Origin: a virus | Taxonomy: Duplodnaviria > Heunggongvirae > Uroviricota > Caudoviricetes | Length of the DNA: 41,597 bases | Strand: one strand, 5' to 3' | Virus record (IMG/VR): IMGVR_UViG_640753023_000007 | Shown: positions 1-41,597 of the stretch, one piece after another | How the letters are laid out: the number at the start of each line of letters is the position of its first letter | Numbering within the stretch: position 1 is the stretch's first letter | The notes under the pieces: generated by a model | What the model was told of the DNA's origin: nothing | Database searches by the model: none | The model's input: only the letters and a program-made list of their open reading frames with translations | Program-made: the position numbers and the translations under genes

Positions 1-1143
1 CTATGCTGTTTTGATATCTACGATAATCCAGTCTTTACCACGATCATCATTGTATCGGTCGGTCATTTTTCTGGATTTATGGCCTAACAACTTTTGCGTA
101 TCCAGACCCTGTTCCCGATATAACCGTTCTGACAGAGATCGCTGCTCATGAAATGTGGGCGCAGTTCCTTGCTCCCATTTTATGCCACATTTTTCCCGGG
201 CCTTTTTAAAAGCCGTTGTCAGAGTATTCGCAGAAACCTGGTCTCCTCTGTTTGCTTGAGAGGTAGTGTGACGGTAATGGACCAGATATTTACTAACAAC
301 AGCATCCCTGCACTGAGATATAACTTCACGAAGGGTAATATTCAGAGCATCGCATTTCAGGTTAAGCGGAATAGCAAGTTTTGAACCGGTTTTTTCCTGA
401 GTAATGTGCAACATGTCGTCCCATATATCAGAGAATTTCAAATTGCAGATATCGCCTAAACGTTGTCCAGTAACAAGAGCAAGTAGCATGCCGCATTTTA
501 AATAGGGCTGCCGTCTGCTTACGCTGTCAAATATTGCCTGCCATTCGGGCAGTGACAATCTTTGGCGGTTTACTCGATTTCGTGGTTGTTTTGTTGCCTG
601 CGCTGGGTTAAATCCTGGCGGAACATGTCCTGCGTGTTGTGCTTCTTTGAAGACGTCGATCAACACCATTCTCACGACTTGCGCCATCCTGTTATGACCT
701 TCAGCCTTTACAGCATCAATTATTTCGGCAATATCAAGTGCGGTAATATCCTTGAGGTGTTGCATTCCACAATGCTCACGGAAAAGACGAATGGGTTTGC
801 CTTTTTGCCGATAGGAGTTGGGTCTTAGTTCATTATGTTGCAGCCTGTCCTCTTGGATAGAAATATATTTATCAAGCCATTCTGTCACCGTAATGTCTGA
901 GCGCCTGCCTTTCATTCTTTCCAGACGCTCATTGACGCTTAATATTTGTCTGGTACGTTGTTCAGCAATAATGGTATTTGCTTCAGTAGCAACTTGTTTT
1001 GCTTCATTCTCATCAGTTCCTAAGCTATGAAAACGACCGGATAGTGGATGTTTGTATTGCCAATATACCTTTCCGGTTCGCTTATCTAATTTGCAATATA
1101 AATTGGGTATAGAGATTTTGTGAGATCGGGGTCTAGCAGCCAT
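1..1143 (-). CDS. int: Tyrosine integrase (lambda Int family, divergent from lambda Int itself)
   Basis: 380-aa minus-strand ORF whose stop codon is at window positions 1-3; C-terminal region carries tyrosine-recombinase-like segments (TFHEQRSLSERLY, LLGHKSRKMTDRY) alignable to lambda Int; overlaps the upstream xis-like ORF as in lambda. Confidence 0.9.
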   Translation of the reverse strand: MAARPRSHKISIPNLYCKLDKRTGKVYWQYKHPLSGRFHSLGTDENEAKQVATEANTIIAEQRTRQILSVNERLERMKGRRSDITVTEWLDKYISIQEDRLQHNELRPNSYRQKGKPIRLFREHCGMQHLKDITALDIAEIIDAVKAEGHNRMAQVVRMVLIDVFKEAQHAGHVPPGFNPAQATKQPRNRVNRQRLSLPEWQAIFDSVSRRQPYLKCGMLLALVTGQRLGDICNLKFSDIWDDMLHITQEKTGSKLAIPLNLKCDALNITLREVISQCRDAVVSKYLVHYRHTTSQANRGDQVSANTLTTAFKKAREKCGIKWEQGTAPTFHEQRSLSERLYREQGLDTQKLLGHKSRKMTDRYNDDRGKDWIIVDIKTA

Positions 1144-1369
1144 CAGCGATTATCCTTTGGAGTTTTGGGTTTGCGTTTATTGGGAGTTGCGGTTCTGCAA
1201 GCGTTCCTACAAAACGGGAATTTCGGTCAATCATCCAGTAGCGACCAACTTTTATAGCGGGTGGGGCCATCATTTTCCCTTGCGCGTATTTTTTCAGAAC
1301 TCGCTCACTTGGTGCTAAGTCCCCAAATTCTTCTTTAGCCCAGTCCTGTAAAGTGATTAGTCGAGACAT
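1133..1369 (-). CDS. xis: Excisionase-like protein
   Basis: 78-aa ORF immediately upstream of int and overlapping its start by 11 nt; small size and position match an excisionase; identity by position and size rather than clear motif. Confidence 0.65.
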   Translation of the reverse strand: MSRLITLQDWAKEEFGDLAPSERVLKKYAQGKMMAPPAIKVGRYWMIDRNSRFVGTLAEPQLPINANPKLQRIIADGC

Positions 1370-1508
1370 TTGTCCTCCTCTTAGCTGCTGAGGGAGTTTG
1401 TGACCGATATATCTGACATGATATTAAGCTCATGGCAGGTACATCTCTTGACTGGTCATAGAGATAAATTTAATGCTGAGAAATGCAGTATTGAATTTAT
1501 CAATTTTT

Positions 1509-1748
1509 CTATTTCCTGCGCATGTCACGTAACTTCTTAATGTGTTCTGCCGTTTCGATCTCTTCTGCTATCCGATCTGCATCAGCTTTATTCACAGGTT
1601 CAAAGTCATGATTAAAGCGGAACATGCTGGCGATACATGTTCTGCCTTTTCGGATGTAGTGAACTTTGTTGTGGGTAGAACGCAGGATTTTGCAGGGAGT
1701 GCCGTGGTGGTCGACGTACCAGGTGTTAGGGTCAATCACTCTGAACAT
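1509..1748 (-). CDS. Hypothetical phage protein (79 aa)
   Basis: ORF in the accessory region between xis and the recombination genes; overlaps the upstream ORF end by 17 nt, suggesting an operon; no recognisable motif. Confidence 0.45.
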   Translation of the reverse strand: MFRVIDPNTWYVDHHGTPCKILRSTHNKVHYIRKGRTCIASMFRFNHDFEPVNKADADRIAEEIETAEHIKKLRDMRRK

Positions 1749-2061
1749 TCTTGACCTTGTGTTGTGCGGATTGATATTCAGTGCTGATATTCACCTTTAT
1801 AGCGAACACCTTTACCGGTTTATCGCCAAAGTGCGGATGTGTGATTGTCTTCACTTCATATCCGTCATACGGAACATCAATTCTGCGACTGGAATCGTCG
1901 CGCTTCGGATATCCCTTTGTGATAATCAGGCGGTCATATTCCCGGAACATAATTCGCTTATTCCAGTAGTCATTACACAAGCGATACTCTTCCGTTTTCT
2001 CTCCGCGAATCATGGCATCGAAGTATTCACTTTTAACAGCAAGTTGCAGGTTAGCCATCAC
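1732..2061 (-). CDS. Hypothetical protein, possible ASCH/PUA-like fold
   Basis: 109-aa ORF; N-terminal pattern (EYFDAMIRGEKTEEYR then REYDRLI) resembles ASCH-superfamily proteins; ATGA start-stop overlap with the upstream TraR-like gene. Confidence 0.45.
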   Translation of the reverse strand: MMANLQLAVKSEYFDAMIRGEKTEEYRLCNDYWNKRIMFREYDRLIITKGYPKRDDSSRRIDVPYDGYEVKTITHPHFGDKPVKVFAIKVNISTEYQSAQHKVKNVQSD

Positions 2062-2279
2062 TTAATCCCCCTTTGTTTGCGGATAAGCTCCAGATCTTGC
2101 TGGCAACTGGCGCAAGTCCGACAACCCTGAACGGCCAGGCGTCTTCGTTCATCTATCGGATCGCCACACTCACAACAATGAGTGGCAGATACAGCCAGGT
2201 AGTTCAGGCGGCGCATTTTTATTGCTGTGTTGCGCTGTAATTCTTCTATTTCTGATGCTGAATCAATGATGTCTGCCAT
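2058..2279 (-). CDS. TraR/DksA-family C4 zinc-finger protein
   Basis: 73-aa ORF with two Cys pairs (CCEC ... CRTC) typical of the small TraR/DksA zinc-finger proteins found in lambdoid prophages. Confidence 0.7.
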   Translation of the reverse strand: MADIIDSASEIEELQRNTAIKMRRLNYLAVSATHCCECGDPIDERRRLAVQGCRTCASCQQDLELIRKQRGIK

Positions 2280-2331
2280 CTTTCATTAATCCCTGAACTG
2301 TTGGTTAATACGCTTGAGGGTGAATGCGAAC

Positions 2332-2355
2332 AATAAAAAAGGAGCCTGTAGCTCC
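2332..2355 (-). terminator. Candidate intrinsic terminator on the leftward (pL-derived) transcript
   Basis: On the minus strand a 5-bp GC stem (GGAGC / GCTCC, loop of 5 nt) is followed directly by TTTTTTATT; short stem, so weak. Confidence 0.35.
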
Positions 2356-2472
2356 CTGATAATTTTGCTTTTCATGTTCATCGTTCCTTAAAGACGCCGT
2401 TTAACATGCCGATTGCCAGGCTTAAATGAGTCGGTGTGAATCCCTTCAGCGTTACCGTTTCGCGGTGCTTCT

Positions 2473-2655
2473 TCAGTACGCTACGGCAAATGTCATTGAC
2501 GTTTTTGGAAACTGCTGTCTGACTTTTTTGATTTCAGAATTAGCCTGACGGGCAATGCTGCGAAGGGCGTTTTCTTGCTGAGGTGTCACTGAACAAGCCC
2601 CATGTCGGCAAGCATAAGCACACAGAATATGAAGCCCGCTGCCAGAAAAATGCAT
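2473..2655 (-). CDS. Hypothetical small protein in the position of lambda orf61
   Basis: 60-aa ORF downstream of the orf63-like gene on the leftward operon; assignment by position only. Confidence 0.35.
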   Translation of the reverse strand: MHFSGSGLHILCAYACRHGACSVTPQQENALRSIARQANSEIKKVRQQFPKTSMTFAVAY

Positions 2656-2665
2656 TCAGTGGTTG

Positions 2666-2857
2666 TCATACCTGGTCTCTCTCATCTGCTTCTGCTTTCG
2701 CCACCATCATTTCCAGCTTTTGTGAAAGGGATGTGGCTAACGTATGAAATTCTTCGTCTGTTTCTGCTGGTATTGGCACAAACCTGACTCCAATTTGAGC
2801 AAGGCTATGTGCCAAATCAATACTCGTTCTTAACTCAACAGGAGATGCTTTGTGCAT
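2666..2857 (-). CDS. Small protein matching lambda orf63 in size and position
   Basis: 63-aa ORF; its 28-nt overlap with the adjacent exo-proximal ORF matches the lambda orf63/orf60a arrangement as I recall it. Confidence 0.55.
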   Translation of the reverse strand: MHKASPVELRTSIDLAHSLAQIGVRFVPIPAETDEEFHTLATSLSQKLEMMVAKAEADERDQV

Positions 2858-3012
2858 ACCGCCCCCCGTTTATTATTTATCTCCTCAGCCAGCCGCTGGG
2901 CTTTCAGCGGATTTCGGATAACAGAAAGACCGTGAAATACCCAGCCTCGCTTTGTAACGGAGTAGACGAAAGTGATCGCGCCTACCCGGATATTATCGTG
3001 AGGATGGGTCAT
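2830..3012 (-). CDS. Small protein matching lambda orf60a in size and position
   Basis: Track ORF 2830-3018; starting at the second Met gives 60 aa and a 4-nt ATGA overlap with the exo stop, as in lambda. Confidence 0.5.
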
Positions 3013-3689
3013 CGCCATTGCTCTCCAAATACAAAACCAATTTCAGCCAGTGCTTCGTCCATTTTTTCGATGAACTCCGGCACCATCTCGTCAAAACTCG
3101 CCATGTACTTTTCATCCCGCTCAACCACGACATAATGCAGGCCTTCACGCTTCATTCGTGGGTCATAGTTGGCAAAGTACCAGGCATCTTTTCGTGTCAC
3201 CCACATGCTGTACTGCACCTGGGCCATGTAAGCCGACTTTATGGCCTCGAAACCACCGAGCCGGAACTTCATGAAATCCCGGGAGGTAAACGGGCATTTC
3301 AGCTCAAGGCCATTGCCGTCACTGCATAAACCATCGGGAGAGCAGGCGGTGCGCATACTTTCGTCGCGATAGATGATCGGGGATTCAGTAACATTCACGC
3401 CGGAAGTGAATTCAAACAGGGTTCTGGCGTCGTTCTCGTACTGTTTTCCCCACGCCAGCGCCTTAGCATTAACTTCCGGAGCCACACCGGTGCAAACCTC
3501 AGCCAGCAGGGTGTGGAAGTAGGACATTTTCATGTCAGGCCACTTCTTTCCTGAGCGGGGCTTTGCTATCACGTTGTGAACTTCTGAAGCGGTGATGACG
3601 CCGAGCCGTAATTTGTGCCATGCATCATCCCCCTGTTCGACAGCTCTCACGTCGATCCCGGTACGCTGCAGGATAATGTCCGGTGTCAT
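3009..3689 (-). CDS. exo: Lambda exonuclease (Red alpha)
   Basis: 226-aa ORF whose sequence ([39 protein letters not shown]...) matches lambda Exo essentially throughout as recalled; overlaps bet stop. Confidence 0.95.
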
Positions 3690-4471
3690 GCTGCCACCTT
3701 CTGCTCAGTGGCTTTCTGTTTCAGGAATCCAAGAGCTTTCACTGCTTCGGCCTGTGTCAGTTCTGACGATGCGCGAATGTCGCGGCGAAATATCTGGGAA
3801 CAGAGCGGCAATAAGTCGTCATCCCATGTTTTGTCCAGGGCAATCAGCAGAGTGTTAATCTCCTGCATGGTTTCATCGTTAACCGGAGTGATGTCGCGTT
3901 CCGGCTGACGTTCTGCAGTGTATGCGGTATTTTCGACAATGCGCTCGGCTTCATCCTTGTCATAGATACCAGCAAATCCGAAGGCCAGACGGGCACACTG
4001 AATCATGGCTTTATGCCGTAACATCCGTTTGGGATGCGACTGCCACGGCCCCGTGATTTCTCTGCCTTCGCGGGTTTTGAATGGTTCGCGGCGGCATTCA
4101 TCCATCCACTCGGTAACGCAGATCGGATGATTGCGGTCTTTGCGGTAAATCCGGCATGTACATGATTCATTGTCCTGCTCAAAGTCCATACCATCAAACT
4201 GCTGGTTTTCATTGATGATGCGGGACCAGCCATCAACGCCCACCACCGGAACAATGCCGTTCTGCTTATCAGGGAAGGCGTAAATTTCTTTCGTCCACGG
4301 ATTAAGGCCGTACTGGTTGGCGACGATCAACAATGCGATGAACTGCGCATCGCTGGCATCACCTTTAAATGCCGTCTGGCGAAGAGTGGTGATCAGTTCC
4401 TGTGGGTCGACAGAATCCATGCCGACACGTTCAGCCAGCTTCCCTGCCAGCGTTGCGAGTGCTGTACTCAT
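3686..4471 (-). CDS. bet: Recombination protein Bet (Red beta, single-strand annealing)
   Basis: 261-aa ORF matching lambda Bet ([59 protein letters not shown]...). Confidence 0.95.
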
Positions 4472-4476
4472 CCGTT

Positions 4477-4773
4477 TTATACCTCTGAATCAATATCAGC
4501 CTGATGGTGAGCAATGGTTTCAACTATGTACCGGATGTGTTCTGCCATGCGCTCCTGAAACTCAACATCGTCATCAAACGCACGGGTAATGGCTTTTTTG
4601 CTGGCCCCGTGGCGTTGTAAATGATCGATGCATAGCGATTCAAACAGGTGCTGGGGCAGGCCTTTTTCCATGTCGTCTGCCAGTTCTGCCTCTTTCTCTT
4701 CACGGGCGATCTGCTGGTAGTGACGCGCCCAGCTCTGAGCCTCAAGACGATCCTGAATGTAATAAGCGTTCAT
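4477..4773 (-). CDS. gam: Gam, RecBCD inhibitor (short GamS-length form, 98 aa)
   Basis: [24 protein letters not shown]... matches lambda Gam from its internal Met; the long-form start upstream is present but out of frame (see findings). Confidence 0.9.
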
Positions 4774-4848
4774 GGCTGAACTCCTGAAAATGGCTGTGAA
4801 AATATCGCCCGCGAAATGCCAGGCTGATTAGGAAAACAGGAAAGGGGG

Positions 4849-4992
4849 TTAGTGAATGCTTTTGCTTGATCTCAGTTTCAGTATTAATATCCATTTTTTA
4901 TAAGCGTCGACGGCCTCACGAAACATCTTTTCATCGCCAATAAAAGTGGCGATAGTGAATTTAGTCTGGATAGCCATAATTGTTTGATCCAT
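4849..4992 (-). CDS. kil: Kil (host FtsZ-targeting killing protein), 47 aa
   Basis: Internal Met of track ORF 4849-5118 gives [47 protein letters not shown], matching lambda Kil in length; overlaps the cIII 3-prime end. Confidence 0.8.
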
Positions 4993-5125
4993 TTTTTGGG
5001 ACTCCTGGCTGATTAAGTATGTCGATAAGGCGTTTCCATCCGTCACGTAATTTACGGGTGATTCGTTCAAGTAAAGATTCGGAAGGGCAGCCAGCAACAG
5101 GCCACCCTGCAATGGCATATTGCAT
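4961..5125 (-). CDS. cIII: CIII (FtsH/HflB protease inhibitor), 54 aa
   Basis: Translated by hand from the minus strand: [54 protein letters not shown], 54 codons plus stop; below the ORF-track size cutoff. Confidence 0.85.
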   Translation of the reverse strand: MQYAIAGWPVAGCPSESLLERITRKLRDGWKRLIDILNQPGVPKNGSNNYGYPD

Positions 5126-5197
5126 GGTGTGCTCCTTATTTATACATAACGAAAAACGCCTCGAGTGAAGCGTAATTGGTATGCGGTAACGCCGCGC

Positions 5198-5566
5198 TCA
5201 GGCGGCCTTGATAGTCATATCATCTGAATCAAATATTCCTGATGTATCGATATCGGTAATTCTTATTCCTTCACTACCATCCATTGGAGGCCATCCTTCC
5301 TGACCATTTCCATCATTCCAGTCGAACTCACACACAACACCATATGCATTTAAGTCGCTTGAAATTGCTATAAGCAGAGCATGTTGCGCCAGCATGATTA
5401 ATACAGCATTTAATACAGAGCCGTGTTTATTGAGTCGGTATTCAGAGTCTGACCAGAAATTATTAATCTGGTGAAGTTTTTCCTCTGTCATTACGTCATG
5501 GTCAATTTCAATTTCTATTGATGCTTTCCAGTCGTAATCAATGATGTATTTTTTGATGTTTGACAT
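5198..5566 (-). CDS. ea10: Ea10-like early protein
   Basis: 122-aa ORF in the cIII-ral interval, same size and position as lambda ea10. Confidence 0.8.
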   Translation of the reverse strand: MSNIKKYIIDYDWKASIEIEIDHDVMTEEKLHQINNFWSDSEYRLNKHGSVLNAVLIMLAQHALLIAISSDLNAYGVVCEFDWNDGNGQEGWPPMDGSEGIRITDIDTSGIFDSDDMTIKAA

Positions 5567-5588
5567 CTATTCATATCCTCATAGATAA

Positions 5589-5612
5589 AAAATCGCCCTC
5601 ACACTGGAGGGC
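5589..5612 (-). terminator. Candidate intrinsic terminator between ral and ea10 (tL-type)
   Basis: Minus-strand hairpin GCCCTC-(6 nt loop)-GAGGGC followed by GATTTTTTATCT. Confidence 0.45.
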
Positions 5613-5748
5613 AAAGAAGATTTCCAATAATCAGAACAAGTCGGCTCCTGTTTAGTTACGAGCGACATTGCTCCGTGTATTCACTCGTTGGAATGAATAC
5701 ACAGTGCAGTGTTTATTCTGTTATTTATGCCAAAAATAAAGGCCACTA

Positions 5749-5949
5749 TCAGGCAGCTTTGTTGTTCTGTTTACCAAGTTCTCTGGCAATCATTGCCGTC
5801 GTTCGTATTGCCCATTTATCGACATATTTCCCATCTTCCATTACAGGAAACATTTCTTCAGGCTTAACCATGCATTCCGATTGCAGCTTGCATCCATTGC
5901 ATCGTTTGAATTGTCCACACCATTGATTTGTATCAATAGTCGTAGTCAT
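5749..5949 (-). CDS. ral: Ral, restriction alleviation protein
   Basis: 66-aa ORF MTTTIDTNQWCGQFKRCNGCKLQSECMVKPEEMFPVMEDGKYVDKWAIRTTAMIARELGKQNNKAA matching lambda Ral. Confidence 0.9.
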   Translation of the reverse strand: MTTTIDTNQWCGQFKRCNGCKLQSECMVKPEEMFPVMEDGKYVDKWAIRTTAMIARELGKQNNKAA

Positions 5950-6019
5950 ACGGATAGTCCTGGTATTGTTCCATCACATCTTGAGGATGCTCTTCGAACT
6001 CTTCAAATTCTTCTTCCAT
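5933..6019 (-). CDS. Small acidic ORF (28 aa) in the position of lambda orf28
   Basis: Hand translation MEEEFEEFEEHPQDVMEQYQDYPYDYDY; AAGGTG Shine-Dalgarno-like sequence 5 nt upstream of the ATG; overlaps the ral start. Confidence 0.4.
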   Translation of the reverse strand: MEEEFEEFEEHPQDVMEQYQDYPYDYDY

Positions 6020-6162
6020 ATATCACCTTAAATAGTGGATTGCGGTAGTAAAGATTGTGCCTGTCTTTTAACCACATCAGGCTCGGTGGTTCTCGTGTAC
6101 CCCTACAACGAGAAATCGGATAAACTCTATTCACCCCTACAGAGAGCAAAAGAGAAACGCCG

Positions 6163-6744
6163 ATGAACAACTCATGGTGGCAGGAACTAATGCATTTTTT
6201 CCTGCAAGGAATGACACTTAAACAGTTGATTCATATGCTAATCATCCTGATCATATTGATTATTGTTATGCCGGTAAGCGTAAAAGAATGGATAAACCTG
6301 CATAATCCAGAAATCCTTCCTCATTACTGGATGTATTACATCCTGTTGTTTTGCGTTAGCTATGTGCTTAACGGCGTTGTTAATTCCGCTTATCACGCTG
6401 TGACTGAAAGAATTGAGGTATTCGCTGCTCAGAAGCGCAAATCTAAAGAAGAAAAATATGTGCAAGATTTGTTTGATTCGTTAACTCTTGGAGAAAGAGC
6501 GTATTTGGCATTCGCTGTAGCCGCTAATAACCAGCTACAAACGGAAAAGGGCGCTCATGAATCAATTTCATTGCTCAAAAAAGGACTCCTCGTTCGAAGG
6601 CCTCCTGCTGTTGGATATCCTGATACCGACCGTTTCGTTATCCCTGAAAGCTATAGACATGAGTGCTACATTAGGTTTGCCGGGAAGGCAGACAGCCTTA
6701 TGGATGAACTTATCGCTCAGGATAAGCATGGCAAAAACAAGTAA
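6163..6744 (+). CDS. sieB: SieB superinfection exclusion protein
   Basis: 193-aa plus-strand ORF with hydrophobic N-terminal region (LIHMLIILIILIIVMPV) matching lambda SieB; opposite orientation to flanking genes, as in lambda. Confidence 0.9.
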   Translation: MNNSWWQELMHFFLQGMTLKQLIHMLIILIILIIVMPVSVKEWINLHNPEILPHYWMYYILLFCVSYVLNGVVNSAYHAVTERIEVFAAQKRKSKEEKYVQDLFDSLTLGERAYLAFAVAANNQLQTEKGAHESISLLKKGLLVRRPPAVGYPDTDRFVIPESYRHECYIRFAGKADSLMDELIAQDKHGKNK

Positions 6745-6760
6745 TTAGCAAATGAATTTA

Positions 6761-7033
6761 TCATCTCGCCGTCAGTTGTTTTGATTTCCGGTAGCCTGCC
6801 GCGTAAAGAGCTACGTTCGGAAGACAAGTTGAACCTTCATATTTTCTGGTCAACGTTGTCAGAGTTATCACTTCTGCTCTCATTGCTGGTTTGAGCTTGC
6901 ATTGCAAGACCACTCGTGAAGGGGTTGGCCTGTGTAGCTTGTCGGAGCTGATCGCCTCCTGACTTTGCAGATTTGCGCGACGAGCTCTACGGCGAGAAGC
7001 TGCGGTGCCTTTAAATTCTGTTTTTCTGGACAT
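6761..7033 (-). CDS. N: Antitermination protein N (933W/H-19B-like type, not lambda N)
   Basis: Track ORF 6761-7105; start taken at internal Met (MSRKTEFKGTAASRRRARRANLQ, arginine-rich motif) preceded by GGGAGG at 5-nt spacing; C-terminus CLPNVALYAAGYRKSKQLTAR resembles N of 933W-type phages and P22 gp24. Confidence 0.8.
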   Translation of the reverse strand: MSRKTEFKGTAASRRRARRANLQSQEAISSDKLHRPTPSRVVLQCKLKPAMRAEVITLTTLTRKYEGSTCLPNVALYAAGYRKSKQLTAR

Positions 7034-7131
7034 GGATTCCTCCCGAATAAACTTTGGCGATGCAATCTCGAAGCTCCTCCTGAGACGGTTGCTTCGGCAT
7101 TGCATCCCACAGCTTATGTGGTTGGGTGATC

Positions 7132-7177
7132 TGGCTTTTCAGCCACGTAGTCGAGAGTCGACGTTGTTTAAAGAGCC
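7132..7177 (-). promoter_or_regulatory. nutL candidate (boxA-like GGCTCTTTAAACAACG plus boxB-like hairpin UGGCU-GAAA-AGCCA)
   Basis: On the minus strand, a boxA-like element and a 5-bp stem hairpin with GAAA loop, 16 nt apart, about 100 nt upstream of N; mirrored by a similar pair downstream of cro. Confidence 0.6.
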
Positions 7178-7179
7178 TG

Positions 7180-7300
7180 CCAGTCTGTTCCATTTGGCTT
7201 CCAGCGTCCTGCTGACGGTTAAATAGTACGATATGTACTTTACAAGATCAATACAATTTGTTGTAAGTTGGCGTGGTTTTTTATAACGCTTTGTATTTAA
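7180..7300 (-). promoter_or_regulatory. Probable pL promoter / OL operator region
   Basis: Intergenic region upstream of nutL and N; contains a 17-bp near-palindrome TAGTACGATATGTACTT (7224-7240) related to a motif in the cI-cro intergenic region; promoter hexamers not confidently assigned. Confidence 0.4.
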
Positions 7301-7438
7301 TAGTGTTGTTTTTTAGCGTGGATGTATTGCCTCGGCGATGTAAGGAGAGATCAGAATTGCGTGGTTTAGTGGGTTGCATCTATTTATTTTTCAATAAATA
7401 TAATTGGTTATGTGTTTTTAGGTGGGCGAACGTGAGGC

Positions 7439-7466
7439 AAAGAAAACCCGGCGCTGAGGCCGGGTT
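7439..7466 (-). terminator. Intrinsic terminator ending the cI-orfA-orfB transcript (analogous position to lambda tIMM)
   Basis: Minus-strand hairpin AACCCGGC-(loop)-GCCGGGTT followed by TTTTCTTTG, starting 3 nt after the orfB stop codon. Confidence 0.65.
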
Positions 7467-7469
7467 GTA

Positions 7470-8222
7470 TTATGCTGCAAGTCTCTTAACCCAAGTCTCT
7501 CTTTTGGAGAATGGTAGAACTTGGCTTGATTCATGGAAGAGTAAGGAGAGTTGTTGCATTTGATCACCAATTGCTTCGCTGTCTATAACAACAAATCTGT
7601 TGTTATACTCCTCACTTGAAGCTTTAAGATCAATTAGTTTCCCAAGCAATGAGTAAGCACTATTCCAGCTTCCTCCGTGTTTCACGCTTGATGTAAAAAC
7701 GTATTTAGGTATGTCGGTTTTTATTGTTACAGGGACGGTAATTTGATGTCCACTCAAGCCATATACGTTTTCACGAAGAGAAAGTGCGTCTCTAAGCTCT
7801 GTGTGATATAGATAATCAATAACCATACTTTCAAACTTTTCAGCTTGAACTGGCTGATACCAGTCTAACGACAAAGTTGATGCGAGTATACCAGCTCTAA
7901 TTATGTTCGATGTAATCGCACCGACATCCTTTTCTGTTGCCCAAGCAATGATTTCTCCTCGAGCATTGAGTTCTGCGCCTTCTTTAAGCAGTAATTGTCG
8001 TATCTCATCAAGTCGTTTTTTGGTAAGCGAGATCCCTCTTGCCTCCATATTCATTAAGGCATCGCATCTGTCACTAACTAAATACCTACCATTGACTTCA
8101 CGGATAAAGGCACCGACATGCTCTCCATCATCACAGTAAGTGAATGGACTGATAATTCTCAAGGTCTTGCCTATTGGATGGCATTCGAAACCTAGTTGTG
8201 AGATCACTGTTGAGCACATCAT
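7470..8222 (-). CDS. Hypothetical protein orfB (250 aa), second gene of the cassette in the rexAB position
   Basis: Long ORF with ATG start overlapping the orfA stop (ATGA); no transmembrane segment or catalytic motif recognised by eye; AT-rich relative to flanking genes; followed by a terminator. Confidence 0.65.
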   Translation of the reverse strand: MMCSTVISQLGFECHPIGKTLRIISPFTYCDDGEHVGAFIREVNGRYLVSDRCDALMNMEARGISLTKKRLDEIRQLLLKEGAELNARGEIIAWATEKDVGAITSNIIRAGILASTLSLDWYQPVQAEKFESMVIDYLYHTELRDALSLRENVYGLSGHQITVPVTIKTDIPKYVFTSSVKHGGSWNSAYSLLGKLIDLKASSEEYNNRFVVIDSEAIGDQMQQLSLLFHESSQVLPFSKRETWVKRLAA

Positions 8223-8776
8223 ATTCCAAACCCCATTTGCCCCGACTCATCTTCAAGCGGTAAAGGTATTCTCCCAGAGTAAGTTATGTTCAGATGTTTA
8301 CAGAAGTAATTCCAATACCCTACCAGGTCATCTGGGTTTATGTCATCTTCGATTGGAAACGCTATTCTATCACTATAGTATCCAGCTTCTTCATAGTATA
8401 CATGGTAGTGAGCACCGTAAATGATATCTTGGTACTTCGGATGATCGACCTTGTAACTATTCGTGTGTTTGTCAAAGTGATAGGTATCTACCGCGAAAAC
8501 CCTCTTGTTATGATAGAAAGCAATAATATTTATTTTAGGGTAAGAAATCGGGTCATCAGGTTCTGAATCCTGATCTGGTTTCCATTTCAGTTCAAACTTT
8601 AGCCCTTGTATAGGTATACAATCCTCATCCAAGGGGATGATATGGGCTTGTAGCCACATATCAGAGCGACTTGGTTTCTGTTTCCATTTAACGCCAGAAA
8701 AGTTAACTATTTTTTTACAATAAAGTACTTTATCAACTTCTACTTGGCTTGGCTGATAATCATCTATTTTTGCCAA
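8219..8776 (-). CDS. Hypothetical protein orfA (185 aa), first gene of the cassette directly downstream of cI
   Basis: ORF bounded upstream by an in-frame stop; first possible start is TTG at 8776 (next in-frame ATG is 39 codons in); acidic, Tyr/His/Trp-rich; no motif recognised; AT-rich. Confidence 0.55.
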   Translation of the reverse strand: MAKIDDYQPSQVEVDKVLYCKKIVNFSGVKWKQKPSRSDMWLQAHIIPLDEDCIPIQGLKFELKWKPDQDSEPDDPISYPKINIIAFYHNKRVFAVDTYHFDKHTNSYKVDHPKYQDIIYGAHYHVYYEEAGYYSDRIAFPIEDDINPDDLVGYWNYFCKHLNITYSGRIPLPLEDESGQMGFGI

Positions 8777-8815
8777 TGTTTACCGCCCTGTAAATTGTAG
8801 ATAAAAGTGGTTTCA

Positions 8816-9469
8816 TCACCCAAACGTCTCTTCAGGCCATTGGCTGGCGATAACTTTCCCCACAACGGAACAACTCTCATTGCATGGGATCATTGGGTAT
8901 TGTGGGTTTAGTGGCTGTAGAAACACCTGACCGCTATCCCTGATCAGTTTCTTGAAGGTAAATTCATCACCACCAAGTCTGGCTATGCAGAAATCGCCGG
9001 GCTCAACAGCTTGCTCAGGGTCAACCAGAATTAACATCCCGTCAGGAAAGCTGGGTTTGGAACCTGTTGGTGCGGTCATTGAGTTACCTTCAACCTCAAG
9101 CCAGAATGCAGAGTCACTGGCTTTTTTGGTTGTGCTTACCAATCTCTCCGCATCGCCTTTGGTAAAGGTTCTGAGTTCTGGAGAGAACATCCCAGCCTGA
9201 ACATGAGAAAAAACAGGGTACTCATATTGTTTTTTAACTGGGGCCGATGAGTATTCGCCAACAGGTGAAAATGTCCCGTCGTGGTTGAATGATATGTTAT
9301 CAATACCAAGGTATTTAAACACCACACCAATATCACTAAGAGATGGATGACGAGATCCGCGCAACCAGTGTCCAATCCCACCCTGCGTCATACCTAGCTC
9401 TTCGGCTAACTTCTCTTGAGTTATGCCGAGCTCTTTCATTCTGGATCTAGCCAGTTCATACCATTTCAT
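8816..9469 (-). CDS. cI: CI-type prophage repressor (HTH domain plus LexA/S24-like autocleavage domain)
   Basis: Track ORF 8816-9517; N-terminal HTH ([23 protein letters not shown]) and C-terminal S24-peptidase-like region (WLEVEGNSM ... FKKL); start placed at Met with AAGGA 7 nt upstream (9469); 9475 also possible. Confidence 0.85.
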
Positions 9470-9585
9470 TTTCATGTCCTTATTATTACGCTCTGTACTG
9501 GAACCATCCATGCACAATGTGTATTTTTACTTGTATTCGCAAAGTACATATTGTATTTTTTATTCGTGTTTACTATGGAGGGCAT
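9470..9585. promoter_or_regulatory. Divergent pRM/pR promoter and OR operator region
   Basis: 116-bp AT-rich intergenic region between divergent cI and cro; contains AAGTACATATTGTATTT (9542-9558), matching the reverse complement of the OL-region motif at 14 of 17 positions, plus a 9-bp palindrome CACAATGTG. Confidence 0.5.
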
Positions 9586-9801
9586 ATGAGCAACCTACGA
9601 AAATATCGAGAGTCACTGAATATCTCTCAAACAACACTTGCTAAGGCAGTTGGATGCACACAGGGAGCTATCGGACATTGGGAATCTGGTCGTCGCTTCC
9701 CAGACCTTAAAACATGCCGTGCTCTTGTTGCGTGCCTAAACAAGTTAGGCGCAAAAGTCAGTCTTGATGACGTGTTCCCGCCGGAACACAAAGCCGCTTA
9801 A
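9586..9801 (+). CDS. cro: Cro-like HTH repressor
   Basis: Track ORF 9517-9801; start taken at MSNLRKYRESLNISQTTLAKAVG preceded by GGAGG; HTH motif; divergent from cI. Confidence 0.8.
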   Translation: MSNLRKYRESLNISQTTLAKAVGCTQGAIGHWESGRRFPDLKTCRALVACLNKLGAKVSLDDVFPPEHKAA

Positions 9802-9811
9802 TAAGCGGATC

Positions 9812-9857
9812 CGCTCTTTGTAACAACGGACATTCGTCCTACGTCGCTGAAAAGCGA
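9812..9857 (+). promoter_or_regulatory. nutR candidate (boxA CGCTCTTTGTAACAAC plus boxB hairpin UCGCU-GAAA-AGCGA)
   Basis: boxA-like element and 5-bp stem/GAAA-loop hairpin 16 nt apart, just downstream of cro; stem differs from the nutL boxB by compensatory base changes. Confidence 0.6.
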
Positions 9858-9942
9858 GTTCCAAGATATCTGACCAACTAAGGCCATATGCGTTTCCACG
9901 CATACCTTTCAACTAACTATTCACTATTGGAAATCTTAAGAA

Positions 9943-10239
9943 ATGGAAAGAACAAGTTACAGCAAACTATCACAGCGTGACGTTGATCGCGCAGAAACAG
10001 ATTTACTTATCAATCTGTCAGCTATTACCCAGCGCGGTCTGGCAAAGATGATTGGCTGTCATGAATCGAAGATAAGCAGAACGGACTGGAGATTTATTGC
10101 TTCGGTCTTGTGTGCTTTCGGAATGGCATCAGACATCAGTCCGATTAGCAGGGCTTTTAAGTATGCGCTTGATGGACTCACCAATAAAAAACGCCCGGCG
10201 GCAACCGAGCGTTCTGAACAAATCCAGATGGAATTCTGA
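9943..10239 (+). CDS. cII: CII-like transcriptional activator
   Basis: 98-aa ORF; C-terminal segment TNKKRPAATERSEQIQMEF matches lambda CII, N-terminal part divergent. Confidence 0.8.
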   Translation: MERTSYSKLSQRDVDRAETDLLINLSAITQRGLAKMIGCHESKISRTDWRFIASVLCAFGMASDISPISRAFKYALDGLTNKKRPAATERSEQIQMEF

Positions 10240-10271
10240 GGTCATTACTGGATCAATCCACAGGAGTCATT

Positions 10272-11171
10272 ATGACAAATACAGCAAAAATACTCAACTT
10301 CTGCAGAGGTAACTTTGCCAAACAGGAGCGTAATGTGGCAGATCTCGATGATGGTTACGCCAGACTATCAAATATGCTGCTTGAGGCTTATTCAGGCGCA
10401 GATCTGACCAAGCGACAGTTTAAAGTGCTGCTTGCCATTCTGCGTAAAACCTATGGATGGAATAAACCAATGGACAGAATCACCGATTCTCAACTTAGCG
10501 AGATTACAAAGTTACCCGTCAAACGGTGCAATGAAGCCAAGTTAGAACTCGTCAGAATGAATATTATCAAGCAGCAAGGCGGCATGTTTGGACCAAATAA
10601 AAACATCTCAGAATGGTGTATCCCTCAAAACGAGGGAAAATCCCCTAAAACGAGGGATAAAACATCCCTCAAATTGGGGGATTGCTATCCCTCAAAACAG
10701 GGGGACACAAAAGACACTATTACAAAAGAAAAAAGAAAAGATTATTCGTCAGAGAATTCTGGCGAATCCTCTGACCAGCCAGAAAACGACCTTTCTGTGG
10801 TGAAACCGGATGCTGCAATTCAGAGCGGCAGCAAGTGGGGGACAGCAGAAGACCTGACCGCCGCAGAATGGATGTTTGACATGGTGAAGACCATCGCGCC
10901 ATCAGCCAGAAAACCGAATTTTGCAGGGTGGGCTAACGATATCCGCCTGATGCGTGAACGTGACGGACGTAACCATCGCGACATGTGTGTACTGTTCCGC
11001 TGGGCATGCCAGGACAACTTCTGGTCCGGTAACGTGCTGAGCCCGGCCAAACTCCGCGACAAGTGGACCCAGCTCGAAATCAACCGTAACAAGCAACAGG
11101 CAGGTGTGACAGCCTGCAAACCAAAACTCGACCTGACAAACACTGACTGGATTTACGGGGTGGATTTATGA
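10272..11171 (+). CDS. O: Replication initiator O
   Basis: 299-aa ORF matching lambda O (MTNTAKILNFCRGNFAKQERNVADLDDGYARLSNMLLEAY...); contains the ori iterons. Confidence 0.95.
   Translation: MTNTAKILNFCRGNFAKQERNVADLDDGYARLSNMLLEAYSGADLTKRQFKVLLAILRKTYGWNKPMDRITDSQLSEITKLPVKRCNEAKLELVRMNIIKQQGGMFGPNKNISEWCIPQNEGKSPKTRDKTSLKLGDCYPSKQGDTKDTITKEKRKDYSSENSGESSDQPENDLSVVKPDAAIQSGSKWGTAEDLTAAEWMFDMVKTIAPSARKPNFAGWANDIRLMRERDGRNHRDMCVLFRWACQDNFWSGNVLSPAKLRDKWTQLEINRNKQQAGVTACKPKLDLTNTDWIYGVDL
10619..10750 (+). repeat. Lambda-type replication origin: four iterons plus AT-rich region inside O
   Basis: Four direct repeats of about 18-20 bp (consensus ATCCCTCAAAACGAGGGA) at roughly 10619-10705, followed by an A-rich stretch (ACAAAAGAAAAAAGAAAAG). 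Confidence 0.85.
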
Positions 11172-11869
11172 AAAACATCGCCGCACAGATGGTTAATTTT
11201 GACCGTGAGCAGATGCGTCGGATCGCCAACAACATGCCGGAACAGTACGACGAAAAGCCGCAGGTACAGCAGGTAGCGCAGATCATCAACGGTGTGTTCA
11301 GCCAGTTACTGGCAACTTTCCCGGCGAGTCTGGCTAACCGTGACCAGAACGAACTGAACGAAATCCGCCGCCAGTGGGTTCTGGCTTTCCGGGAAAACGG
11401 GATCACCACAATGGAACAGGTTAACGCAGGAATGCGCGTAGCCCGTCGGCAGAATCGACCATTTCTGCCATCACCCGGGCAGTTTGTTGCATGGTGCCGG
11501 GAAGAAGCATCCGTTATCGCCGGACTGCCAAACGTCAGCGAGCTGGTTGATATGGTTTACGAGTATTGCCGGAAGCGAGGCCTGTATCCGGATGCAGAGT
11601 CTTATCCGTGGAAATCGAACGCGCACTACTGGCTGGTTACCAACCTGTACCAGAACATGCGGGCCAATGCGCTGACTGACGCGGAATTACGACGCAAGGC
11701 TGCCGATGAACTGACCTGTATGACAGCGCGAATTAACCGTGGTGAGACGATACCTGAACCAGTAAAACAACTTCCTGTCATGGGCGGCAGACCTCTAAAT
11801 CGTGTTCAGGCGCTGGCGAAGATCGCAGAAATTAAAGCTAAGTTAGGACTGAAAGGAGCAAGTGTATGA
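11168..11869 (+). CDS. P: Replication protein P (DnaB helicase loader)
   Basis: 233-aa ORF matching lambda P; ATGA overlap with O stop. Confidence 0.95.
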   Translation: MKNIAAQMVNFDREQMRRIANNMPEQYDEKPQVQQVAQIINGVFSQLLATFPASLANRDQNELNEIRRQWVLAFRENGITTMEQVNAGMRVARRQNRPFLPSPGQFVAWCREEASVIAGLPNVSELVDMVYEYCRKRGLYPDAESYPWKSNAHYWLVTNLYQNMRANALTDAELRRKAADELTCMTARINRGETIPEPVKQLPVMGGRPLNRVQALAKIAEIKAKLGLKGASV

Positions 11870-12156
11870 CGGGCAAAGAGGCAATTATTCATTACCTGGG
11901 GACGCATAATAGCTTCTGTGCGCCGGACGTTGCCGCGCTAACAGGCGCAACAGTAACCAGCATAAATCAGGCCGCGGCTAAAATGGCACGGGCAGGTCTT
12001 CTGGTTATCGAAGGTAAGGTCTGGCGAACGGTGTATTACCGGTTTGCTACCAAGGAAGAACGGGAAGGAAAGATGAGCACGAACCTGATTTTTAAGGAGT
12101 GTCGCCAGAGTGCCACGATGAAACGGATATTGGCGGTATATGGAGTTAAAAGATGA
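11866..12156 (+). CDS. ren: Ren (Rex exclusion relief protein)
   Basis: 96-aa ORF overlapping the P stop; matches lambda Ren in size and position. Confidence 0.8.
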   Translation: MTGKEAIIHYLGTHNSFCAPDVAALTGATVTSINQAAAKMARAGLLVIEGKVWRTVYYRFATKEEREGKMSTNLIFKECRQSATMKRILAVYGVKR

Positions 12157-12181
12157 CCATCTACATCACTGAGCTAATAAC

Positions 12182-12213
12182 AGGCCTGCAGGTAATCGCA
12201 GGCCTTTTTATTT
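12182..12213 (+). terminator. Intrinsic terminator between ren and ninB (tR2-like)
   Basis: Perfect 8-bp stem AGGCCTGC / GCAGGCCT with 8-nt loop followed by TTTTTATTT. Confidence 0.7.
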
Positions 12214-12229
12214 GGGGGAGAGGGAAGTC

Positions 12230-12670
12230 ATGAAAAAACTAACCTTTGAAATTCGATCTCCGGCACATCAGCAAAACGCTATTCACGCAGTACAGCAAAT
12301 CCTTCCAGACCCAACCAAACCAATCGTAGTAACCATTCAGGAACGCAACCGCAGCTTAGACCAAAACAGGAAGCTATGGGCCTGCTTAGGTGACGTCTCT
12401 CGTCAGGTTGAATGGCATGGTCGCTGGCTGGATGCAGAAAGCTGGAAGTGTGTGTTTACCGCAGCATTAAAGCAGCAGGATGTTGTTCCTAACCTTGCCG
12501 GGAATGGCTTTGTGGTAATAGGCCAGTCAACCAGCAGGATGCGTGTAAGCGAATTTGCGGAGCTATTAGAGCTTATACAGGCATTCGGTACAGAGCGTGG
12601 CGTTAAGTGGTCAGACGAAGCGCGACTGGCTCTCGAATGGAAAGCGCGATGGGGAGATCGGGCTGCATGA
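12230..12670 (+). CDS. ninB: NinB (recombination mediator Orf family)
   Basis: Track ORF 12212-12670; start at MKKLTFEIRSPAHQQNAIHAVQQILPDPTKPIVVTIQERNRSLDQNRKLW preceded by GGAG; matches lambda NinB. Confidence 0.85.
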   Translation: MKKLTFEIRSPAHQQNAIHAVQQILPDPTKPIVVTIQERNRSLDQNRKLWACLGDVSRQVEWHGRWLDAESWKCVFTAALKQQDVVPNLAGNGFVVIGQSTSRMRVSEFAELLELIQAFGTERGVKWSDEARLALEWKARWGDRAA

Positions 12671-13194
12671 CTATCAAATCAAATACGCCAGCACACGACA
12701 AGGACTGCTGGCAAACGCCGCTTTGGCTTTTTGATGCACTGGATATTGAGTTTGGATTCTGGCTGGATTCGGCAGCGAGCGACAAAAATGCTCTGTGCGC
12801 TCACTGGCTAACTGAGGACGACGACGCGCTCAATTCTGAGTGGGTAAGCCACGGTGCAATCTGGAATAACCCACCGTACAGCAATATCAGGCCGTGGGTG
12901 GAAAAAGCCGCTGAGCAGTGTATACAACAGCGACAGACGGTAGTGATGCTTGTGCCAGAGGATATGTCTGTCGGATGGTTCAGCAAGGCTCTGGAGAGTG
13001 TTGACGAAGTTCGTATTATCACTGATGGACGGATTAATTTTATCGAACCATCGACAGGGCTGGAGAAGAAGGGAAACAGCAAAGGCTCCATGCTGCTGAT
13101 TTGGCGACCGTTCATCAGTCCTCGACGGATGTTTACTACCGTATCCAAAGCGGCATTGATGGCGATCGGGCAGGGCGTCAGGAGGGCTGCATGA
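12667..13194 (+). CDS. Phage DNA N6-adenine methyltransferase (Dam-like)
   Basis: Track ORF 12607-13194; start at Met overlapping ninB stop (ATGA); contains NPPY motif (WNNPPYSN) typical of N6-adenine methyltransferases; occupies the ninC position. Confidence 0.75.
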
Positions 13195-13367
13195 GACGAC
13201 AGCGACGAAGCATCACCGACATAATCTGCGAAAACTGCAAATACCTTCCAACGAAACGCTCCAGAAATAAACGCAAGCTAATCCCAAAAGAATCTGACGT
13301 AAAAACCTTCAATTACACAGCCCACCTGTGGGATATCCGGTGGCTAAGATATCGTGCGAGGAAATGA
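13191..13367 (+). CDS. ninE: NinE
   Basis: Track ORF 13101-13367; internal start [27 protein letters not shown]... matches lambda NinE; ATGA overlap with methylase stop. Confidence 0.7.
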
Positions 13368-13369
13368 CA

Positions 13370-13711
13370 ATGGATTATTCACAGTTAAGTGATTTTGAAA
13401 TTAACAGAATGGTAGGAGACATAATTTTTAAAGGCCTTTGGGCAAGTAAACCGGAAACATCAGGGAATAACACCAACAAATGGTATTACGGAAATGCTGA
13501 TACAACTTTTGAGCCATTAAATCATTTGCCTGACTACTGCAATGATCCGAGCGCTTCATGGCCGATTATTGAGAAATACAGGATTTCTATCTTAGACCAG
13601 TTAACTGAATGGTGTGTGGATGCAAAAGGCGTAAGCCCAATATTTGATACCAGACCTCTCCGCGCCGCCATGATTGTCTTTCTCCTGATGCAGGAGGCCA
13701 ATAATGCTTAG
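13370..13711 (+). CDS. Hypothetical nin-region protein (NinX-like)
   Basis: Track ORF 13328-13711; start placed at Met with AGGA 8 nt upstream; position between ninE and ninF. Confidence 0.45.
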
Positions 13712-13898
13712 CCCATCTCAATCCCTTCAATACCTGAAAGAAAGCATAGAGCGGGCTTCAATGTGCACAGAGTGGATTCTATCTAGGTTTAGCGCATACA
13801 GAAGATTGCCGGTAAAGGGCATGCCAAGCAAGTCGATGCTGCATATGCAAAAGAATGCGCGCTGGAAGGTATGGCGAGAACACAGGTTATGTGGCTGA
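13704..13898 (+). CDS. ninF: NinF-like protein with divergent C-terminal part
   Basis: 64-aa ORF; first 18 residues ([18 protein letters not shown]) resemble lambda NinF, remainder does not; overlaps upstream ORF stop. Confidence 0.5.
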
Positions 13899-13917
13899 AA
13901 GAGGGGGTTATTAAGGC

Positions 13918-14280
13918 GTGAATACCTACAGCATCACATTACCCTGGCCTCCGAGCAATAATCGCTATTACCGCCATAATCGCGGGCGCACGCACGTCAG
14001 CGCAGAGGGGCAGGCATACCGCGATAACGTCGCCCGAATCATTAAAAACGCAATGCTGGATATCGGCCTGGCTATGCCTGTGAAAATCCGCATTGAGTGC
14101 CACATGCCGGATCGCCGTCGCCGTGACCTGGATAATCTGCAAAAAGCCGCTTTTGACGCACTCACTAAAGCAGGTTTCTGGCTGGATGATGCTCAGGTCG
14201 TTGATTACCGCGTTGTGAAGATGCCTGTTACCAAAGGTGGGAGGCTGGAACTGACCATCACCGAAATGGGGAATGAATGA
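13918..14280 (+). CDS. rusA: RusA Holliday junction resolvase
   Basis: 120-aa [47 protein letters not shown]... matching E. coli DLP12 RusA; occupies the ninG slot. Confidence 0.9.
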
Positions 14281-14417
14281 TGTTTGAGTTTAATATGGCA
14301 GAACTTCTTCGCCACCGCTGGGGGCGTCTGCGCTTATATCGTTTCCTCGGTTCTGTTTTGACCGATTACCGAATACTGAAGAATTACGCCAAAACCCTGA
14401 CAGGAACAGGAGTATGA
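14280..14417 (+). CDS. ylcG: Small protein YlcG-like (45 aa)
   Basis: Hand translation [45 protein letters not shown]; ATG overlaps rusA stop; matches the small gene following rusA in DLP12 as recalled. Confidence 0.5.
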   Translation: MFEFNMAELLRHRWGRLRLYRFLGSVLTDYRILKNYAKTLTGTGV

Positions 14418-14502
14418 AGTCAGAGATAACAATCAACTAATACTGTTTTGTTGATTTTTGCTTGTAATTGGCGTTCTGGTCTGATTTTTGTGGAGTAAGT
14501 TG

Positions 14503-14886
14503 ATGCGTGATATTCAGATGGTTCTTGAGCGTTGGGGTGCGTGGGCGGCTAATAATCATGAAGATGTGACCTGGTCGTCCATTGCCGCCGGTTTTAAGGG
14601 ATTAATTCCTTCAAAAGTAAAATCTCGCCCGCAATGTTGTGACGATGACGCGATGATCATTTGCGGGTGCATGGCCCGTCTGAAAAAGAACAACAGCGAT
14701 TTACACGATTTATTAGTAGATTATTATGTATGTGGTATGACATTCATGTCACTGGCAAGTAAGCATTGCTGCTCGGATGGTTATATCGGGAAAAGGTTAC
14801 AGAAGGCTGAGGGCATAATTGAAGGGATGTTAATGGCATTAGATATCCGGTTAGATATGGATATCGTTGCTAATAATTCTAATTGA
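14503..14886 (+). CDS. Q: Late gene antiterminator Q (DLP12 QuuD / phage 82-like type)
   Basis: Track ORF 14488-14886 begins with TTG; ATG at 14503 is preceded by GGAG; sequence [24 protein letters not shown]... with Cys-rich zinc-binding region matches QuuD-type Q. Confidence 0.85.
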
Positions 14887-14909
14887 TATGCAATTGTTTA
14901 CTAAAAGTT

Positions 14910-14936
14910 ATTAAAAATGGGGCGTGGAAACGCCCC
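14910..14936 (-). terminator. Candidate intrinsic terminator for the nmpC transcript
   Basis: Hairpin GGGGCG-(6 nt)-CGCCCC; on the minus strand it is followed by ATTTTTAAT. Confidence 0.45.
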
Positions 14937-15025
14937 CAAAATAAAGGGTAATATATAACAGAAGGTTTATATAGTAAGAAGCAAGGTAGTGCTTCTAAAG
15001 GAAGTGGCTTGAGGGCTCCACTTAT

Positions 15026-15064
15026 ATGTTGCGGAGGCAAAGCCTCCCGCAACATATCTTTTTC
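15026..15064 (+). terminator. Candidate tR-prime-like terminator about 140-180 nt downstream of Q
   Basis: 12-bp stem with one bulge (ATGTTGCGGAGG / CCTCCCGCAACAT, loop CAAAG) followed by ATCTTTTTCG on the plus strand; spacing from Q fits a short pR-prime transcript; promoter hexamers only tentatively placed near 14883-14911. Confidence 0.5.
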
Positions 15065-15074
15065 GTAAGTCAGA

Positions 15075-16157
15075 TTAGAACTGATAAACCAGACCTACAG
15101 CGACGATGTCGTCGGTATCAATACCAGCTGTTTTGGTAAACTTACTATCGTCAATTAAGTTGATTTTGTAATCAACAAAAGTGGACATGTTTTTATTAAA
15201 GTAGTAAGTAGCACCGACATCGACATACTTGACTAAGTCTCGGTCACCATGAACACCAAGGTCTTTACCTTTTGACTGAAGGTAAGCAACAGATGGACGC
15301 AGACCGAAGTCAAACTGATATTGTGCTACTGCTTCAAAGTTTTGTGCTTTGTTTGCAATATGGTTATTACCAAAAACGGTCATATTCTGAGTTTCAGAAT
15401 ATGTGGTAGCCAGATAGATATTGTTCGCATCATATTTCAGGCCTGCAGCCCATACTTCCGCATTTTTGCCGGAGGCATTGAATTTGCTCTTACCATAGGC
15501 GACCTGACCGTCAGTGCGATCTGATTTAGCATAGGTTGCACCCACGCCGAATCCTTCATACTCATAAGTAGTGGAGAAACCGAAACCATCACCATTGGCT
15601 TCAGTTACGTCAGTGCGGTCATTTTTACCCTGATACTGAGCAGCAAAGTTCAGGCCATCGACCAGACCAAAGAAGTCGTTGTTACGATAAGTTGCAACAC
15701 CAGTAGTGCGACCAGTCATGAACACATCTGTTTGGGTCCAGGTATCACCACCGAATTCTGGCAGAACGTCAGTCCACGCACCGATGTCGTATGCTACACC
15801 GTAGTTACGGCCGTAATCGATTGAGCCGTAATCACCAAATTTCAGGCCTGCAAATGCAAGACGGGTTTTGTCTTTGGAAGAACCTTGAGATTCAGCACGG
15901 TTGCCTTTGAATTCATATTCCCACTGACCGAAACCAGTCAGTTGATCGTTGATTTGGGTTTCACCTTTGAAGCCAAGACGGGCATAAGTAGTATCACCAT
16001 CATCTGCATCATTAGAGGAGAAGTAGTGCTTGGCATTAACTTTCCCGTATAGATCCAGCTTGTTACTGTCTTTATTATAAATTTCAGCTGCCTGAGCAGA
16101 CATCGCCATCAGTACTGATGCAGCTACAGCAGAAATTGCCACTGTTAATTTTTTCAT
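15075..16157 (-). CDS. nmpC: Outer membrane porin NmpC/OmpD-like (lysogenic conversion moron)
   Basis: Track ORF 15075-16217; start at [23 protein letters not shown] (signal peptide); C-terminal residue F; general-porin family features; inserted antisense between Q and the lysis genes as in DLP12. Confidence 0.9.
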
Positions 16158-16582
16158 TGTACGCCCTTTTTTTGAACTATTATTAAAAAATGATGTCACT
16201 GCGCGATAAATATTCATCTAATCAATGTGATTATTTCAAGATGTAAGTTTTAGTTTCTCATTTAATTTGTGAAGTAGATCTCTATTTTTATCTGAACCTT
16301 TTCTATCTAATCCTATTCATGGCTCTTGTCTGAACAAAAATAAATCTATTAGCTAATTTATATTAATGGCACTTATTTATAAGTGCTCTATAATTCTTTA
16401 GCTTAATTTAAACAAACTAAAAATAACATTGGAAATTATTAACTGGTTATTTGTTGAAGTTTTCTTATGCATTTGTGGTGGTGTTTTGAACACTCGGTGG
16501 CATTCTCACAAATATCATTTAGTAGTTTACGTACGTAAAAAATTGGTTATGCTGTTAAGAGTGGTTACTTCGTCACACAGCT

Positions 16583-16616
16583 TAAACCCGCCGTCGAGCG
16601 GGTTTTTCCATTTTTT
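16583..16616 (+). terminator. Candidate intrinsic terminator upstream of the lysis cassette
   Basis: Plus-strand hairpin AAACCCGC-(6 nt)-GCGGGTTT followed by TTCCATTTTTTG, about 130 nt before the holin start. Confidence 0.5.
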
Positions 16617-16745
16617 GAGTCTCGATATTAGCTGATAACCCAATACCTGAGTTATTCACTGACTCCGAATCTGTTACGTTTCTGCCTTTATTGCGATACG
16701 TAGTATCCCCTTAATTTACACCCGCTTTGTCTGCGAGGTGGGGTT

Positions 16746-16961
16746 ATGAAATCCATGGATAAGTTAACAACGGGTGTCGCCTATGGTACCTCAGCAGGTA
16801 GTGCCGGGTACTGGTTTTTACAGTTGCTCGATAAAGTCACGCCCTCACAGTGGGCGGCAATAGGTGTGCTGGGTAGCCTGGTATTTGGCCTGCTGACGTA
16901 CCTGACAAACCTTTATTTCAAGATTAAAGAAGATAAGCGCAAGGCTGCGAGAGGTGAATAA
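16746..16961 (+). CDS. S: Holin, phage 21 S-type pinholin
   Basis: 71-aa [34 protein letters not shown]...; two TM segments; closely resembles S21 pinholin. Confidence 0.9.
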
Positions 16962-17458
16962 TGCCTCCATCATTACGAAAAGCCGTTGCTGCTGCTATTG
17001 GTGGCGGAGCAATTGCTATAGCATCAGTGTTAATCACTGGCCCAAGTGGTAACGATGGTCTGGAAGGTGTCAGCTACATACCATACAAAGATATTGTTGG
17101 TGTATGGACTGTATGTCACGGGCATACAGGAAAAGACATCATGCTCGGTAAAACGTATACCAAAGCAGAATGCAAAGCCCTCCTGAATAAAGACCTTGCC
17201 ACGGTCGCCAGACAAATTAACCCGTACATCAAAGTCGATATACCGGAAACAATGCGCGGCGCTCTTTACTCATTCGTTTACAACGTGGGTGCTGGCAATT
17301 TCAGAACATCGACGCTTCTTCGCAAAATAAACCAGGGCGATATCAAAGGCGCATGTGATCAGCTACGTCGCTGGACATATGCTGGCGGTAAGCAATGGAA
17401 AGGTCTCATGACTCGTCGTGAGATTGAGCGTGAAATCTGTTTGTGGGGTCAGCAATGA
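16961..17458 (+). CDS. R: SAR endolysin (lysozyme with N-terminal signal-anchor-release domain)
   Basis: 165-aa ORF with Gly/Ala-rich hydrophobic N-terminus ([20 protein letters not shown]) followed by lysozyme domain; matches phage 21 R. Confidence 0.9.
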
Positions 17459-17916
17459 ACAGAGTAACCGCGATTATCTCCGCTCTGGTTATCTGCATCA
17501 TCGTCTGCCTGTCATGGGCTGTTAATCATTACCGTGATAACGCCATTACCTACAAAGCCCAGCGCGACAAAAATGCCAGAGAACTGACGCTGGCGAACGC
17601 GGTAATTACTGACATACAGATGCGTCAGCGTGATGTTGCTGCGCTCGATGCAAAATACACGAAGGAGTTAGCTGATGCGAAAGCTGAAAATGATGCTCTG
17701 CGTGATGATGTTGCCGCTGGTCGTCGTCGGTTGCACATCAAAGCAGTCTGTCAGTCAGTGCGTGAAGCCACCACCGCCTCCGGCGTGGATAATGCAGCCT
17801 CCCCCCGACTGGCAGACACCGCTGAACGGGATTATTTCACCCTCAGAGAGAGGCTGATCACTATGCAAAAACAACTGGAAGGAACCCAGAAGTATATTAA
17901 TGAGCAGTGCAGATAG
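17455..17916 (+). CDS. Rz: Rz i-spanin
   Basis: Track ORF 17443-17916; ATG at 17455 overlaps the endolysin stop; N-terminal TM segment then coiled-coil-like region. Confidence 0.85.
17675..17857 (+). CDS. Rz1: Rz1 o-spanin lipoprotein, embedded in Rz in the +1 frame
   Basis: 60-aa ORF with lipobox (LVVVGC) and proline-rich mature region; GAAGGAG upstream of ATG. Confidence 0.8.
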
Positions 17917-17947
17917 AGCTGCCCATATCGATGGGCAACTCATGCAA

Positions 17948-18241
17948 TTATTGTGAGCAATACACACGCGCTTCCAGCGGAGTATAAATGCCTAAAGTAA
18001 TAAAACCGAGCAATCCATTTACGAATGTTTGCTGGGTTTCTGTTTTAACAACATTTTCTGCACCACCACAAATTTTTGCTGCATCGACAGTTTTCTTCTG
18101 CCCAATTCCCGAAACGAAGAAATGATGGGTGATGGTTTCCTTTGGTGTTACTGCTGTAGGTTTGTTTCCAACAGTAAACGTCTGTTGAGCACATCCTGTA
18201 ATAAGCATTGCCAGAGCGGCAGAAAACAACATTTTTTTCAT
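17948..18241 (-). CDS. bor: Bor lipoprotein (serum resistance)
   Basis: Track ORF 17948-18289; start at MKKMLFSAALAMLITGCAQQ (lipobox LITGC); 97 aa; matches lambda Bor. Confidence 0.9.
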   Translation of the reverse strand: MKKMLFSAALAMLITGCAQQTFTVGNKPTAVTPKETITHHFFVSGIGQKKTVDAAKICGGAENVVKTETQQTFVNGLLGFITLGIYTPLEARVYCSQ

Positions 18242-18721
18242 CTTATTATCCTGCATTGTTAAAAACGGCAGAATCCTATGTGACAACAATTAAACGATAG
18301 TTAAATGGATTGATGAAAATTAAAACTACACAGGTGGGCTCAGACTATTGGAGGAAGTTGGGGACACTCAGAATCCTGTGGAATGAAATAAACCGGTCTA
18401 TCCGTCCATTACCCTTTTAGCTGCGCTGTATCGTCGCCGTATTCCCGCATTAACCATGACCGTAGCCCGACGGGGAATTCCTTCTGCGTGAGTGTGCGGG
18501 AATAATTAAAAACGATGCACACCGGGTTTTTACCGCGTTAATGATTCGCGGGTTTATCCCGGTGCGATGGTGGAAGAAACAGGAAGCTGTATTACAGAAA
18601 GTGCTACTACTGTATCCCGATGCGATGTATGTAATGTGAGTCAGATAATGGCACAGGATGTGGTGATGTGGCAGTCTGGAACACAGGATATATTGTCAGA
18701 ATAAGACCCGTAGGAATAAAA

Positions 18722-19048
18722 ATGAAAAGACGCCTTTTACTACTTTTTCTGTTATCTGTCCTGGCAGTGGGATGCTCGCAGCAAAAAGCTGATGAGCCCC
18801 GGCAATTAGTGACGGTGTATCCACGATATCCGGAATATGCTGCAGCAAATTATATCAAGGGGCTGGTTGAGGTTAAGTTCGATATTGGTGCTGATGGGAC
18901 TGTGACACGGATCGTTTTTCTCCGCTCAGAGCCTCATAATTTGTTTCGTGATGAAGTGGTGAAGGCCATGGCGAAATGGCGATTTGAAAAGAATCGCCCC
19001 TGTCAGGGAGTGAAGAGACAATTTATCTTTACGCCGTCACGTCCTTGA
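18722..19048 (+). CDS. Lipoprotein with TonB C-terminal-like domain (moron)
   Basis: Track ORF 18668-19048; start at MKRRLLLLFLLSVLAVGCSQ (signal peptide plus lipobox) preceded by AGGA; body resembles TonB-C fold pattern (YPRYPEYAAANYIKGLVEVKFDIGADGTV ... VKAMAKWRF). Confidence 0.55.
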   Translation: MKRRLLLLFLLSVLAVGCSQQKADEPRQLVTVYPRYPEYAAANYIKGLVEVKFDIGADGTVTRIVFLRSEPHNLFRDEVVKAMAKWRFEKNRPCQGVKRQFIFTPSRP

Positions 19049-19170
19049 TGCTTCCAGGTAGAGAGGGGCTGGAAGCAGGAGAAAAATGAAAGAGCCAGCG
19101 GTTATATTTTTGTCATGGCTGACGAGGAATGATGGAAGAAGGCGTTGTATGCCACACAACGCCTCACTGT

Positions 19171-19524
19171 TCATTTCTTCTTTTTCTCTGGTGGAACCCG
19201 ATGAATAAGAGTTGCACTGGTTTCCGATGAGATGGCGATATACTCGGGCAAAGTATGCTGGCAGTTTTCCAACTGGTCAAAAATACCTGCTCTCGTCTGT
19301 TGCAATGCCTGCAGCATGCGGCGGCAATGCGCCTTGCTTTTACTAACCATCTTTCCTTCCTCTATCAGTCGCTGCGTGAACTCATCATGGAATACCAGGT
19401 AAATGCGGATGTTATCGGTTTTGGCTACGCAGCATAGTACAAAACGGACAGGTGCATCCCGGGACGGGGGAGGCGTCACATGTCCCTGTGATGGTTGTTC
19501 CGGGTAATGTACTGTGTGGGGCAT
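19171..19524 (-). CDS. Hypothetical ORF, possibly the 3-prime part of the same disrupted gene
   Basis: 117-aa ORF in another frame overlapping the previous ORF by about 113 nt; no motif recognised. Confidence 0.25.
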   Translation of the reverse strand: MPHTVHYPEQPSQGHVTPPPSRDAPVRFVLCCVAKTDNIRIYLVFHDEFTQRLIEEGKMVSKSKAHCRRMLQALQQTRAGIFDQLENCQHTLPEYIAISSETSATLIHRVPPEKKKK

Positions 19525-19663
19525 AAAAATGTCCGATAATTTTACTTTCTACCGCAGTTAGTTGATTCGTTGGTCCTGGTAGCACATTGGGCGAGGATTT
19601 AAATGCCAGGCAACTGAAGGATGATGTCGCAAGGGAGATAGCGAGAATATTTCTGATTTTCAT
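19412..19663 (-). CDS. Hypothetical secreted Cys-rich protein (83 aa from internal Met)
   Basis: Track ORF 19412-19732; internal start MKIRNILAISLATSSFSCLA looks like a signal peptide; may be the 5-prime part of a gene disrupted by frameshift (see findings). Confidence 0.3.
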   Translation of the reverse strand: MKIRNILAISLATSSFSCLAFKSSPNVLPGPTNQLTAVESKIIGHFYAPHSTLPGTTITGTCDASPVPGCTCPFCTMLRSQNR

Positions 19664-19908
19664 TTGATGATGCCTCTGTGTGAAATGACGGTAAACGACG
19701 CACTTGTGCCGGCACATAATAGCAAGCACCATAATAGATCAGATTCGATTCTTGCTGTAAGTCAGGGAAAATCGTGTCGGTACTTCTCGAATATAACTTT
19801 TTGTTTTTTTTAATATTGCATCCGTAAAGGTCCGACATGAAAGTGTCCGAAAATGCCTTTTTCTGGCGTTTTCATGTCGGGCCTTGTATTTGATAATGGG
19901 TTGTTTTC

Positions 19909-20457
19909 ATGAAGGTTAATAAAAAGAGGCTTGCCGAAATTTTCAACGTGGACCCGCGGACGATTGAACGCTGGCAGTCTCAGGGACTCCCTTGCGCCTC
20001 CAAAGGTAGTAAGGGCATTGAATCTGTATTTGATACTGCCATGGCAATTCAGTGGTATGCGCAGAGGGAAACTGATATCGAAAACGAAAAGCTCCGCAAA
20101 GAACTGGCCGATTTGCGTGCGGCAGCGGAGTCAGATTTACAACCCGGCACCATTGACTATGAACGCTACCGGCTCACAAAAGCGCAGGCAGATGCGCAGG
20201 AACTGAAAAATGCCCGTGAAGACGGAGTAGTGCTGGAAACTGAACTGTTTACCTTCATTCTGCAACGTGTGGCACAGGAGATTTCGGGGATACTTGTGCG
20301 TGTGCCGTTGACATTACAGCGTAAATATCCGGACATTTCACCATCACACCTTGATGTGGTGAAAACTGAAATCGCGAAAGCCTCCAATGTTGCAGCTAAG
20401 GCCGGTGAAAACGTGGGCGGGTGGATCGATGATTTCAGACGCGCAGAAGGCAGCTAA
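19909..20457 (+). CDS. nu1: Terminase small subunit (Nu1 homologue)
   Basis: 182-aa [31 protein letters not shown]... with conserved middle region ([47 protein letters not shown]) matching lambda Nu1; N-terminal DNA-binding part divergent. Confidence 0.9.
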
Positions 20458-22357
20458 TGCAGCCGGTGCGATAGCTACAGGGCTTTTATCTCTCATTATT
20501 CCTGTTCCACTGACGACAGTTCAGTGGGCCAATAAACATTATTACCTTCCTAAAGAGTCGTCTTATACCCCGGGGCGATGGGAAACACTGCCGTTTCAGG
20601 TTGGCATCATGAACTGTATGGGCAACGATCTGATTCGCACGGTTAACCTGATTAAATCTGCCCGTGTTGGTTATACAAAGATGTTGCTGGGAGTGGAGGC
20701 TTATTTTATTGAGCATAAATCACGCAACAGCCTTCTTTTTCAGCCCACGGACTCAGCTGCTGAAGATTTTATGAAATCTCATGTTGAGCCAACGATAAGG
20801 GATGTTCCTGCATTGCTGGAGCTGGCTCCATGGTTCGGAAGAAAACACCGCGATAATACGCTCACCCTGAAGCGTTTTTCCTCCGGTGTGGGGTTCTGGT
20901 GTCTGGGTGGTGCGGCAGCAAAAAACTACCGTGAAAAATCCGTGGATGTGGTCTGTTATGACGAGCTTTCCTCGTTCGAACCGGATGTTGAAAAAGAGGG
21001 TTCGCCAACCCTGCTGGGGGATAAACGTATTGAGGGCTCTGTATGGCCAAAATCCATTCGCGGCTCGACGCCTAAAATCAAAGGCTCCTGCCAGATCGAA
21101 AAAGCCGCTAACGAGTCGGCACACTTCATGCGTTTTTATGTGCCCTGTCCGCACTGTGGGGAGGAGCAGTATCTGAAATTTGGCGATGATGCCTCGCCTT
21201 TCGGTCTTAAGTGGGAGAAGAATAAGCCAGAAAGTGTTTTCTACCTTTGTGAGCATCATGGCTGTGTGATCCATCAGTCTGAGCTTGACCAGAGTAACGG
21301 GCGGTGGATCTGTGAAAACACGGGCATGTGGACCCGTGACGGCCTGATGTTTTTCAGCGCCCGGGGTGATGAAATTCCGCCGCCGCGCTCCATCACTTTC
21401 CATATCTGGACGGCGTACAGTCCGTTCACCACCTGGGTACAGATTGTCTATGACTGGCTGGATGCACTGAAAGATCCCAACGGCCTGAAAACCTTTGTGA
21501 ACACCACGCTGGGCGAGACCTGGGAAGAGGCTGTGGGCGAAAAACTCGATCACCAGGTGCTGATGGATAAGGTTGTGCGTTACACGGCGGCGGTGCCTGC
21601 CCGGGTGGTTTATCTGACGGCGGGCATTGACTCGCAGCGAAACCGTTTTGAGATGTATGTCTGGGGATGGGCTCCGGGAGAGGAAGCCTTTCTGGTGGAT
21701 AAAATCATCATTATGGGGCGTCCCGATGAGGAAGAGACGCTGTTACGTGTGGATGCGGCGATCAACAAAAAATACCGCCATGCAGACGGAACCGAAATGA
21801 CCATTTCCCGTGTCTGCTGGGACATCGGGGGGATCGATGGCGAAATCGTTTATCAGAGGTCAAAAAAACACGGTGTTTTCCGGGTGCTGCCGGTAAAAGG
21901 CGCATCTGTCTATGGCAAGCCGGTGATCACCATGCCAAAAACCCGCAATCAGCGGGGCGTGTATCTGTGTGAAGTGGGGACGGACACCGCAAAAGAAATT
22001 CTCTATGCCCGTATGAAAGCCGATCCCACGCCTGTGGATGAAGCCACGTCGTATGCTATCCGTTTTCCTGATGATCCGGAGATTTTTTCGCAGACAGAGG
22101 CGCAGCAACTGGTCGCGGAAGAGCTTGTGGAGAAGTGGGAAAAAGGAAAGATGCGTCTGCTGTGGGATAACAAAAAGCGGCGTAACGAAGCGCTGGACTG
22201 CCTGGTGTATGCCTACGCGGCATTACGTGTGTCCGTGCAACGCTGGCAGCTTGATCTGGCTGTACTGGCAAAATCCCGGGAAGAAGAGACGACCCGGCCA
22301 ACCCTTAAAGAACTGGCAGCGAAGCTGTCCGGAGGAGTGAATGGTTACAGTCGCTGA
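20429..22357 (+). CDS. A: Terminase large subunit (gpA)
   Basis: Track ORF 20387-22357; ATG at 20429 overlaps nu1 3-prime end; long stretches match lambda gpA ([25 protein letters not shown], endonuclease and ATPase regions). Confidence 0.95.
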
Positions 22358-22547
22358 ACTGCAGGCGCTGCGTCAGGCGCGCCTTGATTTATTAACCGGT
22401 AAACGGGTGGTGTCTGTCCAGAAAGATGGTCGCAGAATTGAATATACGGCGGCTTCTCTGGATGAGCTTAACCGGGCGATCAATGATGCGGAGTCGGTAC
22501 TGGGGACAACCCGGTGTCGCCGTCGTCCGCTGGGAGTGAGGTTATGA
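22341..22547 (+). CDS. W: Head-tail joining protein W
   Basis: 68-aa ORF; TGKRVVSVQKDGRRIEYTAASL matches lambda gpW. Confidence 0.85.
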   Translation: MVTVAELQALRQARLDLLTGKRVVSVQKDGRRIEYTAASLDELNRAINDAESVLGTTRCRRRPLGVRL

Positions 22548-24136
22548 AACGAACGCCTGTCCTGATTGATGTGAACGGCGTTCCGCTTCGTGAGAGTCTC
22601 AGCTACAACGGGGGCGGTGCAGGATTTGGCGGGCAAATGGCTGAGTGGTTGCCACCGGCGCAGAGTGCCGATGCGGCCCTGCTGCCCGCGTTGCGTCTGG
22701 GGAATGCCCGGGCAGATGATCTGGTGCGCAATAACGGAATAGCGGCTAATGCGGTGGCTCTGCATAAGGATCACATTGTCGGGCATATGTTTCTGATCAG
22801 CTACCGTCCGAACTGGCGCTGGCTGGGGATGCGGGAGACCGCAGCAAAAAGCTTTGTCGATGAGGTGGAGGCGGCCTGGTCGGAATACGCCGAAGGGATG
22901 TTTGGCGAGATCGACGTGGAAGGAAAACGCACGTTCACGGAATTTATCCGTGAAGGTGTGGGCGTTCATGCGTTTAACGGCGAAATCTTTGTGCAGCCGG
23001 TCTGGGATACGGAAACCACGCAGTTATTCCGTACGCGTTTTAAAGCCGTGAGTCCGAAACGGGTGGACACGCCTGGACACGGTATGGGGAACCGTTTTCT
23101 GCGGGCCGGTGTGGAGGTCGATCGATATGGCCGTGCCGTCGCGTACCATATCTGTGAGGATGATTTTCCGTTCTCTGGTAGTGGACGATGGGAACGGATC
23201 CCGCGTGAACTTCCCACCGGGCGTCCGGCCATGCTGCATATTTTCGAGCCGGTGGAGGACGGGCAGACCCGTGGGGCTAATCAGTTTTACAGCGTCATGG
23301 AACGGCTGAAGATGCTCGATTCCCTGCAGGCAACACAGCTTCAGTCGGCCATAGTGAAGGCGATGTATGCAGCGACGATTGAAAGTGAACTTGATACCGA
23401 AAAGGCCTTTGAATATATCGCCGGCGCGCCACAGGAGCAGAAGGATAATCCGCTTATTAATATTCTGGAGAAGTTTTCCAGCTGGTATGACACGAATAAC
23501 GTGACACTGGGCGGTGTCAAAATTCCGCACCTTTTCCCTGGTGATGATCTGAAACTACAGACTGCGCAGGATTCAGACAATGGATTTTCTGCGCTTGAAC
23601 AGGCGCTGCTGCGGTATATCGCCGCCGGTCTTGGCGTTTCCTACGAACAGTTGTCCCGTGATTACTCGAAGGTCAGTTACTCAAGTGCCCGCGCCTCCGC
23701 CAATGAGTCGTGGCGCTATTTTATGGGGCGGCGAAAATTTATTGCGGCCCGGCTGGCCACGCAGATGTTTTCCTGCTGGCTGGAAGAGGCACTTCTTCGG
23801 GGGATTATTCGTCCGCCACGGGCACGTTTTGATTTTTATCAGGCGCGATCAGCCTGGTCACGGGCAGAGTGGATTGGTGCCGGAAGAATGGCCATTGACG
23901 GGCTCAAGGAAGTCCAGGAATCAGTGATGCGCATTGAGGCCGGACTGAGCACGTATGAGAAAGAGCTGGCGCTGATGGGCGAGGATTATCAGGACATTTT
24001 CCGCCAGCAGGTCAGGGAATCTGCTGAGCGGCAAAAAGCCGGACTCTCACGTCCGGTGTGGATAGAGCAGGCGTATCAGCAGCAGATAGCGGAGAGTCGC
24101 AGGCCGGAAGAGGAGACAACACCACGTGAGACGTAA
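22544..24136 (+). CDS. B: Portal protein (gpB)
   Basis: Track ORF 22514-24136; ATG at 22544 overlaps W stop (ATGA); matches lambda portal. Confidence 0.95.
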   Translation: MKRTPVLIDVNGVPLRESLSYNGGGAGFGGQMAEWLPPAQSADAALLPALRLGNARADDLVRNNGIAANAVALHKDHIVGHMFLISYRPNWRWLGMRETAAKSFVDEVEAAWSEYAEGMFGEIDVEGKRTFTEFIREGVGVHAFNGEIFVQPVWDTETTQLFRTRFKAVSPKRVDTPGHGMGNRFLRAGVEVDRYGRAVAYHICEDDFPFSGSGRWERIPRELPTGRPAMLHIFEPVEDGQTRGANQFYSVMERLKMLDSLQATQLQSAIVKAMYAATIESELDTEKAFEYIAGAPQEQKDNPLINILEKFSSWYDTNNVTLGGVKIPHLFPGDDLKLQTAQDSDNGFSALEQALLRYIAAGLGVSYEQLSRDYSKVSYSSARASANESWRYFMGRRKFIAARLATQMFSCWLEEALLRGIIRPPRARFDFYQARSAWSRAEWIGAGRMAIDGLKEVQESVMRIEAGLSTYEKELALMGEDYQDIFRQQVRESAERQKAGLSRPVWIEQAYQQQIAESRRPEEETTPRET

Positions 24137-25631
24137 TCTTTCACACATTATTGCCGCAGCATTCAATGAACCGCTGCTTCTGGAGCCCGCCTATGCGCGG
24201 GTTTTCTTTTGCGCGCTCGGGCGCGAGATGGGGGCAGCAAGTCTTTCGGTACCACAACAGCAGGTACAGTTTGATGCTCCCGGAATGCTGGCTGAAACGG
24301 ACGAGTACATGGCCGGAGGTAAACGACCGGCCCGTGTTTACCGGGTGGTGAACGGTATTGCTGTACTGCCGGTGACCGGCACGCTGGTGCACCGGCTGGG
24401 TGGTATGCGGCCATTTTCCGGAATGACAGGCTATGACGGCATTGTCGCCTGTCTTCAGCAGGCAATGGCGGATAGCCAGGTGCGGGGCGTACTGCTGGAC
24501 ATTGACAGTCCGGGCGGGCAGGCCGCCGGCGCGTTTGACTGCGCTGACATGATTTACCGCCTCCGTCAGCAGAAGCCGGTCTGGGCACTGTGCAATGACA
24601 CGGCCTGTTCTGCAGCCATGCTGCTGGCGTCGGCCTGCTCCCGACGGCTGGTTACCCAGACATCCCGTATCGGCTCCATTGGCGTGATGATGAGCCATGT
24701 CAGCTATGCCGGTCATCTGGCGCAGGCCGGTGTGGATATCACGCTGATTTACTCAGGGGCGCACAAGGTGGATGGCAATCAGTTTGAAGCGTTGCCGGCA
24801 GAGGTTCGCCAGGACATGCAGCAGCGGATTGATGCGGCGCGCCGGATGTTTGCCGAAAAAGTGGCGATGTATACCGGTCTGTCTGTTGATGCCGTCACGG
24901 GAACAGAGGCTGCCGTTTTTGAAGGTCAGTCCGGCATTGAGGCCGGGCTGGCGGATGAATTAATCAATGCGTCGGATGCCATCAGTGTGATGGCCACGGC
25001 GCTGAACAGTAATGTCAGAGGAGGCACTATGCCGCAATTAACTGCAACGGAAGCCGCCGCGCAGGAGAACCAGCGAGTGATGGGGATCCTGACATGCCAG
25101 GAAGCGAAAGGACGTGAACAGCTTGCCACGATGCTGGCAGGACAACAGGGCATGAGCGTTGAACAGGCCCGGGCGATTCTGGCCGCGGCGGCACCGCAGC
25201 AGCCGGTGGCATCCACGCAGAGTGAAGCCGATCGCATTATGGTGTGTGAAGAAGCGAACGGTCGTGAACAACTGGCGGCAACGCTGGCGGCGATGCCGGA
25301 GATGACGGTGGAAAAAGCCCGCCCGATCCTGGCTGCTTCACCGCAGGCGGATGCCGGACCATCACTCCGTGATCAGATCATGGCACTGGATGAGGCAAAA
25401 GGGGCTGAGGCGCAGGCTGAACAGCTGGCTGCCTGCCCGGGAATGACAGTGGAGAGCGCCCGGGCTGTGCTGGCTGCGGGATCAGGTAAGGCAGAACCGG
25501 TCTCTGCATCCACAACCGCCATGTTTGAACATTTCATGGCGAACCATTCACCGGCAGCGGTACAGGGTGGCGTGGCACAGACGTCAGCAGACGGTGATGC
25601 GGACGTGAAAATGCTCATGGCCATGCCATGA
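24126..25631 (+). CDS. C: Head maturation protease / scaffold fusion (gpC, S49 peptidase family)
   Basis: 501-aa ORF; N-terminal protease region matches lambda C (AFNEPLLLEPAYARVFFCAL ... KVDGNQFEALP); C-terminal part contains three degenerate repeats. Confidence 0.9.
   Translation: MRRNLSHIIAAAFNEPLLLEPAYARVFFCALGREMGAASLSVPQQQVQFDAPGMLAETDEYMAGGKRPARVYRVVNGIAVLPVTGTLVHRLGGMRPFSGMTGYDGIVACLQQAMADSQVRGVLLDIDSPGGQAAGAFDCADMIYRLRQQKPVWALCNDTACSAAMLLASACSRRLVTQTSRIGSIGVMMSHVSYAGHLAQAGVDITLIYSGAHKVDGNQFEALPAEVRQDMQQRIDAARRMFAEKVAMYTGLSVDAVTGTEAAVFEGQSGIEAGLADELINASDAISVMATALNSNVRGGTMPQLTATEAAAQENQRVMGILTCQEAKGREQLATMLAGQQGMSVEQARAILAAAAPQQPVASTQSEADRIMVCEEANGREQLAATLAAMPEMTVEKARPILAASPQADAGPSLRDQIMALDEAKGAEAQAEQLAACPGMTVESARAVLAAGSGKAEPVSASTTAMFEHFMANHSPAAVQGGVAQTSADGDADVKMLMAMP
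25029..25631 (+). CDS. nu3: Candidate Nu3-like scaffold protein from in-frame internal start within C
   Basis: In-frame ATG at 25029 (MPQLTATEAAAQENQRVMGIL) preceded by AGGAGG; same nested arrangement as lambda C/Nu3. Confidence 0.5.
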   Translation: MPQLTATEAAAQENQRVMGILTCQEAKGREQLATMLAGQQGMSVEQARAILAAAAPQQPVASTQSEADRIMVCEEANGREQLAATLAAMPEMTVEKARPILAASPQADAGPSLRDQIMALDEAKGAEAQAEQLAACPGMTVESARAVLAAGSGKAEPVSASTTAMFEHFMANHSPAAVQGGVAQTSADGDADVKMLMAMP

Positions 25632-25667
25632 AGTCAGTGCTGACCATCAATAGGAGGTTTTTACAAT

Positions 25668-26015
25668 ATGGTGACGAAAACCATCACTGAACAGCGTGCG
25701 GAAGTACGTATTTTTGCCGGTAATGATCCGGCTCATACCGCCACAGGCAGCAGCGGGATTTCCTCGCCAACACCGGCACTGACGCCCCTGATGCTGGATG
25801 AAGCCACCGGGAAACTGGTGGTCTGGGACGGACAGAAAGCCGGTAGTGCGGTTGGCATACTGGTACTGCCGCTTGAAGGCACAGAGACGGCGCTGACGTA
25901 TTACAAGTCGGGAACCTTTGCGACGGAGGCAATCCACTGGCCTGAAAGTGTGGATGAACACAAAAAGGCCAACGCCTTTGCTGGCAGTGCCCTGAGTCAC
26001 GCGGCGCTGCCGTAA
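25668..26015 (+). CDS. D: Head decoration protein D
   Basis: 115-aa ORF; NDPAHTATGS, TPLMLDEATGKLVVWDG and YYKSGTF match lambda gpD. Confidence 0.9.
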   Translation: MVTKTITEQRAEVRIFAGNDPAHTATGSSGISSPTPALTPLMLDEATGKLVVWDGQKAGSAVGILVLPLEGTETALTYYKSGTFATEAIHWPESVDEHKKANAFAGSALSHAALP

Positions 26016-26072
26016 CACGTTATCAGGCCACCGCGGTGGCCTGACTGATTTCTGAATGAAAGGAACTGATTT

Positions 26073-27101
26073 ATGGGATTGTTTACGACCCGCCAGTTAC
26101 TCGGTTATACCGAACAAAAAGTTAAATTTCGTGCGCTGTTTCTGGAGCTGTTTTTCCGCCGTACGGTGAATTTCCATACCGAAGAGGTGATGCTGGACAA
26201 AATTACCGGAAAAACGCCGGTGGCGGCCTATGTCTCCCCGGTTGTTGAAGGAAAAGTGCTGCGTCATCGTGGTGGTGAAACCCGCGTGTTGCGTCCGGGC
26301 TACGTCAAGCCGAAACACGAATTTAATTACCAGCAGGCGGTTGAGCGCCTTCCTGGTGAAGATCCATCTCAACTGAATGATCCGGCTTACCGCCGTCTGC
26401 GTATCATTACCGATAACCTCAAACAGGAAGAGCACGCGATTGTCCAGGTGGAAGAAATGCAGGCGGTAAATGCTGTGTTGTATGGCAAATACACCATGGA
26501 AGGAGACCAGTTCGAGAAAATTGAGGTCGATTTTGGCAGGTCGACGAAGAATAACATCACTCAGGGTAGTGGTAAGGAGTGGTCAAAACAGGATCGTGAC
26601 ACGTTCGATCCTACACATGATATTGACCTCTACTGCGACCTGGCCAGCGGTCTTGTGAATATTGCCATTATGGACGGTACCGTCTGGCGTCTTCTGAATG
26701 GTTTTAAGCTGTTCCGCGAAAAACTGGATACCCGTCGCGGTTCAAATTCTCAACTCGAAACGGCAGTGAAAGATCTGGGCGCAGTGGTGTCCTTCAAGGG
26801 GTATTACGGCGATCTGGCCATTGTGGTGGCGAAAACGTCTTATATAGCAGAAGACGGTACCGAAAAACGTTATCTTCCAGATGGCATGCTGGTTCTGGGG
26901 AATACTGCTGCAGATGGGATCCGTTGTTACGGTGCCATTCAGGATGCTCAGGCGTTGTCCGAAGGTGTGGTGGCCTCTTCCCGTTATCCGAAACACTGGC
27001 TGACGGTAGGGGATCCCGCCCGTGAATTTACCATGACGCAGTCCGCGCCGCTGATGGTGTTGCCGGACCCGGATGAGTTTGTGGTGGTACAGGTGAAATA
27101 A
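26073..27101 (+). CDS. E: Major capsid protein E
   Basis: 342-aa ORF; extensive match to lambda gpE (PGYVKPKHE, QVEEMQAVNAVLYGKYTM, KLDTRRGSNSQLETAVKDLG, GDPAREFTMTQSAPLM). Confidence 0.95.
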   Translation: MGLFTTRQLLGYTEQKVKFRALFLELFFRRTVNFHTEEVMLDKITGKTPVAAYVSPVVEGKVLRHRGGETRVLRPGYVKPKHEFNYQQAVERLPGEDPSQLNDPAYRRLRIITDNLKQEEHAIVQVEEMQAVNAVLYGKYTMEGDQFEKIEVDFGRSTKNNITQGSGKEWSKQDRDTFDPTHDIDLYCDLASGLVNIAIMDGTVWRLLNGFKLFREKLDTRRGSNSQLETAVKDLGAVVSFKGYYGDLAIVVAKTSYIAEDGTEKRYLPDGMLVLGNTAADGIRCYGAIQDAQALSEGVVASSRYPKHWLTVGDPAREFTMTQSAPLMVLPDPDEFVVVQVK

Positions 27102-27109
27102 TCCGTGAG

Positions 27110-27138
27110 CGGGGGCGAAATGCCCCCGTGTCTTTTTT
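27110..27138 (+). terminator. Candidate intrinsic terminator / attenuator after the major capsid gene
   Basis: 7-bp GC stem CGGGGGC-(GAAAT)-GCCCCCG followed by TGTCTTTTTTCA, beginning 9 nt after the E stop. Confidence 0.55.
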
Positions 27139-27152
27139 CACAGGGGGCTGAT

Positions 27153-27527
27153 ATGGCAACGAAAGAGCAAAATCTGAAACGGCTTGATGAACTGGCCCTG
27201 ATTCTGGGGCGTGAGCCGGATATATCCGGGAGTGCCGCAGAGATAGCGCAGCGGGTGGCAGAATGGGAAGAGGAAATGCAGTCATCCGGCGATGATGTAC
27301 AGGTTATGAATATGGATATCCGGGAGCGGGAAACCGCGGCTCATGATGTTCGTGAGGAAACATCCGGCGCGTTAACGCGCATCAGAGTTCTGACCTGCCT
27401 CCATCTCTGTGGCGTTGATGGTGAAACGGGGGAATCCGTTGAGCTTGCGGATGTTGGTCGGGTGATTCTGATTATGTCCTCAGATGCAAAAACACACGTT
27501 GATGGTGGAATGGCTGTTTATGCGTGA
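27153..27527 (+). CDS. FI: DNA packaging protein FI-like
   Basis: Track ORF 27105-27527; start at MATKEQNLKRL preceded by GGGGG; assigned by position between E and FII; sequence diverges from lambda FI as I recall it. Confidence 0.55.
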   Translation: MATKEQNLKRLDELALILGREPDISGSAAEIAQRVAEWEEEMQSSGDDVQVMNMDIRERETAAHDVREETSGALTRIRVLTCLHLCGVDGETGESVELADVGRVILIMSSDAKTHVDGGMAVYA

Positions 27528-27873
27528 TTTTCAGAATGCCTTTGATGCCGCCCTTGCCGGGGTGGACAGTACGATTGTTGAAGTGATGGGCATCAGTGCG
27601 CAGTTCACCTCCGGTGCACAGCGTGGCGGCGAGGTTCATGGCGTTTTTGACGATCCGGAGTCGCTGGGTTTTGCCAGTAGTGGGATCCGTATTGAAGGAA
27701 GTAACCCGTCATTATTTGTGCTTACGGATACGGTTTGTGCTGTACGGCGTGGTGACACGCTGACCATTAACGGCGAGATGTTCTGGGTGGACCGTGTTTC
27801 TCCGGATGACGGAGGGAGTTGTTATCTCTGGCTCAACCGGGGGCAACCACCTGCCGCCAGCCGTCGCCGCTGA
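27520..27873 (+). CDS. FII: Head completion protein FII
   Basis: Track ORF 27484-27873; internal start MRDFQNAFDAALAG gives 117 aa matching lambda FII (WVDRVSPDDGGSCYLWL). Confidence 0.9.
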   Translation: MRDFQNAFDAALAGVDSTIVEVMGISAQFTSGAQRGGEVHGVFDDPESLGFASSGIRIEGSNPSLFVLTDTVCAVRRGDTLTINGEMFWVDRVSPDDGGSCYLWLNRGQPPAASRRR

Positions 27874-27884
27874 AAGGGGGATGT

Positions 27885-28463
27885 ATGGCCATAAAAGGTC
27901 TTGAGCAGGCCGTTGAAAACCTCAGCCGTATCAGCAAAACGGCAGTGCCTGGTGCCGCCGCAATGGCCATTAACCGCGTTGCTTCATCCGCGATATCGCA
28001 GTCGGCGTCACTGGTTGCCCGTGAGACAAAGGTACGCCGGAAACTGGTAAAGGAAAGGGCCAGGCTGAAAAGGGCCACGGTCAAAAATCCGCAGGCCAGA
28101 ATCAAAGTTAACCGGGGGGATTTGCCCGTAATCAGGCTGGGTAACGCGCGGGTTGTCCTGTCCCGACGCAGGCGTCGTAAAAAGGGGCAGCGTTCATCCC
28201 TGAAAGGTGGCGGCAGCGTGCTTGTGGTGGGAAACCGTCGTATTCCCGGCGCGTTTATTCAGCAACTGAAAAATGGCCGGTGGCATGTCATGCAGCGTGT
28301 GGCCGGGAAAAACCGTTACCCCATTGATGTGGTGAAAATCCCGATGGCGGTGCCGCTGACCACGGCGTTTAAACAGAATATTGAGCGGATACGGCGTGAG
28401 CGTCTTCCGAAAGAGCTGGGCTATGCGCTGCAGCATCAACTGAGAATGGTAATAAAGCGATGA
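27885..28463 (+). CDS. Z: Tail completion protein Z
   Basis: Track ORF 27819-28463; start MAIKGLEQAVENLSRISKTAVPGAAAMAINRV matches lambda Z, 192 aa. Confidence 0.9.
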   Translation: MAIKGLEQAVENLSRISKTAVPGAAAMAINRVASSAISQSASLVARETKVRRKLVKERARLKRATVKNPQARIKVNRGDLPVIRLGNARVVLSRRRRRKKGQRSSLKGGGSVLVVGNRRIPGAFIQQLKNGRWHVMQRVAGKNRYPIDVVKIPMAVPLTTAFKQNIERIRRERLPKELGYALQHQLRMVIKR

Positions 28464-28855
28464 AACATACTGAACTCCGTGCAGCCGTACTGGATGCACT
28501 GGAGAAGCATGACACCGGGGCGACGCTTTTTGATGGTCGCCCTGCTGTTTTTGATGAGGAAGATTTTCCGGCAATTGCCGTTTATCTCACCGGCGCTGAA
28601 TACACGGGCGAAGAGCTGGACAGCGATACCTGGCAGGCGGAGCTGCATATTGAAGTTTTCCTGCCTGCTCAGGTGCCGGATTCAGAGCTGGATTCGTGGA
28701 TGGAGTCCCGGATTTATCCGGTGATGAGCGATATCCCGGCACTGTCAGATTTGATCACCAGTATGGTGGCCAGTGGCTATGACTACCGGCGCGACGATGA
28801 TGCGGGCCTGTGGAGTTCAGCCGATCTGACTTATGTCATTACCTATGAAATGTGA
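28460..28855 (+). CDS. U: Tail terminator protein U
   Basis: 131-aa [57 protein letters not shown] matching lambda U; ATGA overlap with Z. Confidence 0.9.
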
Positions 28856-28862
28856 GGACGAT

Positions 28863-29603
28863 ATGCCAACACCAAATCCTCGGGCACCGGTGAAAGGGGC
28901 CGGGACCACACTGTGGGTTTATAACGGGAGCGGCGACCCTTATGCAAACCCGCTTTCAGACAATGACTGGTCGCGTCTGGCAAAAATTAAAGACCTGACG
29001 CCCGGCGAACTGACCGCTGAGTCCTATGACGACAGTTATCTCGATGATGAAGATGCGGACTGGACCGCGACCGGGCAGGGGCAGAAATCCGCCGGAGATA
29101 CCAGCTTCACGCTGGCGTGGATGCCCGGAGAGCAGGGGCAGCAGGCGCTGCTGGCGTGGTTTAATGAAGGTGATACCCGTGCCTATAAAATCCGCTTCCC
29201 GAACGGCACGGTCGATGTGTTCCGTGGCTGGGTCAGCAGTATCGGTAAGGCGGTGACGGCGAAGGAAGTGATCACCCGTACGGTGAAGGTCACCAATGTG
29301 GGCCGTCCGTCAATGGCAGAAGATCGCAGTACGGTGACGGCGGCAACCGGTATGACCGTGACGCCTGCCAGCTCCTCGGTGGTGAAAGGGCAGAGCACCA
29401 CGCTGACCGTGGCCTTCCAGCCGGAGGGCGCAACTGACAAGAGCTTCCGTGCGGTGTCAGCGGATAAAACAAAAGCCACCGTGTCGGTCAGTGGTATGAC
29501 CATCACCGTGAACGGCGTTGCTGCAGGCAAGGTCAACATTCCGGTTGTATCCGGTAATGGTGAACTTGCTGCGGTTGCAGAAATCACTGTCACCGACAGT
29601 TAA
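28863..29603 (+). CDS. V: Major tail protein V
   Basis: Track ORF 28833-29603; start [20 protein letters not shown] preceded by GAGGA; 246 aa matching lambda V including C-terminal Ig-like region. Confidence 0.95.
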
Positions 29604-29618
29604 TCCGGAGAGTCAGCG

Positions 29619-30041
29619 ATGTTCCTGAAAACCGAATCATTTGAACATAACGGCGTGACCGTCACGCTTTCTGAACTGTCAGCCCTGCAGCGTATTGAGC
29701 ATCTCGCCCTGATGAAACAGCAGGCAGAACAGGCGGAGTCAGACAGCAACCGGCAGGTTACTGTGGAAGACGCCATCAGAACCGGTGCTTTTGTGGTGGC
29801 GATGTCCCTGTGGCATAACCATCCGCAGAAGACAAAGCAGCCTTCCATGAATGAAGCCGTTAAACAGATTGAGCAGGAAGTGCTTACCACCTGGCCCGCG
29901 GAGGCAATTTCTCATGCTGAAAACGTGGTGTACCGGCTGTCCGGTATGTATGGGTTTGTGGTGAATGATGCCCCTGACCAGGCAGAGGACTCCGGGCCTG
30001 CAGAGCCTGTTTCTGCGGGAAAGTGTTCGACGGTGAGCTGA
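29619..30041 (+). CDS. G: Tail assembly chaperone G
   Basis: 140-aa ORF matching lambda G; slippery heptamer GGGAAAG near its 3-prime end. Confidence 0.9.
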   Translation: MFLKTESFEHNGVTVTLSELSALQRIEHLALMKQQAEQAESDSNRQVTVEDAIRTGAFVVAMSLWHNHPQKTKQPSMNEAVKQIEQEVLTTWPAEAISHAENVVYRLSGMYGFVVNDAPDQAEDSGPAEPVSAGKCSTVS

Positions 30042-30457
30042 GTTTTGCCCTGAAACTGGCGCGAGAGATGGGGCGACCTGACTGGCGCGCCATGCTTGCC
30101 GGGATGTCATCCACGGAGTATGCCGACTGGCACCGCTTTTACAGTACCCATTATTTTCATGATGTTCTGCTGAATATGCACTTTTCCGGGCTGACGTACA
30201 CTGTGCTCAGCCTGTTTTTCAGCGATCCGGATATGCATCCGCTGGATTTCAGTTTGCTGAACCGGCGTGAGGATGACGAAGAGCCTGAAGATGATGTGCT
30301 GATGCAGAAAGCGGCAGGGCTTACCGGAGGCGTCCGCTTTGACCCGGACGGAAATGAAGTTATCCCCGCTTCCCCGGATATGGCGGGCATGACGGAGGAT
30401 GACGTAATGCTGATGACAGTATCAGAAGGGATCGCAGGAGGAGTCCGGTATGGCTGA
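29619..30457 (+). CDS. T: Tail assembly chaperone G-T fusion via programmed -1 ribosomal frameshift
   Basis: Slippery site G GGA AAG at 30017-30023; the -1 frame continues (VFDGELSFALKLAREMGRPDW...) to 30457, matching lambda gpT. Confidence 0.85.
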
Positions 30458-33011
30458 ACCGGTAGGCGATCTGGTCGTTGATTTAAGTCTGGATGCGGCC
30501 AGATTTGACGAGCAGATGGCCAGAGTCAGGCGTCATTTTTCCGGTACGGAAAGTGATGCGAAAAAAACAGCGGCAGTCGTTGAACAGTCGCTGAGCCGAC
30601 AGGCGCTGGCTGCACAGAAAGCGGGGATTTCCGTCGGGCAGTATAAAGCCGCCATGCGTATGCTGCCTGCACAGTTCACCGACGTGGCCACGCAGCTTGC
30701 AGGCGGGCAAAGCCCGTGGCTGATCCTGCTGCAACAGGGTGGTCAGGTTAAGGACTCCTTCGGCGGGATGATCCCCATGTTCCGGGGGCTTGCCGGTGCG
30801 ATCACCCTGCCGATGGTCGGGGCCACCTCGCTGGCGGTGGCGACCGGTGCGCTGGCGTATGCCTGGTATCAGGGTAACTCAACCCTGTCCGATTTCAACA
30901 AAACGCTGGTCCTTTCCGGCAATCAGTCGGGTCTGACGGCAGATCGTATGCTGGTCCTGTCCAGAGCCGGGCAGGCGGCAGGGCTGACGTTTAACCAGAC
31001 CAGCGAGTCACTCAGCGCACTGGTTAAGGCGGGAGTAAGCGGTGAGGCTCAGATTGCATCCATCAGCCAGAGTGTGGCGCGTTTCTCCTCTGCATCCGGC
31101 GTGGAGGTGGACAAGGTCGCTGAAGCCTTCGGGAAGCTGACCACTGACCCGACGTCGGGGCTGACGGCGATGGCGCGCCAGTTCCATAACGTAACGGCGG
31201 AGCAGATTGCGTATGTTGCTCAGTTGCAGCGTTCCGGCGATGAATCCGGGGCATTGCAGGCGGCGAACGAGGCCGCAACGAAAGGGTTTGATGACCAGAC
31301 CCGACGCCTGAAAGAGAACATGGGCACGCTGGAAACCTGGGCAGACAGGACAGCACGGGCATTCAAATCCATGTGGGATGCGGTGCTGGATATTGGTCGT
31401 CCTGATACCGCTCAGGAGATGCTGATTAAGGCAGAGGCTGCGTTTAAGAAAGCGGACGACATCTGGAATCTGCGCAAGGATGATTATTTTGTTAACGATG
31501 AAGCGCGGGCGCGTTACTGGGATGATCGTGAAAAGGCCCGTCTTGCGCTTGAAGCCGCCCGAAAGAAGGCTGAACAGCAGAGTCAACAGGACAAAAATGC
31601 GCAGCAGCAGAGCGATACCGAAGCATCACGGCTGAAATATACCGAAGAGGCGCAGAAGGCTTACGAACGGCTGCAGACACCGCTGGAGAAATATACCGCC
31701 CGTCAGGAAGAACTGAACAAGGCACTGAAAGACGGGAAAATCCTGCAGGCAGATTACAACACGCTGATGGCGGCGGCGAAAAAGGATTATGAAGCGACGC
31801 TGAAAAAGCCGAAACAGTCCGGCGTGAAGGTGTCTGCGGGCGATCGTCAGGAAGACAGTGCTCATGCTGCCCTGCTGACGCTTCAGGCTGAACTCCGGAC
31901 GCTGGAGAAGCATGCCGGAGCAAATGAGAAAATCAGCCAGCAGCGCCGGGATTTGTGGAAGGCGGAGAGTCAGTTCGCGGTACTGGAGGAGGCGGCGCAA
32001 CGTCGCCAGCTGTCTGCACAGGAGAAATCCCTGCTGGCGCATAAAGATGAGACGCTGGAGTACAAACGCCAGCTGGCTGCACTTGGCGACAAGGTTACGT
32101 ATCAGGAGCGCCTGAACGCGCTGGCGCAGCAGGCGGATAAATTCGCACAGCAGCAACGGGCAAAACGGGCCGCTATTGATGCGAAAAGCCGGGGGCTGAC
32201 TGACCGGCAGGCAGAACGGGAAGCCACGGAACAGCGCCTGAAGGAACAGTATGGCGATAATCCTCTGGCGCTGAATAACGTCATGTCAGAGCAGAAAAAG
32301 ACCTGGGCGGCTGAAGACCTGCTTCGCGGGAACTGGATGGCAGGCCTGAAGTCCGGCTGGAGTGAGTGGGAAGAGAGTGCCACGGACAGTATGTCGCAGG
32401 TTAAAAGTGCTGCCACGCAGACCTTTGATGGTATTGCGCAGAATATGGCGGCGATGCTGACCGGCAGTGAACAGAACTGGCGCAGCTTCACCCGTTCCGT
32501 GCTGTCCATGATGACAGAAATTCTGCTTAAGCAGGCAATGGTGGGGATTGTCGGGAGTATCGGCAGCGCTATTGGCGGGGCTGTTGGTGGCGGCGCATCC
32601 GCGTCAGGCGGTACAGCCATTCAGGCCGCTGCGGCGAAACTCCATTTTGCAACCGGAGGATTTACGGGAACCGGCGGCAAATATGAGCCAGCGGGGATTG
32701 TTCACCGTGGTGAATTTGTCTTCACGAAGGAGGCAACCAGCCGGATTGGCGTGGGAAATCTCTACCGGCTGATGCGCGGCTATGCCACCGGCGGTTATGT
32801 CGGTGGCACCGGAAGTCCGGCGCAAATGCGGCGTTCAGAGGGTATCAGGTTTGAGCAGAACAACAACGTGGTGATTCAGAACGACGGTACGAATGGTCTG
32901 CCAGGTCCACAGATGATGAAGGCGGTGTATGACATGGCCCGCAAGGGTGCCCGTGATGAAATCCAGGCACAGATGCGCGATGGTGGTCTGTTCTCCGGAG
33001 GTGGACGATGA
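30450..33011 (+). CDS. H: Tail tape measure protein H
   Basis: 853-aa ORF, same length as lambda gpH, with matching N-terminus (MAEPVGDLVVDLSLDAARFDEQMARV). Confidence 0.95.
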   Translation: MAEPVGDLVVDLSLDAARFDEQMARVRRHFSGTESDAKKTAAVVEQSLSRQALAAQKAGISVGQYKAAMRMLPAQFTDVATQLAGGQSPWLILLQQGGQVKDSFGGMIPMFRGLAGAITLPMVGATSLAVATGALAYAWYQGNSTLSDFNKTLVLSGNQSGLTADRMLVLSRAGQAAGLTFNQTSESLSALVKAGVSGEAQIASISQSVARFSSASGVEVDKVAEAFGKLTTDPTSGLTAMARQFHNVTAEQIAYVAQLQRSGDESGALQAANEAATKGFDDQTRRLKENMGTLETWADRTARAFKSMWDAVLDIGRPDTAQEMLIKAEAAFKKADDIWNLRKDDYFVNDEARARYWDDREKARLALEAARKKAEQQSQQDKNAQQQSDTEASRLKYTEEAQKAYERLQTPLEKYTARQEELNKALKDGKILQADYNTLMAAAKKDYEATLKKPKQSGVKVSAGDRQEDSAHAALLTLQAELRTLEKHAGANEKISQQRRDLWKAESQFAVLEEAAQRRQLSAQEKSLLAHKDETLEYKRQLAALGDKVTYQERLNALAQQADKFAQQQRAKRAAIDAKSRGLTDRQAEREATEQRLKEQYGDNPLALNNVMSEQKKTWAAEDLLRGNWMAGLKSGWSEWEESATDSMSQVKSAATQTFDGIAQNMAAMLTGSEQNWRSFTRSVLSMMTEILLKQAMVGIVGSIGSAIGGAVGGGASASGGTAIQAAAAKLHFATGGFTGTGGKYEPAGIVHRGEFVFTKEATSRIGVGNLYRLMRGYATGGYVGGTGSPAQMRRSEGIRFEQNNNVVIQNDGTNGLPGPQMMKAVYDMARKGARDEIQAQMRDGGLFSGGGR

Positions 33012-33337
33012 AAACCTTCCGCTGGAAAGTGAAACCCGGGATGGATGTGACATCGGCTCCTTCCGTCAGGGAGGTGCGCTTTGGTGATGGCTATTCCCAG
33101 CGTGCGCCTGCCGGGCTGAACGCTGACCTGAAAACGTACAGCGTGACGCTGTCTGTCTCCCGTGAGGAGGCCACGGCGCTGGAGTCGTTTCTGGCTGAGC
33201 ACGGGGGCTGGAAGGCCTTTCTGTGGACGCCGCCTTATGGTTACAGGCAGATAAAGGTGACCTGCGCAAAATGGTCGTCGCGGGTCAGTATGCTGCGTGT
33301 TGAGTTCAGCGCAGAGTTTGAACAGGTGGTGAACTGA
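33008..33337 (+). CDS. M: Minor tail protein M
   Basis: 109-aa ORF MKTFRWKVKPGMDVTSAPSVREVRFGDGYSQRAPAGLNADLKTYSVTLSV matching lambda M; ATGA overlap with H. Confidence 0.9.
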   Translation: MKTFRWKVKPGMDVTSAPSVREVRFGDGYSQRAPAGLNADLKTYSVTLSVSREEATALESFLAEHGGWKAFLWTPPYGYRQIKVTCAKWSSRVSMLRVEFSAEFEQVVN

Positions 33338-34035
33338 TGCAGGATATCCGGCAGGAAACATTGAATGAATGCACCCGTGCGGAGCAGTCGGCCAGCGTGG
33401 TGCTCTGGGAAATCGATCTGACAGAGGTCGGTGGAGAACGTTATTTTTTCTGTAATGAGCAGAACGAAAAAGGTGAGCCGGTCACCTGGCAGGGGCGACA
33501 GTATCAGCCGTATCCCATTCAGGGGAGTAGTTTTGAACTGAATGGCAAAGGCACCAGTACGCGCCCCACGCTGACGGTTTCTAACCTGTACGGTATGGTC
33601 ACCGGGATGGTGGAAGATCTGCAGAGTCTGGTCGGCGGAACGGTGGTCAGGCGTAAGGTTTACGCCCGTTTTCTGGATGCGGTGAACTTCGTCAACGGAA
33701 ACAGCGACGCCGATCCGGAGCAGGAGGTGATCAGCCGCTGGCGCATCGAGCAGTGCAGCGAACTGAGTGCGGTCAGTGCCTCCTTTGTACTGTCCACACC
33801 GACGGAAACGGATGGTGCCGTTTTTCCGGGGCGCATCATGCTGGCTAATACCTGCACCTGGACCTATCGCGGTGATGAGTGCGGTTATCACGGTCCGGCG
33901 GTCGCGGATGAATATGATCAGCCGACTTCCGATATCACGAAGGATAAATGCAGCAAATGCCTGAGCGGCTGTAAGTTTCGCAATAACGTCGGCAACTTTG
34001 GCGGCTTCCTTTCCATTAACAAACTTTCGCAGTAA
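33337..34035 (+). CDS. L: Minor tail protein L
   Basis: 232-aa ORF matching lambda L, including C-terminal Cys cluster (CSKCLSGCKFRNN). Confidence 0.9.
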   Translation: MQDIRQETLNECTRAEQSASVVLWEIDLTEVGGERYFFCNEQNEKGEPVTWQGRQYQPYPIQGSSFELNGKGTSTRPTLTVSNLYGMVTGMVEDLQSLVGGTVVRRKVYARFLDAVNFVNGNSDADPEQEVISRWRIEQCSELSAVSASFVLSTPTETDGAVFPGRIMLANTCTWTYRGDECGYHGPAVADEYDQPTSDITKDKCSKCLSGCKFRNNVGNFGGFLSINKLSQ

Positions 34036-34040
34036 ATCCC

Positions 34041-34784
34041 ATGACAGAGACAGAATCAGCGATTCTGGCGCATGCCCGGCGATGTGCGCCAGCGGAGTCG
34101 TGCGGCTTCGTGGTGAGAGCGCCGGAGGGGGAAAGATATTTTCCCTGCGTGAATATCTCCGGTGAGCCGGAGGCGTATTTCCGGATGGCTCCGGAGGACT
34201 GGCTGCAGGCAGAGATGCAGGGTGAGATTGTGGCGCTGGTCCACAGTCATCCCGGTGGTCTGCCCTGGCTGAGTGAGGCCGACCGGCGGCTGCAGGTGCA
34301 GAGTGATTTGCCGTGGTGGCTGGTCTGCCGGGGGGCGATTCATAAGTTCCGCTGTGTGCCGCATCTCACCGGGCGGCGCTTTGAGCACGGGGTGACGGAC
34401 TGTTACACGCTGTTCCGGGACGCTTACCATCTGGCGGGGATTGAGATGCCGGACTTTCATCGTGAGGATGACTGGTGGCGTAACGGCCAGAATCTCTATC
34501 TTGATAATCTGGAGGCCACAGGGCTGTATCAGGTGCCGTTGTCAGCGGCGCAGCCGGGCGATGTGCTGCTGTGCTGCTTTGGTTCATCGGTGCCGAATCA
34601 TGCCGCTATTTACTGTGGTGACGGCGAGCTGCTGCACCATATTCCTGAACAACTGAGTAAACGAGAGAGGTATACCGACAAATGGCAGCGACGCACACAC
34701 TCCCTCTGGCGTCACCGGGCATGGCGCGCATCTGCCTTTACGGGGATTTACAACGATTTGGCCGCCGCATCGACCTTCGTGTGA
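34041..34784 (+). CDS. K: Tail assembly protein K (JAB/MPN and NlpC/P60-like domains)
   Basis: 247-aa ORF; HSHPGG motif (JAB-type) and Cys/His peptidase-like region; matches lambda K. Confidence 0.9.
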   Translation: MTETESAILAHARRCAPAESCGFVVRAPEGERYFPCVNISGEPEAYFRMAPEDWLQAEMQGEIVALVHSHPGGLPWLSEADRRLQVQSDLPWWLVCRGAIHKFRCVPHLTGRRFEHGVTDCYTLFRDAYHLAGIEMPDFHREDDWWRNGQNLYLDNLEATGLYQVPLSAAQPGDVLLCCFGSSVPNHAAIYCGDGELLHHIPEQLSKRERYTDKWQRRTHSLWRHRAWRASAFTGIYNDLAAASTFV

Positions 34785-35353
34785 AAACGGGGGCTGAAGC
34801 CATCCGCGCACTGGCCACACAGCTCCCGGTGTTTCGTCAGAAACTGAGCGACGGCTGGTATCAGGTACGGATTGCCGGGCGGGACGTCAGCACGTCCGGG
34901 TTAACGGCGCAGTTACATGAGACTCTGCCTGATGGCGCTGTGATTCATATTGTTCCCAGAGTCGCCGGGGCCAAGTCAGGTGGCGTATTCCAGATTGTCC
35001 TGGGGGCTGCCGCCATTGCCGGATCATTCTTTACCGCCGGAGCCACCCTTGCAGCATGGGGGGCAGCCATTGGGGCCGGTGGTATGACCGGCATCCTGTT
35101 TTCTCTCGGTGCCAGTATGGTGCTCGGTGGTGTGGCGCAGATGCTGGCACCGAAAGCCAGAACTCCCCGTACACAGACAACGGATAACGGCAAACAGAAC
35201 ACCTATTTCTCCTCACTGGATAACATGGTTGCCCAGGGCAATGTTCTGCCGGTTCTGTACGGTGAAATGCGCGTGGGGTCACGCGTGGTTTCTCAGGAGA
35301 TCAGCACGGCAGACGAAGGGGATGGTGGTCAGGTTGTGGTGATTGGTCGCTGA
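34682..35353 (+). CDS. I: Tail assembly protein I
   Basis: 223-aa ORF matching lambda I (ubiquitin-like N-terminus, Gly/Ala-rich hydrophobic region); the true start may be an internal Met, since the ORF overlaps the K 3-prime end by about 100 nt. Confidence 0.85.
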   Translation: MAATHTLPLASPGMARICLYGDLQRFGRRIDLRVKTGAEAIRALATQLPVFRQKLSDGWYQVRIAGRDVSTSGLTAQLHETLPDGAVIHIVPRVAGAKSGGVFQIVLGAAAIAGSFFTAGATLAAWGAAIGAGGMTGILFSLGASMVLGGVAQMLAPKARTPRTQTTDNGKQNTYFSSLDNMVAQGNVLPVLYGEMRVGSRVVSQEISTADEGDGGQVVVIGR

Positions 35354-35413
35354 TGCAAAATGTTTTATGTGAAACCGCCTCCGGGCGGTTTTATCGTTTA
35401 TGGAGCATGAGGA

Positions 35414-38400
35414 ATGGGTAAAGGCAGCAGTAAGGGGCATACCCCGCGCGAAGCGAAGGACAACCTGAAATCATCCCAGATGCTGAGCGTGATAGACGCC
35501 ATCAGCGAAGGGCCGGTTGAAGGTCCGGTGGATGGATTAAAAAGCGTGCTGCTGAACAGTACGCCGGTGCTGGACAGTGAGGGGAATACCAATATATTCG
35601 GCGTCACGGTGGTGTTCCGGGCCGGTGAGCAGGAGCAGACTCCGCCGGAGGGATTTGAATCCTCCGGCTCCGAGACGGTGCTCGGTACAGAAGTGAAATA
35701 TGACACGCCGATCACCCGGACCATCACGTCGGCAAACATTGACCGTCTGCGTTTTACTTTCGGCGTGCAGGCACTGGTGGAAACCACCTCAAAGGGGGAC
35801 AGGAATCCATCGGAAGTCCGCCTGCTGGTTCAGATTCAACGTAACGGTGGCTGGGTGACGGAAAAAGACATCACCATTAAGGGCAAAACCACGTCGCAGT
35901 ATCTGGCCTCGGTGGTGGTGGATAACCTGCCGCCGCGCCCGTTTAATATCCGGATGCGCAGGATGACGCCGGACAGCACCACAGACCAGTTGCAGAACAA
36001 AACGCTCTGGTCGTCATACACCGAAATCATCGATGTGAAACAGTGCTACCCGAACACGGCACTGGTCGGCGTACAGGTGGACTCGGAGCAGTTCGGCAGC
36101 CAGCAGGTGAGCCGTAATTATCATCTTCGCGGGCGCATTCTGCAGGTGCCGTCGAACTATAACCCGCAGACGCGGCAATACAGCGGTATCTGGGACGGAA
36201 CGTTTAAGCCAGCATACAGCAACAACATGGCCTGGTGTCTGTGGGATATGCTGACCCATCCGCGCTACGGCATGGGGAAACGTCTTGGTGCGGCAGATGT
36301 GGATAAATGGGCGCTGTATGTCATCGGCCAGAATTGCGACCAGTCAGTGCCGGACGGCTTTGGCGGCACGGAGCCGCGCATCACCTGTAATGCGTACCTG
36401 ACCACACAGCGCAAGGCGTGGGATGTGCTCAGTGATTTTTGCTCGGCGATGCGCTGTATGCCGGTATGGAACGGGCAGACGCTGACATTCGTGCAGGACC
36501 GACCGTCGGATAAGGTGTGGACCTATAACCGCAGTAATGTGGTGATGCCGGATGATGGCGCGCCGTTCCGCTACAGCTTCAGCGCCCTGAAAGACCGCCA
36601 TAATGCCGTTGAGGTGAACTGGATTGACCCGGATAACGGCTGGGAGACGGCGACAGAGCTTGTGGAGGACACGCAGGCCATTGCCCGTTACGGTCGTAAC
36701 GTCACGAAGATGGATGCCTTTGGCTGTACCAGCCGGGGGCAGGCACACCGCGCCGGGCTGTGGCTGATTAAAACGGAGCTGCTGGAAACGCAGACCGTGG
36801 ACTTCAGCGTGGGTGCAGAAGGGCTTCGCCATGTACCGGGTGATGTCATTGAAATCTGTGATGATGACTATGCGGGGATCAGCATCGGCGGGCGCGTGCT
36901 GGCGGTGAACAACCAGACGCGGACACTGACGCTCGACCGTGAAATCACGCTGCCATCCTCCGGCACCACGCTGATAAGCCTGGCTGACGGACAGGGGAAT
37001 CCGGTCAGCGTGGAGGTCCAGTCCGTCACCGACGGCGTGAAGGTAAAAGTGAGCCGTGTTCCTGACGGCGTTGCAGAATACAGCGTGTGGGGGCTGAAGT
37101 TGCCAACGTTGCGCCAGCGCCTGTTCCGCTGTGTGAGTATCCGTGAGAACGATGACGGCACGTATGCCATCACTGCCGTGCAGCATGTACCGGAAAAAGA
37201 GGCCATCGTGGATAACGGGGCGCACTTTGACGGCGACCAGAGCGGCACGGTGAATGGTGTCACGCCGCCAGCGGTGCAGCACCTGACTGCCGAAGTCACC
37301 GCAGACAGCGGGGAATATCAGGTGCTGGCGCGCTGGGACACGCCGAAGGTGGTGAAGGGGGTGAGCTTTATGCTTCGCCTGACCGTGGCAGCGGATGACG
37401 GCAGTGAGCGGCTGGTCAGCACGGCCCGGACGACGGAAACCACATACCGCTTCAGGCAACTGGCGCTGGGGAACTACAGGCTGACAGTCCGGGCGGTAAA
37501 TGCGTGGGGGCAGCAGGGCGATCCGGCATCGGTATCGTTCCGGATTGCCGCACCGGCAGCGCCGTCGCAGATTGAGCTGACACCGGGGTATTTTCAGATA
37601 ACCGCCACGCCGCATCTTGCGGTTTATGATCCGACGGTACAGTTTGAGTTCTGGTTCTCGGAAAAGCGGATTGCGGATATCAGGCAGGTTGAAACCACAG
37701 CACGCTATCTTGGCACGGCGCTGTACTGGATAGCCGCCAGTATCAATATCAAACCGGGCCATGATTATTATTTTTACATCCGCAGTGTGAACACCGTTGG
37801 CAAATCGGCATTTGTGGAGGCTGTTGGCCAGCCGAGTGATGATGCATCCGGCTATCTGAATTTTTTCAAAGGAGAGATAGGGAAAACCCATCTGGCTCAG
37901 GAGTTGTGGACGCAGATTGATAACGGTCAGCTTGCGCCTGACCTGGCTGAAATCAGGACGTCCATTACGGGTGTCAGCAATGAAATCACGCAGACCGTCA
38001 ATAAGAAACTGGAAGACCAGAGTGCAGCGATCCAGCAGATACAGAAGGTTCAGGTTGATACAAATAATAACCTGAACAGCATGTGGGCTGTGAAGCTGCA
38101 GCAGATGCAGGACGGACGCCTTTATATCGCGGGTATTGGTGCCGGTGTTGAGAATACTCCCTGACGGTATGCAGAGTCAGGTGCTGCTGGCGGCGGACAG
38201 GATTGCGATGATTAATCCTGCGAATGGCAACACAAAGCCGATGTTTGTTGGGCAGGGCGATCAGATATTCATGAACGAAGTGTTCCTGAAATATCTGACG
38301 GCTCCCACCATTACCAGCGGTGGCAATCCCCCAACGTTTTCACTGACACCTGATGGTCGACTTTCTGCGAAAAATGCGGATATCAGCGGTAACGTGAACG

Positions 38401-38897
38401 CGAACTCCGGGACGCTCAACAACGTCACGATTAATCAGAACTGTCGGATTCTGGGAAAACTGTCAGCTAACCAGATTGAAGGTGATATTGTCAAAACGGT
38501 GGGAAAAGCCTTTCCGAGAAATGGCAGTTATGCCAGCGGTACAATAACGGTCACTGTGTACGATGACCAGGCTTTTGACCGTCAGATAGTAGTCCCCCCC
38601 GTTCTGTTTCGTGGGGGTAAGCATGAAAACTTCAACAGCAACAACCAACAGTCATACTGGTATTCAACCTGTAAGCTGCAGGTACTGAAGAACGGACAGG
38701 AAATCTTTCAGCAACCCGCGACGGATGTCAGCAGGGTATTTTCATCAGTCATTGATATGCCTGCCGGACACGGCCATGTCACCCTGACTTTCAATGTTTC
38801 TTCATATGGTGCTAATAACTGGACGCCAACGACCAGTATCAGCGACCTTCTTGTTGTTGTGATGAAGAAATCTACAGCCGGTATCAGTATCAGTTGA
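35414..38897 (+). pseudogene. J: Tail tip / host specificity protein J, split by an apparent +1 frameshift at 38159-38161
   Basis: Frame A ORF 35414-38164 ends ...[10 protein letters not shown] then TGA; the protein continues in another frame as [23 protein letters not shown]... to 38897; an extra C in the CCC run at 38159-38161 explains the shift. Confidence 0.8.
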
Positions 38898-38915
38898 ATT
38901 TTATAACCCAGATAC

Positions 38916-38944
38916 GGGCGCCAGAAATGGCGCCTTTTTTATTT
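38916..38944 (+). terminator. Intrinsic terminator after J
   Basis: Stem GGCGCC-(AGAAAT)-GGCGCC followed by TTTTTTATTT, about 20 nt after the J stop. Confidence 0.65.
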
Positions 38945-38955
38945 GTGGAGTGAAT

Positions 38956-41016
38956 ATGGCAGTACAGATTTCAGGCGTGCTGAAAGACGGTGCAGGAAAA
39001 CCGATACAGAACTGCACCATTCAGCTCAAAGCAAAACGTAACAGCACCACGGTTGTGGTGAACACGGTGGCCTCAGAAAATCCGGATGAAGCCGGACGTT
39101 ACAGCATGGATGTCGAGTATGGCCAGTACAGCGTTATCCTGCTGGTTGAAGGTTTTCCGCCTTCACATGCCGGGGCCATCACCGTGTATGAGGATTCTAA
39201 GCCGGGGACATTGAATGATTTTCTGGGCGCTGCAACAGAAGATGATGTTCGTCCGGAGGCACTGTATCGTTTTGAAAAGATGGTGGAAGAGGTGGCACGC
39301 AACGCTGAAGCCGCCTCTCAGAGCGCAGCGGCAGCAAAGAAATCAGAAACAGCAGCGGCATCGTCCAGGAATGCGGCGAAAACATCAGAGACGAATGCAG
39401 GTAACAGCGCGAAAGCGGCAGCTTCTTCAAAAACAGCCGCACAAAACGCAGCAACAGCGGCAGAACGTTCAGAGACAAATGCCCGTGCGTCAGAAGAAGC
39501 CTCCGCAGACAGTGAAGAGGCTTCCCGCCGTAATGCAGAGTCAGCCGCTGAAAATGCCGGAGTCGCCACCACAAAAGCGCGGGAGGCCGCAGCAGACGCA
39601 ACAAAGGCCGGGCAGAAAAAGGATGAGGCTCTGTCGGCAGCGACACGGGCTGAAAAGGCGGCAGACCGCGCAGAAGTCGCAGCGGAAGTGACTGCAGAGC
39701 CCTATGCGAATATAGTGCCGCCGCTGCCTGATGTGTGGATACCGTTTAACGATTCACTGGATATGATTGCGGGTTTTTCTCCGGGCTATAAAAAAATAGC
39801 TATTGGTGACGATGTGGTTCAGGTCGCCAGTGATAAACAGGTTAATTTCAGTCGCGCATCAACGGCAACATATATCAACAAATCTGGCGAACTGAAAACG
39901 GCGGAAATTAATGAGCCGCGATTTGAGTGTGATGGCCTGCTTATTGAGGGACAAAGAACGAACTACATGCTCAATTCGGAAAGTCCAGCCAGCTGGGGGA
40001 AGTCATCAAACATGGATGTGCCCGAAACCGGGACAGATAGTTTTGGTTTTACTTATGGAAAGTTTGTCTGCAACGATTCTCTGGTTGGGCAAACTTCGGC
40101 TATTAATATGGCATCAATTGCTGCAACAAAGTCAGTTGATGTCTCAGGCGATAACAAGTACGTGACAACCTCATGCCGTTTTAAAACAGAACGACAGGTA
40201 AGGTTACGTATACGGTTTGATAAGTATGATGGTAGTGCAACAACTTTTCTTGGCGATGCGTACATTGATACGCAAACGCTTGAAATTAATATGACAGGTG
40301 GGGCTGCCGGCAGAATTACGGCACGAGTCAGGAAGGATAAGACCACAGGCTGGATTTTTGCAGAGGCAACGATTCAGGCAATTGATGGTGAGTTAAAAAT
40401 AGGCTCTCAGATACAGTATTCTCCTGAGCGGGGTGGGGCAACAGTATCTGGTGACTATATTTATCTTGCCACCCCACAAGTAGAGAATGGGCCGTGTGTA
40501 TCATCATTTATTATTTCAGGAGGCAGCGCAACGACAAGAGCCAGTGATTTGGTTAGTATCCCCACCAGAAATAATCTTTATAAGTTACCATTTACTTTTT
40601 TACTTGAGATTCATAAAAACTGGGATATTGCACCAAACGCCGCACCCCGCGTGTGGGATATAGCAGCAGCCAATACCGGGCAATCAGCAATTGCAGCAAT
40701 CAACAGAGGTAGTGGTAAGTTATATATGAGTCTGTCAAACCCTTCAGGCTTGTATGTTAATAGCGCAGCGACAGATGTATTTGCAGAGAAAACCACATTT
40801 GGATGTATTGCAAAAGCTGATGGTCACTTTCATGTGGTGACAAATGGTAAAGCGGTTAATGAAGTTTATTGTGAATATAATGGTGTGACCGCTGATAAAA
40901 ATATCCGATTTGGAGGGCAGACGAATACTGGAGAACGACATCTGTTTGGCCATATTCGCAATTTCCGCATATGGCATAAAGAATTAAATGACAGGCAATT
41001 AAAAGAGGTCGTATGA
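38956..41016 (+). CDS. stf: Side tail fibre protein (Stf-like)
   Basis: Track ORF 38950-41016 starts with GTG; ATG at 38956 preceded by GGAG; N-terminal 120 aa match lambda Stf (AVQISGVLKDGAGKPIQNCTIQLKAKRNSTTVVVN), followed by an Ala/Ser/Thr-rich low-complexity segment and an AT-rich C-terminal domain. Confidence 0.85.
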   Translation: MAVQISGVLKDGAGKPIQNCTIQLKAKRNSTTVVVNTVASENPDEAGRYSMDVEYGQYSVILLVEGFPPSHAGAITVYEDSKPGTLNDFLGAATEDDVRPEALYRFEKMVEEVARNAEAASQSAAAAKKSETAAASSRNAAKTSETNAGNSAKAAASSKTAAQNAATAAERSETNARASEEASADSEEASRRNAESAAENAGVATTKAREAAADATKAGQKKDEALSAATRAEKAADRAEVAAEVTAEPYANIVPPLPDVWIPFNDSLDMIAGFSPGYKKIAIGDDVVQVASDKQVNFSRASTATYINKSGELKTAEINEPRFECDGLLIEGQRTNYMLNSESPASWGKSSNMDVPETGTDSFGFTYGKFVCNDSLVGQTSAINMASIAATKSVDVSGDNKYVTTSCRFKTERQVRLRIRFDKYDGSATTFLGDAYIDTQTLEINMTGGAAGRITARVRKDKTTGWIFAEATIQAIDGELKIGSQIQYSPERGGATVSGDYIYLATPQVENGPCVSSFIISGGSATTRASDLVSIPTRNNLYKLPFTFLLEIHKNWDIAPNAAPRVWDIAAANTGQSAIAAINRGSGKLYMSLSNPSGLYVNSAATDVFAEKTTFGCIAKADGHFHVVTNGKAVNEVYCEYNGVTADKNIRFGGQTNTGERHLFGHIRNFRIWHKELNDRQLKEVV

Positions 41017-41291
41017 AAGATTTAACTTTGAAGTTTCATGACAAACTGCAGTTTAAGGCCTTCCTGTCATCTCTTGACTGGGAGGAGGATGAAGACCTCC
41101 AGAATAAACTGTTAGTCGATGAAATTGGTTTCACCTACACAGAAACAGGGGTAACAGAAGAGGGAGAACCTGTCTGTGTCCGGAATGACGGTTATTTTGT
41201 CAACATTCGCATTCTTGATGACTTGTTTGATGTTTCTGTATTCTCTGATTATGTCGTGGAGCTGGAAACACCGCTTCGGGAATGGAGCTGA
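41013..41291 (+). CDS. Hypothetical acidic protein (92 aa) directly downstream of stf
   Basis: ORF with ATGA overlap on the stf stop; acidic (DWEEDEDLQNKLLVDE); occupies the slot where a tail fibre assembly gene is expected but does not resemble lambda Tfa. Confidence 0.4.
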   Translation: MKDLTLKFHDKLQFKAFLSSLDWEEDEDLQNKLLVDEIGFTYTETGVTEEGEPVCVRNDGYFVNIRILDDLFDVSVFSDYVVELETPLREWS

Positions 41292-41303
41292 AAGGAGGAA
41301 ATA

Positions 41304-41597
41304 ATGGATATAAGCCCCTTACTTCATGCGCTTTGTGCTGTGGCTGCGCAGATACTGGTTGGTCTTTTTACCGGAAACTGGGCTTACGGAGCGATAGCCG
41401 GTTGTACGTTCTTCATTGCGCGTGAACATACCCAGGCAGAATATCGCTGGATTGAAATGTTCGGGCATGGCAAGCGAATGAATATGCCGTGGTGGGGCGG
41501 TTTTGATCCGCGAGCTTGGGATGTGGCAAGCCTGATGGATTTTGCTGTGCCGGTGGTGGCGTGTCTGCTGGTCTGGCTGTTGGTTAATCGTGGGTGA
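41304..41597 (+). CDS. Hypothetical small membrane protein (97 aa)
   Basis: ORF preceded by AAGGAGG; two hydrophobic segments (LLHALCAVAAQILVGLFTGNWAYGAIAGCTFFIA and LMDFAVPVVACLLVWLLV); stop codon at the window end. Confidence 0.4.
   Translation: MDISPLLHALCAVAAQILVGLFTGNWAYGAIAGCTFFIAREHTQAEYRWIEMFGHGKRMNMPWWGGFDPRAWDVASLMDFAVPVVACLLVWLLVNRG

What the first reader, a model, noticed from the sequence alone, without database searches (positions are those of the whole stretch)
1509..2279. Accessory three-gene cluster (TraR/DksA zinc finger, ASCH-like, unknown) where lambda carries ea8.5/ea22
Between xis and the lambda-type orf61/63/60a-exo block, three translationally coupled genes replace lambda ea8.5/ea22. 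One is a TraR/DksA-type C4 zinc finger, a family that modulates host RNA polymerase. One has an ASCH/PUA-like N-terminal signature. This is a variable cargo position in lambdoid phages.
Basis: partly seen in the sequence, partly recalled or inferred. Interest (0 to 1): 0.4.

Follow-up and report, generated by a model that had tools for sequence, protein, structure and literature searches.

The report
Known lambdoid exo-xis accessory genes
The three small genes are real but ordinary: the zinc-finger gene is the phage's copy of lambda orf73, a studied regulator of host RNA polymerase, and the other two are widespread, already-annotated phage accessory genes found identically in phage 21 and hundreds of E. 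coli prophages.

Summary
The three overlapping minus-strand genes are at the stated coordinates: a 73-aa TraR/DksA zinc finger (2058-2279), a 108-aa ASCH-like protein (1732-2058) and a 79-aa DUF4222 protein (1509-1748).

- **Zinc finger:** it is not cargo replacing lambda genes. It is the ortholog of lambda Orf73 (66/73 identical, same position). RefSeq lambda does not annotate orf73. Published work shows lambda Orf73 binds RNA polymerase, inhibits rRNA and r-protein promoters, slows host growth and raises phage yield.
- **Mosaic break:** window-lambda DNA homology (~96%) runs from exo to the last codons of orf73 and stops there. Only the ASCH-like and DUF4222 genes sit where lambda has ea22, ea8.5 and orf55.
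- **DUF4222 protein:** a Tudor/SH3-like barrel plus a helix. Its only studied relative is the prophage regulator RgdR (24% identity).

The DNA is 100% identical to phage PhiR63_2 and 97% to phage 21. The trio occurs in 592 of 5426 complete E. coli genomes. Already known; low interest.

The parts
2058..2279 (-). orf73 ortholog: a 73-aa TraR/DksA-family C4 zinc-finger protein that binds the RNA polymerase secondary channel
   Evidence: PF01258 36 bits against a cut-off of 24.9. phrog_54 'DksA-like zinc-finger' at 2.5e-25. 66/73 identical to lambda Orf73 and syntenic with it. DxxDxA = D3/D6/A8; CxxC...CxxC = C35/C38/C56/C59; ExxRL = E44/R47/L48 (hallmarks as defined in PMC8614690 and PMC9239242).
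1732..2058 (-). ASCH-like gene (108 aa; the core family is 93-96 aa, and this copy has a 14-aa low-confidence C-terminal tail)
1509..1748 (-). DUF4222 gene (79 aa): a five-strand Tudor/SH3-like barrel followed by a long C-terminal helix
2060..2075 (.). Mosaic junction. Homology to lambda (and to prophages lacking ASCH) ends inside the last ~12-20 codons of orf73.
   Evidence: Pairwise DNA alignments with lambda and with the E. coli MB1 prophage. In MB1, homology resumes at the DUF4222 start codon, so the ASCH gene is a discrete cassette.
2286..2381 (-). Conserved 31-aa ORF directly upstream of orf73. It contains a terminator-like hairpin (2357-2339).
   Evidence: Nearly identical to lambda DNA. 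Hairpin found. A 31-aa peptide in this lambda region was reported by ribosome profiling (cited in PMC8614690); that the two are the same is inferred.
2473..3012 (-). Conserved lambda-type block: orf61-like (2473-2655), orf63/DUF1382 (2666-2857) and orf60a/DUF1317 (2830-3012). exo follows at 3009-3689.
   Evidence: Pfam DUF1382 at 9e-29 and DUF1317 at 8.5e-39. ~96% DNA identity to lambda. Annotations of ev207 and phage 21.
1..1369 (-). Phage-21-type integrase (1-1143) and excisionase (1133-1369), which bound the cluster on the other side
   Evidence: Pfam Exc and phrog_629 excisionase. Identical arrangement next to icd in phage 21, ev207 and the E. coli MB1 prophage.

Best explanation
This is the xis-proximal end of the 'exo-xis' region of a phage-21/ev207-type lambdoid phage. 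The region is the distal part of the early leftward (pL, N-antiterminated) operon. It holds three independent small accessory genes, read one after another by coupled translation.

1. **Zinc-finger gene = lambda orf73 ortholog.** By close orthology it should bind the secondary channel of host RNA polymerase without ppGpp. It should insert its DxxDxA tip near the active site, inhibit rRNA and ribosomal-protein promoters, slow host growth and raise phage yield. This is shown experimentally for lambda Orf73 and inferred here from 90% identity with every hallmark residue kept.

2. **Middle gene = small ASCH-superfamily beta-barrel** with an intact GxKxxExR pocket. It most likely binds or hydrolyses an N4-acylated cytosine nucleoside or RNA base, such as ac4C. 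This is inferred from fold and motif only.

3. **Third gene = DUF4222 protein**, a Tudor/SH3-like barrel plus a charged helix. It most likely acts as a small adaptor on host gene expression, like its distant relative RgdR. This is a weak inference.

Only genes 2 and 3 occupy the slot where lambda carries ea22, ea8.5 and orf55. They are mosaic cassettes that come and go independently.
For: **Identity and position**
- The ORFs and their overlaps are present as described.
- Orf73 is 66/73 identical to lambda Orf73, which sits unannotated between ea22 and orf61 in NC_001416.
- The DNA is collinear and ~96% identical to lambda from exo to the 3' end of orf73, then unrelated.
- The lambda Orf73 mechanism and phenotypes come from PMC9239242. 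The structural hallmarks come from PMC8614690. All hallmarks are present here.

**ASCH-like gene**
- The AF2 model has pLDDT 82.
- G19/K21/E24/R26 are conserved across 88 relatives of 36-76% identity.
- hhalign puts the motif in register with YqfB G19/K21/T24/R26.
- The motif Lys and Glu are catalytic in ASCH ac4C amidohydrolases (YqfB PMC6972931).

**DUF4222 gene**
- Pfam hit at E 3.6e-19 and AF2 pLDDT 89.
- RgdR falls in the same Pfam family, at 24% identity. RgdR regulatory phenotypes are in PMC3378721.

**Ordinariness and modularity**
- The region is 100% identical to PhiR63_2, 99.9% to ev207 and 97.3% to phage 21, and is already annotated there.
- The trio is in 592 of 5426 complete E. 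coli genomes, and parts of it in 3620.
- The ASCH cassette is absent from the MB1 prophage, with clean gene-boundary junctions.
- ASCH sits in a different neighbourhood in an O157 Stx prophage and in Jerseyvirus, Vibrio, Ralstonia and Brucella phages.
Against: - No experiment exists for this exact Orf73 allele. Seven substitutions separate it from lambda Orf73, none in a hallmark residue.
- TIGR02419 scores 55.1 bits, just under its 59.7 cut-off.
- The ASCH assignment fails sequence-profile thresholds. Pfam gives 14.3 bits against 21.2, and 0 of 38 family members pass. hmmsearch against PDB sequences and hhalign against YqfB are not significant.
- The DUF4222 fold matches are generic small barrels.
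- RgdR is only 24% identical, and its functionally important RGD tripeptide is not conserved here.
- Expression from pL is inferred from position. No promoter or expression data were obtained.
Confidence: 0.85

Rival explanations
1. One reading: the three genes form one accessory cargo cassette that was acquired together, replaces lambda ea8.5/ea22 and works as a functional unit.
For: The three genes are contiguous and translationally coupled. They travel together in 592 E. coli genomes and in phages 21, ev207 and PhiR63_2.
Against: orf73 is present in lambda itself at 90% identity and lies inside the conserved block. In lambda, orf73 is coupled to ea22 in the same way (a GTGA overlap). The ASCH cassette is cleanly absent from many prophages that keep orf73 and DUF4222. 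ASCH occurs without either neighbour in Stx, Jersey-like, Vibrio, Ralstonia and Brucella phages.
Confidence: 0.07
2. The ASCH-like protein is not an amidohydrolase. It is a non-catalytic reader of a modified base or of RNA, or a single-strand ribonuclease like ZmASCH. In that role it would be used for anti-restriction or RNA turnover.
Against: The best matches are ASCH proper, not YTH or EVE. The Lys and Glu that are catalytic in ASCH deacetylases are essentially invariant. There was no PADLOC defence-family hit.
Confidence: 0.3
3. The DUF4222 protein is an RNA-polymerase-binding Tudor domain, like the UvrD/PcrA C-terminal domain or the CarD and Mfd RNAP-interacting domains. It would cooperate with Orf73 in reprogramming host transcription.
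Against: Small five-strand barrels match many unrelated proteins at this Z (PWWP, FeoA, KOW, ribosomal L27). Sequence identity to the matches is 4-18%. Adjacency in a mosaic region is weak evidence.
Confidence: 0.1
4. The real gene under the middle segment is the plus-strand 154-aa ORF (1666-2130), not the minus-strand ASCH-like ORF.
For: The plus-strand ORF is open and matches phrog_20945 at E 1e-57.
Against: In Vibrio, Ralstonia and Brucella phage homologs the antisense frame carries 1-4 stops while the ASCH frame stays open. The minus-strand product folds confidently into a known fold with a conserved motif. Every flanking gene is on the minus strand.
Confidence: 0.02

Closest known systems
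Bacteriophage lambda Orf73 (TraR/DksA family; Gopalkrishnan et al. 2022, PMC9239242)
   Same: Same length (73 aa), 90% identical and in the same genomic position downstream of orf61. The DxxDxA tip, the C4 zinc finger and the ExxRL motif are all kept. The stop codon overlaps the start of the next gene in both phages.
   Different: Seven substitutions (H27Y, Q28L, I30V, V49A, E61Q, S67R, S72I), none in a hallmark residue. The downstream neighbour is the ASCH-like gene instead of ea22.
Phage 21 genes CPT_21_36/37/38 and phage ev207 gp34/35/36 (also PhiR63_2)
   Same: Same three genes in the same order between a phage-21-type xis and orf61. DNA identity is 97.3-100%. A 1990s phage 21 record (M61865) already contains the ASCH-like ORF at 100% identity.
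   Different: Essentially nothing. The PhiR63_2 annotation omits the DUF4222 CDS.
ASCH-domain proteins: E. coli YqfB (ac4C amidohydrolase, PDB 9kyf), T. thermophilus ASCH, human EOLA1 and TRIP4-ASCH, E. faecalis 3iuw
   Same: Beta-barrel with a helix between strands 1 and 2. The GxKxxExR octapeptide is of the Glu ('GKER') type, at the same residue numbers as YqfB G19/K21/T24/R26. Similar small size.
   Different: Sequence similarity is undetectable beyond the motif and falls below the Pfam PF04266 threshold. This is a separate, mostly phage or prophage family with about 1210 clusters at 50% identity. No biochemical data exist for it.
RgdR (ECs1581) of E. coli O157:H7 prophage-like island OI-51/Sp7 (PMC3378721)
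   Same: Same Pfam family DUF4222 (E 2e-23 for RgdR, 3.6e-19 here). A small basic protein with a barrel core followed by a C-terminal helix, encoded on a mobile element.
   Different: Only 24% identity over 68 residues. The N-terminal 19 residues of RgdR and its RGD tripeptide are absent. RgdR lies upstream of a P4-like primase in a phage-inducible chromosomal island, not next to xis in a lambdoid phage.
Lambda ea22 / ea8.5 / orf55 (the genes occupying the same slot in lambda)
   Same: Same position between orf73 and xis. Same strand and same early leftward operon.
   Different: No sequence similarity. They belong to different families: Ea22 is a coiled-coil protein, Ea8.5 a homeodomain/zinc-finger hybrid, and Orf55 a Gp2-like model (PMC8614690).

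Membership tests
TraR/DksA family (lambda Orf73 subgroup) | Match to Pfam PF01258 zf-dskA_traR above the gathering score | tested here: met
   36 bits against a cut-off of 24.9, E 6.7e-9.
TraR/DksA family (lambda Orf73 subgroup) | N-terminal helix carrying the DxxDxA motif that reaches the RNAP active site | tested here: met
   M-A-D3-I-I-D6-S-A8. Motif defined in PMC9239242.
TraR/DksA family (lambda Orf73 subgroup) | C4 zinc finger (CxxC ... CxxC) | tested here: met
   C35-x2-C38 and C56-x2-C59.
TraR/DksA family (lambda Orf73 subgroup) | ExxR[K/L] motif for the beta' Si3 contact, and an acidic residue in the C-terminal helix | tested here: met
   E44-R-R-R47-L48, identical to lambda. D62/E64 lie in the C-terminal helix.
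TraR/DksA family (lambda Orf73 subgroup) | Orthology with lambda orf73 (sequence and synteny) | tested here: met
   66/73 identical. Flanking DNA is collinear at ~96% identity.
TraR/DksA family (lambda Orf73 subgroup) | NCBIfam TIGR02419 (C4_traR_proteo) trusted cut-off | tested here: inconclusive
   55.1 bits against a cut-off of 59.7, E 8.7e-15, full-length match 1-64/64.
TraR/DksA family (lambda Orf73 subgroup) | Binds RNAP and inhibits rRNA promoters without ppGpp | not testable with these tools
   Shown for lambda Orf73 only (PMC9239242).
ASCH domain (PUA-like superfamily) | Five-to-six-strand beta-barrel with an alpha-helix between strands 1 and 2 | tested here: met
ASCH domain (PUA-like superfamily) | Conserved GxKxxExR octapeptide in the helix1-strand2 region | tested here: met
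   G19-E-K21-T-E-E24-Y-R26. Across 88 relatives: G 82/88, K 88/88, E 87/88, R 85/88. Motif definition from PMC6803910.
ASCH domain (PUA-like superfamily) | Match to Pfam PF04266 above the gathering score | tested here: not met
   14.3 bits against 21.2. 21 of 38 members give sub-threshold hits and none passes. Ten distant relatives give no hit. I therefore file it as ASCH-like (superfamily level), not as a PF04266 member.
ASCH domain (PUA-like superfamily) | N4-acetylcytidine amidohydrolase or tRNA ac4C eraser activity | not testable with these tools
   Reported for YqfB and for 19 other ASCH proteins (PMC6972931; bioRxiv 10.64898/2026.02.27.708502). No phage member was tested.
DUF4222 (Pfam PF13973) | Match above the gathering score | tested here: met
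   68.5 bits against 27, covering profile positions 2-53 of 53.
RgdR (ECs1581) orthologs | High similarity over the 99-aa protein (>77% reported for orthologs) | tested here: not met
   24% identity over 68 residues. It is a distant paralog, not an ortholog.
RgdR (ECs1581) orthologs | RGD tripeptide at residues 20-22 | tested here: not met
   RgdR 20-RGD-22 lies N-terminal to the aligned region. The corresponding window residues are ~P7-N8-T9.
Lambda ea22 / ea8.5 | Sequence homology to the lambda genes in the same slot | tested here: not met
   The DNA alignment drops to random-level matches after orf73. There were no Ea22 or Ea8.5 family hits.
Known anti-phage defence systems (PADLOC) | Match to any PADLOC model | tested here: not met
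   No hits for any of the three proteins at E <= 0.1.

The most novel reading that the evidence does not exclude
The phage ASCH-like protein is an early-expressed eraser of N4-acetylcytidine. For example, it could strip ac4C34 from host elongator tRNA-Met, or scavenge ac4C released from degraded RNA. Together with Orf73's shut-down of rRNA and r-protein synthesis, it would form a two-pronged phage attack on the host translation apparatus. In the same scheme the neighbouring DUF4222 Tudor-like protein would be a third RNAP- or nucleic-acid-directed modulator.
Probability: 0.12. Interest if true: 0.5.

Novelty: already known. Interest (0 to 1): 0.12.

Why it matters
It matters little as a discovery. 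The sequence is identical to deposited phages. All three genes are already named in RefSeq. The one gene with a clear mechanism has been characterised in lambda.

Two points have some residual value.

1. RefSeq lambda (NC_001416) does not annotate orf73. Comparisons against that record will keep mis-scoring orf73 orthologs as 'novel cargo'.
2. The ASCH-like family is large: about 1210 clusters at 50% identity, and homologs in 332 phage records. The DUF4222 family, present in 116 phage records and also widespread, likewise has no experimentally tested phage member. Recent work on ASCH ac4C deacetylases gives a cheap, specific assay that could assign the ASCH-like family a function.

Tried and rejected
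- **Profile searches against PDB sequences.** I tried the ASCH-like alignments (A1 with 38 sequences, A6 with 88) and the DUF4222 alignment (A3). Nothing was significant. 3iuw appeared only at E 0.45.
- **hhalign of A6 against E. coli YqfB.** Probability was 0.4. It was useful only to show the motif register.
- **Pfam scan of ten distant ASCH-like relatives**, to bridge to PF04266. No ASCH hits.
- **NCBIfam.** No model for the ASCH-like or DUF4222 proteins.
- **PADLOC.** No hits.
- **Promoter and terminator scan of 1100-3100.** No internal minus-strand promoter was found. One terminator-like hairpin lies upstream of orf73. The counts are no higher than in shuffled sequence.
- **AT-rich palindrome after the DUF4222 stop, folded as RNA.** z = -1.8, not remarkable.
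- **Plus-strand 154-aa ORF (phrog_20945).** Rejected as a shadow ORF.
- **DUF4222 as RgdR ortholog.** Rejected: 24% identity and no RGD.
- **Literature search for 'exo-xis' together with 'ASCH'.** No papers.
- **tRNA scan and Rfam scan of the window.** Only the lambda cIII thermoregulator was found.

Full report
**1. Observation**

The window is a lambdoid phage genome in prophage order. It starts at the stop codon of a phage-21-type integrase (1-1143, minus strand), followed by xis (1133-1369). Three further ORFs lie on the minus strand: 2279-2058 (73 aa), 2058-1732 (108 aa from the ATG) and 1748-1509 (79 aa).

The first stop and the second start share one base (TGATG). The second and third genes overlap by 17 nt. 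Each start has a purine-rich Shine-Dalgarno-like element upstream.

Family matches are as follows:
- The 73-aa protein hits PF01258 zf-dskA_traR (36 bits, cut-off 24.9).
- The 79-aa protein hits PF13973 DUF4222 (68.5 bits, cut-off 27).
- The 108-aa protein hits Pfam ASCH only below threshold (14.3 bits, cut-off 21.2), and only over the N-terminal 23 residues.
- All three match PHROG families strongly: phrog_54, phrog_625 and phrog_285.

The described features are therefore real and at the stated coordinates.

**2. The zinc finger is lambda orf73**

The RefSeq lambda record annotates nothing between ea22 and orf61. A 73-aa ORF sits there, and it is 66/73 identical to the window protein. This is lambda Orf73.

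A DNA alignment of window 1100-3100 with the lambda xis-exo region shows ~96% identity and collinearity. This holds through exo, orf60a, orf63, orf61, a conserved 31-aa ORF and orf73. Homology ends abruptly in the last ~12 codons of orf73.

In lambda the next gene, ea22, starts with a GTG that overlaps the orf73 TGA. Here the ASCH-like ATG overlaps the TGA in the same manner. orf73 is thus part of the conserved exo-xis block. That block is described in the literature as orf60a-orf63-orf61-orf73-ea22 followed by variable genes (PMC8614690).

Every hallmark listed for TraR and Orf73 is present:
- DxxDxA: D3, D6, A8.
- C4 zinc finger: C35/C38/C56/C59.
- ExxRL: E44/R47/L48.
- Acidic residues in the C-terminal helix.

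Lambda Orf73 has been shown to do the following (PMC9239242):
- bind RNAP;
- complement a dksA null strain;
- slow host growth;
- raise phage yield 3-4-fold, an effect lost in the D3A/D6A mutant.

**3. The ASCH-like gene**

A search of the large protein collection found 654 relatives. Most are 93-96 aa, come from Enterobacteriaceae, and many are named 'ASCH domain-containing protein' by NCBI. The window allele carries an extra 14-residue C-terminal tail. The tail is modelled with low confidence, and it results from the junction with the next gene.

An exhaustive profile search found 1210 clusters at 50% identity.

The AlphaFold2 model has mean pLDDT 82. It is a beta-barrel with a helix between strands 1 and 2. 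Its structural matches are:
- **Foldseek:** agrees, with 3iuw at probability 0.96, but no hit reaches E < 0.001.

The ASCH signature GxKxxExR (PMC6803910) is present as G19-x-K21-x-x-E24-x-R26. Among 88 relatives of 36-76% identity, K21 is invariant, E24 is kept in 87 of 88 and R26 in 85 of 88. An aromatic residue at position 12 is kept in 87 of 88. hhalign places the motif in register with YqfB G19/K21/T24/R26.

In ASCH deacetylases the motif Lys and Glu (or Thr) are catalytically essential (bioRxiv 10.64898/2026.02.27.708502).

Against membership, sequence profiles do not reach significance. I therefore call the protein ASCH-like at superfamily level. An ac4C or N4-acylcytidine amidohydrolase function is an inference, with a non-catalytic base or RNA reader as the main rival.

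A plus-strand 154-aa ORF covers the same DNA and matches a PHROG family. Its frame is broken by stops in Vibrio, Ralstonia and Brucella phage homologs, while the ASCH frame stays open. It is a shadow ORF.

**4. The DUF4222 gene**

86 close relatives were found, all carrying PF13973. The AF2 model (pLDDT 89) is a five-strand SH3/Tudor-like barrel at residues 10-52, followed by a 25-residue helix.

The literature holds one characterised family member, RgdR (ECs1581). It is encoded on the O157:H7 island OI-51/Sp7. It activates LEE1 and type III secretion, represses motility, and binds DNA only weakly and non-specifically (PMC3378721, PMC10877973).

I retrieved RgdR from the Sakai genome. It matches PF13973 at E 2e-23. 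It is only 24% identical to the window protein, and its RGD tripeptide has no counterpart here. The window protein is a distant paralog. The 'small regulatory adaptor' reading is the best available guess, and it is weak.

**5. Modularity and prevalence**

The 2-kb region is 100% identical to phage PhiR63_2, 99.9% to ev207 and 97.3% to the classical phage 21. In ev207 and phage 21 all three genes are annotated. In PhiR63_2 the ASCH-like gene and orf73 are annotated but the DUF4222 CDS is omitted. The first 25 kb of the window match PhiR63_2 at 100%.

Among 5426 complete E. coli genomes, 592 carry at least 80% of the 771-bp trio and 3620 carry part of it.

Many prophages have xis-DUF4222-orf73 without ASCH. 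Alignment with one of them (strain MB1) shows that homology breaks near the end of orf73 and resumes at the DUF4222 start codon. The ASCH gene is therefore a discrete cassette bounded at gene borders.

In an O157:H7 Stx prophage the slot reads orf73, ea22-like, five small genes, DUF551, ASCH, a hypothetical gene, then xis.

ASCH homologs occur in 332 phage records, including Jerseyvirus, P1-like, Vibrio, Ralstonia and Brucella phages. DUF4222 homologs occur in 116 phage records.

The genes assort independently, however, which argues against a three-gene functional unit.

**6. Mechanism (committed)**

The genes lie at the distal end of the leftward early operon, and would be transcribed from pL after N antitermination. 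This is inferred from synteny with lambda, since no internal minus-strand promoter was found.

- **Orf73** reprograms host RNAP. This is shown for the lambda ortholog.
- **The ASCH-like protein** probably acts on an N4-acylated cytosine in a nucleoside or in RNA. This is inferred.
- **The DUF4222 protein** probably modulates gene expression through protein or nucleic-acid contacts. This is weakly inferred.

**7. Verdict**

Novelty is 'already known', and interest is low.

The only forward-looking point concerns the ASCH-like and DUF4222 phage families. They are large, they are untested, and they now have assayable hypotheses.

Noticed in passing
window 2473-2655 (- strand); lambda L003 3213-3525: The orf61-family gene differs by frameshifts between phages. 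Relative to lambda, the window has one fewer A in an A-run and a 4-nt (GGAT) deletion, so its ORF ends early (60 aa). Phage 21 has a continuous 72-aa form. Lambda's own 61-aa orf61 looks like a +1-frameshifted version of that longer form, whose remainder stays open as a separate 60-aa TTG ORF in lambda.
   Followed up: partly
window 2286-2381 (- strand), hairpin 2357-2339: A 31-aa ORF directly upstream of orf73 is nearly identical to lambda DNA. It contains an intrinsic-terminator-like hairpin (8-bp stem followed by a T-run). It may correspond to the 31-aa peptide seen by ribosome profiling in lambda, and to a leftward terminator that N-modified RNAP reads through.
   Followed up: no
window 1666-2130 (+ strand): A 154-aa antisense ORF over the ASCH-like gene matches phrog_20945 (E 1e-57). 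That PHROG family therefore appears to be built from wrong-strand gene calls. The frame is interrupted in distant homologs while the ASCH frame is not.
   Followed up: yes
window 1463-1501: An AT-rich palindrome with a 16-bp stem lies immediately after the DUF4222 stop codon, in the 140-bp spacer before xis. Its RNA folding z-score is only -1.8. The PhiR63_2 annotation places a plus-strand 46-aa 'hypothetical protein' here (window 1400-1540) and omits the DUF4222 CDS.
   Followed up: partly
window 35414-38164 and 38136-38897 (+ strand): The central tail fibre gene J is split into two overlapping frames. Against the otherwise ~99.9% identical PhiR63_2, the window has 1-nt insertions in short C runs, at about 38159 and 38594. 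These are either real frameshifts or homopolymer sequencing errors in one of the two records.
   Followed up: partly
database proteins P0061, P0171, P0203: Chimeric proteins in public genomes join Bet to ASCH, orf61 to DUF4222, and the Ea22 N-terminus to the DUF4222 C-terminus (the last in phage D2). This shows frequent in-frame deletions and recombination across the exo-xis region.
   Followed up: no
L005 3160-4224 (E. coli MB1 prophage): In a related icd-integrated prophage, the orf61/orf63 position between orf73 and orf60a is occupied by a 354-aa DGQHR domain protein (a DndB/DptF-like family). This is another cargo insertion inside the supposedly conserved block.
   Followed up: no
window 5080-5138 (- strand); 15075-16217 (- strand): The Rfam lambda cIII thermoregulator element is present (88.5 bits). 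A 380-aa porin gene (OmpD/NmpC-like, phrog_410) sits as a moron downstream of the replication/nin region.
   Followed up: no

Follow-up and report, generated by a model that had tools for sequence, protein, structure and literature searches.

Which N-dependent antitermination system does the early region of this phage use, and are the two matching elements that flank its immunity region the nutL and nutR sites of that system? One element lies upstream of N and the other downstream of cro in the window (the whole 41,597-nucleotide stretch of DNA that was analysed). We conclude with high confidence that they are nutL and nutR of a lambdoid phage using a VT2-Sakai-type N. The sites are real and already known in kind, and we strongly infer from their sequence that they are functional; we infer N binding, Nus-factor use, antitermination and the exact promoters.

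Two matching elements, each with two hairpins

The original prediction of matching boxA-like elements, each followed after 16 nt by a 5-bp hairpin with a GAAA loop, was accurate to the nucleotide: both elements lie exactly where it placed them, and every part was re-found in the window sequence (Table 1). At nutL and nutR alike, boxB has a GAAA loop on a U-A closing pair, and the only difference between the two stems is one base pair, G-C versus C-G. The stem differences had been described as compensatory changes that preserve pairing; pairing is indeed kept, but within the window this amounts to one flipped pair only, and the evidence for covariation comes from relatives. Overlooked at that stage were a second hairpin within each spacer and the invariant UACG that follows it. 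The two-hairpin cores fold at −11.8 and −11.9 kcal/mol (z −3.4 and −2.7). One modest twist is the size of the boxB loop, four bases here versus five in lambda and P22.

Table 1 Features of the early region and their positions in the window
Feature	Position	Strand	Description
nutL	7177..7132	minus	boxA-like 16-mer, 16-nt spacer and 5-bp boxB with GAAA loop
nutL boxA-like element	7177..7162	minus	GGCTCTTTAAACAACG (RNA GGCUCUUUAAACAACG); boxA consensus match
nutL boxA core	7176..7169	minus	GCUCUUUA
nutL spacer	7161..7146	minus	TCGACTCTCGACTACG, 16 nt
nutL spacer hairpin	7150..7162	minus	GUCGA-CUC-UCGAC; from fold
nutL linker	7146..7149	minus	UACG, between spacer hairpin and boxB
nutL boxB	7145..7132	minus	UGGCU-GAAA-AGCCA; 5-bp stem, GNRA tetraloop
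nutR	9812..9857	plus	boxA-like 16-mer, 16-nt spacer and 5-bp boxB with GAAA loop
nutR boxA-like element	9812..9827	plus	CGCTCTTTGTAACAAC (RNA CGCUCUUUGUAACAAC)
nutR boxA core	9813..9820	plus	GCUCUUUG
nutR spacer	9828..9843	plus	GGACATTCGTCCTACG, 16 nt
nutR spacer hairpin	9828..9839	plus	GGAC-AUUC-GUCC; from fold
nutR linker	9840..9843	plus	UACG
nutR boxB	9844..9857	plus	UCGCU-GAAA-AGCGA
N antitermination gene	6761..7033	minus	90 aa (MSRKTEFKGTAASRRRARRANLQ...); N-terminal arginine-rich motif
N-leader hairpin	7107..7121	minus	CCACA-UAAGC-UGUGG, directly 3′ of nutL boxB
Putative pL	7223..7251	minus	−35 TTGATC 7251..7246, 17-nt spacer, −10 TACTAT 7228..7223; from hexamers
Operators overlapping putative pL	about 7224..7298		
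Putative pR	9526..9560	plus	−35 TTTACT 9526..9531, 17-nt spacer, −10 TATTGT 9549..9554; from hexamers and AP005153
Putative pR, alternative −10	9555..9560	plus	TATTTT
cro	9586..9801	plus	71 aa, HTH_3
Hairpin at tR1 position	9888..9903	plus	AUGCGU-UUCC-ACGCAU, then ACCUUUCAAC

The combined pattern TACGTSGCTGAAAAGCSA occurs twice in the window versus 0.00 times expected (100 shuffles), while the boxA core GCTCTTTR alone is not significant there (4 found versus 2.6 expected). Covariance model R1, run over the 41.6-kb window, scored the nutL and nutR positions at 68.8 and 60.5 bits (E 9.7e-18 and 2.1e-15), and its next-best match had E 3.5, leaving exactly two sites. A third boxA-like sequence, GCTCTTTA (6811..6804), was rejected: it lies within the N coding sequence, with no boxB downstream and no match to the model. 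Searching 6000..11000 against Rfam 15 gave no match at the nut sites and no nut or boxB family, only three sub-threshold chance matches away from the sites (E 0.26 to 0.47).

Genomic context

The gene order, N – nutL – pL/OL – two accessory ORFs – cI – OR/pR – cro – nutR – cII, is syntenic with that of annotated lambda, which has its Nutl and Nutr at these same places. nutL is flanked by putative pL/OL (about 7223..7298) on one side and the N start (7033) on the other, and is upstream also of an older annotated start for a 114-aa N (7105); nutR falls in the gap from the cro stop (9801) to the cII start (9943). Neither site falls within credible coding sequence, an overlap that had been raised as a concern alongside the original prediction. 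PDC-M24-like ORFs, which we read as unrelated to the nut sites, only fill the slot between them.

The pL and pR positions are putative, drawn from hexamers and the homologous record AP005153, in which annotated features correspond to the pL position. Both are weak matches, and a promoter scan reported neither. AP005153 labels the promoter at the pL-equivalent position “CI maintenance promoter”.

Two further hairpins lie nearby. Relatives carry CCAAAG-UGAA-CUUUGG or CCAAAGC-GUGA-(C/G)UUUUGG, and lambda CAAAGC-AGAAG-GCUUUG, at the position of the hairpin directly 3′ of nutL boxB, which may be part of an N-leader structure of the lambda kind. The hairpin at the tR1 position is conserved with H-19B and HK97, and the epsilon34 annotation has a putative tR1 at the equivalent place; a terminator function is presumed for it.

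As had been proposed, the immunity region is non-lambda, its cI/cro DNA being about 95–96% identical to that of VT2-Sakai, Stx2 phage 1717 and the Stx1/Stx2 Morioka phages. It is nevertheless not new: three published phages, ev207, ev017 and PhiR57_1, match the region with 100% identity.

An N protein of the VT2-Sakai type

The N protein matches Pfam PF25694 N_peptide, the P22 gp24 family, over its full length (E 1.5e-32) and belongs to phrog_271; with SRRRARRA at residues 13–20, this marks it as the N of a nut system. P22 gp24 and H-19B N also match PF25694, whereas lambda N matches PF11438 only, to which the window N has no match, bearing out the earlier view that it is not lambda N. Assignment of N to a 933W/P22-gp24 type was right as to the family, and the type can be refined. 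By BLAST, N shares 98.9% identity with VT2-Sakai N and no more than about 41% with the N of H-19B/933W/HK97 (58–59% with H-19B-type N over aligned columns), and its high identity to P22 gp24 is confined to the last 24 residues, with the common C-terminal tail LPxVALYAAGxRKSKQxTAR. Older records give a 114-aa N starting at 7105. GGAGG lies 5 nt ahead of the ATG at 7033, and the form present in protein clusters has 90 aa; this settles the start at 7033.

Both helices are maintained in relatives

Querying IMG/VR with N gave 80 loci, each at least 98% identical and informative solely for invariance and spacer-loop variation; the nutL boxB is invariant in all of them. In close relatives the nutL spacer loop varies (CUC, ACAC, ACUC, AUC, GCAC) with the stem kept; distant relatives have other nutL spacer stems, GGUGA/UCACC or GAUUC(A)/(U)GAAUC. 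The nutR spacer loop varies too (AUUC, AUAC, AUGAA, GACCC), again with the stem kept. The UACG linker is invariant in a 20-sequence alignment, with a single CACG among 31 distinct sites, and Sakai-type relatives also conserve the nutL boxA.

The boxB helix is 100% paired (31/31 distinct sites), a value that is partly by construction because sites were first gathered by requiring five paired positions; a covariance-model search recovered the same sites as this pairing-based collection and no others. In relatives the outer boxB pair is U-A, A-U, G-C or C-G and the second pair C-G or G-C. Two-sided changes affect three of the five boxB pairs across the 31 sites and four pairs of the spacer helix, which played no part in choosing sites; nutL and nutR are two related lineages, and many of these covariation ‘cells’ reflect few events. 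The boxB covariation score was 0.42, versus 0.10 for shuffles and at most 0.09 for slid partners. MAFFT and the model misalign the 6-bp spacer hairpin of H-19B-type nutL (GAUUCA...UGAAUC), which yields 2 to 4 ‘other’ cells per helix-1 pair, although these hairpins are real. Judged from these alignments, both helices are kept through compensatory changes across genera.

In the searched loci with a related N, model R1 found one nutL-oriented and one nutR-oriented site each; at one locus (L117) nutR alone reached the model threshold. Across the loci searched, nut sites co-occur strictly with a PF25694 N gene. Lambda synteny, boxA and boxB anatomy, and conservation with covariation thus uphold the nutL/nutR reading.

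Could the hairpins have nothing to do with N and serve instead as terminators or as sites for RNase III or Rho, or be non-functional remnants of recombination between homologous early-region modules? A simple terminator scan does flag the nutL spacer palindrome, alone and on the plus (wrong) strand, and lambda rut sites flank nutR, which makes an overlap with Rho loading plausible. The same promoter/terminator scan, however, lists neither boxB as a terminator, and by the intrinsic-terminator criterion (a GC-rich hairpin followed by a U-tract) both fail: the sequence directly 3′ of boxB is GAUCACCC at nutL and GUUCCAAG at nutR, with no U-tract after either. Against such a role also stand the compensatory changes, the constant presence of two sites that follow the orientation of pL and pR and are accompanied by an N gene, and the correspondence between loop type and N arginine-rich motif, which would be unexpected for a role that does not involve the protein. 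We regard it as very improbable.

Comparison with known nut systems

Alignment with the H-19B nut sites, proposed as a check on the original prediction, revealed the same layout (also in HK97 and with 933W-type N): CAAYG, spacer hairpin, UACG and 5-bp boxB. At nutR, the spacer hairpin of H-19B and HK97 (GGACAUUCGUCC) and their boxB stem UCGCU/AGCGA are identical to those of the window, and the H-19B cro–cII intergenic region is about 90% identical. The spacer dyad symmetry of the H-19B/HK97 specificity group is present here as the second hairpin, but the GACAA pentaloop of that group is replaced by GAAA at both sites, a one-base indel each. H-19B N, although of the same Pfam family, has 127 aa and the extended motif RRRERLKAKALANG, with LKAKALA inserted after RRRER; the 90-aa window N is without the insertion. 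A consensus boxA is present at both window sites, whereas H-19B has none at nutL and CGCUAUUU at nutR. H-19B NUT sites have been used in Sen-lab assays (PMC3526286, PMC4499122).

Epsilon34 (EU570103) resembles the window in other respects. Its annotated ‘putative NutR - boxB’ is identical to the window nutR boxB (TCGCTGAAAAGCGA), and like the window it has GAAA tetraloops at both sites and a short motif, GRRRERRAALQ. Its N-like gp43 (120 aa) has an H-19B-like centre and is 39% identical to the window N by BLAST; the nutL stem is CGGCU/AGCCG and, unlike in the window, neither site has a boxA consensus. A novel boxB specificity was suggested for the N-terminal region of epsilon34 N by Villafane et al. 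2008 (PMC2629481).

Lambda shares with the window the genomic positions, the boxA-then-boxB order, a GNRA-like loop, the U-A closing pair and two slightly differing sites. It differs in its pentaloops (GAAAA, GAAGA) on a GCCCU/AGGGC stem, where the window has a tetraloop and other stems, and in the distance from boxA to boxB, about 16 nt with no spacer hairpin in lambda and 31 nt in the window. Its boxA is CGCUCUUA, compared with GCUCUUUA (nutL) and GCUCUUUG (nutR). The marks of a lambda-type N/nut system (PF11438 N36, GAARA pentaloop, GCCCU stem) are not those of the window. The P22 boxB, GCGCU-GACAA-AGCGC, has a 5-bp stem with U-A closure like the window but a pentaloop, and the P22 arginine-rich motif, GNAKTRRHERRRKLAIERD, is different; in two loci with P22-like N (L091, L104), boxB follows closely after boxA without spacer hairpin or UACG. 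The natural lambda loop is a pentaloop, so that a true tetraloop departs from the textbook boxB, and this counts against the nut reading.

Roles of boxA and of the spacer

How would such sites work? On the reading that we favour, pL and pR would fire and RNA polymerase would transcribe each nut site. In the nascent RNA, boxB would form a 5-bp hairpin capped by GAAA (GNRA) and be bound by the arginine-rich motif of N (residues about 10–22, TAASRRRARRANL), the consensus boxA (GCUCUUUA/G) would be accessible to the host NusB–S10 dimer, and the spacer, a small hairpin and then UACG, would offer the seat that NusA has in the homologous H-19B site. The RNA-tethered N–Nus complex would then ride with polymerase, giving readthrough of the terminators that lie leftward beyond N and rightward beyond nutR/tR1, and turning on delayed-early genes. 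The homologous H-19B nutR, described with two hairpins, is active in antitermination assays; in that system the boxB loop is protected by N and the spacer by NusA/Rho (PMC3526286). How the N–Nus complex is built in general has been described (PMC8632103).

The same sites might instead work in the H-19B mode, needing boxB, the spacer hairpin and NusA, with boxA, NusB and S10 dispensable and the boxA match incidental or modulatory. H-19B N is reportedly independent of boxA and NusB. The spacer-hairpin–UACG–boxB core is common to H-19B, nutR shares about 90% identity with its H-19B counterpart once boxA and the loop are set aside, and epsilon34, an Enterobacter locus (L087) and H-19B nutL all lack a boxA consensus while keeping CAACG, hairpin, UACG and boxB. 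The title of Neely and Friedman 2000, as cited in PMC3526286, speaks of a lowered host-factor requirement for H-19B N. Yet in the Sakai type the boxA core has stayed near-perfect at nutL as well as at nutR, and it is conserved also in Cronobacter, Rahnella and Pantoea-like contigs. Retention of boxA in the Sakai-type lineage argues for selection on boxA there, and we consider the boxA-independent mode rather unlikely.

A pairing of boxA with the 3′ half of boxB, (G/C)GCUCUUU:AAAAGC(C/G), could form a rival structure regulating N/Nus access. Minimum-free-energy folds of the 66-nt sites use it at both sites, GCU is preceded by G at nutL and by C at nutR, matching the boxB-arm C and G, and a cited title refers to ‘Alternative NUT RNA structures’ for H-19B. 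These 66-nt folds are, however, no better than shuffles (z −1.1 and −1.3); GCU/AGC and UUU/AAA are already required by boxA and by the boxB closing pair and loop; and the one flanking pair that is informative cannot form in 5 of 12 distinct boxA-bearing nutL variants (C-C, U-C, A-C). With folds at shuffle level and a failing flanking pair, we judged this structure unsupported and improbable.

Loop size and the N arginine-rich motif

The preferred reading, N-bound nutL and nutR, yields ordinary, expected nut sites; the finding is correct and already known. It adds little biologically: N/nut antitermination is textbook, the architecture is that of H-19B, and the nutR boxB was annotated in epsilon34 in 2008. 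A literature search found no description of these nutL/nutR sites themselves, and the analysis locates them for many prophages of E. coli (VT2-Sakai/Sp5, Stx2 phage 1717, the PA series, ev207/ev017 and PhiR57_1), whose records list N but not its RNA targets.

Tentatively, and at somewhat less than even odds, we propose that short-motif N (Sakai, epsilon34, Cronobacter, Rahnella and Pantoea types) with a GNRA-tetraloop boxB forms a separate, possibly orthogonal specificity class, which interconverts with the GACAA/long-motif class (H-19B, HK97, 933W) through coupled indels. As part of this proposal, the switch would involve one loop base at each of the two nut sites and a 7-residue N segment. 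If so, whether co-resident Stx/lambdoid prophages in one E. coli cell are insulated or cross-activated by N would be predictable from sequence: loop size and motif form could decide N cross-activation among co-resident Stx prophages, a matter of relevance to the induction of toxin phages.

At both nut sites, GAAA or GCAA loops accompany ten short-motif N types, which come from Escherichia (three), an unassigned metagenomic contig, Salmonella epsilon34, Enterobacter, Cronobacter, Rahnella and Pantoea-like sources. The long motif carries a 7-residue insertion (RRRERLK..., in H-19B, HK97 and phage Oslo) and goes with a GACAA loop, the short motif with a GNRA tetraloop. A natural chimera, P0027, combines a Sakai-like N body with the long motif and would be a snapshot of the proposed switch. 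Its loops were predicted beforehand as GACAA, and GACAA was found at both sites.

Paired nut sites in the window

The left and right N-utilisation sites (nutL and nutR) of the original prediction were recovered element by element when window positions 6600–10400 were read, each with a boxA-like element, a 16-nt spacer and a boxB hairpin. No credible gene overlaps these elements, which are crossed only by short unsupported ORFs. The boxB stems had been called compensatory; pairing is indeed preserved, but nutL and nutR differ by a single flipped pair (G-C versus C-G). An 18-mer common to both sites, TACGTSGCTGAAAAGCSA, occurs twice against 0 expected, and a covariance model derived from sites in relatives scored 68.8 and 60.5 bits (E 9.7e-18 and 2.1e-15) at these two places. 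Across the whole 41.6-kb window there was no third nut site, the next model match being no better than E 3.5, and the count of the 8-nt boxA core by itself was not significant. The nutL/nutR pattern match is far beyond chance.

Features of the nut sites and their surroundings
Feature	Position	Strand	Match or basis
sieB	6163..6744	+	
N	7033..6761	-	
nutL, then putative pL/OL	between N and terminator at 7466..7445		
nutL boxB TGGCT-GAAA-AGCCA	7145..7132	-	read from window sequence
nutL spacer, 16 nt	7161..7146	-	read from window sequence
nutL boxA-like element GGCTCTTTAAACAACG	7177..7162	-	read from window sequence
Intrinsic terminator	7466..7445	-	
ORF, 250 aa	8222..7470	-	Pfam DUF1828; PADLOC PDC-M24B E 4.7e-10; phrog_1960
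ORF, 185 aa	8776..8219	-	weak Pfam DUF6978 match; PADLOC PDC-M24A E 4.8e-4
cI	9511..8816	-	
OR/putative pR	between cI and cro		
cro	9586..9801	+	
nutR boxA-like element CGCTCTTTGTAACAAC	9812..9827	+	read from window sequence
nutR spacer, 16 nt	9828..9843	+	read from window sequence
nutR boxB TCGCT-GAAA-AGCGA	9844..9857	+	read from window sequence
cII (followed by O and P)	9943..10239	+	nutR between cro and cII

Each spacer holds a hairpin that had been overlooked (GUCGA-CUC-UCGAC at nutL, GGAC-AUUC-GUCC at nutR), followed in both cases by UACG. In folding, the two-hairpin core took up just these stems, with energies of −11.8 kcal/mol (z −3.4) for one site and −11.9 kcal/mol (z −2.7) for the other.

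Conservation and covariation among relatives

Among 80 IMG/VR loci with nearly identical N, both boxB sequences were unchanged, and the nutL spacer loop varied while its stem was kept. A diverse set reached N homologues of ~40% identity, with loci from species-representative genomes and assemblies; here the nut model placed a single site upstream of N and a single opposite-strand site downstream of cro in each related locus, and no site in loci with unrelated N types. The boxB helix was 100% paired in 31 distinct sites, the first collection of which had demanded boxB pairing; its outer pair was U-A, A-U, G-C or C-G and its second C-G or G-C. The spacer helix, which played no part in selection, showed two-sided changes at 4 pairs. 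The covariation score of 0.42 compares with 0.10 for shuffles and ≤0.09 for slid partners, with fewer independent covariation events than the cell counts suggest, as nutL and nutR form two lineages. An alternative pairing of boxA with boxB within the nut RNA is present in the minimum-free-energy folds but is without covariation support, and we consider it quite improbable.

One relative, the metagenomic contig L116 (76..123, minus strand), whose N is 74% identical, has a C-C mismatch at the loop closure of its nutR boxB (UCGCC-GAAA-CGCGA) and a G-U pair in nutL (AGUCA); sequencing error, decay of the prophage or tolerance of the variant might each account for these irregularities.

Directly 3' of the nutL boxB, the N leader contains a third small hairpin, CCACA-UAAGC-UGUGG (7107..7121, minus strand). 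Because relatives (CCAAAG-UGAA-CUUUGG or CCAAAGC-GUGA-(C/G)UUUUGG) and lambda (CAAAGC-AGAAG-GCUUUG) carry differing paired versions there, it is conserved with covariation, and it may be part of an N-leader regulatory structure.

boxB loop and N motif

Where N has the short arginine-rich motif, RRR(A/E)RRAxLQ, the boxB loop is GAAA at both sites in the Sakai type, epsilon34, Enterobacter (L087) and a Pantoea-like locus (L113), GAAA at nutL and GCAA at nutR in Cronobacter (L110), and GCAA at both in Rahnella (L088). With the long motif, which has a 7-residue insertion (RRRERLKAKALANG), it is GACAA at both sites in H-19B and HK97 and at nutR in phage Oslo, whose nutL fell under the model threshold. 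Loop size tracks the form of the N motif across these loci. A natural chimera, P0027, combines a Sakai-like N body with the long motif and has GACAA at both sites, as we had predicted beforehand and as expected if the boxB hairpin loop is the N target.

H-19B and HK97 share the window's order of spacer hairpin, UACG and boxB. At nutR their spacer hairpin and boxB stem are identical to those of the window, with the loop GACAA rather than GAAA, and their nutL reads GAUUC-GAAUAU-GAAUC, UACG, GCGCU-GACAA-AGCGC. The window lacks two features that define the H-19B specificity group, a GACAA loop and an N with the long motif, and its sites also lack lambda-type features. Judged by sequence, they belong to the lambdoid nut family and have an H-19B-like architecture and a GNRA tetraloop in place of the pentaloop.

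A new boxB specificity had been guessed for epsilon34 from its divergent N terminus (PMC2629481), and its GenBank record annotates TCGCTGAAAAGCGA, identical to the window nutR boxB, as a putative NutR boxB. The nut finding is thus already known in kind, since long-published genomes hold the sequences and the identical nutR boxB was already annotated; a modest testable corollary is the division into N/nut specificity classes. Our literature search found no paper with experimental characterisation of the GNRA-tetraloop nut class.

In lambda, the arginine-rich motif of N binds boxB and NusB–S10 binds boxA, while NusA touches boxB and the spacer and the N C terminus extends into the polymerase (PMC8632103). 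H-19B nutR is reported to have two hairpins, with NusA and Rho footprints on the spacer and an N footprint on the boxB loop (PMC3526286). For the window, the best-supported reading, drawn from what is established for lambda N, is that nutL and nutR would serve processive antitermination of the usual N-dependent kind on transcripts from pL and pR. The boxA consensus is lost in the epsilon34 and H-19B lineages, whereas the Sakai-type lineage retains near-perfect boxA at nutL and nutR; its being kept at both sites suggests that boxA and NusB may matter for the window sites.

The N protein

We take N to be the 90-aa form starting at the ATG at 7033, preceded by GGAGG, and not the 114-aa form from an upstream ATG at 7105 (6761..7105, minus strand) of older records (VT2-Sakai, AP005153). 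The Shine–Dalgarno sequence, the alignment of homologues and more recent records favour the shorter form; homologous clusters and the PhiR57_1 annotation also have 90 aa. Pfam PF25694 matched across the entire N (E 1.5e-32) and also matched P22 gp24, H-19B N and epsilon34 gp43, whereas the sole Pfam match of lambda N is PF11438. Assignment to a 933W/P22-gp24 type therefore holds at family level, but the precise type is VT2-Sakai (98.9% identity, against ~41% to H-19B/933W/HK97 N). Only over its C-terminal 24 residues is N highly identical to P22 gp24 and to a number of other N types.

The N coding sequence itself contains a perfect boxA core, GCTCTTTA (6804..6811, minus strand), in codons of the conserved C-terminal ALY. 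HK97 and some 10 IMG/VR loci have a GUGA-tetraloop hairpin that spans the N stop codon ~34 nt past this core (L085, ~1500..1545); at the window core that hairpin is absent and the nut model had no match. Some P22-like N proteins of Brenneria and Lonsdalea loci (L102 and L104) end ...ITCRGTQKF(R/K)GKS(V/I)PLI, the common AAGHRKSENIT motif running into a lambda-N-like tail (ITCSGRQKIKGKSIPLI), which hints at a relation between the lambda and P22-type N C termini.

Genomic setting

Lambda has the same gene arrangement, with annotated Nutl and Nutr in equivalent relative positions. Positions 6700..10300 are 100% identical to phages ev207, ev017, PhiR57_1 and PhiR63_2. The N–nutL and cI–cro–nutR–cII pieces are ~95–96% identical to VT2-Sakai, Stx2 phage 1717, PA phages and Morioka Stx1/Stx2 phages, and the two ORFs between them differ in VT2-Sakai-type relatives. 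These overlapping ORFs take the place of rexAB, between cI and pL, followed by the terminator, and are candidates for a two-gene anti-phage defence system that the prophage would express with cI.

Within the cII 3' end, on the minus strand, a 12-bp stem and the TTTTTTATT after it make a strong intrinsic terminator (10188..10215), placed where lambda has the terminator of its OOP antisense RNA; an Rfam search gave no family match for it. Spanning the cro stop just upstream of the nutR boxA is a perfect palindrome, CCGCTTA-A-TAAGCGG (9794..9808), which was flagged on the minus strand in a terminator scan and is absent at the equivalent position in H-19B and HK97. About 30 nt past nutR, a hairpin AUGCGU-UUCC-ACGCAU followed by ACCUUUCAAC (9888..9903, plus strand) is kept in H-19B and HK97, and epsilon34 has a putative tR1 annotated there.

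Follow-up and report, generated by a model that had tools for sequence, protein, structure and literature searches.

The window (the whole 41,597-nucleotide stretch of DNA that was analysed) includes the immunity region of a lambdoid prophage of E. coli. The genes and associated elements of this region are arranged as follows.

6761-7033, minus strand: N antiterminator gene, transcribed first from pL (PF25694, E = 1.5e-32)
~7194-7469: T-rich intergenic region
7445-7466, minus strand: intrinsic terminator, which ends the leftward operon of cI and the accessory genes, ahead of OL3
7470-8222 and 8219-8776, minus strand: two accessory genes, a DUF1828/DUF6978 pair
8816-9475, minus strand: cI, 219 amino acids from the ATG at 9475, with an HTH_3 N-terminal and a Peptidase_S24 C-terminal domain
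9586-9801, plus strand: cro, 71 amino acids, HTH_3, with the recognition helix TQGAIGHWESG; cII, O and P follow

The closest whole-region matches are phages ev207, ev017, PhiR57_1 and PhiR63_2, with 100% identity across 2.7 kb (7150-9850). The flanks of the accessory genes share 96.5-98.7% identity with many Stx phages, including 1717, YYZ-2008, PA4/PA5 (Sakai-type PST1), Stx2 II and the Stx1-converting phage. Of 5,426 complete E. coli genomes, 775 (~14%) carry this immunity type.

An earlier note on this DNA had singled out two 17-mers, TAGTACGATATGTACTT at 7224-7240 and AAGTACATATTGTATTT at 9542-9558, as candidate CI/Cro binding sites in the pL and pR/pRM regions. Both are present at these positions and, as the note had counted, they are identical at 14 of 17 positions when one strand is reverse-complemented. 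With up to three mismatches allowed, the right-hand 17-mer finds only two matches in the whole 41.6-kb window, namely itself and its left-hand partner, while 0.05 matches are expected from dinucleotide shuffles and none of 100 shuffles contained two or more. A motif search of both intergenic regions, which the note had suggested as a check, covered every dyad of 3- or 4-mers at gaps from 0 to 12 and found only TAC-N5-GTA and ACA-N3-TGT to be enriched. Three sites could be delimited on each side, which the note had not managed by eye, giving six in total; their coordinates come from mapping the operator annotation of the Stx1-converting phage (GenBank AP005153) onto the window.

OL1, 7224-7240, TAGTACGATATGTACTT: over the pL -10; the same as VT2-SA OL1 and as a putative operator of AP005153
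OL2, 7249-7265, CAATACAATTTGTTGTA: overlaps the pL -35 by 3 bp; 25 bp centre-to-centre from OL1
OL3, 7282-7298, TATAACGCTTTGTATTT: 33 bp from OL2
OR3, 9484-9500, TATTACGCTCTGTACTG: over the pRM -10, with its centre at ~-17 from the putative pRM start
OR2, 9510-9526, ATGCACAATGTGTATTT: abuts the pRM -35, with its centre at ~-43 from the putative pRM start; 26 bp from OR3
OR1, 9542-9558, AAGTACATATTGTATTT: over the pR spacer and -10; 32 bp from OR2

The two enriched dyads jointly cover five of these sites, and their merged core, ACR-N3-YGT, covers all six. This core occurs 33 times in the window; six of the occurrences fall in the two regions (397 bp), where ~0.3 would be expected. The 12 half-sites yield the consensus wARTACR, with A2 present in 11 of 12, T4 in 9, and A5, C6 and R7 in every one, while position 3 is degenerate and of low information. 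The AGTAC/GTACT half-site described in the note does occur, in 4 of the 12 half-sites, but the family as a whole follows the broader consensus. OR1 is the best match to that consensus and, together with OL1, makes up the top two of the six, while OR2 and OR3 are weaker matches with the lowest scores.

In leave-one-out weight-matrix scans, each of the six sites came between rank 1 and rank 7 of 41,581 positions, with the remaining five taking the places above; among positions that took no part in building the matrix, each came first or second. The best non-operator position in the window, at 19792, scores 11.1 bits and lacks ACR, and none reaches the operator scores. A candidate seventh site, 114 bp to the right of OL3 (AAATACAATTGGTTATG in relatives), was rejected, as it has only one good half-site; in the window (7396-7412) it scores 8.4 bits and has lost the invariant C6, and it was therefore not counted.

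The operators overlap or adjoin three putative promoters.

7223-7251, minus strand: putative pL, with -35 TTGATC (7251-7246), a 17-bp spacer and -10 TACTAT (7228-7223)
9482-9510, minus strand: putative pRM, with -35 TGGATG (9510-9505), a 17-bp spacer and -10 AATAAT (9487-9482)
9531-9559, plus strand: putative pR, with -35 TTGTAT (9531-9536), a 17-bp spacer and -10 TATTTT (9554-9559)

A strict sigma-70 consensus scan called none of the three, which are visible only at a relaxed threshold, where the pL hexamers are the top match on the minus strand. These promoter-like hexamers overlapping the operators, all below the strict-scan threshold, are kept across species, in an Enterobacteriaceae genome (L087) and in Erwinia phyllosphaerae (L088). 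The counterparts of pR are TTGCAT-17-TATTAT in Erwinia and TTGCTT-17-TATTGT in L087; the pRM -10 is invariant, and its 6-nt gap to the cI ATG is also kept in both. The annotation of the Stx1-converting phage in GenBank AP005153 gives the same pL elements and agrees on pR and on the pRM -35. An alternative pR, TTTACT-17-TATTGT (8 of 12 matches), was rejected because it is conserved in neither Erwinia nor L087.

Because the cI ATG at 9475 lies 6 nt after the pRM -10, we infer that pRM transcription starts at ~9475, at the A of this ATG, which would make the cI mRNA leaderless as in lambda. The predicted starts of pR and pL are at ~9566 and ~7216. GenBank records place the cI start at the ATG at 9511, within OR2; a start at 9475, or at 9469 (7 nt after AAGGA), is more likely.

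Since both regulatory regions are rich in T (36-41%) and -10 elements are overlapped by OL1 and OR1, the similarity could in principle be a by-product of AT-rich promoter DNA, made of -10- and -35-like words, and not a protein-binding motif. We consider this very improbable: the invariant core ACR-N3-YGT corresponds to no sigma-70 element, matches are rare in the dinucleotide shuffles, and the dyad is enriched in these two regions only.

The pattern of variation among close relatives speaks against a promoter by-product as well. We compared 80 IMG/VR loci with a 100% identical Cro, which gave 38 OR and 33 OL haplotypes, the window included; the OL regions were taken by blastn projection, exact-anchor extraction having lost 50 of 82 loci. 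Substitutions spare the half-sites, where 18% of columns vary, and fall in the three central base pairs (positions 8-10), with 44% of columns variable, and in the spacers, with 48%. The depletion in half-sites gives a Fisher p of 2e-5, or of 3e-7 when the minor allele is required in at least two haplotypes, both values overstating the independence of haplotypes that are related to one another. Within the core A5, C6, G12 and T13, a single column varies (7261, position 13 of OL2), in one haplotype. Positions 7 and 11 toggle only from purine to purine or from pyrimidine to pyrimidine, except that a single OL2 haplotype has T at position 7, and the remaining half-site changes affect the degenerate outer positions. 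The centre-to-centre spacings across the loci are 25 bp for OL1-OL2, 33 bp (range 32-34) for OL2-OL3, 26 bp for OR3-OR2 and 32 bp (range 31-33) for OR2-OR1. The distance between OL and OR ranges from 0.88 to 2.84 kb and is set by the cargo between cI and OL.

More distant relatives connect the sites to the recognition helix. The Cro of L087 is 80% identical to that of the window, with the helix SQGAIGHWECG, and the Erwinia Cro is 76% identical, with the same helix as in the window. The Erwinia CI has the helix TQGAIGHWLNG and a different, non-lambda C-terminal domain. Three OR sites are found in L087 and Erwinia at nearly constant offsets from cro (-104/-78/-44 and -108/-82/-49), and OL sites lie 25-26 bp apart in both; in Erwinia the third OL site, 30 bp away from OL2, is degenerate in its outer half. 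Between the window and Erwinia, the OR half-sites are identical at 34 of 42 positions and the spacers at 25 of 51. The operator set was absent from an Avibacterium relative, whose Cro is 48% identical and has a different helix, SQPRIANYETG. The genomes that keep the sites have in common the CI/Cro helix pattern TQG[GA]IGHW or SQGAIGHW. Retained with this helix and absent with a different one, the motif tracks the recognition helix rather than the surrounding DNA or the C-terminal domain of CI, which again argues against a by-product of promoter sequence.

The same comparison bears on the identity of the bound protein. Our literature search, which did not extend to Fattah 2000, Sato 2003 and Tyler 2004, turned up no assay in which binding by the cognate CI or Cro was measured directly, and the sites might thus be occupied by another regulator, either a host factor or a different phage protein. 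Nevertheless, they accompany this cI-cro pair at all loci studied, whatever cargo lies between cI and OL and whichever type of C-terminal domain CI has, they are absent where the helix differs, and their layout mirrors that of lambda. Binding by a regulator other than CI and Cro therefore seems to us exceedingly improbable, even more so than a promoter by-product.

A less drastic alternative is that only some of the sites are functional, for example OL1, OL2, OR1 and OR3, with OR2, OL3 or both weak or vestigial, or that the true site is the 15-mer A-N-T-A-C-R-N3-Y-G-T-A-N-T, the 17-bp frame having been borrowed from lambda. Positions 1 and 17 of the 17-mer indeed carry little information (0.54 bit), OR2, one of the two lowest-scoring sites along with OR3, drops under 11.5 bits in one group of haplotypes, and in the literature 933W is reported with only two OL sites, compared with three here. 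We nonetheless regard a reduced set or a shorter site as unlikely, since ACR-N3-YGT and a near-constant spacing are present at all six sites across the haplotypes and L087, Erwinia keeps the core and the spacing at the three OR sites and at OL1 and OL2, and OR2 lies where an activator of pRM would sit.

The HTH regions of CI and Cro can be aligned, and their recognition helices are near-identical, which fits competition for one operator set. The C-terminal domain of CI differs from that of lambda CI in one residue, and both its RecA-stimulated cleavage and its surfaces for oligomerisation should accordingly resemble those of lambda CI. The N-terminal domain, on the other hand, is different: it shows only distant similarity to that of lambda, although the lambda repressor N-terminal domain is its closest natural solved relative, and the N-terminal arm of lambda CI is missing. 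The Cro of the window, an HTH_3 protein, is also unlike that of lambda. Lambda CI residues Q33, E34, D38 and Q44 align with Q20, E21, E25 and Q31 here, and S45 aligns with G32. In co-crystal structures of the lambda repressor, Q44 reads A2 and S45 reads the G opposite C4. The half-site wARTACR shares A2, A5 and C6 with the lambda half-site TAyCACCG, and the change of position 4 from C in lambda to T here may parallel the S-to-G change.

The immunity is not that of lambda, as a weight matrix of lambda operators (TATCACCGCCAGTGGTA-type sites) gives the six sites scores from -1.6 to -11.7 bits. The lambda and window matrices do not cross-score, which agrees with how weakly lambda CI binds the VT2-SA sites. 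These sites have been assayed by EMSA with lambda CI only, with an apparent KD of 3.7-6.4 uM, compared with 0.2-0.35 uM for lambda CI on lambda OL1/OR1 (PMC10742460).

Comparison with phages of the same cI allele, also proposed in the note, bore out its two sites and revealed that the whole set is already known: the sites had been predicted, are part of GenBank annotation and have served in published studies. AP005153, whose CI is identical at 219 of 219 residues, has three 'putative operator' 17-mers annotated on each side, both 17-mers of the note among them, with the same operator positions and promoter annotation as in the window. Four of the six 17-mers, again including these two, are identical in VT2-Sakai (Sp5), Stx2 II and the Stx1-converting phage (AP005153/AP005154), while the published VT2-SA OL2 and OL3 are each one base off, at half-site position 3. 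Judged by the identical CI, the four identical operators and the two that differ by one base, the window belongs to the VT2-Sakai/Sp5 immunity type; phages of the VT2-Sakai type carry other cargo between cI and OL, where the window has the DUF1828/DUF6978 pair. The six sequences have been listed as the PST1 operators, 'same as ... Sakai', attributed to Fattah et al. 2000 (PMC4587872 Table S5, where the OL and OR labels are swapped), and AAGTACATATTGTATTT and TAGTACGATATGTACTT have been given as OR1 and OL1 of VT2-SA (PMC10742460 Table S1). A full-text literature search gave no match to the operator 17-mers in main texts. The published operators of the VT2-Sakai type are predictions. With the sites predicted and annotated beforehand, the present analysis matters little as a discovery; it adds a statistical and comparative validation of the six sites, a refined consensus and a promoter map. 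The immunity type is common to the Sakai-type Stx2a prophage, which makes its biochemistry relevant to Stx-phage induction.

The arrangement as a whole is that of a lambdoid operator set, with dyad-symmetric repeats confined to the cI-cro and the cI-side-N intergenic regions, an adjacent HTH_3 and Peptidase_S24 repressor and a divergent Cro with a near-identical recognition helix. The proposal that the two 17-mers are candidate CI/Cro sites of pL and pR/pRM is thus well supported at the sequence level, by a six-site dyad family confined to both regions as well as by the overlap with promoter-like elements, the conservation of half-sites and the recognition helix shared by CI and Cro. With a probability of roughly 0.9, we interpret the two 17-mers as OL1 and OR1 of lambda-style tripartite operators of the VT2-Sakai/Sp5 immunity type, bound by CI and Cro. 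Lambda likewise has three 17-bp dyad sites per side. Its OL1 and OL2 are located at -17 and -41 of pL, compared with ~-16 and -41 here as computed from the coordinates, and its OR2 at -42 of pRM, close to the position found here; an OL-OR separation of 2.3 kb is shared as well.

From the sites, their statistical excess and conservation, their promoter-like overlap and the shared helix, all of which are directly observed, we infer CI and Cro binding, an order of affinities, activation, cooperativity and looping. CI dimers would bind the six sites, and Cro would use the same sites in the lytic pathway through its near-identical helix. CI at OL1 and OL2 would occlude the -10 and -35 of pL, and CI at OR1 the spacer and -10 of pR. 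At OR2, ~-43 from the cI start, CI would sit where it can activate pRM, the source of the leaderless transcript, by way of an acidic patch that lambda CI also has (E21 and E25 here, E34 and D38 in lambda). OR3, lying over the pRM -10, would serve negative autoregulation, and Cro probably binds there first. Because the C-terminal domain of CI is essentially that of lambda, one would expect RecA-stimulated autocleavage, cooperative binding in pairs and looping between OL and OR across 2.3 kb.

The spacing of the sites differs from that in lambda, with 25/33 and 26/32 bp here as opposed to 24/20 and 23/24 bp, despite the lambda-type C-terminal domain of CI. OL1-OL2 and OR2-OR3 are close pairs, while the wide pairs are separated by about three helical turns (32-33 bp). 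Because OR1-OR2 (32 bp) and OL2-OL3 (33 bp) are wider than the 20-24 bp of lambda, lambda-like cooperativity may not extend to these adjacent sites. If lambda-type cooperativity operated only at close spacing, CI might pair OR2 with OR3 instead of OR1 with OR2, an arrangement we hold to be doubtful, if less so than a partly functional set. Such a switch would differ in autoregulation and induction behaviour, in an immunity type that Sakai-type Stx2 phages share and that occurs in ~14% of the complete genomes of E. coli.

933W, whose lambdoid Stx-phage immunity region has the same gene order as the window, is of another immunity type with a different operator sequence, and its repressor has been reported to bind adjacent sites without cooperativity.

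Two overlapping genes lie between cI and the left operators, ending at the minus-strand terminator:
7470-8222, minus strand, first gene of the pair in coordinate order
8219-8776, minus strand, second gene of the pair, overlapping the first
7445-7466, minus strand, terminator at which the pair ends

This slot is filled by rexA and rexB in lambda, whereas the window carries the gene pair there instead. The pair is annotated as DUF1828 and, weakly, DUF6978. Its PADLOC matches are PDC-M24B (E = 4.7e-10) and PDC-M24A (E = 4.8e-4), both of them candidate defence families. It is probably a candidate anti-phage system that is expressed in the lysogen and co-transcribed with cI. Among the IMG/VR loci L003-L082, which encode an identical Cro and share the same operators, the distance between OL and OR ranges from 0.88 kb (without cargo) to 2.84 kb. 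Because this distance varies despite the identical Cro and operators, the cI-OL slot is a cargo hot spot whose genes can be exchanged.

The cI gene itself is annotated in public records with an ATG at 9511, inside OR2. We favour a start at 9475, which corresponds to a leaderless mRNA, or at 9469, on account of promoter geometry and cross-species conservation. The C-terminal domain of the window CI (8816-9200) equals that of lambda CI (L083, 2231-2600) except for one residue, a lambda W replaced by L, and is joined to an unrelated N-terminal domain. A CI homologue from Erwinia shares the N-terminal helix of the window CI but carries a different C-terminal domain. The window CI is a mosaic protein, and CI domains have therefore been shuffled between immunity types. 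For Cro, the solved structure PDB 28tn (a "lambda repressor-like protein" of 82 aa) aligned over its full length with the window protein (E = 4.5e-17) and could serve as a structural template, although its recognition helix, TAGAICHYENG, differs from that of the window Cro.

Besides the six predicted CI/Cro operators, one further operator-like site was found:
7396-7412, seventh site, 114 bp to the right of OL3; also at 1747-1763 of comparison locus L001 and in many other loci

In many relatives this site reads AAATACAATTGGTTATG and scores 13.2 bits with the operator weight matrix, making it a half-good operator-like sequence. The window copy has undergone a C-to-T change, with loss of the invariant half-site position C6 and a score down to 8.4 bits. 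The site may be due to chance.

When the published PST1/Sakai operators were placed on the genome, the labels in Table S5 of PMC4587872 proved to be swapped relative to genome positions: the table uses OR for the sites adjoining N, and OL for the ones in the cI-cro interval.

Finally, nutL- and nutR-like elements were seen by eye, the former on the minus strand at about 7132-7179 and the latter on the plus strand at about 9812-9857, with the boxA-like sequences GCTCTTTAA and CGCTCTTTG, respectively. Inspection by eye also suggested boxB-like hairpins, TGGCTGAAAAGCCA at 7132-7145 (minus-strand sense) and TCGCTGAAAAGCGA at about 9845-9858.

What the first reader, a model, noticed from the sequence alone, without database searches (positions are those of the whole stretch)
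7439..8815. Uncharacterized AT-rich two-gene cassette in the rexAB slot, downstream of cI and ending at its own terminator
Lambda carries the RexA/RexB abortive-infection system at this locus. Here, instead, two unrelated ORFs (orfA 185 aa, orfB 250 aa) sit on the cI strand: orfA begins 39 nt after the cI stop, orfB overlaps orfA by ATGA, and an intrinsic terminator follows 3 nt after the orfB stop. By hand count, sampled 60-nt stretches are roughly 35-42 percent G+C against roughly 48-60 percent in flanking lambda-type genes, which suggests horizontal acquisition. Neither protein shows TM helices, P-loop, kinase or nuclease motifs I can recognise, so they are not obvious RexAB analogues. Being co-oriented with cI and bounded by the terminator, the pair would plausibly be expressed in the lysogen, as prophage exclusion systems are.
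Basis: partly seen in the sequence, partly recalled or inferred. Interest (0 to 1): 0.9.

Follow-up and report, generated by a model that had tools for sequence, protein, structure and literature searches.

The report
Untested two-gene cargo behind prophage repressor
Where phage lambda carries its rexAB exclusion genes, this lambda-like E. coli phage carries two conserved, translationally coupled genes of unknown function that travel with prophage repressors across many bacteria and are most likely an untested anti-phage defence.

Summary
On the minus strand, cI (8816-9517) is followed after 39 nt by orfA (8219-8776, 185 aa, TTG start). orfB (7470-8222, 250 aa) overlaps it by ATGA, and a hairpin terminator (7466-7445) starts 3 nt after the orfB stop. 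The cassette is 39.5% G+C against 50.3% for the window.

Two corrections. The terminator is not the cassette's own. It is the backbone terminator in the position of lambda t_imm, shared with lambda, HK542 and 2B8, and homology breaks exactly at the cI stop and at the hairpin. OrfB is also not featureless. Its model has a YbjN/type-III-chaperone-like N-domain (Pfam DUF1828) and a restriction-endonuclease-fold C-domain without a recognisable catalytic triad.

OrfA has no solved structural relative and carries an invariant His/Asn/Arg cluster. Both genes are under purifying selection. They were adjacent in 80 of 80 viral contigs and lay downstream of diverse repressors in 79 of 80.

The pair is a distant relative of the PADLOC candidate PDC-M24, which I found no report of anyone testing. 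It is present in 241 of 5426 complete E. coli genomes, including Nissle 1917 and CFT073.

The best reading is a lysogen-expressed candidate defence module. That rests on association only, and the mechanism is inferred.

The parts
8816..9517 (-). cI-type repressor (HTH_3 plus Peptidase_S24). It is the first gene of the presumed lysogenic operon that carries the cassette. The PhiR57_1 annotation starts it at 9511.
   Evidence: Pfam Peptidase_S24 E 1.3e-28 and HTH_3 E 2e-10; annotated cI in PhiR57_1.
8777..8815 (-). 39-nt spacer between the cI stop and the orfA start. This is the right-hand recombination junction of the cargo slot: similarity to lambda, HK542 and 2B8 ends at the cI stop.
   Evidence: Sequence; four-phage alignment A6; no terminator-like site here.
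8219..8776 (-). orfA, 185 aa, TTG start. A small beta-rich cytosolic protein with no solved structural relative. Invariant W31 R92 N106 H123 H125 F158 P173; near-invariant K22 D97 H104 G121 Q180. Weak, partial similarity to DUF6978 and PDC-M24A.
8219..8222 (-). ATGA overlap of the orfA stop and the orfB start, implying translational coupling. It is conserved in 10 of 11 relatives examined.
7863..8222 (-). orfB N-terminal domain (about aa 1-120): Pfam DUF1828 with a YbjN/type-III-secretion-chaperone-like fold. Most conserved motifs are SPFTYCDDGEH (aa 25-35) and DRCDALMNMEARGI (aa 51-64).
7473..7841 (-). orfB C-terminal domain (about aa 128-250): restriction-endonuclease-like alpha/beta fold. 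Invariant G155 S157 G158 H159 P164 W186 G194 D198, and an acidic residue at 214. No recognisable D...(D/E)xK triad.
7437..7466 (-). Intrinsic terminator (hairpin 7466-7445 plus T-rich tail). It is a backbone element in the position of lambda t_imm and forms the left-hand junction of the cargo slot. It is not specific to the cassette.
   Evidence: Terminator scan; the hairpin and its downstream flank are near-identical in lambda, HK542 and 2B8, while the sequence upstream of the hairpin is unrelated; flank matches in many Stx phages end at window 7466-7467.

Best explanation
orfA-orfB is a mobile two-gene accessory module sitting in the cargo slot between the repressor gene and the immunity-region terminator of a lambda-like temperate phage. 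It is therefore read through from the repressor promoter in lysogens (inferred from layout).

My best guess is that it is a cytosolic anti-phage exclusion or abortive-infection system. The two proteins are made in a coupled fashion: orfA from a conserved weak non-ATG start, orfB through the ATGA overlap. They probably act as a complex (inferred).

OrfB would combine a chaperone-like N-domain, which plausibly binds a protein or peptide (either a phage product or OrfA), with a restriction-endonuclease-fold C-domain. OrfA would contribute a conserved His/Asp/Asn/Arg site that looks like a metal or catalytic centre. On infection by a heterologous phage the complex would be switched on and would attack nucleic acid, or another essential target, blocking the invader (inferred).

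Shown here: the anatomy, the conservation, the modular mobility, the fold assignments and the distant kinship to PDC-M24.

Not shown: expression, complex formation, any enzymatic activity, and any effect on phages.
For: (1) Slot. The module sits precisely where lambda has rexAB, bounded by the cI stop and the shared terminator. Other phages hold other cargo there.

(2) Operon layout. Same strand as cI, 39-nt gap, no terminator before 7466, and promoter-like hits no more frequent than in shuffled sequence.

(3) PDC-M24 kinship. The only PADLOC hits are to the two components of one candidate system. OrfB matches PDC-M24B at E 4.7e-10 over residues 2-249, and OrfA matches PDC-M24A at E 4.8e-4. 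Distant family members give the same pairing. PDC systems were nominated because they are found embedded in BREX, DISARM or type I RM loci.

(4) Obligate pairing. In 80 of 80 IMG/VR contigs with an OrfB homologue, an OrfA-family gene abuts it. The same holds in all genome and metagenome loci examined.

(5) Module mobility. The 99-100% identical cassette is linked to at least three different repressors. More broadly it sits behind S24-type and HTH-only repressors in Escherichia, Yersinia, Providencia, Xenorhabdus, Pantoea, Klebsiella and Aeromonas.

(6) Defence-type neighbours. In some bacteria the pair lies beside a McrB-like AAA protein plus a DUF2357/PDDEXK_7 protein; the AAA protein matches PDC-M26A at E 1.5e-41. 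In some prophages a DUF3024 gene (PDC-S43, E 1.4e-38) is stacked in the same slot.

(7) Folds. OrfB has a chaperone-like domain plus a nuclease-fold domain.

(8) Selection and maintenance. Both genes are under purifying selection. The cassette is intact, at 99% identity or more, in 239 of the 241 complete E. coli genomes that carry it.
Against: - No experiment exists. PDC-M24 was listed by its authors as untested.
- The track record of PADLOC candidates is mixed. Four of eight gave protection in one study, and two of two gave none in another.
- The OrfA match to PDC-M24A and DUF6978 is weak and partial: 22 bits, below the Pfam cut-off of 29.6.
- The nuclease-fold domain lacks a recognisable catalytic triad. 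Candidate acidic positions present in distant relatives are T162 and F176 in this clade, so it may be non-catalytic.
- OrfA has no structural analogue to lean on.
- The almost exclusive linkage to repressor genes could instead point to a role in the lysis-lysogeny switch.
- Expression in lysogens is inferred from layout only.
Confidence: 0.5

Rival explanations
1. The pair is a toxin-antitoxin-like addiction module. One protein is toxic and the other neutralises it, and its main effect is to stabilise the prophage rather than to exclude other phages.
For: It is a tightly coupled two-gene operon with a 4-nt overlap and a conserved weak start codon on the first gene. Pairing is obligate. OrfA has a catalytic-looking conserved site. 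Many such modules also act in defence, so this rival overlaps the best explanation.
Against: There were no hits to any toxin or antitoxin family in Pfam or PADLOC. Neither protein has the DNA-binding domain typical of type II antitoxins. The module sits in a slot known for exclusion cargo, and its relatives lie beside restriction-type systems.
Confidence: 0.15
2. The pair modulates the prophage's own lysis-lysogeny switch or its induction, for example by acting on the repressor or on the SOS signal.
For: A repressor gene lies immediately upstream on the same strand in 79 of 80 viral contigs and in nearly all other loci. From my own recollection, not checked here, lambda RexA has been reported to influence the switch as well as to exclude phages.
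Against: The upstream repressors are very diverse: S24-type at 29-100% identity and HTH-only types. The identical cassette is found with at least three different repressors, which argues against a repressor-specific partner. The pair also occurs with no repressor at all, next to a McrBC-like system. The slot holds unrelated cargo in sister phages.
Confidence: 0.12
3. The pair is a lysogenic-conversion cargo that alters host physiology for a reason unrelated to phages, such as stress tolerance or metabolism.
For: Other cargo genes of this phage family have host-directed roles: a porin gene, bor, and sitABCD in PhiR57_1. YbjN-family proteins, which resemble the OrfB N-domain, are general regulators in enterobacteria (AmyR hit).
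Against: There is no match to any metabolic or envelope family. The only library matches are to a defence-candidate system. Relatives have defence-island neighbours.
Confidence: 0.1
4. The pair is neutral hitch-hiking DNA with no current function.
For: All 241 E. coli copies are at least 99% identical, which within E. coli could simply reflect recent spread.
Against: Across genera, synonymous sites are saturated while amino-acid change stays at 0.14-0.38 per site. Gene order, the overlap and the start position are conserved down to 21-25% protein identity.
Confidence: 0.03

Closest known systems
Phage lambda RexA/RexB abortive-infection system
   Same: It occupies the identical genomic slot (between the cI stop and the immunity-region terminator), on the same strand as cI, as two genes, in an AT-rich cargo region. 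It is presumably expressed in lysogens in the same way.
   Different: There is no sequence relationship: the Rex models hit lambda's proteins but neither of these. RexB is a polytopic membrane protein, whereas neither OrfA nor OrfB has a hydrophobic segment. The effector therefore cannot be a Rex-type membrane channel.
PADLOC phage defence candidate PDC-M24 (Payne et al. 2024, bioRxiv 10.1101/2024.01.29.577857)
   Same: It is a two-gene A-then-B cassette. OrfB matches PDC-M24B over nearly its full length (E 4.7e-10). OrfA and its distant relatives match only PDC-M24A (E 4.8e-4 to 1.5e-6). The corresponding Pfam families are DUF6978 (A) and DUF1828 (B).
   Different: This is a divergent branch. 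OrfA is below the Pfam cut-off and matches only its C-terminal half. The context is a prophage immunity region rather than embedding in BREX, DISARM or type I RM. PDC-M24 itself has no experimental support.
BstA and other single-locus prophage defences encoded next to the repressor gene (Owen et al. 2021, PMC8585504)
   Same: The concept is the same: a defence gene carried by a temperate phage in the repressor neighbourhood, active in the lysogen against heterologous phages. I saw only the title and abstract of this paper. The placement of BstA next to the repressor is from my own recollection.
   Different: The proteins are unrelated, with no PADLOC hit. This is two genes rather than one. No self-immunity element has been looked for here.
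PD-(D/E)xK restriction-endonuclease-fold effectors (for example the Can2/Card1 nuclease domain, and NgoMIV/PspGI/Cfr10I-type enzymes)
   Different: There is no detectable sequence similarity. No D...(D/E)xK triad is recognisable. The conserved residues are instead S157-G158-H159, D198 and an acidic residue at 214. Catalytic competence is unknown.
YbjN / type III secretion chaperone-like fold (DUF2170, AmyR, SicP, ShcA)
   Different: Sequence identity is only 8-13%. Here the domain is fused to a nuclease-fold domain, and it has its own strongly conserved acidic motifs. No secretion system is involved.

Membership tests
RexAB (lambda) | RexA homologue | tested here: not met
   The PADLOC RexA model hits lambda RexA at E 9e-110 but gives no hit to OrfA or OrfB at E up to 1.
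RexAB (lambda) | RexB homologue, a multi-pass membrane protein | tested here: not met
   The RexB model hits lambda RexB at E 8.6e-61 but not these proteins. Maximum 19-residue hydropathy is 0.45 and 1.19, so there is no TM segment.
RexAB (lambda) | Location between cI and the immunity-region terminator, on the cI strand | tested here: met
   Junction alignments with lambda.
PADLOC PDC-M24 candidate | B component (PDC-M24B model) | tested here: met
   E 4.7e-10, protein residues 2-249 against profile positions 4-254 of 256.
PADLOC PDC-M24 candidate | A component (PDC-M24A model) | tested here: inconclusive
   E 4.8e-4, covering only residues 104-163. 5 matches among the 23 family members (3 to one PDC-M24A model, 2 to another), best E 1.5e-6. 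PADLOC's own calling thresholds were not available.
PADLOC PDC-M24 candidate | Genes adjacent, in the order A then B, on one strand | tested here: met
PADLOC PDC-M24 candidate | Demonstrated anti-phage activity | not testable with these tools
   The authors list it among 145 untested candidates. No later test was found.
Pfam DUF1828 | Score above the gathering threshold | tested here: met
   33.5 bits against a cut-off of 22, OrfB residues 26-110.
Pfam DUF6978 | Score above the gathering threshold | tested here: not met
   22.0 bits against a cut-off of 29.6 for OrfA. Only 3 of 23 family members match at E 1e-3 or better. The relationship is distant at best.
PD-(D/E)xK nuclease superfamily | Restriction-endonuclease-like alpha-beta-beta-beta-alpha-beta core fold | tested here: met
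PD-(D/E)xK nuclease superfamily | Catalytic D...(D/E)xK, or a known variant of that motif | tested here: inconclusive
   No conserved acidic residue lies at the start of strand 2 or within strand 3. The invariant residues are H159, D198 and D/E214. Residue-level superposition was not available.
Type II toxin-antitoxin systems | A toxic protein neutralised by its co-encoded partner | not testable with these tools
   There are no family hits. This needs expression experiments.

The most novel reading that the evidence does not exclude
orfA-orfB is a genuinely new anti-phage system that specialises in riding behind prophage repressor genes. A chaperone-like sensor fused to a non-canonical nuclease-fold domain would work with a small enzyme of a previously unseen fold (OrfA, with an HxH/H/D/N/R site) to abort infection by a mechanism unlike Rex or any characterised system. 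It could also account for part of the unexplained phage resistance that Nissle 1917's lambdoid prophage contributes.
Probability: 0.35. Interest if true: 0.7.

Novelty: new variant of a known kind. Interest (0 to 1): 0.55.

Why it matters
The repressor-to-terminator slot of lambdoid phages is a classic home for exclusion systems, rexAB being the textbook case. This cassette is a common occupant that, as far as I could find, nobody has tested.

It is carried by about 4% of complete E. coli genomes. These include the probiotic Nissle 1917, the uropathogen CFT073 and the species type strain. Bury et al. (PMC5987069) explicitly left open which other genes of the Nissle prophage contribute to its phage resistance.

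If active, the cassette would add a defence family with one protein of no known fold. It would be the first experimental support for the PDC-M24 candidate class. It would also matter for phage therapy and for engineering probiotic strains. The experiment is cheap and direct.

Tried and rejected
- **Solved-structure sequence search.** Profiles of both families found nothing real. The one 'significant' hit for OrfA (designed Kelch repeat SAKe6AC, E 1e-10) is the sum of six weak repeats, each with an individual E above 50, and I rejected it as an artefact.
- **RNA families.** Rfam found no RNA family in 6000-10400.
- **Literature.** Searches for DUF1828, DUF6978, PDC-M24, the RefSeq protein accessions, Nissle locus tags and the PhiR57/PhiR63/ev207 phage names found no functional study.
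- **The Nissle 'phage repressor' gene.** I checked whether the 'pr' gene reported to protect against lambda and Stx phages is part of this cassette. Its primers map to window 9897-10266, which is the cII gene, so it is not the cassette and not cI.
- **Apparently split cI in CFT073.** This comes from N characters and extra G residues in the old genome sequence, so I do not treat it as biology. I did not check the similarly annotated cI in Nissle at sequence level.
- **Separate promoter.** An internal or separate promoter for the cassette is not supported. Promoter-like hits are no more frequent than in shuffled sequence (5 found against an expected 6.4).
Full report
**1. What is in the sequence**

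The window is a complete lambda-like temperate phage genome, running from integrase to side tail fibre. It is colinear at 97.7-99.8% identity with Escherichia phage PhiR57_1 positions 1-44206, apart from a 2.5-kb deletion in the ea region. Over 7300-8900 it is 100% identical to phages ev207, ev017, PhiR57_1 and PhiR63_2.

The features on the minus strand are as follows.

| Feature | Coordinates | Notes |
|---|---|---|
| cI | 8816-9517 | HTH_3 plus Peptidase_S24 |
| spacer | 8777-8815 | 39 nt |
| orfA | 8219-8776 | 185 aa, TTG start |
| orfB | 7470-8222 | 250 aa, overlaps orfA by ATGA |
| terminator hairpin | 7466-7445 | 8 bp, G+C-rich, T-rich tail, starts 3 nt after the orfB stop |

N (Pfam N_peptide) lies at 6761-7105, with its likely start at 7033, and sieB lies at 6163-6744 on the plus strand. 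No other terminator-like site lies between cI and 7466. Promoter-like matches in the region are no more frequent than in shuffled sequence.

The cassette is 39.5% G+C against 50.3% for the window, and GC3 is 0.34-0.36 against 0.45-0.58 in cI, O and P. Neither protein has a hydrophobic segment.

**2. These are real, selected genes**

Homologues of both proteins occur in Salmonella, Klebsiella, Yersinia, Serratia, Providencia, Xenorhabdus, Photorhabdus, Pectobacterium, Pantoea, Edwardsiella, Aeromonas and others. Against orthologues from six genera, synonymous sites are saturated (0.70-0.89 differences per site). Non-synonymous differences are 0.14-0.38 per site.

The orfA start lies at a conserved position and is a non-ATG codon in most relatives: TTG here and GTG in 9 of the 12 others examined. 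The ATGA overlap with orfB is conserved in 10 of 11 relatives. That pattern suggests low, coupled translation.

**3. The slot and its borders**

I aligned the window with lambda, HK542 and 2B8. Similarity runs through the 3' end of cI up to the stop codon and then stops. It resumes exactly at AACCCGGCC..GCCGGGTTTTCTTTGCCTCACG, which is the hairpin, and continues toward pL and N.

Between these two anchors the phages carry different cargo:
- lambda has rexA and rexB;
- HK542 has two unrelated ORFs;
- 2B8 has a NYN-domain protein;
- this phage has orfA-orfB.

The terminator therefore belongs to the backbone, in the position of lambda t_imm, and is not the cassette's own. The cassette itself is an exchangeable module.

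**4. How the module travels**

- In seven full-length genome loci from seven species, an OrfA homologue directly precedes the OrfB homologue. A cI-like HTH plus S24 repressor lies just upstream on the same strand, with cro/replication-type genes divergent.
- The same layout is seen in Klebsiella Rac-like prophages, behind an HTH-only repressor, and in Aeromonas prophages, behind an S24 repressor.
- In IMG/VR, 80 of 80 viral contigs with an OrfB homologue (50-100% identity) have an OrfA-family gene abutting it. In 79 of 80 a repressor-like gene lies within 1.6 kb upstream on the same strand.
- The 99-100% identical E. coli cassette is linked to at least three different repressors.
- Family members with only 21-25% identity to OrfA keep the arrangement (L015/L016 and L022).
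- One lineage lacks a repressor. There the pair lies beside a McrB-like AAA protein (PDC-M26A, E 1.5e-41) and a DUF2357/PDDEXK_7 protein, which is a restriction-type neighbourhood.
- In some prophages a DUF3024 gene, itself the PADLOC candidate PDC-S43 (E 1.4e-38), is stacked between the repressor and orfA.

**5. What the proteins look like**

*OrfB.* It has Pfam DUF1828 in its N-terminal part (33.5 bits, above threshold). Its AlphaFold2 model (pLDDT 81.8, pTM 0.69) has two domains.
- The second domain resembles restriction-endonuclease-fold proteins: Can2 9.9, PspGI 9.6, BstEII 9.5, NgoMIV 9.3, VC1899, Cfr10I.
- No sequence-level relative has a solved structure.
- Across the broad family the invariant residues are S25 P26 D32 G33 D51 G63 R70 G89 in the first domain, and G155 S157 G158 H159 P164 W186 G194 D198 in the second, plus an acidic residue at 214.
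- The classical D...(D/E)xK residues are not recognisable. Acidic residues that distant members have in strands 2 and 3 are T162 and F176 in this clade. Whether the domain cuts anything is open.

*OrfA.* It gives a confident model (pLDDT 85.9, pTM 0.83): a mostly antiparallel beta protein with two helices.
- Among predicted viral structures it matches only one uncharacterised protein.
- An exhaustive profile search of 1.84 billion representative proteins found only 32 clusters at E 1e-3 or better, so the family is rare.
- Its alignment shows invariant W31, R92, N106, H123, H125, F158 and P173, and near-invariant K22, D97, H104, G121 and Q180. That pattern suggests a metal-binding or catalytic site. 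This is an inference.

**6. Relation to known systems**

In PADLOC-DB the only hits are to the two components of one candidate system. OrfB matches PDC-M24B (E 4.7e-10, nearly full length), and OrfA matches PDC-M24A (E 4.8e-4, C-terminal half). Distant relatives repeat this pairing. OrfA is also a sub-threshold relative of Pfam DUF6978.

PDC-M24 is one of 145 candidates that Payne et al. nominated because relatives are embedded in BREX, DISARM or type I RM loci. The authors state that these are untested. Later studies that tested some PADLOC candidates did not include M24 and had mixed outcomes: 4 of 8 active in one, 0 of 2 in another.

The pair is not RexAB. PHROGs lists both families as of unknown function.

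**7. Distribution and prior work**

The cassette is present, single-copy and chromosomal, in 241 of 5426 complete E. coli genomes, all at 99% identity or more. These include Nissle 1917, CFT073, NU14 and the type strain ATCC 11775. RefSeq annotates the genes as 'DUF1828 domain-containing protein' and 'hypothetical protein'.

Bury et al. 2018 (PMC5987069) showed that Nissle's lambdoid prophage 3 contributes to resistance against lambda and Stx phages, and they tested one gene, 'pr'. Their primers map to window 9897-10266, which is cII.

Their Table S2 lists two hypothetical genes, EcN_1291 and EcN_1292, between the sieB-like gene and cI. These are absent from SE15, IAI1 and MG1655, and the table carries no functional data for them. 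By position they are probably this cassette. The authors explicitly left the role of the other prophage genes open.

**8. Interpretation**

The most economical reading is a lysogen-expressed accessory module whose job is to interfere with other phages. The supporting evidence is the slot, the modular mobility among immunity regions, kinship of both partners to one defence-candidate pair, defence-type neighbours in non-prophage contexts, and a sensor-plus-nuclease-fold architecture. All of this is circumstantial. I put defence at about 0.5.

Within that, I favour a cytosolic OrfA-OrfB complex that is activated by a phage product and then attacks nucleic acid. That mechanism is inferred and could easily be wrong in detail, because the nuclease-fold domain lacks canonical catalytic residues and OrfA is of unknown fold.

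The rivals are a TA-like addiction module (0.15), a modulator of the phage's own switch (0.12), a host-directed conversion function (0.10) and neutral cargo (0.03).

**9. Verdict**

The finding is not a surprise in kind. The slot is known to carry variable exclusion cargo, and distant relatives are already catalogued as a candidate. The proteins are uncharacterised, though, and one has no known fold. The module is common in medically and biotechnologically important E. coli strains, and the decisive experiment is simple.

I class it as a new variant of a known kind, with interest 0.55.

Noticed in passing
window 9943-10239 (+), primers at 9897-9915, 10140-10198, 10246-10266: The 'phage repressor (pr, EcN_1294)' gene of Nissle 1917 was reported to reduce lambda and Stx phage plating about 200-fold when cloned on pUC19 (PMC5987069). 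Its primers map to the cII homologue of this phage, not to cI. The reported effect may therefore come from CII overproduction rather than from repressor immunity.
   Followed up: partly
window 8774-8776 and relatives L002-L008, L015-L017: The orfA start codon is non-ATG in most relatives: TTG here, and GTG in 9 of the 12 others. The orfB ATG overlaps the orfA stop almost everywhere. This looks like a conserved device for low, coupled expression.
   Followed up: partly
L002 7044-7385, L004 7053-7394, L005 7052-7393; also L068-L071 and L073: In some Izhakiella and Providencia prophages and some viral contigs, a 113-aa DUF3024 gene sits between the repressor and orfA. It matches another untested PADLOC candidate, PDC-S43 (E 1.4e-38). 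A 114-aa ORF with no family match holds the same place in Thorsellia (L008 7010-7354), and an 82-aa ORF does so in L015. The slot can stack several cargo genes.
   Followed up: partly
L018 1554-5549, L020, L021: In an uncultured lineage the OrfA/OrfB-like pair is followed by a McrB-like AAA protein with an MrcB_N domain (PDC-M26A, E 1.5e-41) and a 780-aa DUF2357 plus PDDEXK_7 protein. This is a McrBC/LlaJI-like neighbourhood outside any prophage.
   Followed up: partly
L012 1631-2682 (phage HK542) and L013 1676-2533 (phage 2B8): Sister phages fill the same slot with other uncharacterised cargo. HK542 and HK244 have two ORFs (206 and 144 aa) with no Pfam or PADLOC match. 2B8 has a 285-aa NYN-domain protein with weak hits to PADLOC HEC-09 and NYN. 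All of these are candidates for the same kind of test.
   Followed up: partly
L010 4377-5078 (CFT073), L011 3877-4578 (Nissle CP007799): RefSeq annotates cI as split or pseudogenised in these two genomes. In CFT073 the region contains N characters and extra G residues relative to the window, so the split is probably a sequence-quality artefact. The Nissle record was not checked at sequence level.
   Followed up: partly
window 6163-6744 (+), 11866-12156 (+), about 15080-16222 (-), about 17953-18246 (-): The phage carries further accessory genes, identified by colinearity with PhiR57_1: sieB (phrog_1301, E 3e-122), ren, an OmpD/NmpC-type porin gene between Q and the lysis genes, and bor. PhiR57_1 additionally carries sitABCD beyond the end of the window.
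   Followed up: no
window about 8816-8900 (3' end of cI): A 2026 paper (PMC12803456) reports a small RNA, svsR, encoded at the 3' end of the cI gene of a lambdoid prophage of E. coli NC101, and says it limits infection by virulent coliphages. The last ~100 nt of cI here are nearly identical to lambda, HK542 and 2B8. Whether svsR corresponds to this segment, or whether the NC101 prophage carries orfA-orfB, could not be checked.
   Followed up: no
window 2057-2068 versus PhiR57_1 2058-4576: Relative to PhiR57_1, the window lacks about 2.5 kb of the EaA/Ea22 region. It also lacks about 90 bp near window 19762.
   Followed up: no

What the first reader, a model, noticed from the sequence alone, without database searches (positions are those of the whole stretch)
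8217..8780. orfA appears to use a TTG start; orfB is translationally coupled to it
The orfA reading frame is closed by an in-frame stop immediately upstream of the TTG at 8776, and the first in-frame ATG is 39 codons downstream. So orfA either starts at a non-ATG codon (low translation) or is N-terminally shorter than the ORF suggests. The orfB ATG overlaps the orfA stop (ATGATG), so orfB output would follow orfA translation. Low, coupled expression is typical of toxic effector pairs.
Basis: seen in the sequence. Interest (0 to 1): 0.4.

Follow-up and report, generated by a model that had tools for sequence, protein, structure and literature searches.

The report
Weak-start two-gene cassette behind prophage repressor
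The TTG is almost certainly the real start of a 185-residue protein, and nearly all relatives also avoid ATG, but the gene pair itself (a prophage passenger behind the repressor gene, computationally predicted to be an anti-phage system) is already annotated this way and has not been tested.

Summary
On the minus strand the sequence reads TAA (8782-8780), ACA, TTG (8776-8774). The first in-frame ATG is codon 40 (8659-8657). The orfA stop and the orfB start share ATGA (8222-8219).

- Codons 2-39 evolve like coding sequence and hold two residues invariant across the whole family (K22, W31).
- The internal ATG is not conserved, and one homologue has no in-frame ATG at all.
- In 18 homologues (25-71% identity) the aligned start is GTG in 12, TTG in 4 and ATG in 2, although four-fold sites are near saturation.

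The stop/start overlap is also conserved, but it is common: 14 of 61 same-strand gene pairs in this phage have it.

The pair sits between the cI repressor and an intrinsic terminator, where lambda carries rexAB. Related phages carry other cargo at that site. OrfA has no recognisable fold but a conserved D/H/N/H/H cluster. OrfB is DUF1828 plus a nuclease-like DUF1829 domain without a conserved catalytic triad. Both exact proteins are listed as predicted novel defence genes by DefensePredictor (2026) but were not screened.

RefSeq already annotates the TTG start. The toxic-effector reading is plausible but unproven. Interest is modest.

The parts
8816..9511 (-). cI-type prophage repressor (HTH_3 + Peptidase_S24), the gene immediately upstream in the same orientation
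   Evidence: Pfam HTH_3 at 2e-10 and Peptidase_S24 at 1e-28. RefSeq annotates 696 nt as a LexA family protein. It has almost no SD (rank 69 of 72). A TAAAAT hexamer lies about 11 nt upstream of the ATG, which suggests a leaderless or short-leader PRM-type mRNA as in lambda. That last step is inference.
8783..8789 (-). Shine-Dalgarno-like AGGGCGG, 6 nt upstream of the TTG
   Evidence: Read from the sequence. Anti-SD duplex energy is -7.9 kcal/mol, rank 21 of 72 phage genes. Most close homologues have a weaker SD instead, -3.1 to -3.3.
8780..8782 (-). In-frame TAA that closes the orfA frame two codons upstream of the TTG
8774..8776 (-). TTG initiation codon of orfA
   Evidence: It is the only ATG/GTG/TTG before codon 40. 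The aligned codon is GTG, TTG or ATG in 12, 4 and 2 of 18 homologues. RefSeq, GenBank and other annotations all start here.
8219..8776 (-). orfA, 185 aa, soluble and acidic (WP_001062368.1). PHROG 2017; weak and partial similarity to DUF6978 / PDC-M24A.
   Evidence: Family scans. AF2 model has pLDDT 82 and pTM 0.81, is beta-rich, and its N-terminal helix 11-19 and strand 22-25 are confident. No solved or viral fold match. Family-wide invariants are K22, W31, R92, D97, N106, G121, H123, H125, F158 and P173.
8657..8659 (-). First in-frame ATG (codon 40), not a conserved start
   Evidence: This column is Leu or deleted in many homologues. L004 has no in-frame ATG anywhere in orfA.
8217..8222 (-). 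ATGATG junction, where the orfB ATG (8222-8220) overlaps the orfA TGA (8221-8219)
   Evidence: TATGATGTGCTCAA is invariant in 13 loci. An overlap is retained in most distant homologues.
7470..8222 (-). orfB, 250 aa, soluble (WP_000968518.1). N-terminal DUF1828 domain with a YbjN / type III chaperone-like fold, and a C-terminal DUF1829 domain with a PD-(D/E)xK-like fold.
7435..7466 (-). Intrinsic terminator (8-bp GC-rich stem plus T run) directly after orfB. It marks the end of the immunity operon and the right edge of the swappable cassette.
   Evidence: Sequence from about 7468 to 7402 is shared with many lambdoid phages that carry other cargo.

Best explanation
Start codon. orfA is translated from the TTG at 8776 into a 185-residue soluble protein. 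A non-AUG start is a conserved, probably selected property of this gene family. It would keep OrfA synthesis low.

Coupling. orfB has only a weak SD of its own, and its ATG overlaps the orfA stop (ATGA). It is therefore most likely translated largely by ribosomes that terminate on orfA, which ties OrfB output to OrfA output.

Expression. The two genes form a self-contained cassette inserted between the stop codon of the prophage repressor cI and the immunity-region terminator. That is the position of rexAB in lambda. They would be made at low level in lysogens from the repressor-maintenance transcript.

Function. The most likely role is a lysogen-expressed anti-phage (exclusion or abortive-infection) module. 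OrfA carries the only enzyme-like conserved cluster (D97, H104, N106, H123, H125). OrfB (DUF1828 plus a DUF1829 nuclease-like fold without a conserved catalytic triad) would be its partner, sensor or regulator.

What is shown: the sequence anatomy, the conservation of the N-terminus, of the non-ATG start and of the overlap, the hotspot position, and the fold of OrfB.

What is inferred: low translation, dependence of orfB on orfA translation, co-transcription with cI, the defence function, and which protein is the effector.

My confidence by step: TTG start about 0.9; selection for a weak start about 0.6; defence function about 0.5; OrfA as effector about 0.35.
For: TTG start:
- Homologues of 183-187 aa cover 100% of the query and share the N-terminus MAKxDDYxPSQxEVD. 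M1, A2, K3, D6, P9, Q11, V14, D15, L18, K22, W31 and K34 are invariant at 59-71% identity.
- K22 and W31 stay invariant down to about 22-25% identity.
- Divergence by codon position for codons 2-39 is 0.26 / 0.195 / 0.569. For the rest of the gene it is 0.242 / 0.153 / 0.56.
- The AF2 model places residues 11-25 in confident secondary structure.
- The PHROG 2017 profile aligns from residue 2.

Conserved weak start:
- GTG 12, TTG 4, ATG 2 among 18 homologues.
- Four-fold degenerate sites differ in 64-66% of pairwise comparisons.
- TTG lineages are scattered on the tree, so weak codons were exchanged at least three times, while ATG appears at most twice.
- The background in the same phage is 62 ATG in 72 CDS.
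- Another cassette at the same site (HK542) uses ATG with a strong SD, so the weak start belongs to the family, not to the site.
- The trait also holds outside prophages (L021 in a chromosomal context).

Coupling:
- The ATGA overlap and TATGATGTGCTCAA are invariant in 13 loci, and an overlap is retained in L016, L017 (13 nt), L019, L022, L023, L028 and L029.
- The orfB SD ranks 48 of 72.

Operon and hotspot:
- A 39-nt gap follows cI, with no terminator before the one at 7466-7445.
- The flanks are shared with phages that carry other cargo at this site, namely two other genes in HK542 and a BRO protein in EPEC.
- In 11 of the 13 homologous loci whose upstream neighbour could be read (of 18 in all), the pair follows a repressor-type gene: HTH plus S24 in eight, HTH only in L009 and L010, judged from a conserved 3' end in L004 and L005.

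Defence:
- PDC-M24B matches at 4.7e-10 and PDC-M24A at 4.8e-4. PDC systems are untested candidates found embedded in BREX, DISARM or type I RM systems.
- DefensePredictor lists WP_001062368.1 (log-odds 4.9-5.4) and WP_000968518.1 (5.6) as predicted novel defence genes.
Against: - There is no expression, toxicity or phage-challenge data for this pair. It is absent from the tables of screened and validated units in the DefensePredictor paper.
- In this window the SD is not weak, so net initiation strength is unknown.
- The homologues share ancestry, so 16 of 18 is not 16 independent events.
- L022 shows that an ATG start is tolerated.
- 4-nt overlaps are common (14 of 61) and do not prove coupling.
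- No significant RNA structure sequesters either start (z -1.27 and -0.38).
- Matches to DUF6978 and PDC-M24A are below threshold and partial.
Confidence: 0.6

Rival explanations
1. orfA is really a shorter, 146-residue protein that starts at the internal ATG (codon 40, 8659-8657). The upstream 39 codons would be untranslated leader.
For: No direct initiation data exist.
Against: Codons 2-39 show the divergence pattern of coding sequence. They contain the family-wide invariants K22 and W31. The model folds them with pLDDT about 92. Met40 is Leu or deleted in many homologues. L004 has no in-frame ATG in the whole gene, and in L016 the first is at codon 181.
Confidence: 0.03
2. The TTG start is real but not selected. 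It would be a neutral trait inherited from a GTG-starting ancestor, and the overlap would be ordinary phage gene packing. Neither would say anything about dosage control or toxicity.
For: The homologues share ancestry. Non-ATG starts make up 14% of this phage's annotated CDS. 23% of same-strand gene pairs overlap by 4 nt. L022 uses ATG. The window's SD is fairly good.
Against: The first base of the start codon stayed G or T in 16 of 18 sequences, while four-fold sites are 64-66% different. It changed between G and T at least three times, yet the single G-to-A transition that creates ATG is seen at most twice. Most close homologues combine GTG with a weak SD.
Confidence: 0.25
3. The pair is not an anti-phage system. 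It could be a toxin-antitoxin-like addiction module that stabilises the prophage, or an accessory factor for the phage's own lysogeny or lytic regulation.
For: It is a two-gene overlapping operon expressed with the repressor. A DUF1829-containing protein is proposed to act as the antitoxin-like partner in HipAD. No defence phenotype has been shown.
Against: The site is a cargo-swap hotspot and not core phage machinery. The pair also occurs outside prophages (L021; L029 next to a resolvase). Relatives (PDC-M24) were found embedded in BREX, DISARM or RM systems. DefensePredictor scores both genes as defensive. A TA-type defence system would satisfy both this reading and the defence reading.
Confidence: 0.2
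4. The TTG is a sequencing or assembly error for ATG.
For: None beyond the a priori rarity of TTG.
Against: 239 of 240 complete E. coli genomes with the cassette, and five independently sequenced phages, have the identical sequence.
Confidence: 0.01

Closest known systems
Lambda rexA-rexB (Rex exclusion system in the cI immunity operon)
   Same: A two-gene cassette directly downstream of cI, on the same strand, ending at the immunity-region terminator. It would therefore be expressed in lysogens with the repressor. This is the classic site for a prophage-encoded exclusion or abortive-infection module (position shown; the function of Rex is from established knowledge).
   Different: There is no sequence relationship. 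The Pfam scan at E <= 0.1 gives only DUF6978 and DUF1828. Neither protein has a transmembrane segment, whereas RexB is a polytopic membrane protein. From my memory of the lambda record, and not tested here, rexA and rexB do not overlap and rexA starts with ATG.
PADLOC candidate PDC-M24 (untested two-gene 'phage defence candidate', Payne et al. bioRxiv 10.1101/2024.01.29.577857)
   Same: The same two-protein architecture: a DUF6978-like A protein followed by a DUF1828-type B protein. The B protein matches the PDC-M24B profile over its full length (4.7e-10).
   Different: The A protein matches only over residues 104-163 at E 4.8e-4. The genomic context here is a prophage immunity region, not embedded in BREX, DISARM or type I RM. 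PDC-M24 itself has no experimental support.
HipAD / DS-6 (DeWeirdt et al., Science 2026, PMC13092281)
   Same: It contains a DUF1829 (PDDEXK-clan) domain in the non-enzymatic partner protein of a validated two-gene E. coli defence system.
   Different: The partner is a HipA-type kinase, not an OrfA-like protein. DS-6B has DUF3037 rather than DUF1828 at its N-terminus. No sequence match to OrfB was tested.
Alternative cargo at the same site in phage HK542/HK244
   Same: Two genes with a 4-nt ATGA overlap between the conserved cI 3' end and the conserved terminator/PL region.
   Different: The proteins are unrelated, and the first gene starts with ATG behind a strong SD (GCAGGAG).

Membership tests
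Pfam DUF1828 (PF08861), for OrfB | Score above Pfam's gathering cut-off (22 bits) | tested here: met
   33.5 bits, E 5.3e-8, residues 26-110. RefSeq names the protein as DUF1828 domain-containing.
Pfam DUF1829 / PD-(D/E)xK clan, for the OrfB C-terminal domain | Restriction-endonuclease-like alpha-beta-beta-beta-alpha-beta fold | tested here: met
Pfam DUF1829 / PD-(D/E)xK clan, for the OrfB C-terminal domain | Conserved catalytic D...(D/E)xK residues | tested here: not met
   Invariants of the C-domain across 25-84% identity are G155, S157, G158, P164, W186, D198, P237 and W244. H159 and K173 vary, and no acidic triad is seen. This rests on alignment only, without a structural superposition of active sites.
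Pfam DUF6978 (PF22398), for OrfA | Score above the gathering cut-off (29.6 bits) | tested here: not met
   22 bits, E 2.2e-4, and only residues 104-164 against profile positions 81-133. 7 of 16 family members give similarly weak hits, the best at 1.1e-4.
PADLOC PDC-M24 | Both proteins match the A and B profiles, and the genes are adjacent on one strand | tested here: inconclusive
   B matches at 4.7e-10 over the full length. A matches at 4.8e-4 and only in part. Adjacency is met. PADLOC's own score thresholds are not available here.
Lambda Rex system | Homology to RexA and RexB, with RexB a multi-pass membrane protein | tested here: not met
   No RexA or RexB family hit in Pfam or PHROGs. The maximum 19-residue Kyte-Doolittle hydropathy is 0.45 for OrfA and 1.19 for OrfB.
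Lambda Rex system | Location downstream of cI within the immunity operon | tested here: met
Validated anti-phage defence system (any) | Experimental reduction of phage plating | not testable with these tools
   Only predictions exist: DefensePredictor log-odds 4.9-5.6. The pair is absent from the tables of screened units, plaquing assay quantification and validated systems, S6-S8.
Type II toxin-antitoxin module | One product toxic, neutralised by direct binding of the other | not tested
   No multimer prediction or experiment was possible.

The most novel reading that the evidence does not exclude
The near-universal GTG/TTG start of the A gene, together with stop/start coupling to the B gene, could be a functional part of a new two-gene immune system and not mere dosage trimming. 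Initiation at non-AUG codons is especially sensitive to IF3 and to the state of the translation apparatus. Phage takeover of translation could therefore shift OrfA output, or the OrfA:OrfB ratio, and trigger an OrfA enzyme of a fold with no solved relative.
Probability: 0.1. Interest if true: 0.6.

Novelty: new member of a known kind. Interest (0 to 1): 0.3.

Why it matters
At face value the finding is a routine annotation point. RefSeq already starts this gene at the TTG, and the overlap with orfB is ordinary phage gene packing.

The useful result is the family-level pattern. A small, uncharacterised two-gene cassette has kept a weak start codon on its first gene and a stop/start overlap with its second, down to 25% identity. 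It rides the repressor transcript of lambdoid prophages in about 4% of complete E. coli genomes (240 of 5,426), including the probiotic Nissle 1917 and the type strain.

That marks expression level or stoichiometry as the thing to manipulate when the pair is tested. Two independent computational screens flag it as a defence candidate, but nobody has assayed it. Cloning it behind a strong promoter and RBS, or "repairing" the start to ATG, may be toxic or misleading.

Tried and rejected
RNA structure
- I looked for structure that might sequester the orfA or orfB start. The folds are not better than shuffles (z -1.27 and -0.38). I did not pursue covariation.

Internal promoter
- The scan found 5 promoter-like sites against 6.3 expected, which gives no support.

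Fold of OrfA
- Foldseek against viral models gave no hit at E <= 0.001.
- The AFDB library was unavailable.

Sequence searches
- Profile searches of both proteins against PDB sequences found nothing.
- NCBIfam found nothing.

OrfA as an HNH or His-Me nuclease
- I considered this because of the D/H/N/H/H cluster. It is not supported by the predicted secondary structure, which has no beta-beta-alpha unit, or by any fold match, so it is left open.

OrfB as an active PD-(D/E)xK nuclease
- The fold is supported, but a conserved catalytic triad was not found.

Literature
- Searches for DUF1828, DUF6978, PDC-M24 and the two WP accessions found no functional study.
- Bury et al. 2018 on Nissle prophage 3 concerns a different gene.

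Sequencing error
- Rejected.

Full report
**What is in the sequence**

The minus strand of 7400-9520 carries three genes in a row:
- A cI-type repressor at 8816-9511, with HTH_3 and Peptidase_S24 domains.
- orfA at 8219-8776, 185 codons.
- orfB at 7470-8222, 250 codons.

A GC-rich hairpin with a T run follows at 7466-7435.

- The orfA frame is closed by TAA at 8782-8780, then ACA, then TTG at 8776-8774.
- No other ATG, GTG or TTG occurs in frame before the ATG at codon 40 (8659-8657).
- The orfA TGA (8221-8219) overlaps the orfB ATG (8222-8220), and a second ATG follows.

The only correction is that the stop lies two codons upstream of the TTG, not directly next to it.

**Where the window comes from**

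- The region is 100% identical to Escherichia phages ev017, ev207, PhiR57_1 and PhiR63_2.
- It is also identical to prophages in E. coli ATCC 11775 and Nissle 1917.
- The cassette is present at 99% identity or more in about 240 of 5,426 complete E. coli genomes.
- 239 of those 240 are identical over the 63 nt around the TTG, so this is not an error.
- RefSeq/PGAP and the GenBank submitters all annotate orfA from this TTG, as WP_001062368.1, 185 aa.

**Is TTG the start, or the internal ATG?**

- A search of 5.8 billion proteins returned 21 proteins at E <= 0.001. The 17 full-length homologues I aligned are 183-187 aa, 59-71% identical, and cover the whole query.
- The N-terminus MAKxDDYxPSQxEVDxxLYCKK is among the best-conserved parts of the alignment.
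- An exhaustive HMMER scan of 1.84 billion cluster representatives found only 16 matching representatives. The distant ones (25-49% identity) mostly also align from their first few residues.
- In an alignment reaching about 22-25% identity only ten columns are invariant. Two of them, K22 and W31, lie in the disputed first 39 codons.
- Pairwise divergence at codon positions 1, 2 and 3 is 0.26, 0.195 and 0.569 for codons 2-39. It is 0.242, 0.153 and 0.56 for the rest of the gene. This is the same signature of purifying selection on a protein.
- The AlphaFold model (pLDDT 82, pTM 0.81) puts residues 11-25 in a confident helix and strand.
- Met40 is Leu or deleted in many homologues.
- The Izhakiella homologue has no in-frame ATG anywhere in the gene.

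The short-protein alternative can be set aside.

**The start codon across the family**

I recovered DNA for 18 distinct homologues. They come from Izhakiella, Yersinia, Xenorhabdus, Providencia, Klebsiella, Salmonella, Buttiauxella, other Enterobacteriaceae, and metagenomic contigs.

- The aligned start is GTG in 12 and TTG in 4 (this window, L019, L021, L028).
- It is ATG in 2 (L022 and L029).
- L029 is doubtful. Its annotated protein is N-terminally short. An in-frame TTG ten codons upstream, behind GGGGGG, would restore the conserved N-terminal helix. That reassignment is my inference.
- Four-fold degenerate sites differ in 64-66% of pairwise comparisons, so silent sites are close to saturation.
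- On a neighbour-joining tree the TTG lineages are scattered. Weak codons were therefore exchanged at least three times, while the single transition that would give ATG is seen once or twice.
- The background in the same phage is 62 ATG, 8 GTG and 2 TTG.
- An unrelated two-gene cassette at the same site in phage HK542 starts with ATG behind a strong SD. The weak start therefore belongs to this gene family and not to the location.
- It also holds where the pair is not in a prophage (L021).

This argues for selection against a strong start. It is not proof, because the sequences share ancestry and one clear ATG exists.

The SD picture is mixed. Most close homologues combine GTG with a weak, distant GGA (-3.1 to -3.3 kcal/mol, against a phage median of -6.2). 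The E. coli version combines the weaker TTG with a better SD (AGGGCGG, -7.9, rank 21 of 72).

**Coupling to orfB**

- The junction TATGATGTGCTCAA is identical in 13 loci.
- Most distant members keep a stop/start overlap: 4 nt in general and 13 nt in L017.
- L021 is an exception, with a 10-nt gap and a proper GAGGTGG SD.
- The orfB SD in this window is weak, rank 48 of 72.

This is the classic termination-reinitiation geometry, and its conservation is real. It is also commonplace, since 14 of 61 same-strand neighbours in phage ev017 overlap by exactly 4 nt. Predicted RNA folds around either start are no better than shuffled controls. Coupling is therefore likely but not demonstrated.

**Genomic role**

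- The DNA specific to this cassette runs from just after the cI stop codon to the terminator.
- The flanks (the cI 3' end, and the terminator plus downstream sequence) are shared with many lambdoid phages that carry other cargo there. Examples are two different genes in HK542/HK244, a BRO protein in an EPEC prophage, and single hypothetical genes elsewhere.
- In 11 of the 13 homologous loci whose upstream neighbour could be read (of 18 in all), the pair follows a repressor-type gene. Where the downstream flank was read in prophages, an N-type antiterminator usually follows.
- There is no terminator and no supported promoter between cI and orfA.
- The cI gene has essentially no SD, and a -10-like TAAAAT lies about 11 nt upstream of its ATG. 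This resembles the leaderless PRM transcript of lambda.

Co-transcription of cI, orfA and orfB in lysogens is thus the natural inference. The cassette sits where lambda carries rexAB.

**The proteins**

OrfA (21.8 kDa, pI 5.3, no transmembrane segment):
- There is no PDB or NCBIfam sequence match.
- It has only sub-threshold, partial similarity to DUF6978 and to PADLOC PDC-M24A.
- Its deep invariants (R92, D97, H104, N106, G121, H123, H125) look like a metal-binding or catalytic cluster. No activity can be assigned.

OrfB (28.1 kDa, pI 5.9):
- It is a confident two-domain model (pLDDT 84.7).
- Across the family no D...(D/E)xK triad is conserved. The domain may bind rather than cut.

**What is known**

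- PDC-M24 is one of 145 untested "phage defence candidates" found by their embedding in BREX, DISARM or type I RM loci.
- The supplementary tables of DeWeirdt et al. (Science 2026, PMC13092281) list exactly WP_001062368.1 and WP_000968518.1 as "Predicted novel defense gene", with log-odds 4.9-5.4 and 5.6. The entries come from an ECOR-set genome and from the 3,000-genome set.
- Neither accession appears in the tables of units selected for screening, plaquing assay quantification or validated systems.
- The same paper validates HipAD, whose non-kinase partner contains DUF1829 and is proposed to act like an antitoxin.
- No paper in the searchable library treats DUF1828, DUF6978 or these accessions functionally.

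**Verdict**

The TTG start is real by strong comparative evidence, and it is already the annotated start. The "toxic effector pair" label remains a hypothesis. The best reading is a Rex-position, lysogen-expressed candidate defence cassette whose dosage is held down at the level of translation initiation. It is a new, untested member of a familiar class and is of modest interest.

Noticed in passing
window 9943-10239 (+), primers at 9897-9915, 10140-10157, 10246-10267: The 'phage repressor (pr)' gene EcN_1294 of E. coli Nissle 1917 prophage 3 was reported to give about 200-fold protection of MG1655 against lambda and stx phages (Bury et al. 2018, PMC5987069). Its published primers map onto the cII-family ORF here, not onto the cI repressor. 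The window is therefore identical or nearly identical to Nissle prophage 3 in this region.
   Followed up: partly
window 9509-9545 (-): The cI gene has essentially no Shine-Dalgarno sequence (rank 69 of 72 genes). A TAAAAT hexamer lies about 11 nt upstream of its ATG. This suggests a leaderless or very short-leader PRM transcript, as in lambda.
   Followed up: partly
window 7402-7468 and 8814-8900: The cI 3' end and the terminator region are shared at 92-97% identity with lambdoid phages and prophages that carry different cargo between them. HK542/HK244 have two other overlapping genes, an EPEC prophage has a BRO-family gene, and other strains have single hypothetical genes. This is a cargo-swap hotspot whose junctions sit at the cI stop codon and the terminator stem.
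   Followed up: partly
window 8205-8222 (-) and the same junction in L004-L016, L019: The first codons of orfB (ATG ATG TGC TCA AC) are identical at the nucleotide level, silent positions included, in 13 loci. Elsewhere four-fold sites differ in about 64% of comparisons. This may be a nucleotide-level constraint on reinitiation. Cys3 of OrfB is also invariant, together with C14.
   Followed up: no
window 6163-6744 (+) and about 6761-7105 (-): A sieB-type superinfection-exclusion gene sits on the opposite strand next to the N-antiterminator region. It is a second exclusion-type gene within 1.5 kb of the orfA/orfB cassette.
   Followed up: no
L025 (phage ev017) 22049-25498 and 45281-46423: The identical phage ev017 carries a sitABCD iron/manganese transporter operon and an ompC-like porin gene as further cargo. 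I did not check whether these lie inside the window.
   Followed up: no
L029 2660-2700: In this metagenomic homologue the annotated ATG start gives an N-terminally short protein. An in-frame TTG ten codons upstream, preceded by GGGGGG, would restore the family's conserved N-terminal helix. The start is probably mis-called.
   Followed up: partly

Follow-up and report, generated by a model that had tools for sequence, protein, structure and literature searches.

A predicted orphan DNA N-6-adenine methyltransferase of the phage T1/HP1/VT2 Dam family in the nin region of a lambdoid prophage

The window analyzed in this study, that is, the whole stretch of 41,597 nucleotides of the virus record IMGVR_UViG_640753023_000007 (Caudoviricetes), is a nearly complete lambdoid prophage. 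The genes int, xis, exo, bet, gam, kil, ral, sieB, N, a two-gene cassette, cI, cro, cII, O, P, and ren, in this order from the left, are followed by ninB, the methylase gene considered here, ninE, ninX, rusA, ylcG, quuD, a porin gene, the lysis genes, and the head and tail genes. The features relevant for the methylase locus are as follows.

5749..5949 (-), ral, full-length match to PF11058 (Ral), 1.7e-48
12182..12213 (+), putative counterpart of tR2, an intrinsic terminator located after ren and before ninB; 6 of the 8 stem pairs are GC, and TTTTTATTT comes next
12230..12670 (+), ninB (orf), the upstream neighbor, encoding a recombination mediator, match to PF05772, 1.1e-54
12667..13194 (+), methylase gene (dam-type, orphan phage N-6-adenine DNA methyltransferase), from the ORF list, the raw sequence, and the family HMMs
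12667..12670 (+), ATGA overlap of the ninB stop (TGA 12668-12670) and the methylase start, read from the sequence
12671..13197 (+), mosaic cassette of 527 bp without DNA homology to lambda, in the slot of ninC and ninD, from blastn
12757..12777 (+), codons of F31-W-L-D34-S-A36-A37, predicted strand beta1, probable equivalent of the SAM-binding motif I
12868..12879 (+), codons of N68-P69-P70-Y71, catalytic motif IV of amino-methyltransferases, from the sequence, invariant in homologues
13191..13194 (+), ATGA overlap of the methylase stop and the ninE start (ATG 13191), read from the sequence
13191..13367 (+), ninE, the downstream neighbor, match to PF05322, 1.8e-41

The methylase ORF, as read from the sequence, is 528 nt long and consists of 175 codons and a stop, with the ATG at 12667 and the TGA at 13192-13194. 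An earlier sequence-only reading of the locus had described an NPPY-containing ORF of 175 aa, flanked by ninB and ninE and overlapping each of them in an ATGA, and both the sequence and the ORF list agree with this description. Junctions of the ATGA type are the norm throughout lambdoid nin regions (PMC8022706) and therefore carry no special meaning for the methylase gene. The ATG at 12667 is the RefSeq start of the identical gene, and the family HMMs are matched from profile position 1. The longest ORF in the same frame (195 aa) opens at a GTG at 12607, inside ninB; this start was rejected, since the HMMs align from residues 2-4 of the ATG-initiated protein, RefSeq uses the ATG, and the GTG lies within ninB. 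The antisense ORF at 12801..13148 (115 aa) was discarded as a presumed shadow of the methylase coding frame.

The methylase cassette occupies more than the slot of lambda ninC alone, as seen from the blastn comparison with lambda. Positions 11386-12670 of the window correspond to P-ren-ninB with 96.7% identity, ending at the ninB stop codon, and positions 13198-13364 correspond to ninE with 94.6% identity, with nothing matched between 12670 and 13198. Given the extent of this gap in the lambda homology, both ninC and ninD have given way to the cassette; the sequence-only reading had the ninC slot right, but the replacement extends to ninD as well. Such a replacement, with junctions at gene boundaries, is a classic mosaic swap of lambdoid phages. 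In VT2-Sakai, the methylase cassette together with ninE (positions 12660-13364 of the window) is 97.7% identical and is joined to a ninB allele without DNA homology to the lambda-like ninB of the window.

The stem-loop at 12182-12213 lies inside the segment that is 96.7% identical to lambda and, judging by its position, is the probable counterpart of tR2. With a tR2-like terminator upstream of ninB, expression of the nin region would depend on N antitermination. No restriction endonuclease gene was found next to the methylase gene, whose flanking genes encode NinB and NinE, and in the identical locus of Nissle 1917, as annotated in RefSeq, RusA is the sole nuclease of the nin region. Having no adjacent nuclease gene, the methylase is an orphan. 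Further downstream, a C-terminal fragment of a DUF1364 gene (about 13832..13921, plus strand) is situated just upstream of rusA (13918..14280). This fragment, an incomplete pseudogene in Nissle 1917 according to RefSeq, is probably what a deletion between ninX and rusA has left behind in the nin region. A 64-aa ORF at 13704..13898 has no Pfam match.

The Pfam scan of the methylase at E<=0.01 returned a single family, PF05869 (Dam), with an E-value of 3.7e-65 and a score of 219.1 bits (cutoff 28.1), covering profile positions 1-167 of 169. The NCBIfam equivalog TIGR01712 (phage_N6A_met) is matched over positions 1-165 of 165 with 1.2e-79 and 265.6 bits (cutoff 97.05), the PHROGs family phrog_111 (DNA methyltransferase) with 8.3e-88, and the best PADLOC match is oMTase (orphan methyltransferase) with 1.6e-19. 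The PF05869 and TIGR01712 scores, far above the cutoffs, indicate that the ORF is not a chance one and, with the HMM assignment that the sequence-only reading had proposed as a check, identify its predicted product as a full-length member of the phage N-6-adenine-methyltransferase family (PF05869/TIGR01712), which includes the Dam proteins of T1, HP1, and VT2. In the same scan, neither PF02086 (MethyltransfD12, the family of E. coli and T4 Dam) nor MT-A70 (PF05063) was matched at E<=0.01, and the catalytic motif is NPPY, not DPPW. The methylase is thus outside the E. coli/T4 Dam family and outside MT-A70. In the literature, PF05869 is mentioned in papers on fungal DIRS/Ngaro retrotransposons and on oomycete 6mA methyltransferases.

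The closest characterized relative is orf32 of VT2-Sakai (NP_050531.1), identical to the methylase in 174 of 175 residues, which appears to be the protein named M.EcoVT2Dam. The two proteins have the same length, and their genes occupy the same slot directly upstream of ninE with the same stop/start overlaps, whereas the upstream ninB alleles are unrelated in DNA. The sole difference between the proteins is D51 in the window against A51 in VT2-Sakai, in a hypervariable column where A, R, Q, E, S, or K occurs among the homologues. Nine nucleotides distinguish the two genes, and eight of these differences are synonymous, a pattern that fits purifying selection. M.EcoVT2Dam is also present in 933W, Phi24B, HK97, 434, HK140, and Sf101. 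The methylase is thus an ordinary phage protein that RefSeq already annotates, that an equivalog HMM is dedicated to, and that is one residue away from an enzyme cloned in 2001.

More distant relatives are the Dam proteins of phage T1 (YP_003925.1, 237 aa) and of the Haemophilus phages HP1/HP2, the founding members of PF05869/TIGR01712. The T1 and HP1/HP2 Dam proteins have GATC m6A activities. T1 Dam, which itself scores 1.7e-70 against PF05869, is 33% identical to the methylase over 158 residues (E 8e-27) and shares with it the blocks WxTP, LDxAAS, NPPYS, LxPxD, and NxKGS. It differs by about 45 extra N-terminal residues and by an insertion before the RI/LxF strand, and its source is a virulent siphovirus, whereas the methylase gene of the window resides in a lambdoid nin region.

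In the alignment of 54 homologues (59-98% identity), 41 columns are invariant, and all family-invariant residues are present in the methylase. Among them are T17-P18, E28-F29, F31, L33-D34-x-A36, N68-P69-P70-Y71-S72, P97-x-D99, D113-E114-x-R116, K139-G140, and I145-W146-R147-P148. The AlphaFold2 model built on this alignment (pLDDT 88.6, pTM 0.87) consists of alternating strands and helices, with NPPY directly following the predicted strand 64-68. Judging by its position in the fold, F31-x-L-D34-x-A-A (strand 31-36) is the probable SAM-binding motif I, and E50, after strand 46-48, is a candidate for motif II by position only. A separate target-recognition domain is absent from the 175 residues in the model.

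Foldseek searches of viral models matched phage DNA N-6-adenine methyltransferases at TMq 0.8-0.89 and, among others, giant-virus PCIF1-like proteins. The best match in PDB is CAPAM/PCIF1 (probability 1.00, TMq 0.55-0.62), followed by TrmM and CamA, whereas E. coli Dam (4rtl; E 0.21, TMq 0.32) and the METTL3-METTL14 chains (E>0.1, TMq about 0.2) are marginal. The predicted fold is that of a class I (Rossmann-like) SAM-dependent methyltransferase. The lack of a methyltransferase fold would have refuted the sequence-only reading; the AlphaFold2 model and the Foldseek matches instead support a methyltransferase. Sequence searches of PDB, both with the single protein and with the 54-sequence profile, detected no relative of the methylase, so that by this sequence criterion none of the solved structures belongs to the PF05869 family. 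Hits to SdiA, a DHH protein, and designed proteins in these searches (E>0.1) were rejected as noise.

The assignment as a Dam-like orphan N6-adenine methyltransferase is thus upheld by PF05869, TIGR01712, phrog_111, PADLOC oMTase, the structural model, and Foldseek, with one refinement: the term Dam-like fits the reported activity but not the sequence family, as seen from the missing PF02086 match and the marginal similarity to 4rtl. The alpha-class enzymes E. coli Dam and T4 Dam (PF02086) have the same reported target, N6 of adenine in GATC, the same general class I methyltransferase fold, and a (D/N)PP(Y/F) catalytic loop. However, sequence homology to the methylase is undetectable, the motif order and the size differ, and the methylase, unlike E. 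coli and T4 Dam, has no separate DNA-recognition domain. The relationship between them is one of functional convergence, not of family membership.

PCIF1/CAPAM (PDB 6irw and 6iry), a cap-specific mRNA adenosine N6-methyltransferase, is the closest solved structure, aligned over about 180 columns, but it is a eukaryotic RNA enzyme with 13-16% identity, of which about 470-490 residues were crystallised, and has a helical cap-binding domain. On the predicted model it is a structural relative only. Other orphan adenine methylases of E. coli prophages, of the M.EcoPA8orf6770P and M.EcoGV type, were likewise labeled Dam and predicted to recognize GATC, but they belong to MT-A70, contain DPPW, and are encoded near the integrase end of the prophage. 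For instance, M.EcoPA8orf6770P, once annotated as a GATC Dam, is a 16S rRNA methyltransferase acting with the partner PNB-2 (PMC10810198, Gong et al. 2023). The preference of this Dam-like protein for 16S rRNA demonstrates that such labels can mislead. The identification of the methylase with the rRNA enzyme of PMC10810198 was rejected, since the latter is an MT-A70 protein with DPPW, an integrase-end location, and a partner gene; no gene similar to M.EcoPA8orf6770P was found among the scanned left-arm ORFs of the window. The non-specific types M.EcoGI/GII and PhiOS31_p25, set apart by the descriptions in the respective papers, were rejected as well.

At an identity of at least 95%, the methylase gene occurs in 1565 of 5426 complete E. 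coli genomes (about 29%), in up to five places per genome, and in 244 phage records, including inducible phages. Most of these records are Stx-converting and other lambdoid phages, such as 933W, 434, HK140, and Sf101. The methylase DNA is 100% identical in phages ev207, ev017, PhiR57_1, and PhiR63_2, and the chromosomes of CFT073, Nissle 1917, and ATCC 11775 match the surrounding 2.9 kb with 100% identity. The RefSeq product name "phage N-6-adenine-methyltransferase" is given to the identical Nissle 1917 gene (WP_000153286.1) and is listed for the 100% matches in CFT073 and ATCC 11775 as well.

The same prophage is found next to icd in Nissle 1917 (NZ_CP022686.1, locus 6462..8067 against window 1..6100), where an ISEc52 element and a truncated integrase stand in place of the left arm from int to ral. 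The nin region has its best CFT073 match in two pieces, with an IS3-family transposase annotated beneath. Of these copies of the prophage, the one in the window is better preserved, as it keeps int, xis, exo, bet, gam, kil, and ral.

Three further loci of the window were recorded. The cassette between N and cI consists of two genes on the minus strand (7470..8222 and 8219..8776) that encode a 250-aa DUF1828 protein and a 185-aa protein with a weak match to DUF6978. PADLOC gives weak matches to the candidate defense system PDC-M24 (4.7e-10 for subunit B and 4.8e-4 for subunit A). The cassette occupies the position of lambda rexA/rexB, and it may be a lysogen-expressed exclusion or defense module. 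An OmpC/NmpC-like porin gene (15075..16217, minus strand, 380 aa), annotated as "porin OmpC" in the Nissle 1917 copy in RefSeq, is encoded on the opposite strand, flanked by the gene of the Q antiterminator, quuD (14503..14886), and the lysis genes, an arrangement similar to that in DLP12. Finally, a gene for an iss/bor serum-survival lipoprotein is located at about 17948..18289 on the minus strand.

M.EcoVT2Dam is described in PMC6602927, with reference to Radlinska & Bujnicki 2001 (pmid 11720311), as an enzyme "known to target 5'-GATC-3'". By analogy with this nearly identical protein, the methylase most likely modifies the adenine of GATC. Expression data are available for the dam copy of Phi24B, reported to encode a protein 100% identical to that of VT2-Sakai: its expression changed significantly on induction, the authors tie the pattern to the lytic cycle, and the protein was detected immunologically in lysogen cultures (PMC3342100). 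Dam methylation is reportedly incomplete in lambda and P22 virions, since replication of the DNA outstrips its modification (PMC8022706). Radlinska's group describes what phage Dam enzymes do as "still not well understood" (PMC7556043). In our literature searches, the only reports bearing on the function of a nin-region Dam were the cloning paper and speculation, and no experiment showing restriction protection by any such enzyme was found.

Based on these observations, we suggest that the methylase, with its single domain and NPPY catalytic loop, would transfer methyl groups from SAM to N6 of adenine in DNA and that it is encoded by a delayed-early gene of the pR operon that would be translationally coupled to ninB and ninE. 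It would be made only after N antitermination, in infection or induction, and would top up GATC methylation on fast-replicating phage DNA left under-methylated by the host Dam. Progeny genomes would then exit the cell fully GATC-methylated whatever the capacity of the host Dam, and full methylation might shield their DNA from GATC-directed, methylation-sensitive nucleases. We consider it very probable that the methylase is such a small orphan GATC enzyme of the T1/HP1/VT2 family, expressed as delayed-early and topping up the methylation of replicating phage DNA. The tR2-like terminator upstream and the lytic-linked expression in Phi24B point to a benefit for replicating or progeny DNA rather than for the resting prophage. 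Since the reported target is GATC, the same as that of the host Dam, protection is possible only against GATC-directed, methylation-sensitive nucleases. An anti-restriction role is plausible within these bounds, and the payoff could equally be regulatory or lie in keeping MutH or SeqA from acting on the phage DNA.

GATC is avoided in the window, with 123 sites against 169 +/- 13 in dinucleotide shuffles; under the Markov model 198.6 sites are expected, and the resulting O/E of 0.62 is the second lowest among the sixteen 4-bp palindromes, the lowest being CTAG (0.23). This avoidance counts against the topping-up explanation, since it would be needless if self-methylation were fully protective. 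In an alternative reading, GATC is indeed methylated but the payoff is not anti-restriction; full methylation would instead block MutH nicking or SeqA binding at hemi-methylated or unmethylated GATC, or would tune phage promoters and lysogeny stability. The sites are depleted, yet 123 of them remain in the window. No GATC-specific restriction system is known to be common in E. coli. Stable lysogeny of 933W reportedly needs the host Dam, as cited in PMC3342100, whose authors speculate that the host enzyme is supplemented by the phage one. However, the expression described there is lytic, not lysogenic, which argues against a role in lysogeny maintenance, and the gene is dispensable, as lambda and many lambdoid phages have ninC/ninD in this slot. 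We regard a payoff of this kind as a tentative, rather unlikely alternative.

It is much less probable that the substrate is other or broader than GATC DNA, for instance, due to relaxed adenine specificity or to RNA as a target, possibly with a partner protein. The nearest solved structures, CAPAM/PCIF1 (TMq 0.55-0.62) and TrmM, are RNA m6A(m) methyltransferases, and the methylase has no separate target-recognition domain; moreover, among adenine methylases of prophages, PhiOS31_p25 and M.EcoGI/II are non-specific, and M.EcoPA8orf6770P prefers rRNA. These precedents belong to other families, though: M.EcoPA8orf6770P is an MT-A70 enzyme with DPPW, and PhiOS31_p25 and M.EcoGI/II are set apart from the Dam homologues by the descriptions in their papers. 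T1 Dam, also a PF05869 protein, is reportedly a GATC enzyme. M.EcoVT2Dam, with 174 of 175 residues identical, is reported as GATC-specific in PMC6602927, and in strain 95NR1, which has two extra copies, no additional motif was attributed to the enzyme. Accordingly small is the chance we assign to a second substrate (RNA or single-stranded replication intermediates) or a relaxed specificity that would matter in lytic growth. The least probable of the readings considered is that the prophage is decaying and the gene has no current function in it, whether as neutral mosaic cargo or as an inactive remnant. The slot is not essential and can hold ninC/ninD instead, the copies of the prophage in Nissle 1917 (truncated int and an IS) and in CFT073 (split match) are degraded, and a DUF1364 pseudogene fragment lies nearby. 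But the ORF is intact and retains every family-invariant residue, eight of the nine differences from VT2-Sakai are synonymous, copies at 95% identity or more are carried by 1565 of 5426 E. coli genomes and by 244 phage records with inducible phages among them, and the protein was detected immunologically in Phi24B lysogen cultures (PMC3342100).

The preferred reading, a lytic GATC methylase that tops up the modification of phage DNA, also limits what the gene can be expected to do for the lysogen. The sequence-only reading had credited the prophage with two anti-restriction functions, ral and the methylase. The ral gene is indeed present, but the claim over-reaches, since the methylase duplicates a host activity, any protection by it is hypothetical, and the genes are lytic. 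Both ral and the methylase gene are early lytic by position, and their products would thus serve infecting or progeny DNA, not the resting prophage. The analysis settles the identity of the methylase for the annotation of this window and corrects the notion of a resting prophage armed by this gene against restriction.

Follow-up and report, generated by a model that had tools for sequence, protein, structure and literature searches.

An OmpC-family porin module antisense between Q and the holin of a tailed phage, probably placed upstream of the late promoter

In lambda, phage 21, phage 82 and the Stx phages, the late promoter PR' follows directly on the gene for the antiterminator Q; N-modified transcription complexes of lambda ignore intrinsic terminators, and the bor gene of lambda lies inside the late operon, where it is crossed antisense by late transcription. 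Porins carried by lambdoid prophages form a module that is itself textbook knowledge: lc of phage PA-2 is reportedly expressed in lysogens, from a transcript that carries the ipeX sequence, and PA-2 lysogeny is said to lower OmpC, the receptor used by PA-2. The ipeX RNA is described as a repressor of OmpC/OmpF (PMC12197685, PMC5069750, PMC3333887). For the Stx phages, PR' and a 258-nt StxS transcript have been mapped by dRNA-seq and Term-seq (PMC7547250); for the lysis module of DLP12, the SRRz/Rz1 (essD) operon has a separate upstream regulatory region that has been cloned as a reporter fusion, in a paper that, citing Rueggeberg 2013 and 2015, puts the operon under a Q-type antiterminator of the phage (PMC7918800).

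The DNA analysed here is a 41,597-nucleotide stretch of a Caudoviricetes genome (IMG/VR record IMGVR_UViG_640753023_000007; ‘the window’). Working along the plus strand, we see the late antiterminator Q (14503–14886), a QuuD-type protein of 127 aa belonging to the Q21/PF06530 family (Pfam PF06530 at 6.7e-54; RefSeq name quuD), which matches the Q21 structures 6p18/6jnx weakly and shares 81% amino-acid identity with the Q of Stx phage PA2. An nmpC/lc/ompD-like porin gene follows on the minus strand (15075–16157), and beyond this, again on the plus strand, lies the lysis cassette (16746–17916), comprising an S21-type holin (16746–16961; Pfam PF04971, P21 holin S family at 2e-35), a lysozyme (16961–17458; Pfam PF00959) and Rz (17443–17916; Pfam PF03245), with Rz1 (17675–17857, from the list of open reading frames) embedded in the latter. 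Most likely, the locus is the classical porin cassette of lambdoid prophages, known from nmpC in DLP12 and lc in PA-2, seated in the gap between Q and PR' and outside the late operon. The block is found at 100% identity in many E. coli genomes, and at 99.9% in the inducible phages ev017 and PhiR57_1. Phages carrying the exact block have database entries as complete genomes, each with its host strain named, which suggests that the arrangement supports lytic growth.

The porin itself is intact and of the OmpC family, and the first-pass annotation was right to describe a general porin of 360 aa that carries a signal peptide and is encoded antisense in the interval from Q to the holin, in a layout that mirrors DLP12. 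The Pfam family Porin_1 (PF00267) spans the whole protein (E=1.9e-151, profile positions 1–337 of 337) and NCBIfam assigns it as porin OmpC (E=1.4e-156, 521 bits vs a cut-off of 484). Translation starts at MKKLTV, and since the mature chains of OmpC/OmpK36 in the PDB begin to align at residue 24, the first 23 codons (16157–16089) would specify a signal peptide cleaved after SAQA, in front of AEIY. Both the L3 motif PEFGG (as LPEFGGD) and the C-terminal phenylalanine (...VYQF) are present, and homology to solved OmpC (E=1e-137) makes a trimeric, 16-stranded outer-membrane barrel very likely. Some records begin the gene at an ATG at 16217, giving an open reading frame of 380 aa; translation probably does not begin there, because the signal peptide would then be buried. 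As for the limits 14883–16157 first given to the feature, the end at 16157 is retained, the start at 14883 being the stop codon of Q; the porin coding sequence begins at 15075. Identity to relatives is uneven, at 94–98% for the N-terminal half and only 77–84% for the C-terminal half; with respect to K-12 NmpC, the differences fall in short blocks within the C-terminal two-thirds, which we infer to be surface loops.

Between the porin and Q lies what appears to be a structured porin 3' UTR of ~163 nt (14912–15074, minus strand), assigned through folding and identity to DLP12 as the equivalent of the DLP12/PA-2 ipeX RNA, whose published length is 167 nt (PMC12197685). The spacer between Q and the porin is 94% identical to that of DLP12—the ipeX region—and the UTR, read as RNA from the minus strand, has a predicted fold of five hairpins (-53.6 kcal/mol; z = -6.2 against shuffled sequence, vs -4.0 for the plus strand). 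A search of Rfam by E-value over 13500–18500 returned chance-level matches, with neither an ipeX nor a late-leader family among them. At the distal end of the UTR, the terminator scan calls an intrinsic terminator on the minus strand (14909–14936), consisting of a stem at 14919–14936 that folds at -13.8 kcal/mol and is followed by ATTTTT, a tail found on this strand only. Across eight relatives the stem is invariant, with variation confined to the loop, supporting the prediction, made already in the first annotation, that it ends the porin/ipeX transcript.

The first hairpin of the same UTR (~15024–15058) is stronger still, folding at -21.9 kcal/mol on the plus strand and -22.5 on the minus (z = -6.8 and -5.9, respectively); here, the adjoining CTTTTT (15059–15064) occurs on the plus strand only. 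The consensus terminator scan did not call this hairpin, probably owing to a one-base bulge in its stem. Both hairpins (14919–14936 and 15024–15058) are kept in seven diverged relatives, and covariation, scored as G-U versus A-C changes, gave no assignment to one strand or the other, the relatives being too much alike, with stems that are nearly invariant and few changes, which only shift a bulge. The plus-strand element (15024–15064) probably terminates unmodified transcripts on their way out of Q. The two oriented terminators would be crossed, the plus-strand one lying beyond the minus-strand one, such that the transcripts of Q and porin would overlap by ~150 nt. With the terminators crossed in this way, the 3' end of the Q mRNA would be complementary to ipeX over ~150 nt; the lytic switch could in this way be linked to derepression of OmpC/OmpF.

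On its other side, from the start of the porin to PR', the gene is bordered by an AT-rich region (16158–16525, 27–29% GC from the composition profile), which is 90–92% identical in relatives and near-perfectly so over 16158–16300; presumably, the promoter of the porin and its 5' UTR lie here. A consensus scan of the minus strand over 16158–16420 found no porin promoter, and inspection by eye finds weak candidates, such as TTGAAA-18-GAATAT some 45 nt upstream of the ATG. A genomic SELEX study in K-12 reports a peak of RpoS holoenzyme in the interval from insH/nmpC to essD, at a resolution too low to choose between the two promoters. The same consensus scan reports a promoter-like site on the plus strand at 16366–16394.

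It is immediately beyond the AT-rich region that we place PR' (16526–16560, plus strand), with a -35 of TTTACG (16526–16531), a -10 of TATGCT (16548–16553) and a start near 16558–16560. The pair reaches only 8 of 12, and the consensus scan does not call it; the assignment is made by homology and linkage. Hundreds of Stx-phage records contain, directly behind Q, DNA with ~78% identity to 16523–16607 of the window—for phage PA2 the alignment begins within the 3' end of Q—and the -35 and -10 elements of the Stx phages align with those of the window. In L003, counting 258 nt back from the T run of tR' leads to a position 6–8 nt past the -10 TATCAT, a start that agrees with the mapped StxS transcript. 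Directly downstream, the conserved initial transcribed leader TAAGAGTGGTTACTTCGTCAC (16556–16576, plus strand) is invariant in the window, DLP12, an Stx phage and SfII. Within the locus, conservation peaks over the PR' leader segment (16526–16616), at 98–100% vs 77–97% elsewhere. The leader contains a TGGTTA (16562–16567) that repeats the TGGTTA of the promoter (16544–16549) 18 bp upstream; we regard it as a candidate region for Q loading and sigma-dependent pausing, and PR' at 16526 as the putative functional target of Q in this phage. At zero mismatches the leader has a single copy in the window, 190 bp before the holin. A second copy of PR' near Q was considered and discarded, the motif being unique in the window and a two-mismatch match at 8802 being at chance level.

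A plus-strand terminator call follows the leader (16584–16616), made up of a hairpin (16584–16605) that folds at -12 kcal/mol and the tract TTTTTCCATTTTTT; between 16616 and the holin, the scan finds no further terminator. By position this is the candidate tR', and the hairpin is kept in every cargo class described below as well as in the Stx phages. Saying this, the mapped tR' of the Stx phages is a second terminator located 258 nt downstream, rather than this proximal hairpin, and the latter may be an element of the leader and not an efficient terminator.

A survey of 120 viral contigs from IMG/VR sets the position of PR' in a wider context. In 101 of these, a Q of the window's Q family precedes the leader motif on the same strand, at a distance that is either 21–61 bp (25 contigs) or falls into discrete larger classes, mostly filled with antisense cargo; the porin class measures 1672–1691 bp. 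Phage PhiR49_2, in which the leader comes directly after Q, serves as an ‘empty site’, and Q and leader also adjoin in the Stx phages; the elements that flank the porin are thus neighbours in relatives lacking it, as for a moron, and the predicted minus-strand terminator at 14909–14936 would give the insertion the terminator of its own that a moron is expected to bring. In SfII and Lambda_2E9, Q is followed by antisense genes of other kinds, those of SfII lying between Q and the same PR'-like leader. We tentatively propose, at close to an even chance, that in lambdoid phages the short junction between PR' and a Q of the Q933/QuuD/SfII type is a dedicated, recurrent slot for mostly antisense, lysogen-expressed cargo that stays outside the late operon, the possible link here between the lytic switch and ipeX being a corollary. 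One lineage would have the porin together with ipeX in this slot; the cargo of others would be a complete Kiwa system, a PDC-S20 KAP NTPase, an HNH-like protein, a lipocalin or one of several two-gene cassettes of unknown kind. A terminator hairpin appears right after Q in most cargo classes, according to a home-made scan of the cargo gaps that is noisy and suited to qualitative use only.

This arrangement bears on how, if at all, the porin is read from the phage side. In lytic growth, polymerase antiterminated by N might start out at PR, cross the nin region and Q, and read the porin antisense, with the result that porin and ipeX are shut down on induction, the plus-strand hairpin stopping only the unmodified polymerase of the lysogen. 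Q and the porin are convergent, with crossed oriented terminators and an overlap of ~150 nt, and the indifference of N-modified complexes to intrinsic terminators is established lambda biology; the recurrence of a hairpin after Q points the same way, although the scan that produced it is crude. Taken as a whole, we hold this scenario to be possible, at somewhat less than an even chance, and it is compatible with the porin module as described above. Of its parts, N-modified polymerase passing from PR through Q would probably ignore the plus-strand hairpin and enter the porin antisense on induction; some antisense transcription of the porin, by a route that does not depend on Q, is likely.

Far less readily accommodated is the model of the first-pass annotation, in which PR' comes right after Q, the hairpin at 15026–15064 serves as tR', and polymerase modified by Q has to cross the whole of nmpC antisense to reach the lysis and structural genes. 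The position of PR' in lambda and the other phages named at the outset speaks for it, as do the great stability of the hairpin, with a T tract on the plus strand only, and a weak -10-like TATAGT (14970–14975) upstream. However, this TATAGT has no usable -35, and a consensus scan of the plus strand from the Q stop to the hairpin (14887–15025) found no promoter-like site. The conserved leader, missing near Q, has its one copy at 16556–16576, downstream of the porin, and in other phages follows different antisense cargo; the spacer, moreover, folds better as a minus-strand RNA and corresponds to the published ipeX region. The hairpin is real and conserved, with its T tract on the plus strand as first described, but its role as tR' falls away, since it sits within the porin 3' UTR with PR' 1.5 kb downstream and no PR' leader or promoter-like site upstream on the plus strand; an obligatory passage of Q-modified polymerase through nmpC falls with it, and we judge the model as a whole to be most unlikely. 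Also most unlikely is that the porin is a silent, functionless remnant in this host, as it is in E. coli K-12 and B, where the gene is broken by IS5 in the former and by IS1 in a B-derived strain (bioRxiv 10.64898/2026.08.19.745717), since here the open reading frame is intact, bears all the porin hallmarks and is 100% conserved in many genomes, and since excision of the IS restores nmpC expression, with a phenotype attributed to higher drug permeability (bioRxiv 10.64898/2026.08.19.745717).

Returning to the porin module in the Q-to-PR' gap, we envisage a self-contained cassette running opposite to both the early and the late genes of the phage, in which an AT-rich upstream region, the porin, an ipeX-type 3' UTR and a terminator of its own beside the Q stop would follow one another. 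In the lysogen, a promoter belonging to the porin would drive its expression without any need for Q, and the 3' UTR of the porin would lower OmpC and OmpF; acting together, the two would alter permeability and remove a phage receptor. On induction, Q made from the early rightward transcript would load onto polymerase at the downstream PR' (start near 16559), and the modified enzyme would carry on beyond the terminator in the leader to transcribe S, R, Rz and the structural genes without ever crossing the porin; with the start of PR' downstream of the porin, it need not do so. The hairpin at 15024–15064 would serve twice: in the minus-strand RNA it belongs to the 3' UTR, and on the plus strand it has the orientation suited to halt unmodified polymerase leaving Q before it reaches the porin.

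Such a placement would explain why a convergent gene that is strongly expressed in the lysogen need not disturb late transcription, and it alters the predictions for induction experiments: antisense cargo upstream of PR' is expected to be lysogen-expressed and independent of Q, whereas stx, downstream of PR', depends on it. That the porin could alter permeability or receptor availability had been anticipated in the first annotation, and agrees with the published biology of NmpC/Lc and ipeX; porin and ipeX together can change antibiotic permeability and remove the OmpC receptor, effects that would be relevant to the many ExPEC/APEC genomes in which the identical porin block is present.

Among known systems, the closest counterpart is DLP12 of K-12, which has the same genes in the same order and orientation—rusA-ylcG-quuD, an antisense porin, essD-rrrD-rzpD (rzpD/rzoD) and bor—with identities of 97% for Q and 100% for the PR' leader in addition to the 94% of the spacer. 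It differs in the IS5 that interrupts the 3' end of its nmpC, where the window gene is intact; in the C-terminal half of the porin, which is another allele (78% nucleotide identity; 365 aa vs 360 aa here); and in lacking 17 bp between the leader and essD. PA-2 likewise combines a phage-borne porin (lc) with an S21-type holin. The Stx phages (933W/Sakai type, with the StxS RNA) share the homologous Q, the -35, the -10, the leader and the proximal hairpin, but their PR'-tR' cassette abuts Q, whereas here it lies 1.65 kb away; their 258-nt StxS leader and distal tR' are absent from the window. Stx cargo (tRNAs and stx) is downstream of PR', sense and Q-dependent, in contrast to that of the window, which is upstream, antisense and presumably Q-independent. 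Finally, the bor/lom morons of lambda are, like the porin, lysogen-expressed envelope genes with signals of their own, embedded in a lambdoid late region, and a bor homologue is found in the window too (17948–18241, minus strand); but whereas lambda bor sits within the late operon, the porin would lie outside it.

The window is a lambda-like prophage in which, read in the direction of late transcription, O, P, ren, ninB, a methyltransferase gene, rusA, ylcG and Q are followed by the antisense porin gene, then S, R, Rz/Rz1, an antisense bor, and the terminase and structural genes. Q (14503–14886; 127 aa, PF06530, ‘quuD’ in RefSeq) shows only distant kinship with the structurally solved Q21; the holin belongs to the S21 type. 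The porin (15075–16157, minus strand; 360 aa from MKKLTV), a general porin in the first-pass annotation, is securely of the OmpC family: Pfam Porin_1 matches over the entire profile (E=1.9e-151), the NCBIfam ‘porin OmpC’ score lies above the family cut-off, and solved structures of OmpC, OmpK36, OmpF and PhoE align from residue 24 on, thus defining a 23-residue signal peptide ending SAQA/AE. The protein also has the PEFGG motif in loop 3 and ends in Phe. A 380-aa version, annotated in some phage records from an ATG at 16217, is probably wrong, since the signal peptide would then be buried. Further along, between bor and the terminase genes, an ORF at 18668–19048 (plus strand; probable start 18725) combines a lipoprotein-like signal (LLLLFLLSVLAVGC) with a TonB C-terminal domain, with scores that stay below the cut-offs throughout (NCBIfam tonB_Cterm, 1.7e-12; TonB equivalogs, as low as 4.6e-19); annotated as a ‘partial tonB-like membrane protein’ in a related phage record, it may represent a further envelope moron expressed in lysogens.

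In lambda, PR′ lies directly after Q, and it was the assumption of the same arrangement here that turned a hairpin at 15026–15064 into tR′ and so forced Q-modified polymerase to read antisense through the porin. We find instead that the porin most likely sits upstream of PR′, not between PR′ and the late genes; a placement made by homology and linkage. In a search with the porin–holin spacer, 16523–16607 matched hundreds of Stx-phage records at ~78% identity, over DNA located at the 3′ end of Q or immediately beyond it; in the Stx phage PA2 the homology starts within the 3′ end of Q. PR′ of the Stx phages and its terminated transcript, StxS, have been mapped by dRNA-seq and Term-seq, which put the 3′ end 258 nt downstream of the start (PMC7547250). 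When this length is measured back from the T run of the PA2 tR′, the start falls 6–8 nt past a TATCAT −10, with TTTACG as its −35, and base-for-base alignment with this promoter puts PR′ of the window, on the plus strand, at 16526–16531 (−35, TTTACG) and 16548–16553 (−10, TATGCT), with a predicted start at ~16558–16560. The pair is weak by consensus; the block after it (TAAGAGTGGTTAC...CAC) is invariant across the window, DLP12 (the cryptic prophage of K-12), the Stx phage and SfII, and the leader motif within it occurs once in the whole 41.6 kb. No part of the locus is better conserved against seven relatives than the 91-bp PR′ leader segment (98–100%, versus 97% for Q, 94% for the Q–porin spacer, and 94–98% and 77–84% for the N- and C-terminal halves of the porin gene); Q of the window is 81% identical to its Stx-phage counterpart. 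Work on the DLP12 lysis module, in which a distinct regulatory region ahead of the SRRz/Rz1 (essD) operon was cloned as a reporter fusion, agrees with a PR′ downstream of the porin; the same paper cites control of the operon by the phage Q-type antiterminator (PMC7918800, citing Rueggeberg 2013 and 2015).

Beyond PR′, the scan called a plus-strand terminator at 16584–16616, a conserved hairpin followed by a T run, and no other between PR′ and S in the window. As an efficient terminator it remains a candidate, because the mapped tR′ of the Stx phages is a distal one. Stx phages have the same proximal hairpin, with a seven-T run, at about +25 to +50 of PR′ (in PA2, 1562–1587 of the compared locus, L003); many polymerases evidently pass it there, since StxS reaches the distal tR′ at 258 nt. 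The proximal hairpin could contribute to pausing or to the loading of Q. Between the leader and the holin gene, a 17-bp stretch (16661–16677, CTGCCTTTATTGCGATA) is shared, one base shorter, by ev099, Turner and PhiR29_2, and is missing in DLP12, PhiR26_1, Chlobot and PhiR70_1.

A scan of IMG/VR with the leader motif matched at least 120 contigs. Among the matches listed, 101 of 120 have a Q of the window’s family upstream on the same strand; in the remaining 19 the motif is mostly less than 1.6 kb from where the stored DNA ends. Q and the motif, again among the matches listed, lie 21–61 bp apart in 25 contigs; the other distances form discrete larger classes (633, 807, 848, 865, 1121, 1197, 1417, 1462–1583, 1629, 1672–1691, 1703 and 2273–2480 bp), the porin class being that of 1672–1691 bp, with ~40 of these contigs. 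PhiR49_2 provides a clean ‘empty site’: Q and, 38 bp on, the leader, followed by a methylase, tRNAs and the holin. Leader–Q linkage, distance classes and empty site together argue that the porin cassette fills a gap between Q and PR′.

More widely, the gap between Q of the Q933/QuuD/SfII type and the PR′ leader appears as a variable slot with mostly antisense cargo (further examples being contigs L059, L120, L032, L052 and L055). It holds a complete Kiwa system in L100 (KwaA 5.7e-80, KwaB 2.3e-126), a PDC-S20 KAP P-loop NTPase in L031/L110 (1.4e-177), an antisense lipocalin (Blc) in Lambda_2E9, and, in SfII, two unknown antisense genes ahead of a stretch homologous to the PR′-to-holin region of the window. 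Other cargo comprises an HNH-like PDC-M68A protein, an alpha/beta hydrolase, a lipoprotein, an NA37 nucleoid-associated protein together with a partner, and several unknown two-gene cassettes that pair a TM protein of ~150 aa with another of ~310 aa; in the L020 and L103 classes the ORF is instead on the sense strand. The Kiwa system, the KAP NTPase and the HNH-like protein are among the defence systems that related phages carry in this slot, the more interesting by-product of the analysis.

The two hairpins proposed in the first-pass annotation are real, in that both fold, carry oriented T tracts and are kept in DLP12 and six diverged phages; it is the function of one of them that changes. 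That at 14919–14936 (−14 kcal/mol; ATTTTT tail on the minus strand only) was called a minus-strand terminator and corresponds to the point where the porin/ipeX transcript is known to end; the 188-bp Q–porin spacer is 94% identical to that of DLP12. Castillo-Keller et al. (2006) reportedly placed the ipeX RNA after the nmpC stop codon and before the Rho-independent terminator predicted for that gene; the lc transcript of PA-2 is said there to carry the same sequence. As minus-strand RNA the spacer folds into five hairpins far better than shuffled sequence (−53.6 kcal/mol, z = −6.2; plus strand, z = −4.0), and the supposed tR′ is the first hairpin of ipeX (~15024–15058; −22 kcal/mol, z about −6 to −7 on either strand). 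Its T tract, CTTTTT, sits on the plus strand only, which suggests a second role for 15024–15064 in stopping unmodified polymerase leaving Q; a crude scan finds a terminator-like hairpin right after Q in most other cargo classes too. The Q and porin terminators are crossed, the plus-strand one lying beyond the minus-strand one (14912–15064), and if both work the predicted transcripts would overlap by ~150 nt. At its 3′ end, the Q mRNA would therefore be complementary to ~150 nt of the ipeX 3′ UTR; a possible RNA–RNA link from the lytic switch to porin control.

Upstream of the porin start the DNA is AT-rich (27–29% GC), and a consensus scan located no porin promoter there. The same region contains a promoter-like site on the plus strand (16366–16394; ATGGCA-17-TATAAT), ~165 bp upstream of PR′, whose TATAAT is invariant in eight relatives and which overlaps a palindrome, GCACTTAT-TT-ATAAGTGC (16368–16385), perfect in the window and imperfect in relatives. 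Its candidate roles are regulator binding for control of the porin and rightward initiation as a second promoter.

In the scheme that the evidence best supports, porin and ipeX would be transcribed leftward out of the AT-rich region in the lysogen, ending at 14912, with PR′ constitutively active and its RNA terminating after about 50–58 nt. After induction, Q produced from the early mRNA would load at PR′ downstream of the porin, and the Q-loaded polymerase would pass 16584–16616 into S, R and Rz, then run antisense across bor and on into the structural genes; in lambda, bor is likewise read antisense by late transcription. Should the porin be transcribed antisense at all, N-modified polymerase that starts at PR would be the putative source.

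Set against K-12 NmpC, reconstructed by taking out IS5, the porin is identical over the first ~150 residues and differs in short blocks within the C-terminal two-thirds: RSDFDNYTEGNGDG, TQVNAGKVLPEVFASGK and LLDKNDFTKALGVSTDD of NmpC stand opposite blocks of 11, 15 and 17 residues respectively, and FADHFVANK opposite FGNNHIANK. We infer these blocks to be surface loops, and the pattern resembles variation at exposed sites, e.g. receptor or antigenic sites. Among phages, the C-terminal half of the gene (15075–15615; 77–84% nucleotide identity) is far more diverged than the N-terminal half (15616–16157; 94–98%) or either flanking spacer; this contrast, with the clustering of changes, hints at diversifying selection or a shuffling of alleles.

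Many E. coli chromosomes, S88 and ATCC 11775 included, carry at 100% identity the 2.4-kb block that runs from Q across the porin as far as the start of the holin gene; phages whose complete genomes have been deposited (e.g. ev017, PhiR57_1) match it at 99.9%. Of 5426 complete E. coli genomes, 2392 contain at least 80% of the block. Reactivation of a silenced nmpC has been linked to a changed beta-lactam response, attributed to increased drug permeability (2026 preprint, bioRxiv 10.64898/2026.08.19.745717). The locus is the classical nmpC/lc locus, laid out as in K-12 DLP12, where IS5 lies in the 3′ end of nmpC. All but the transcription model is established biology, already known from nmpC of DLP12, lc of PA-2 and ipeX; the correction made here places the porin upstream of PR′, and most likely holds for DLP12 too.
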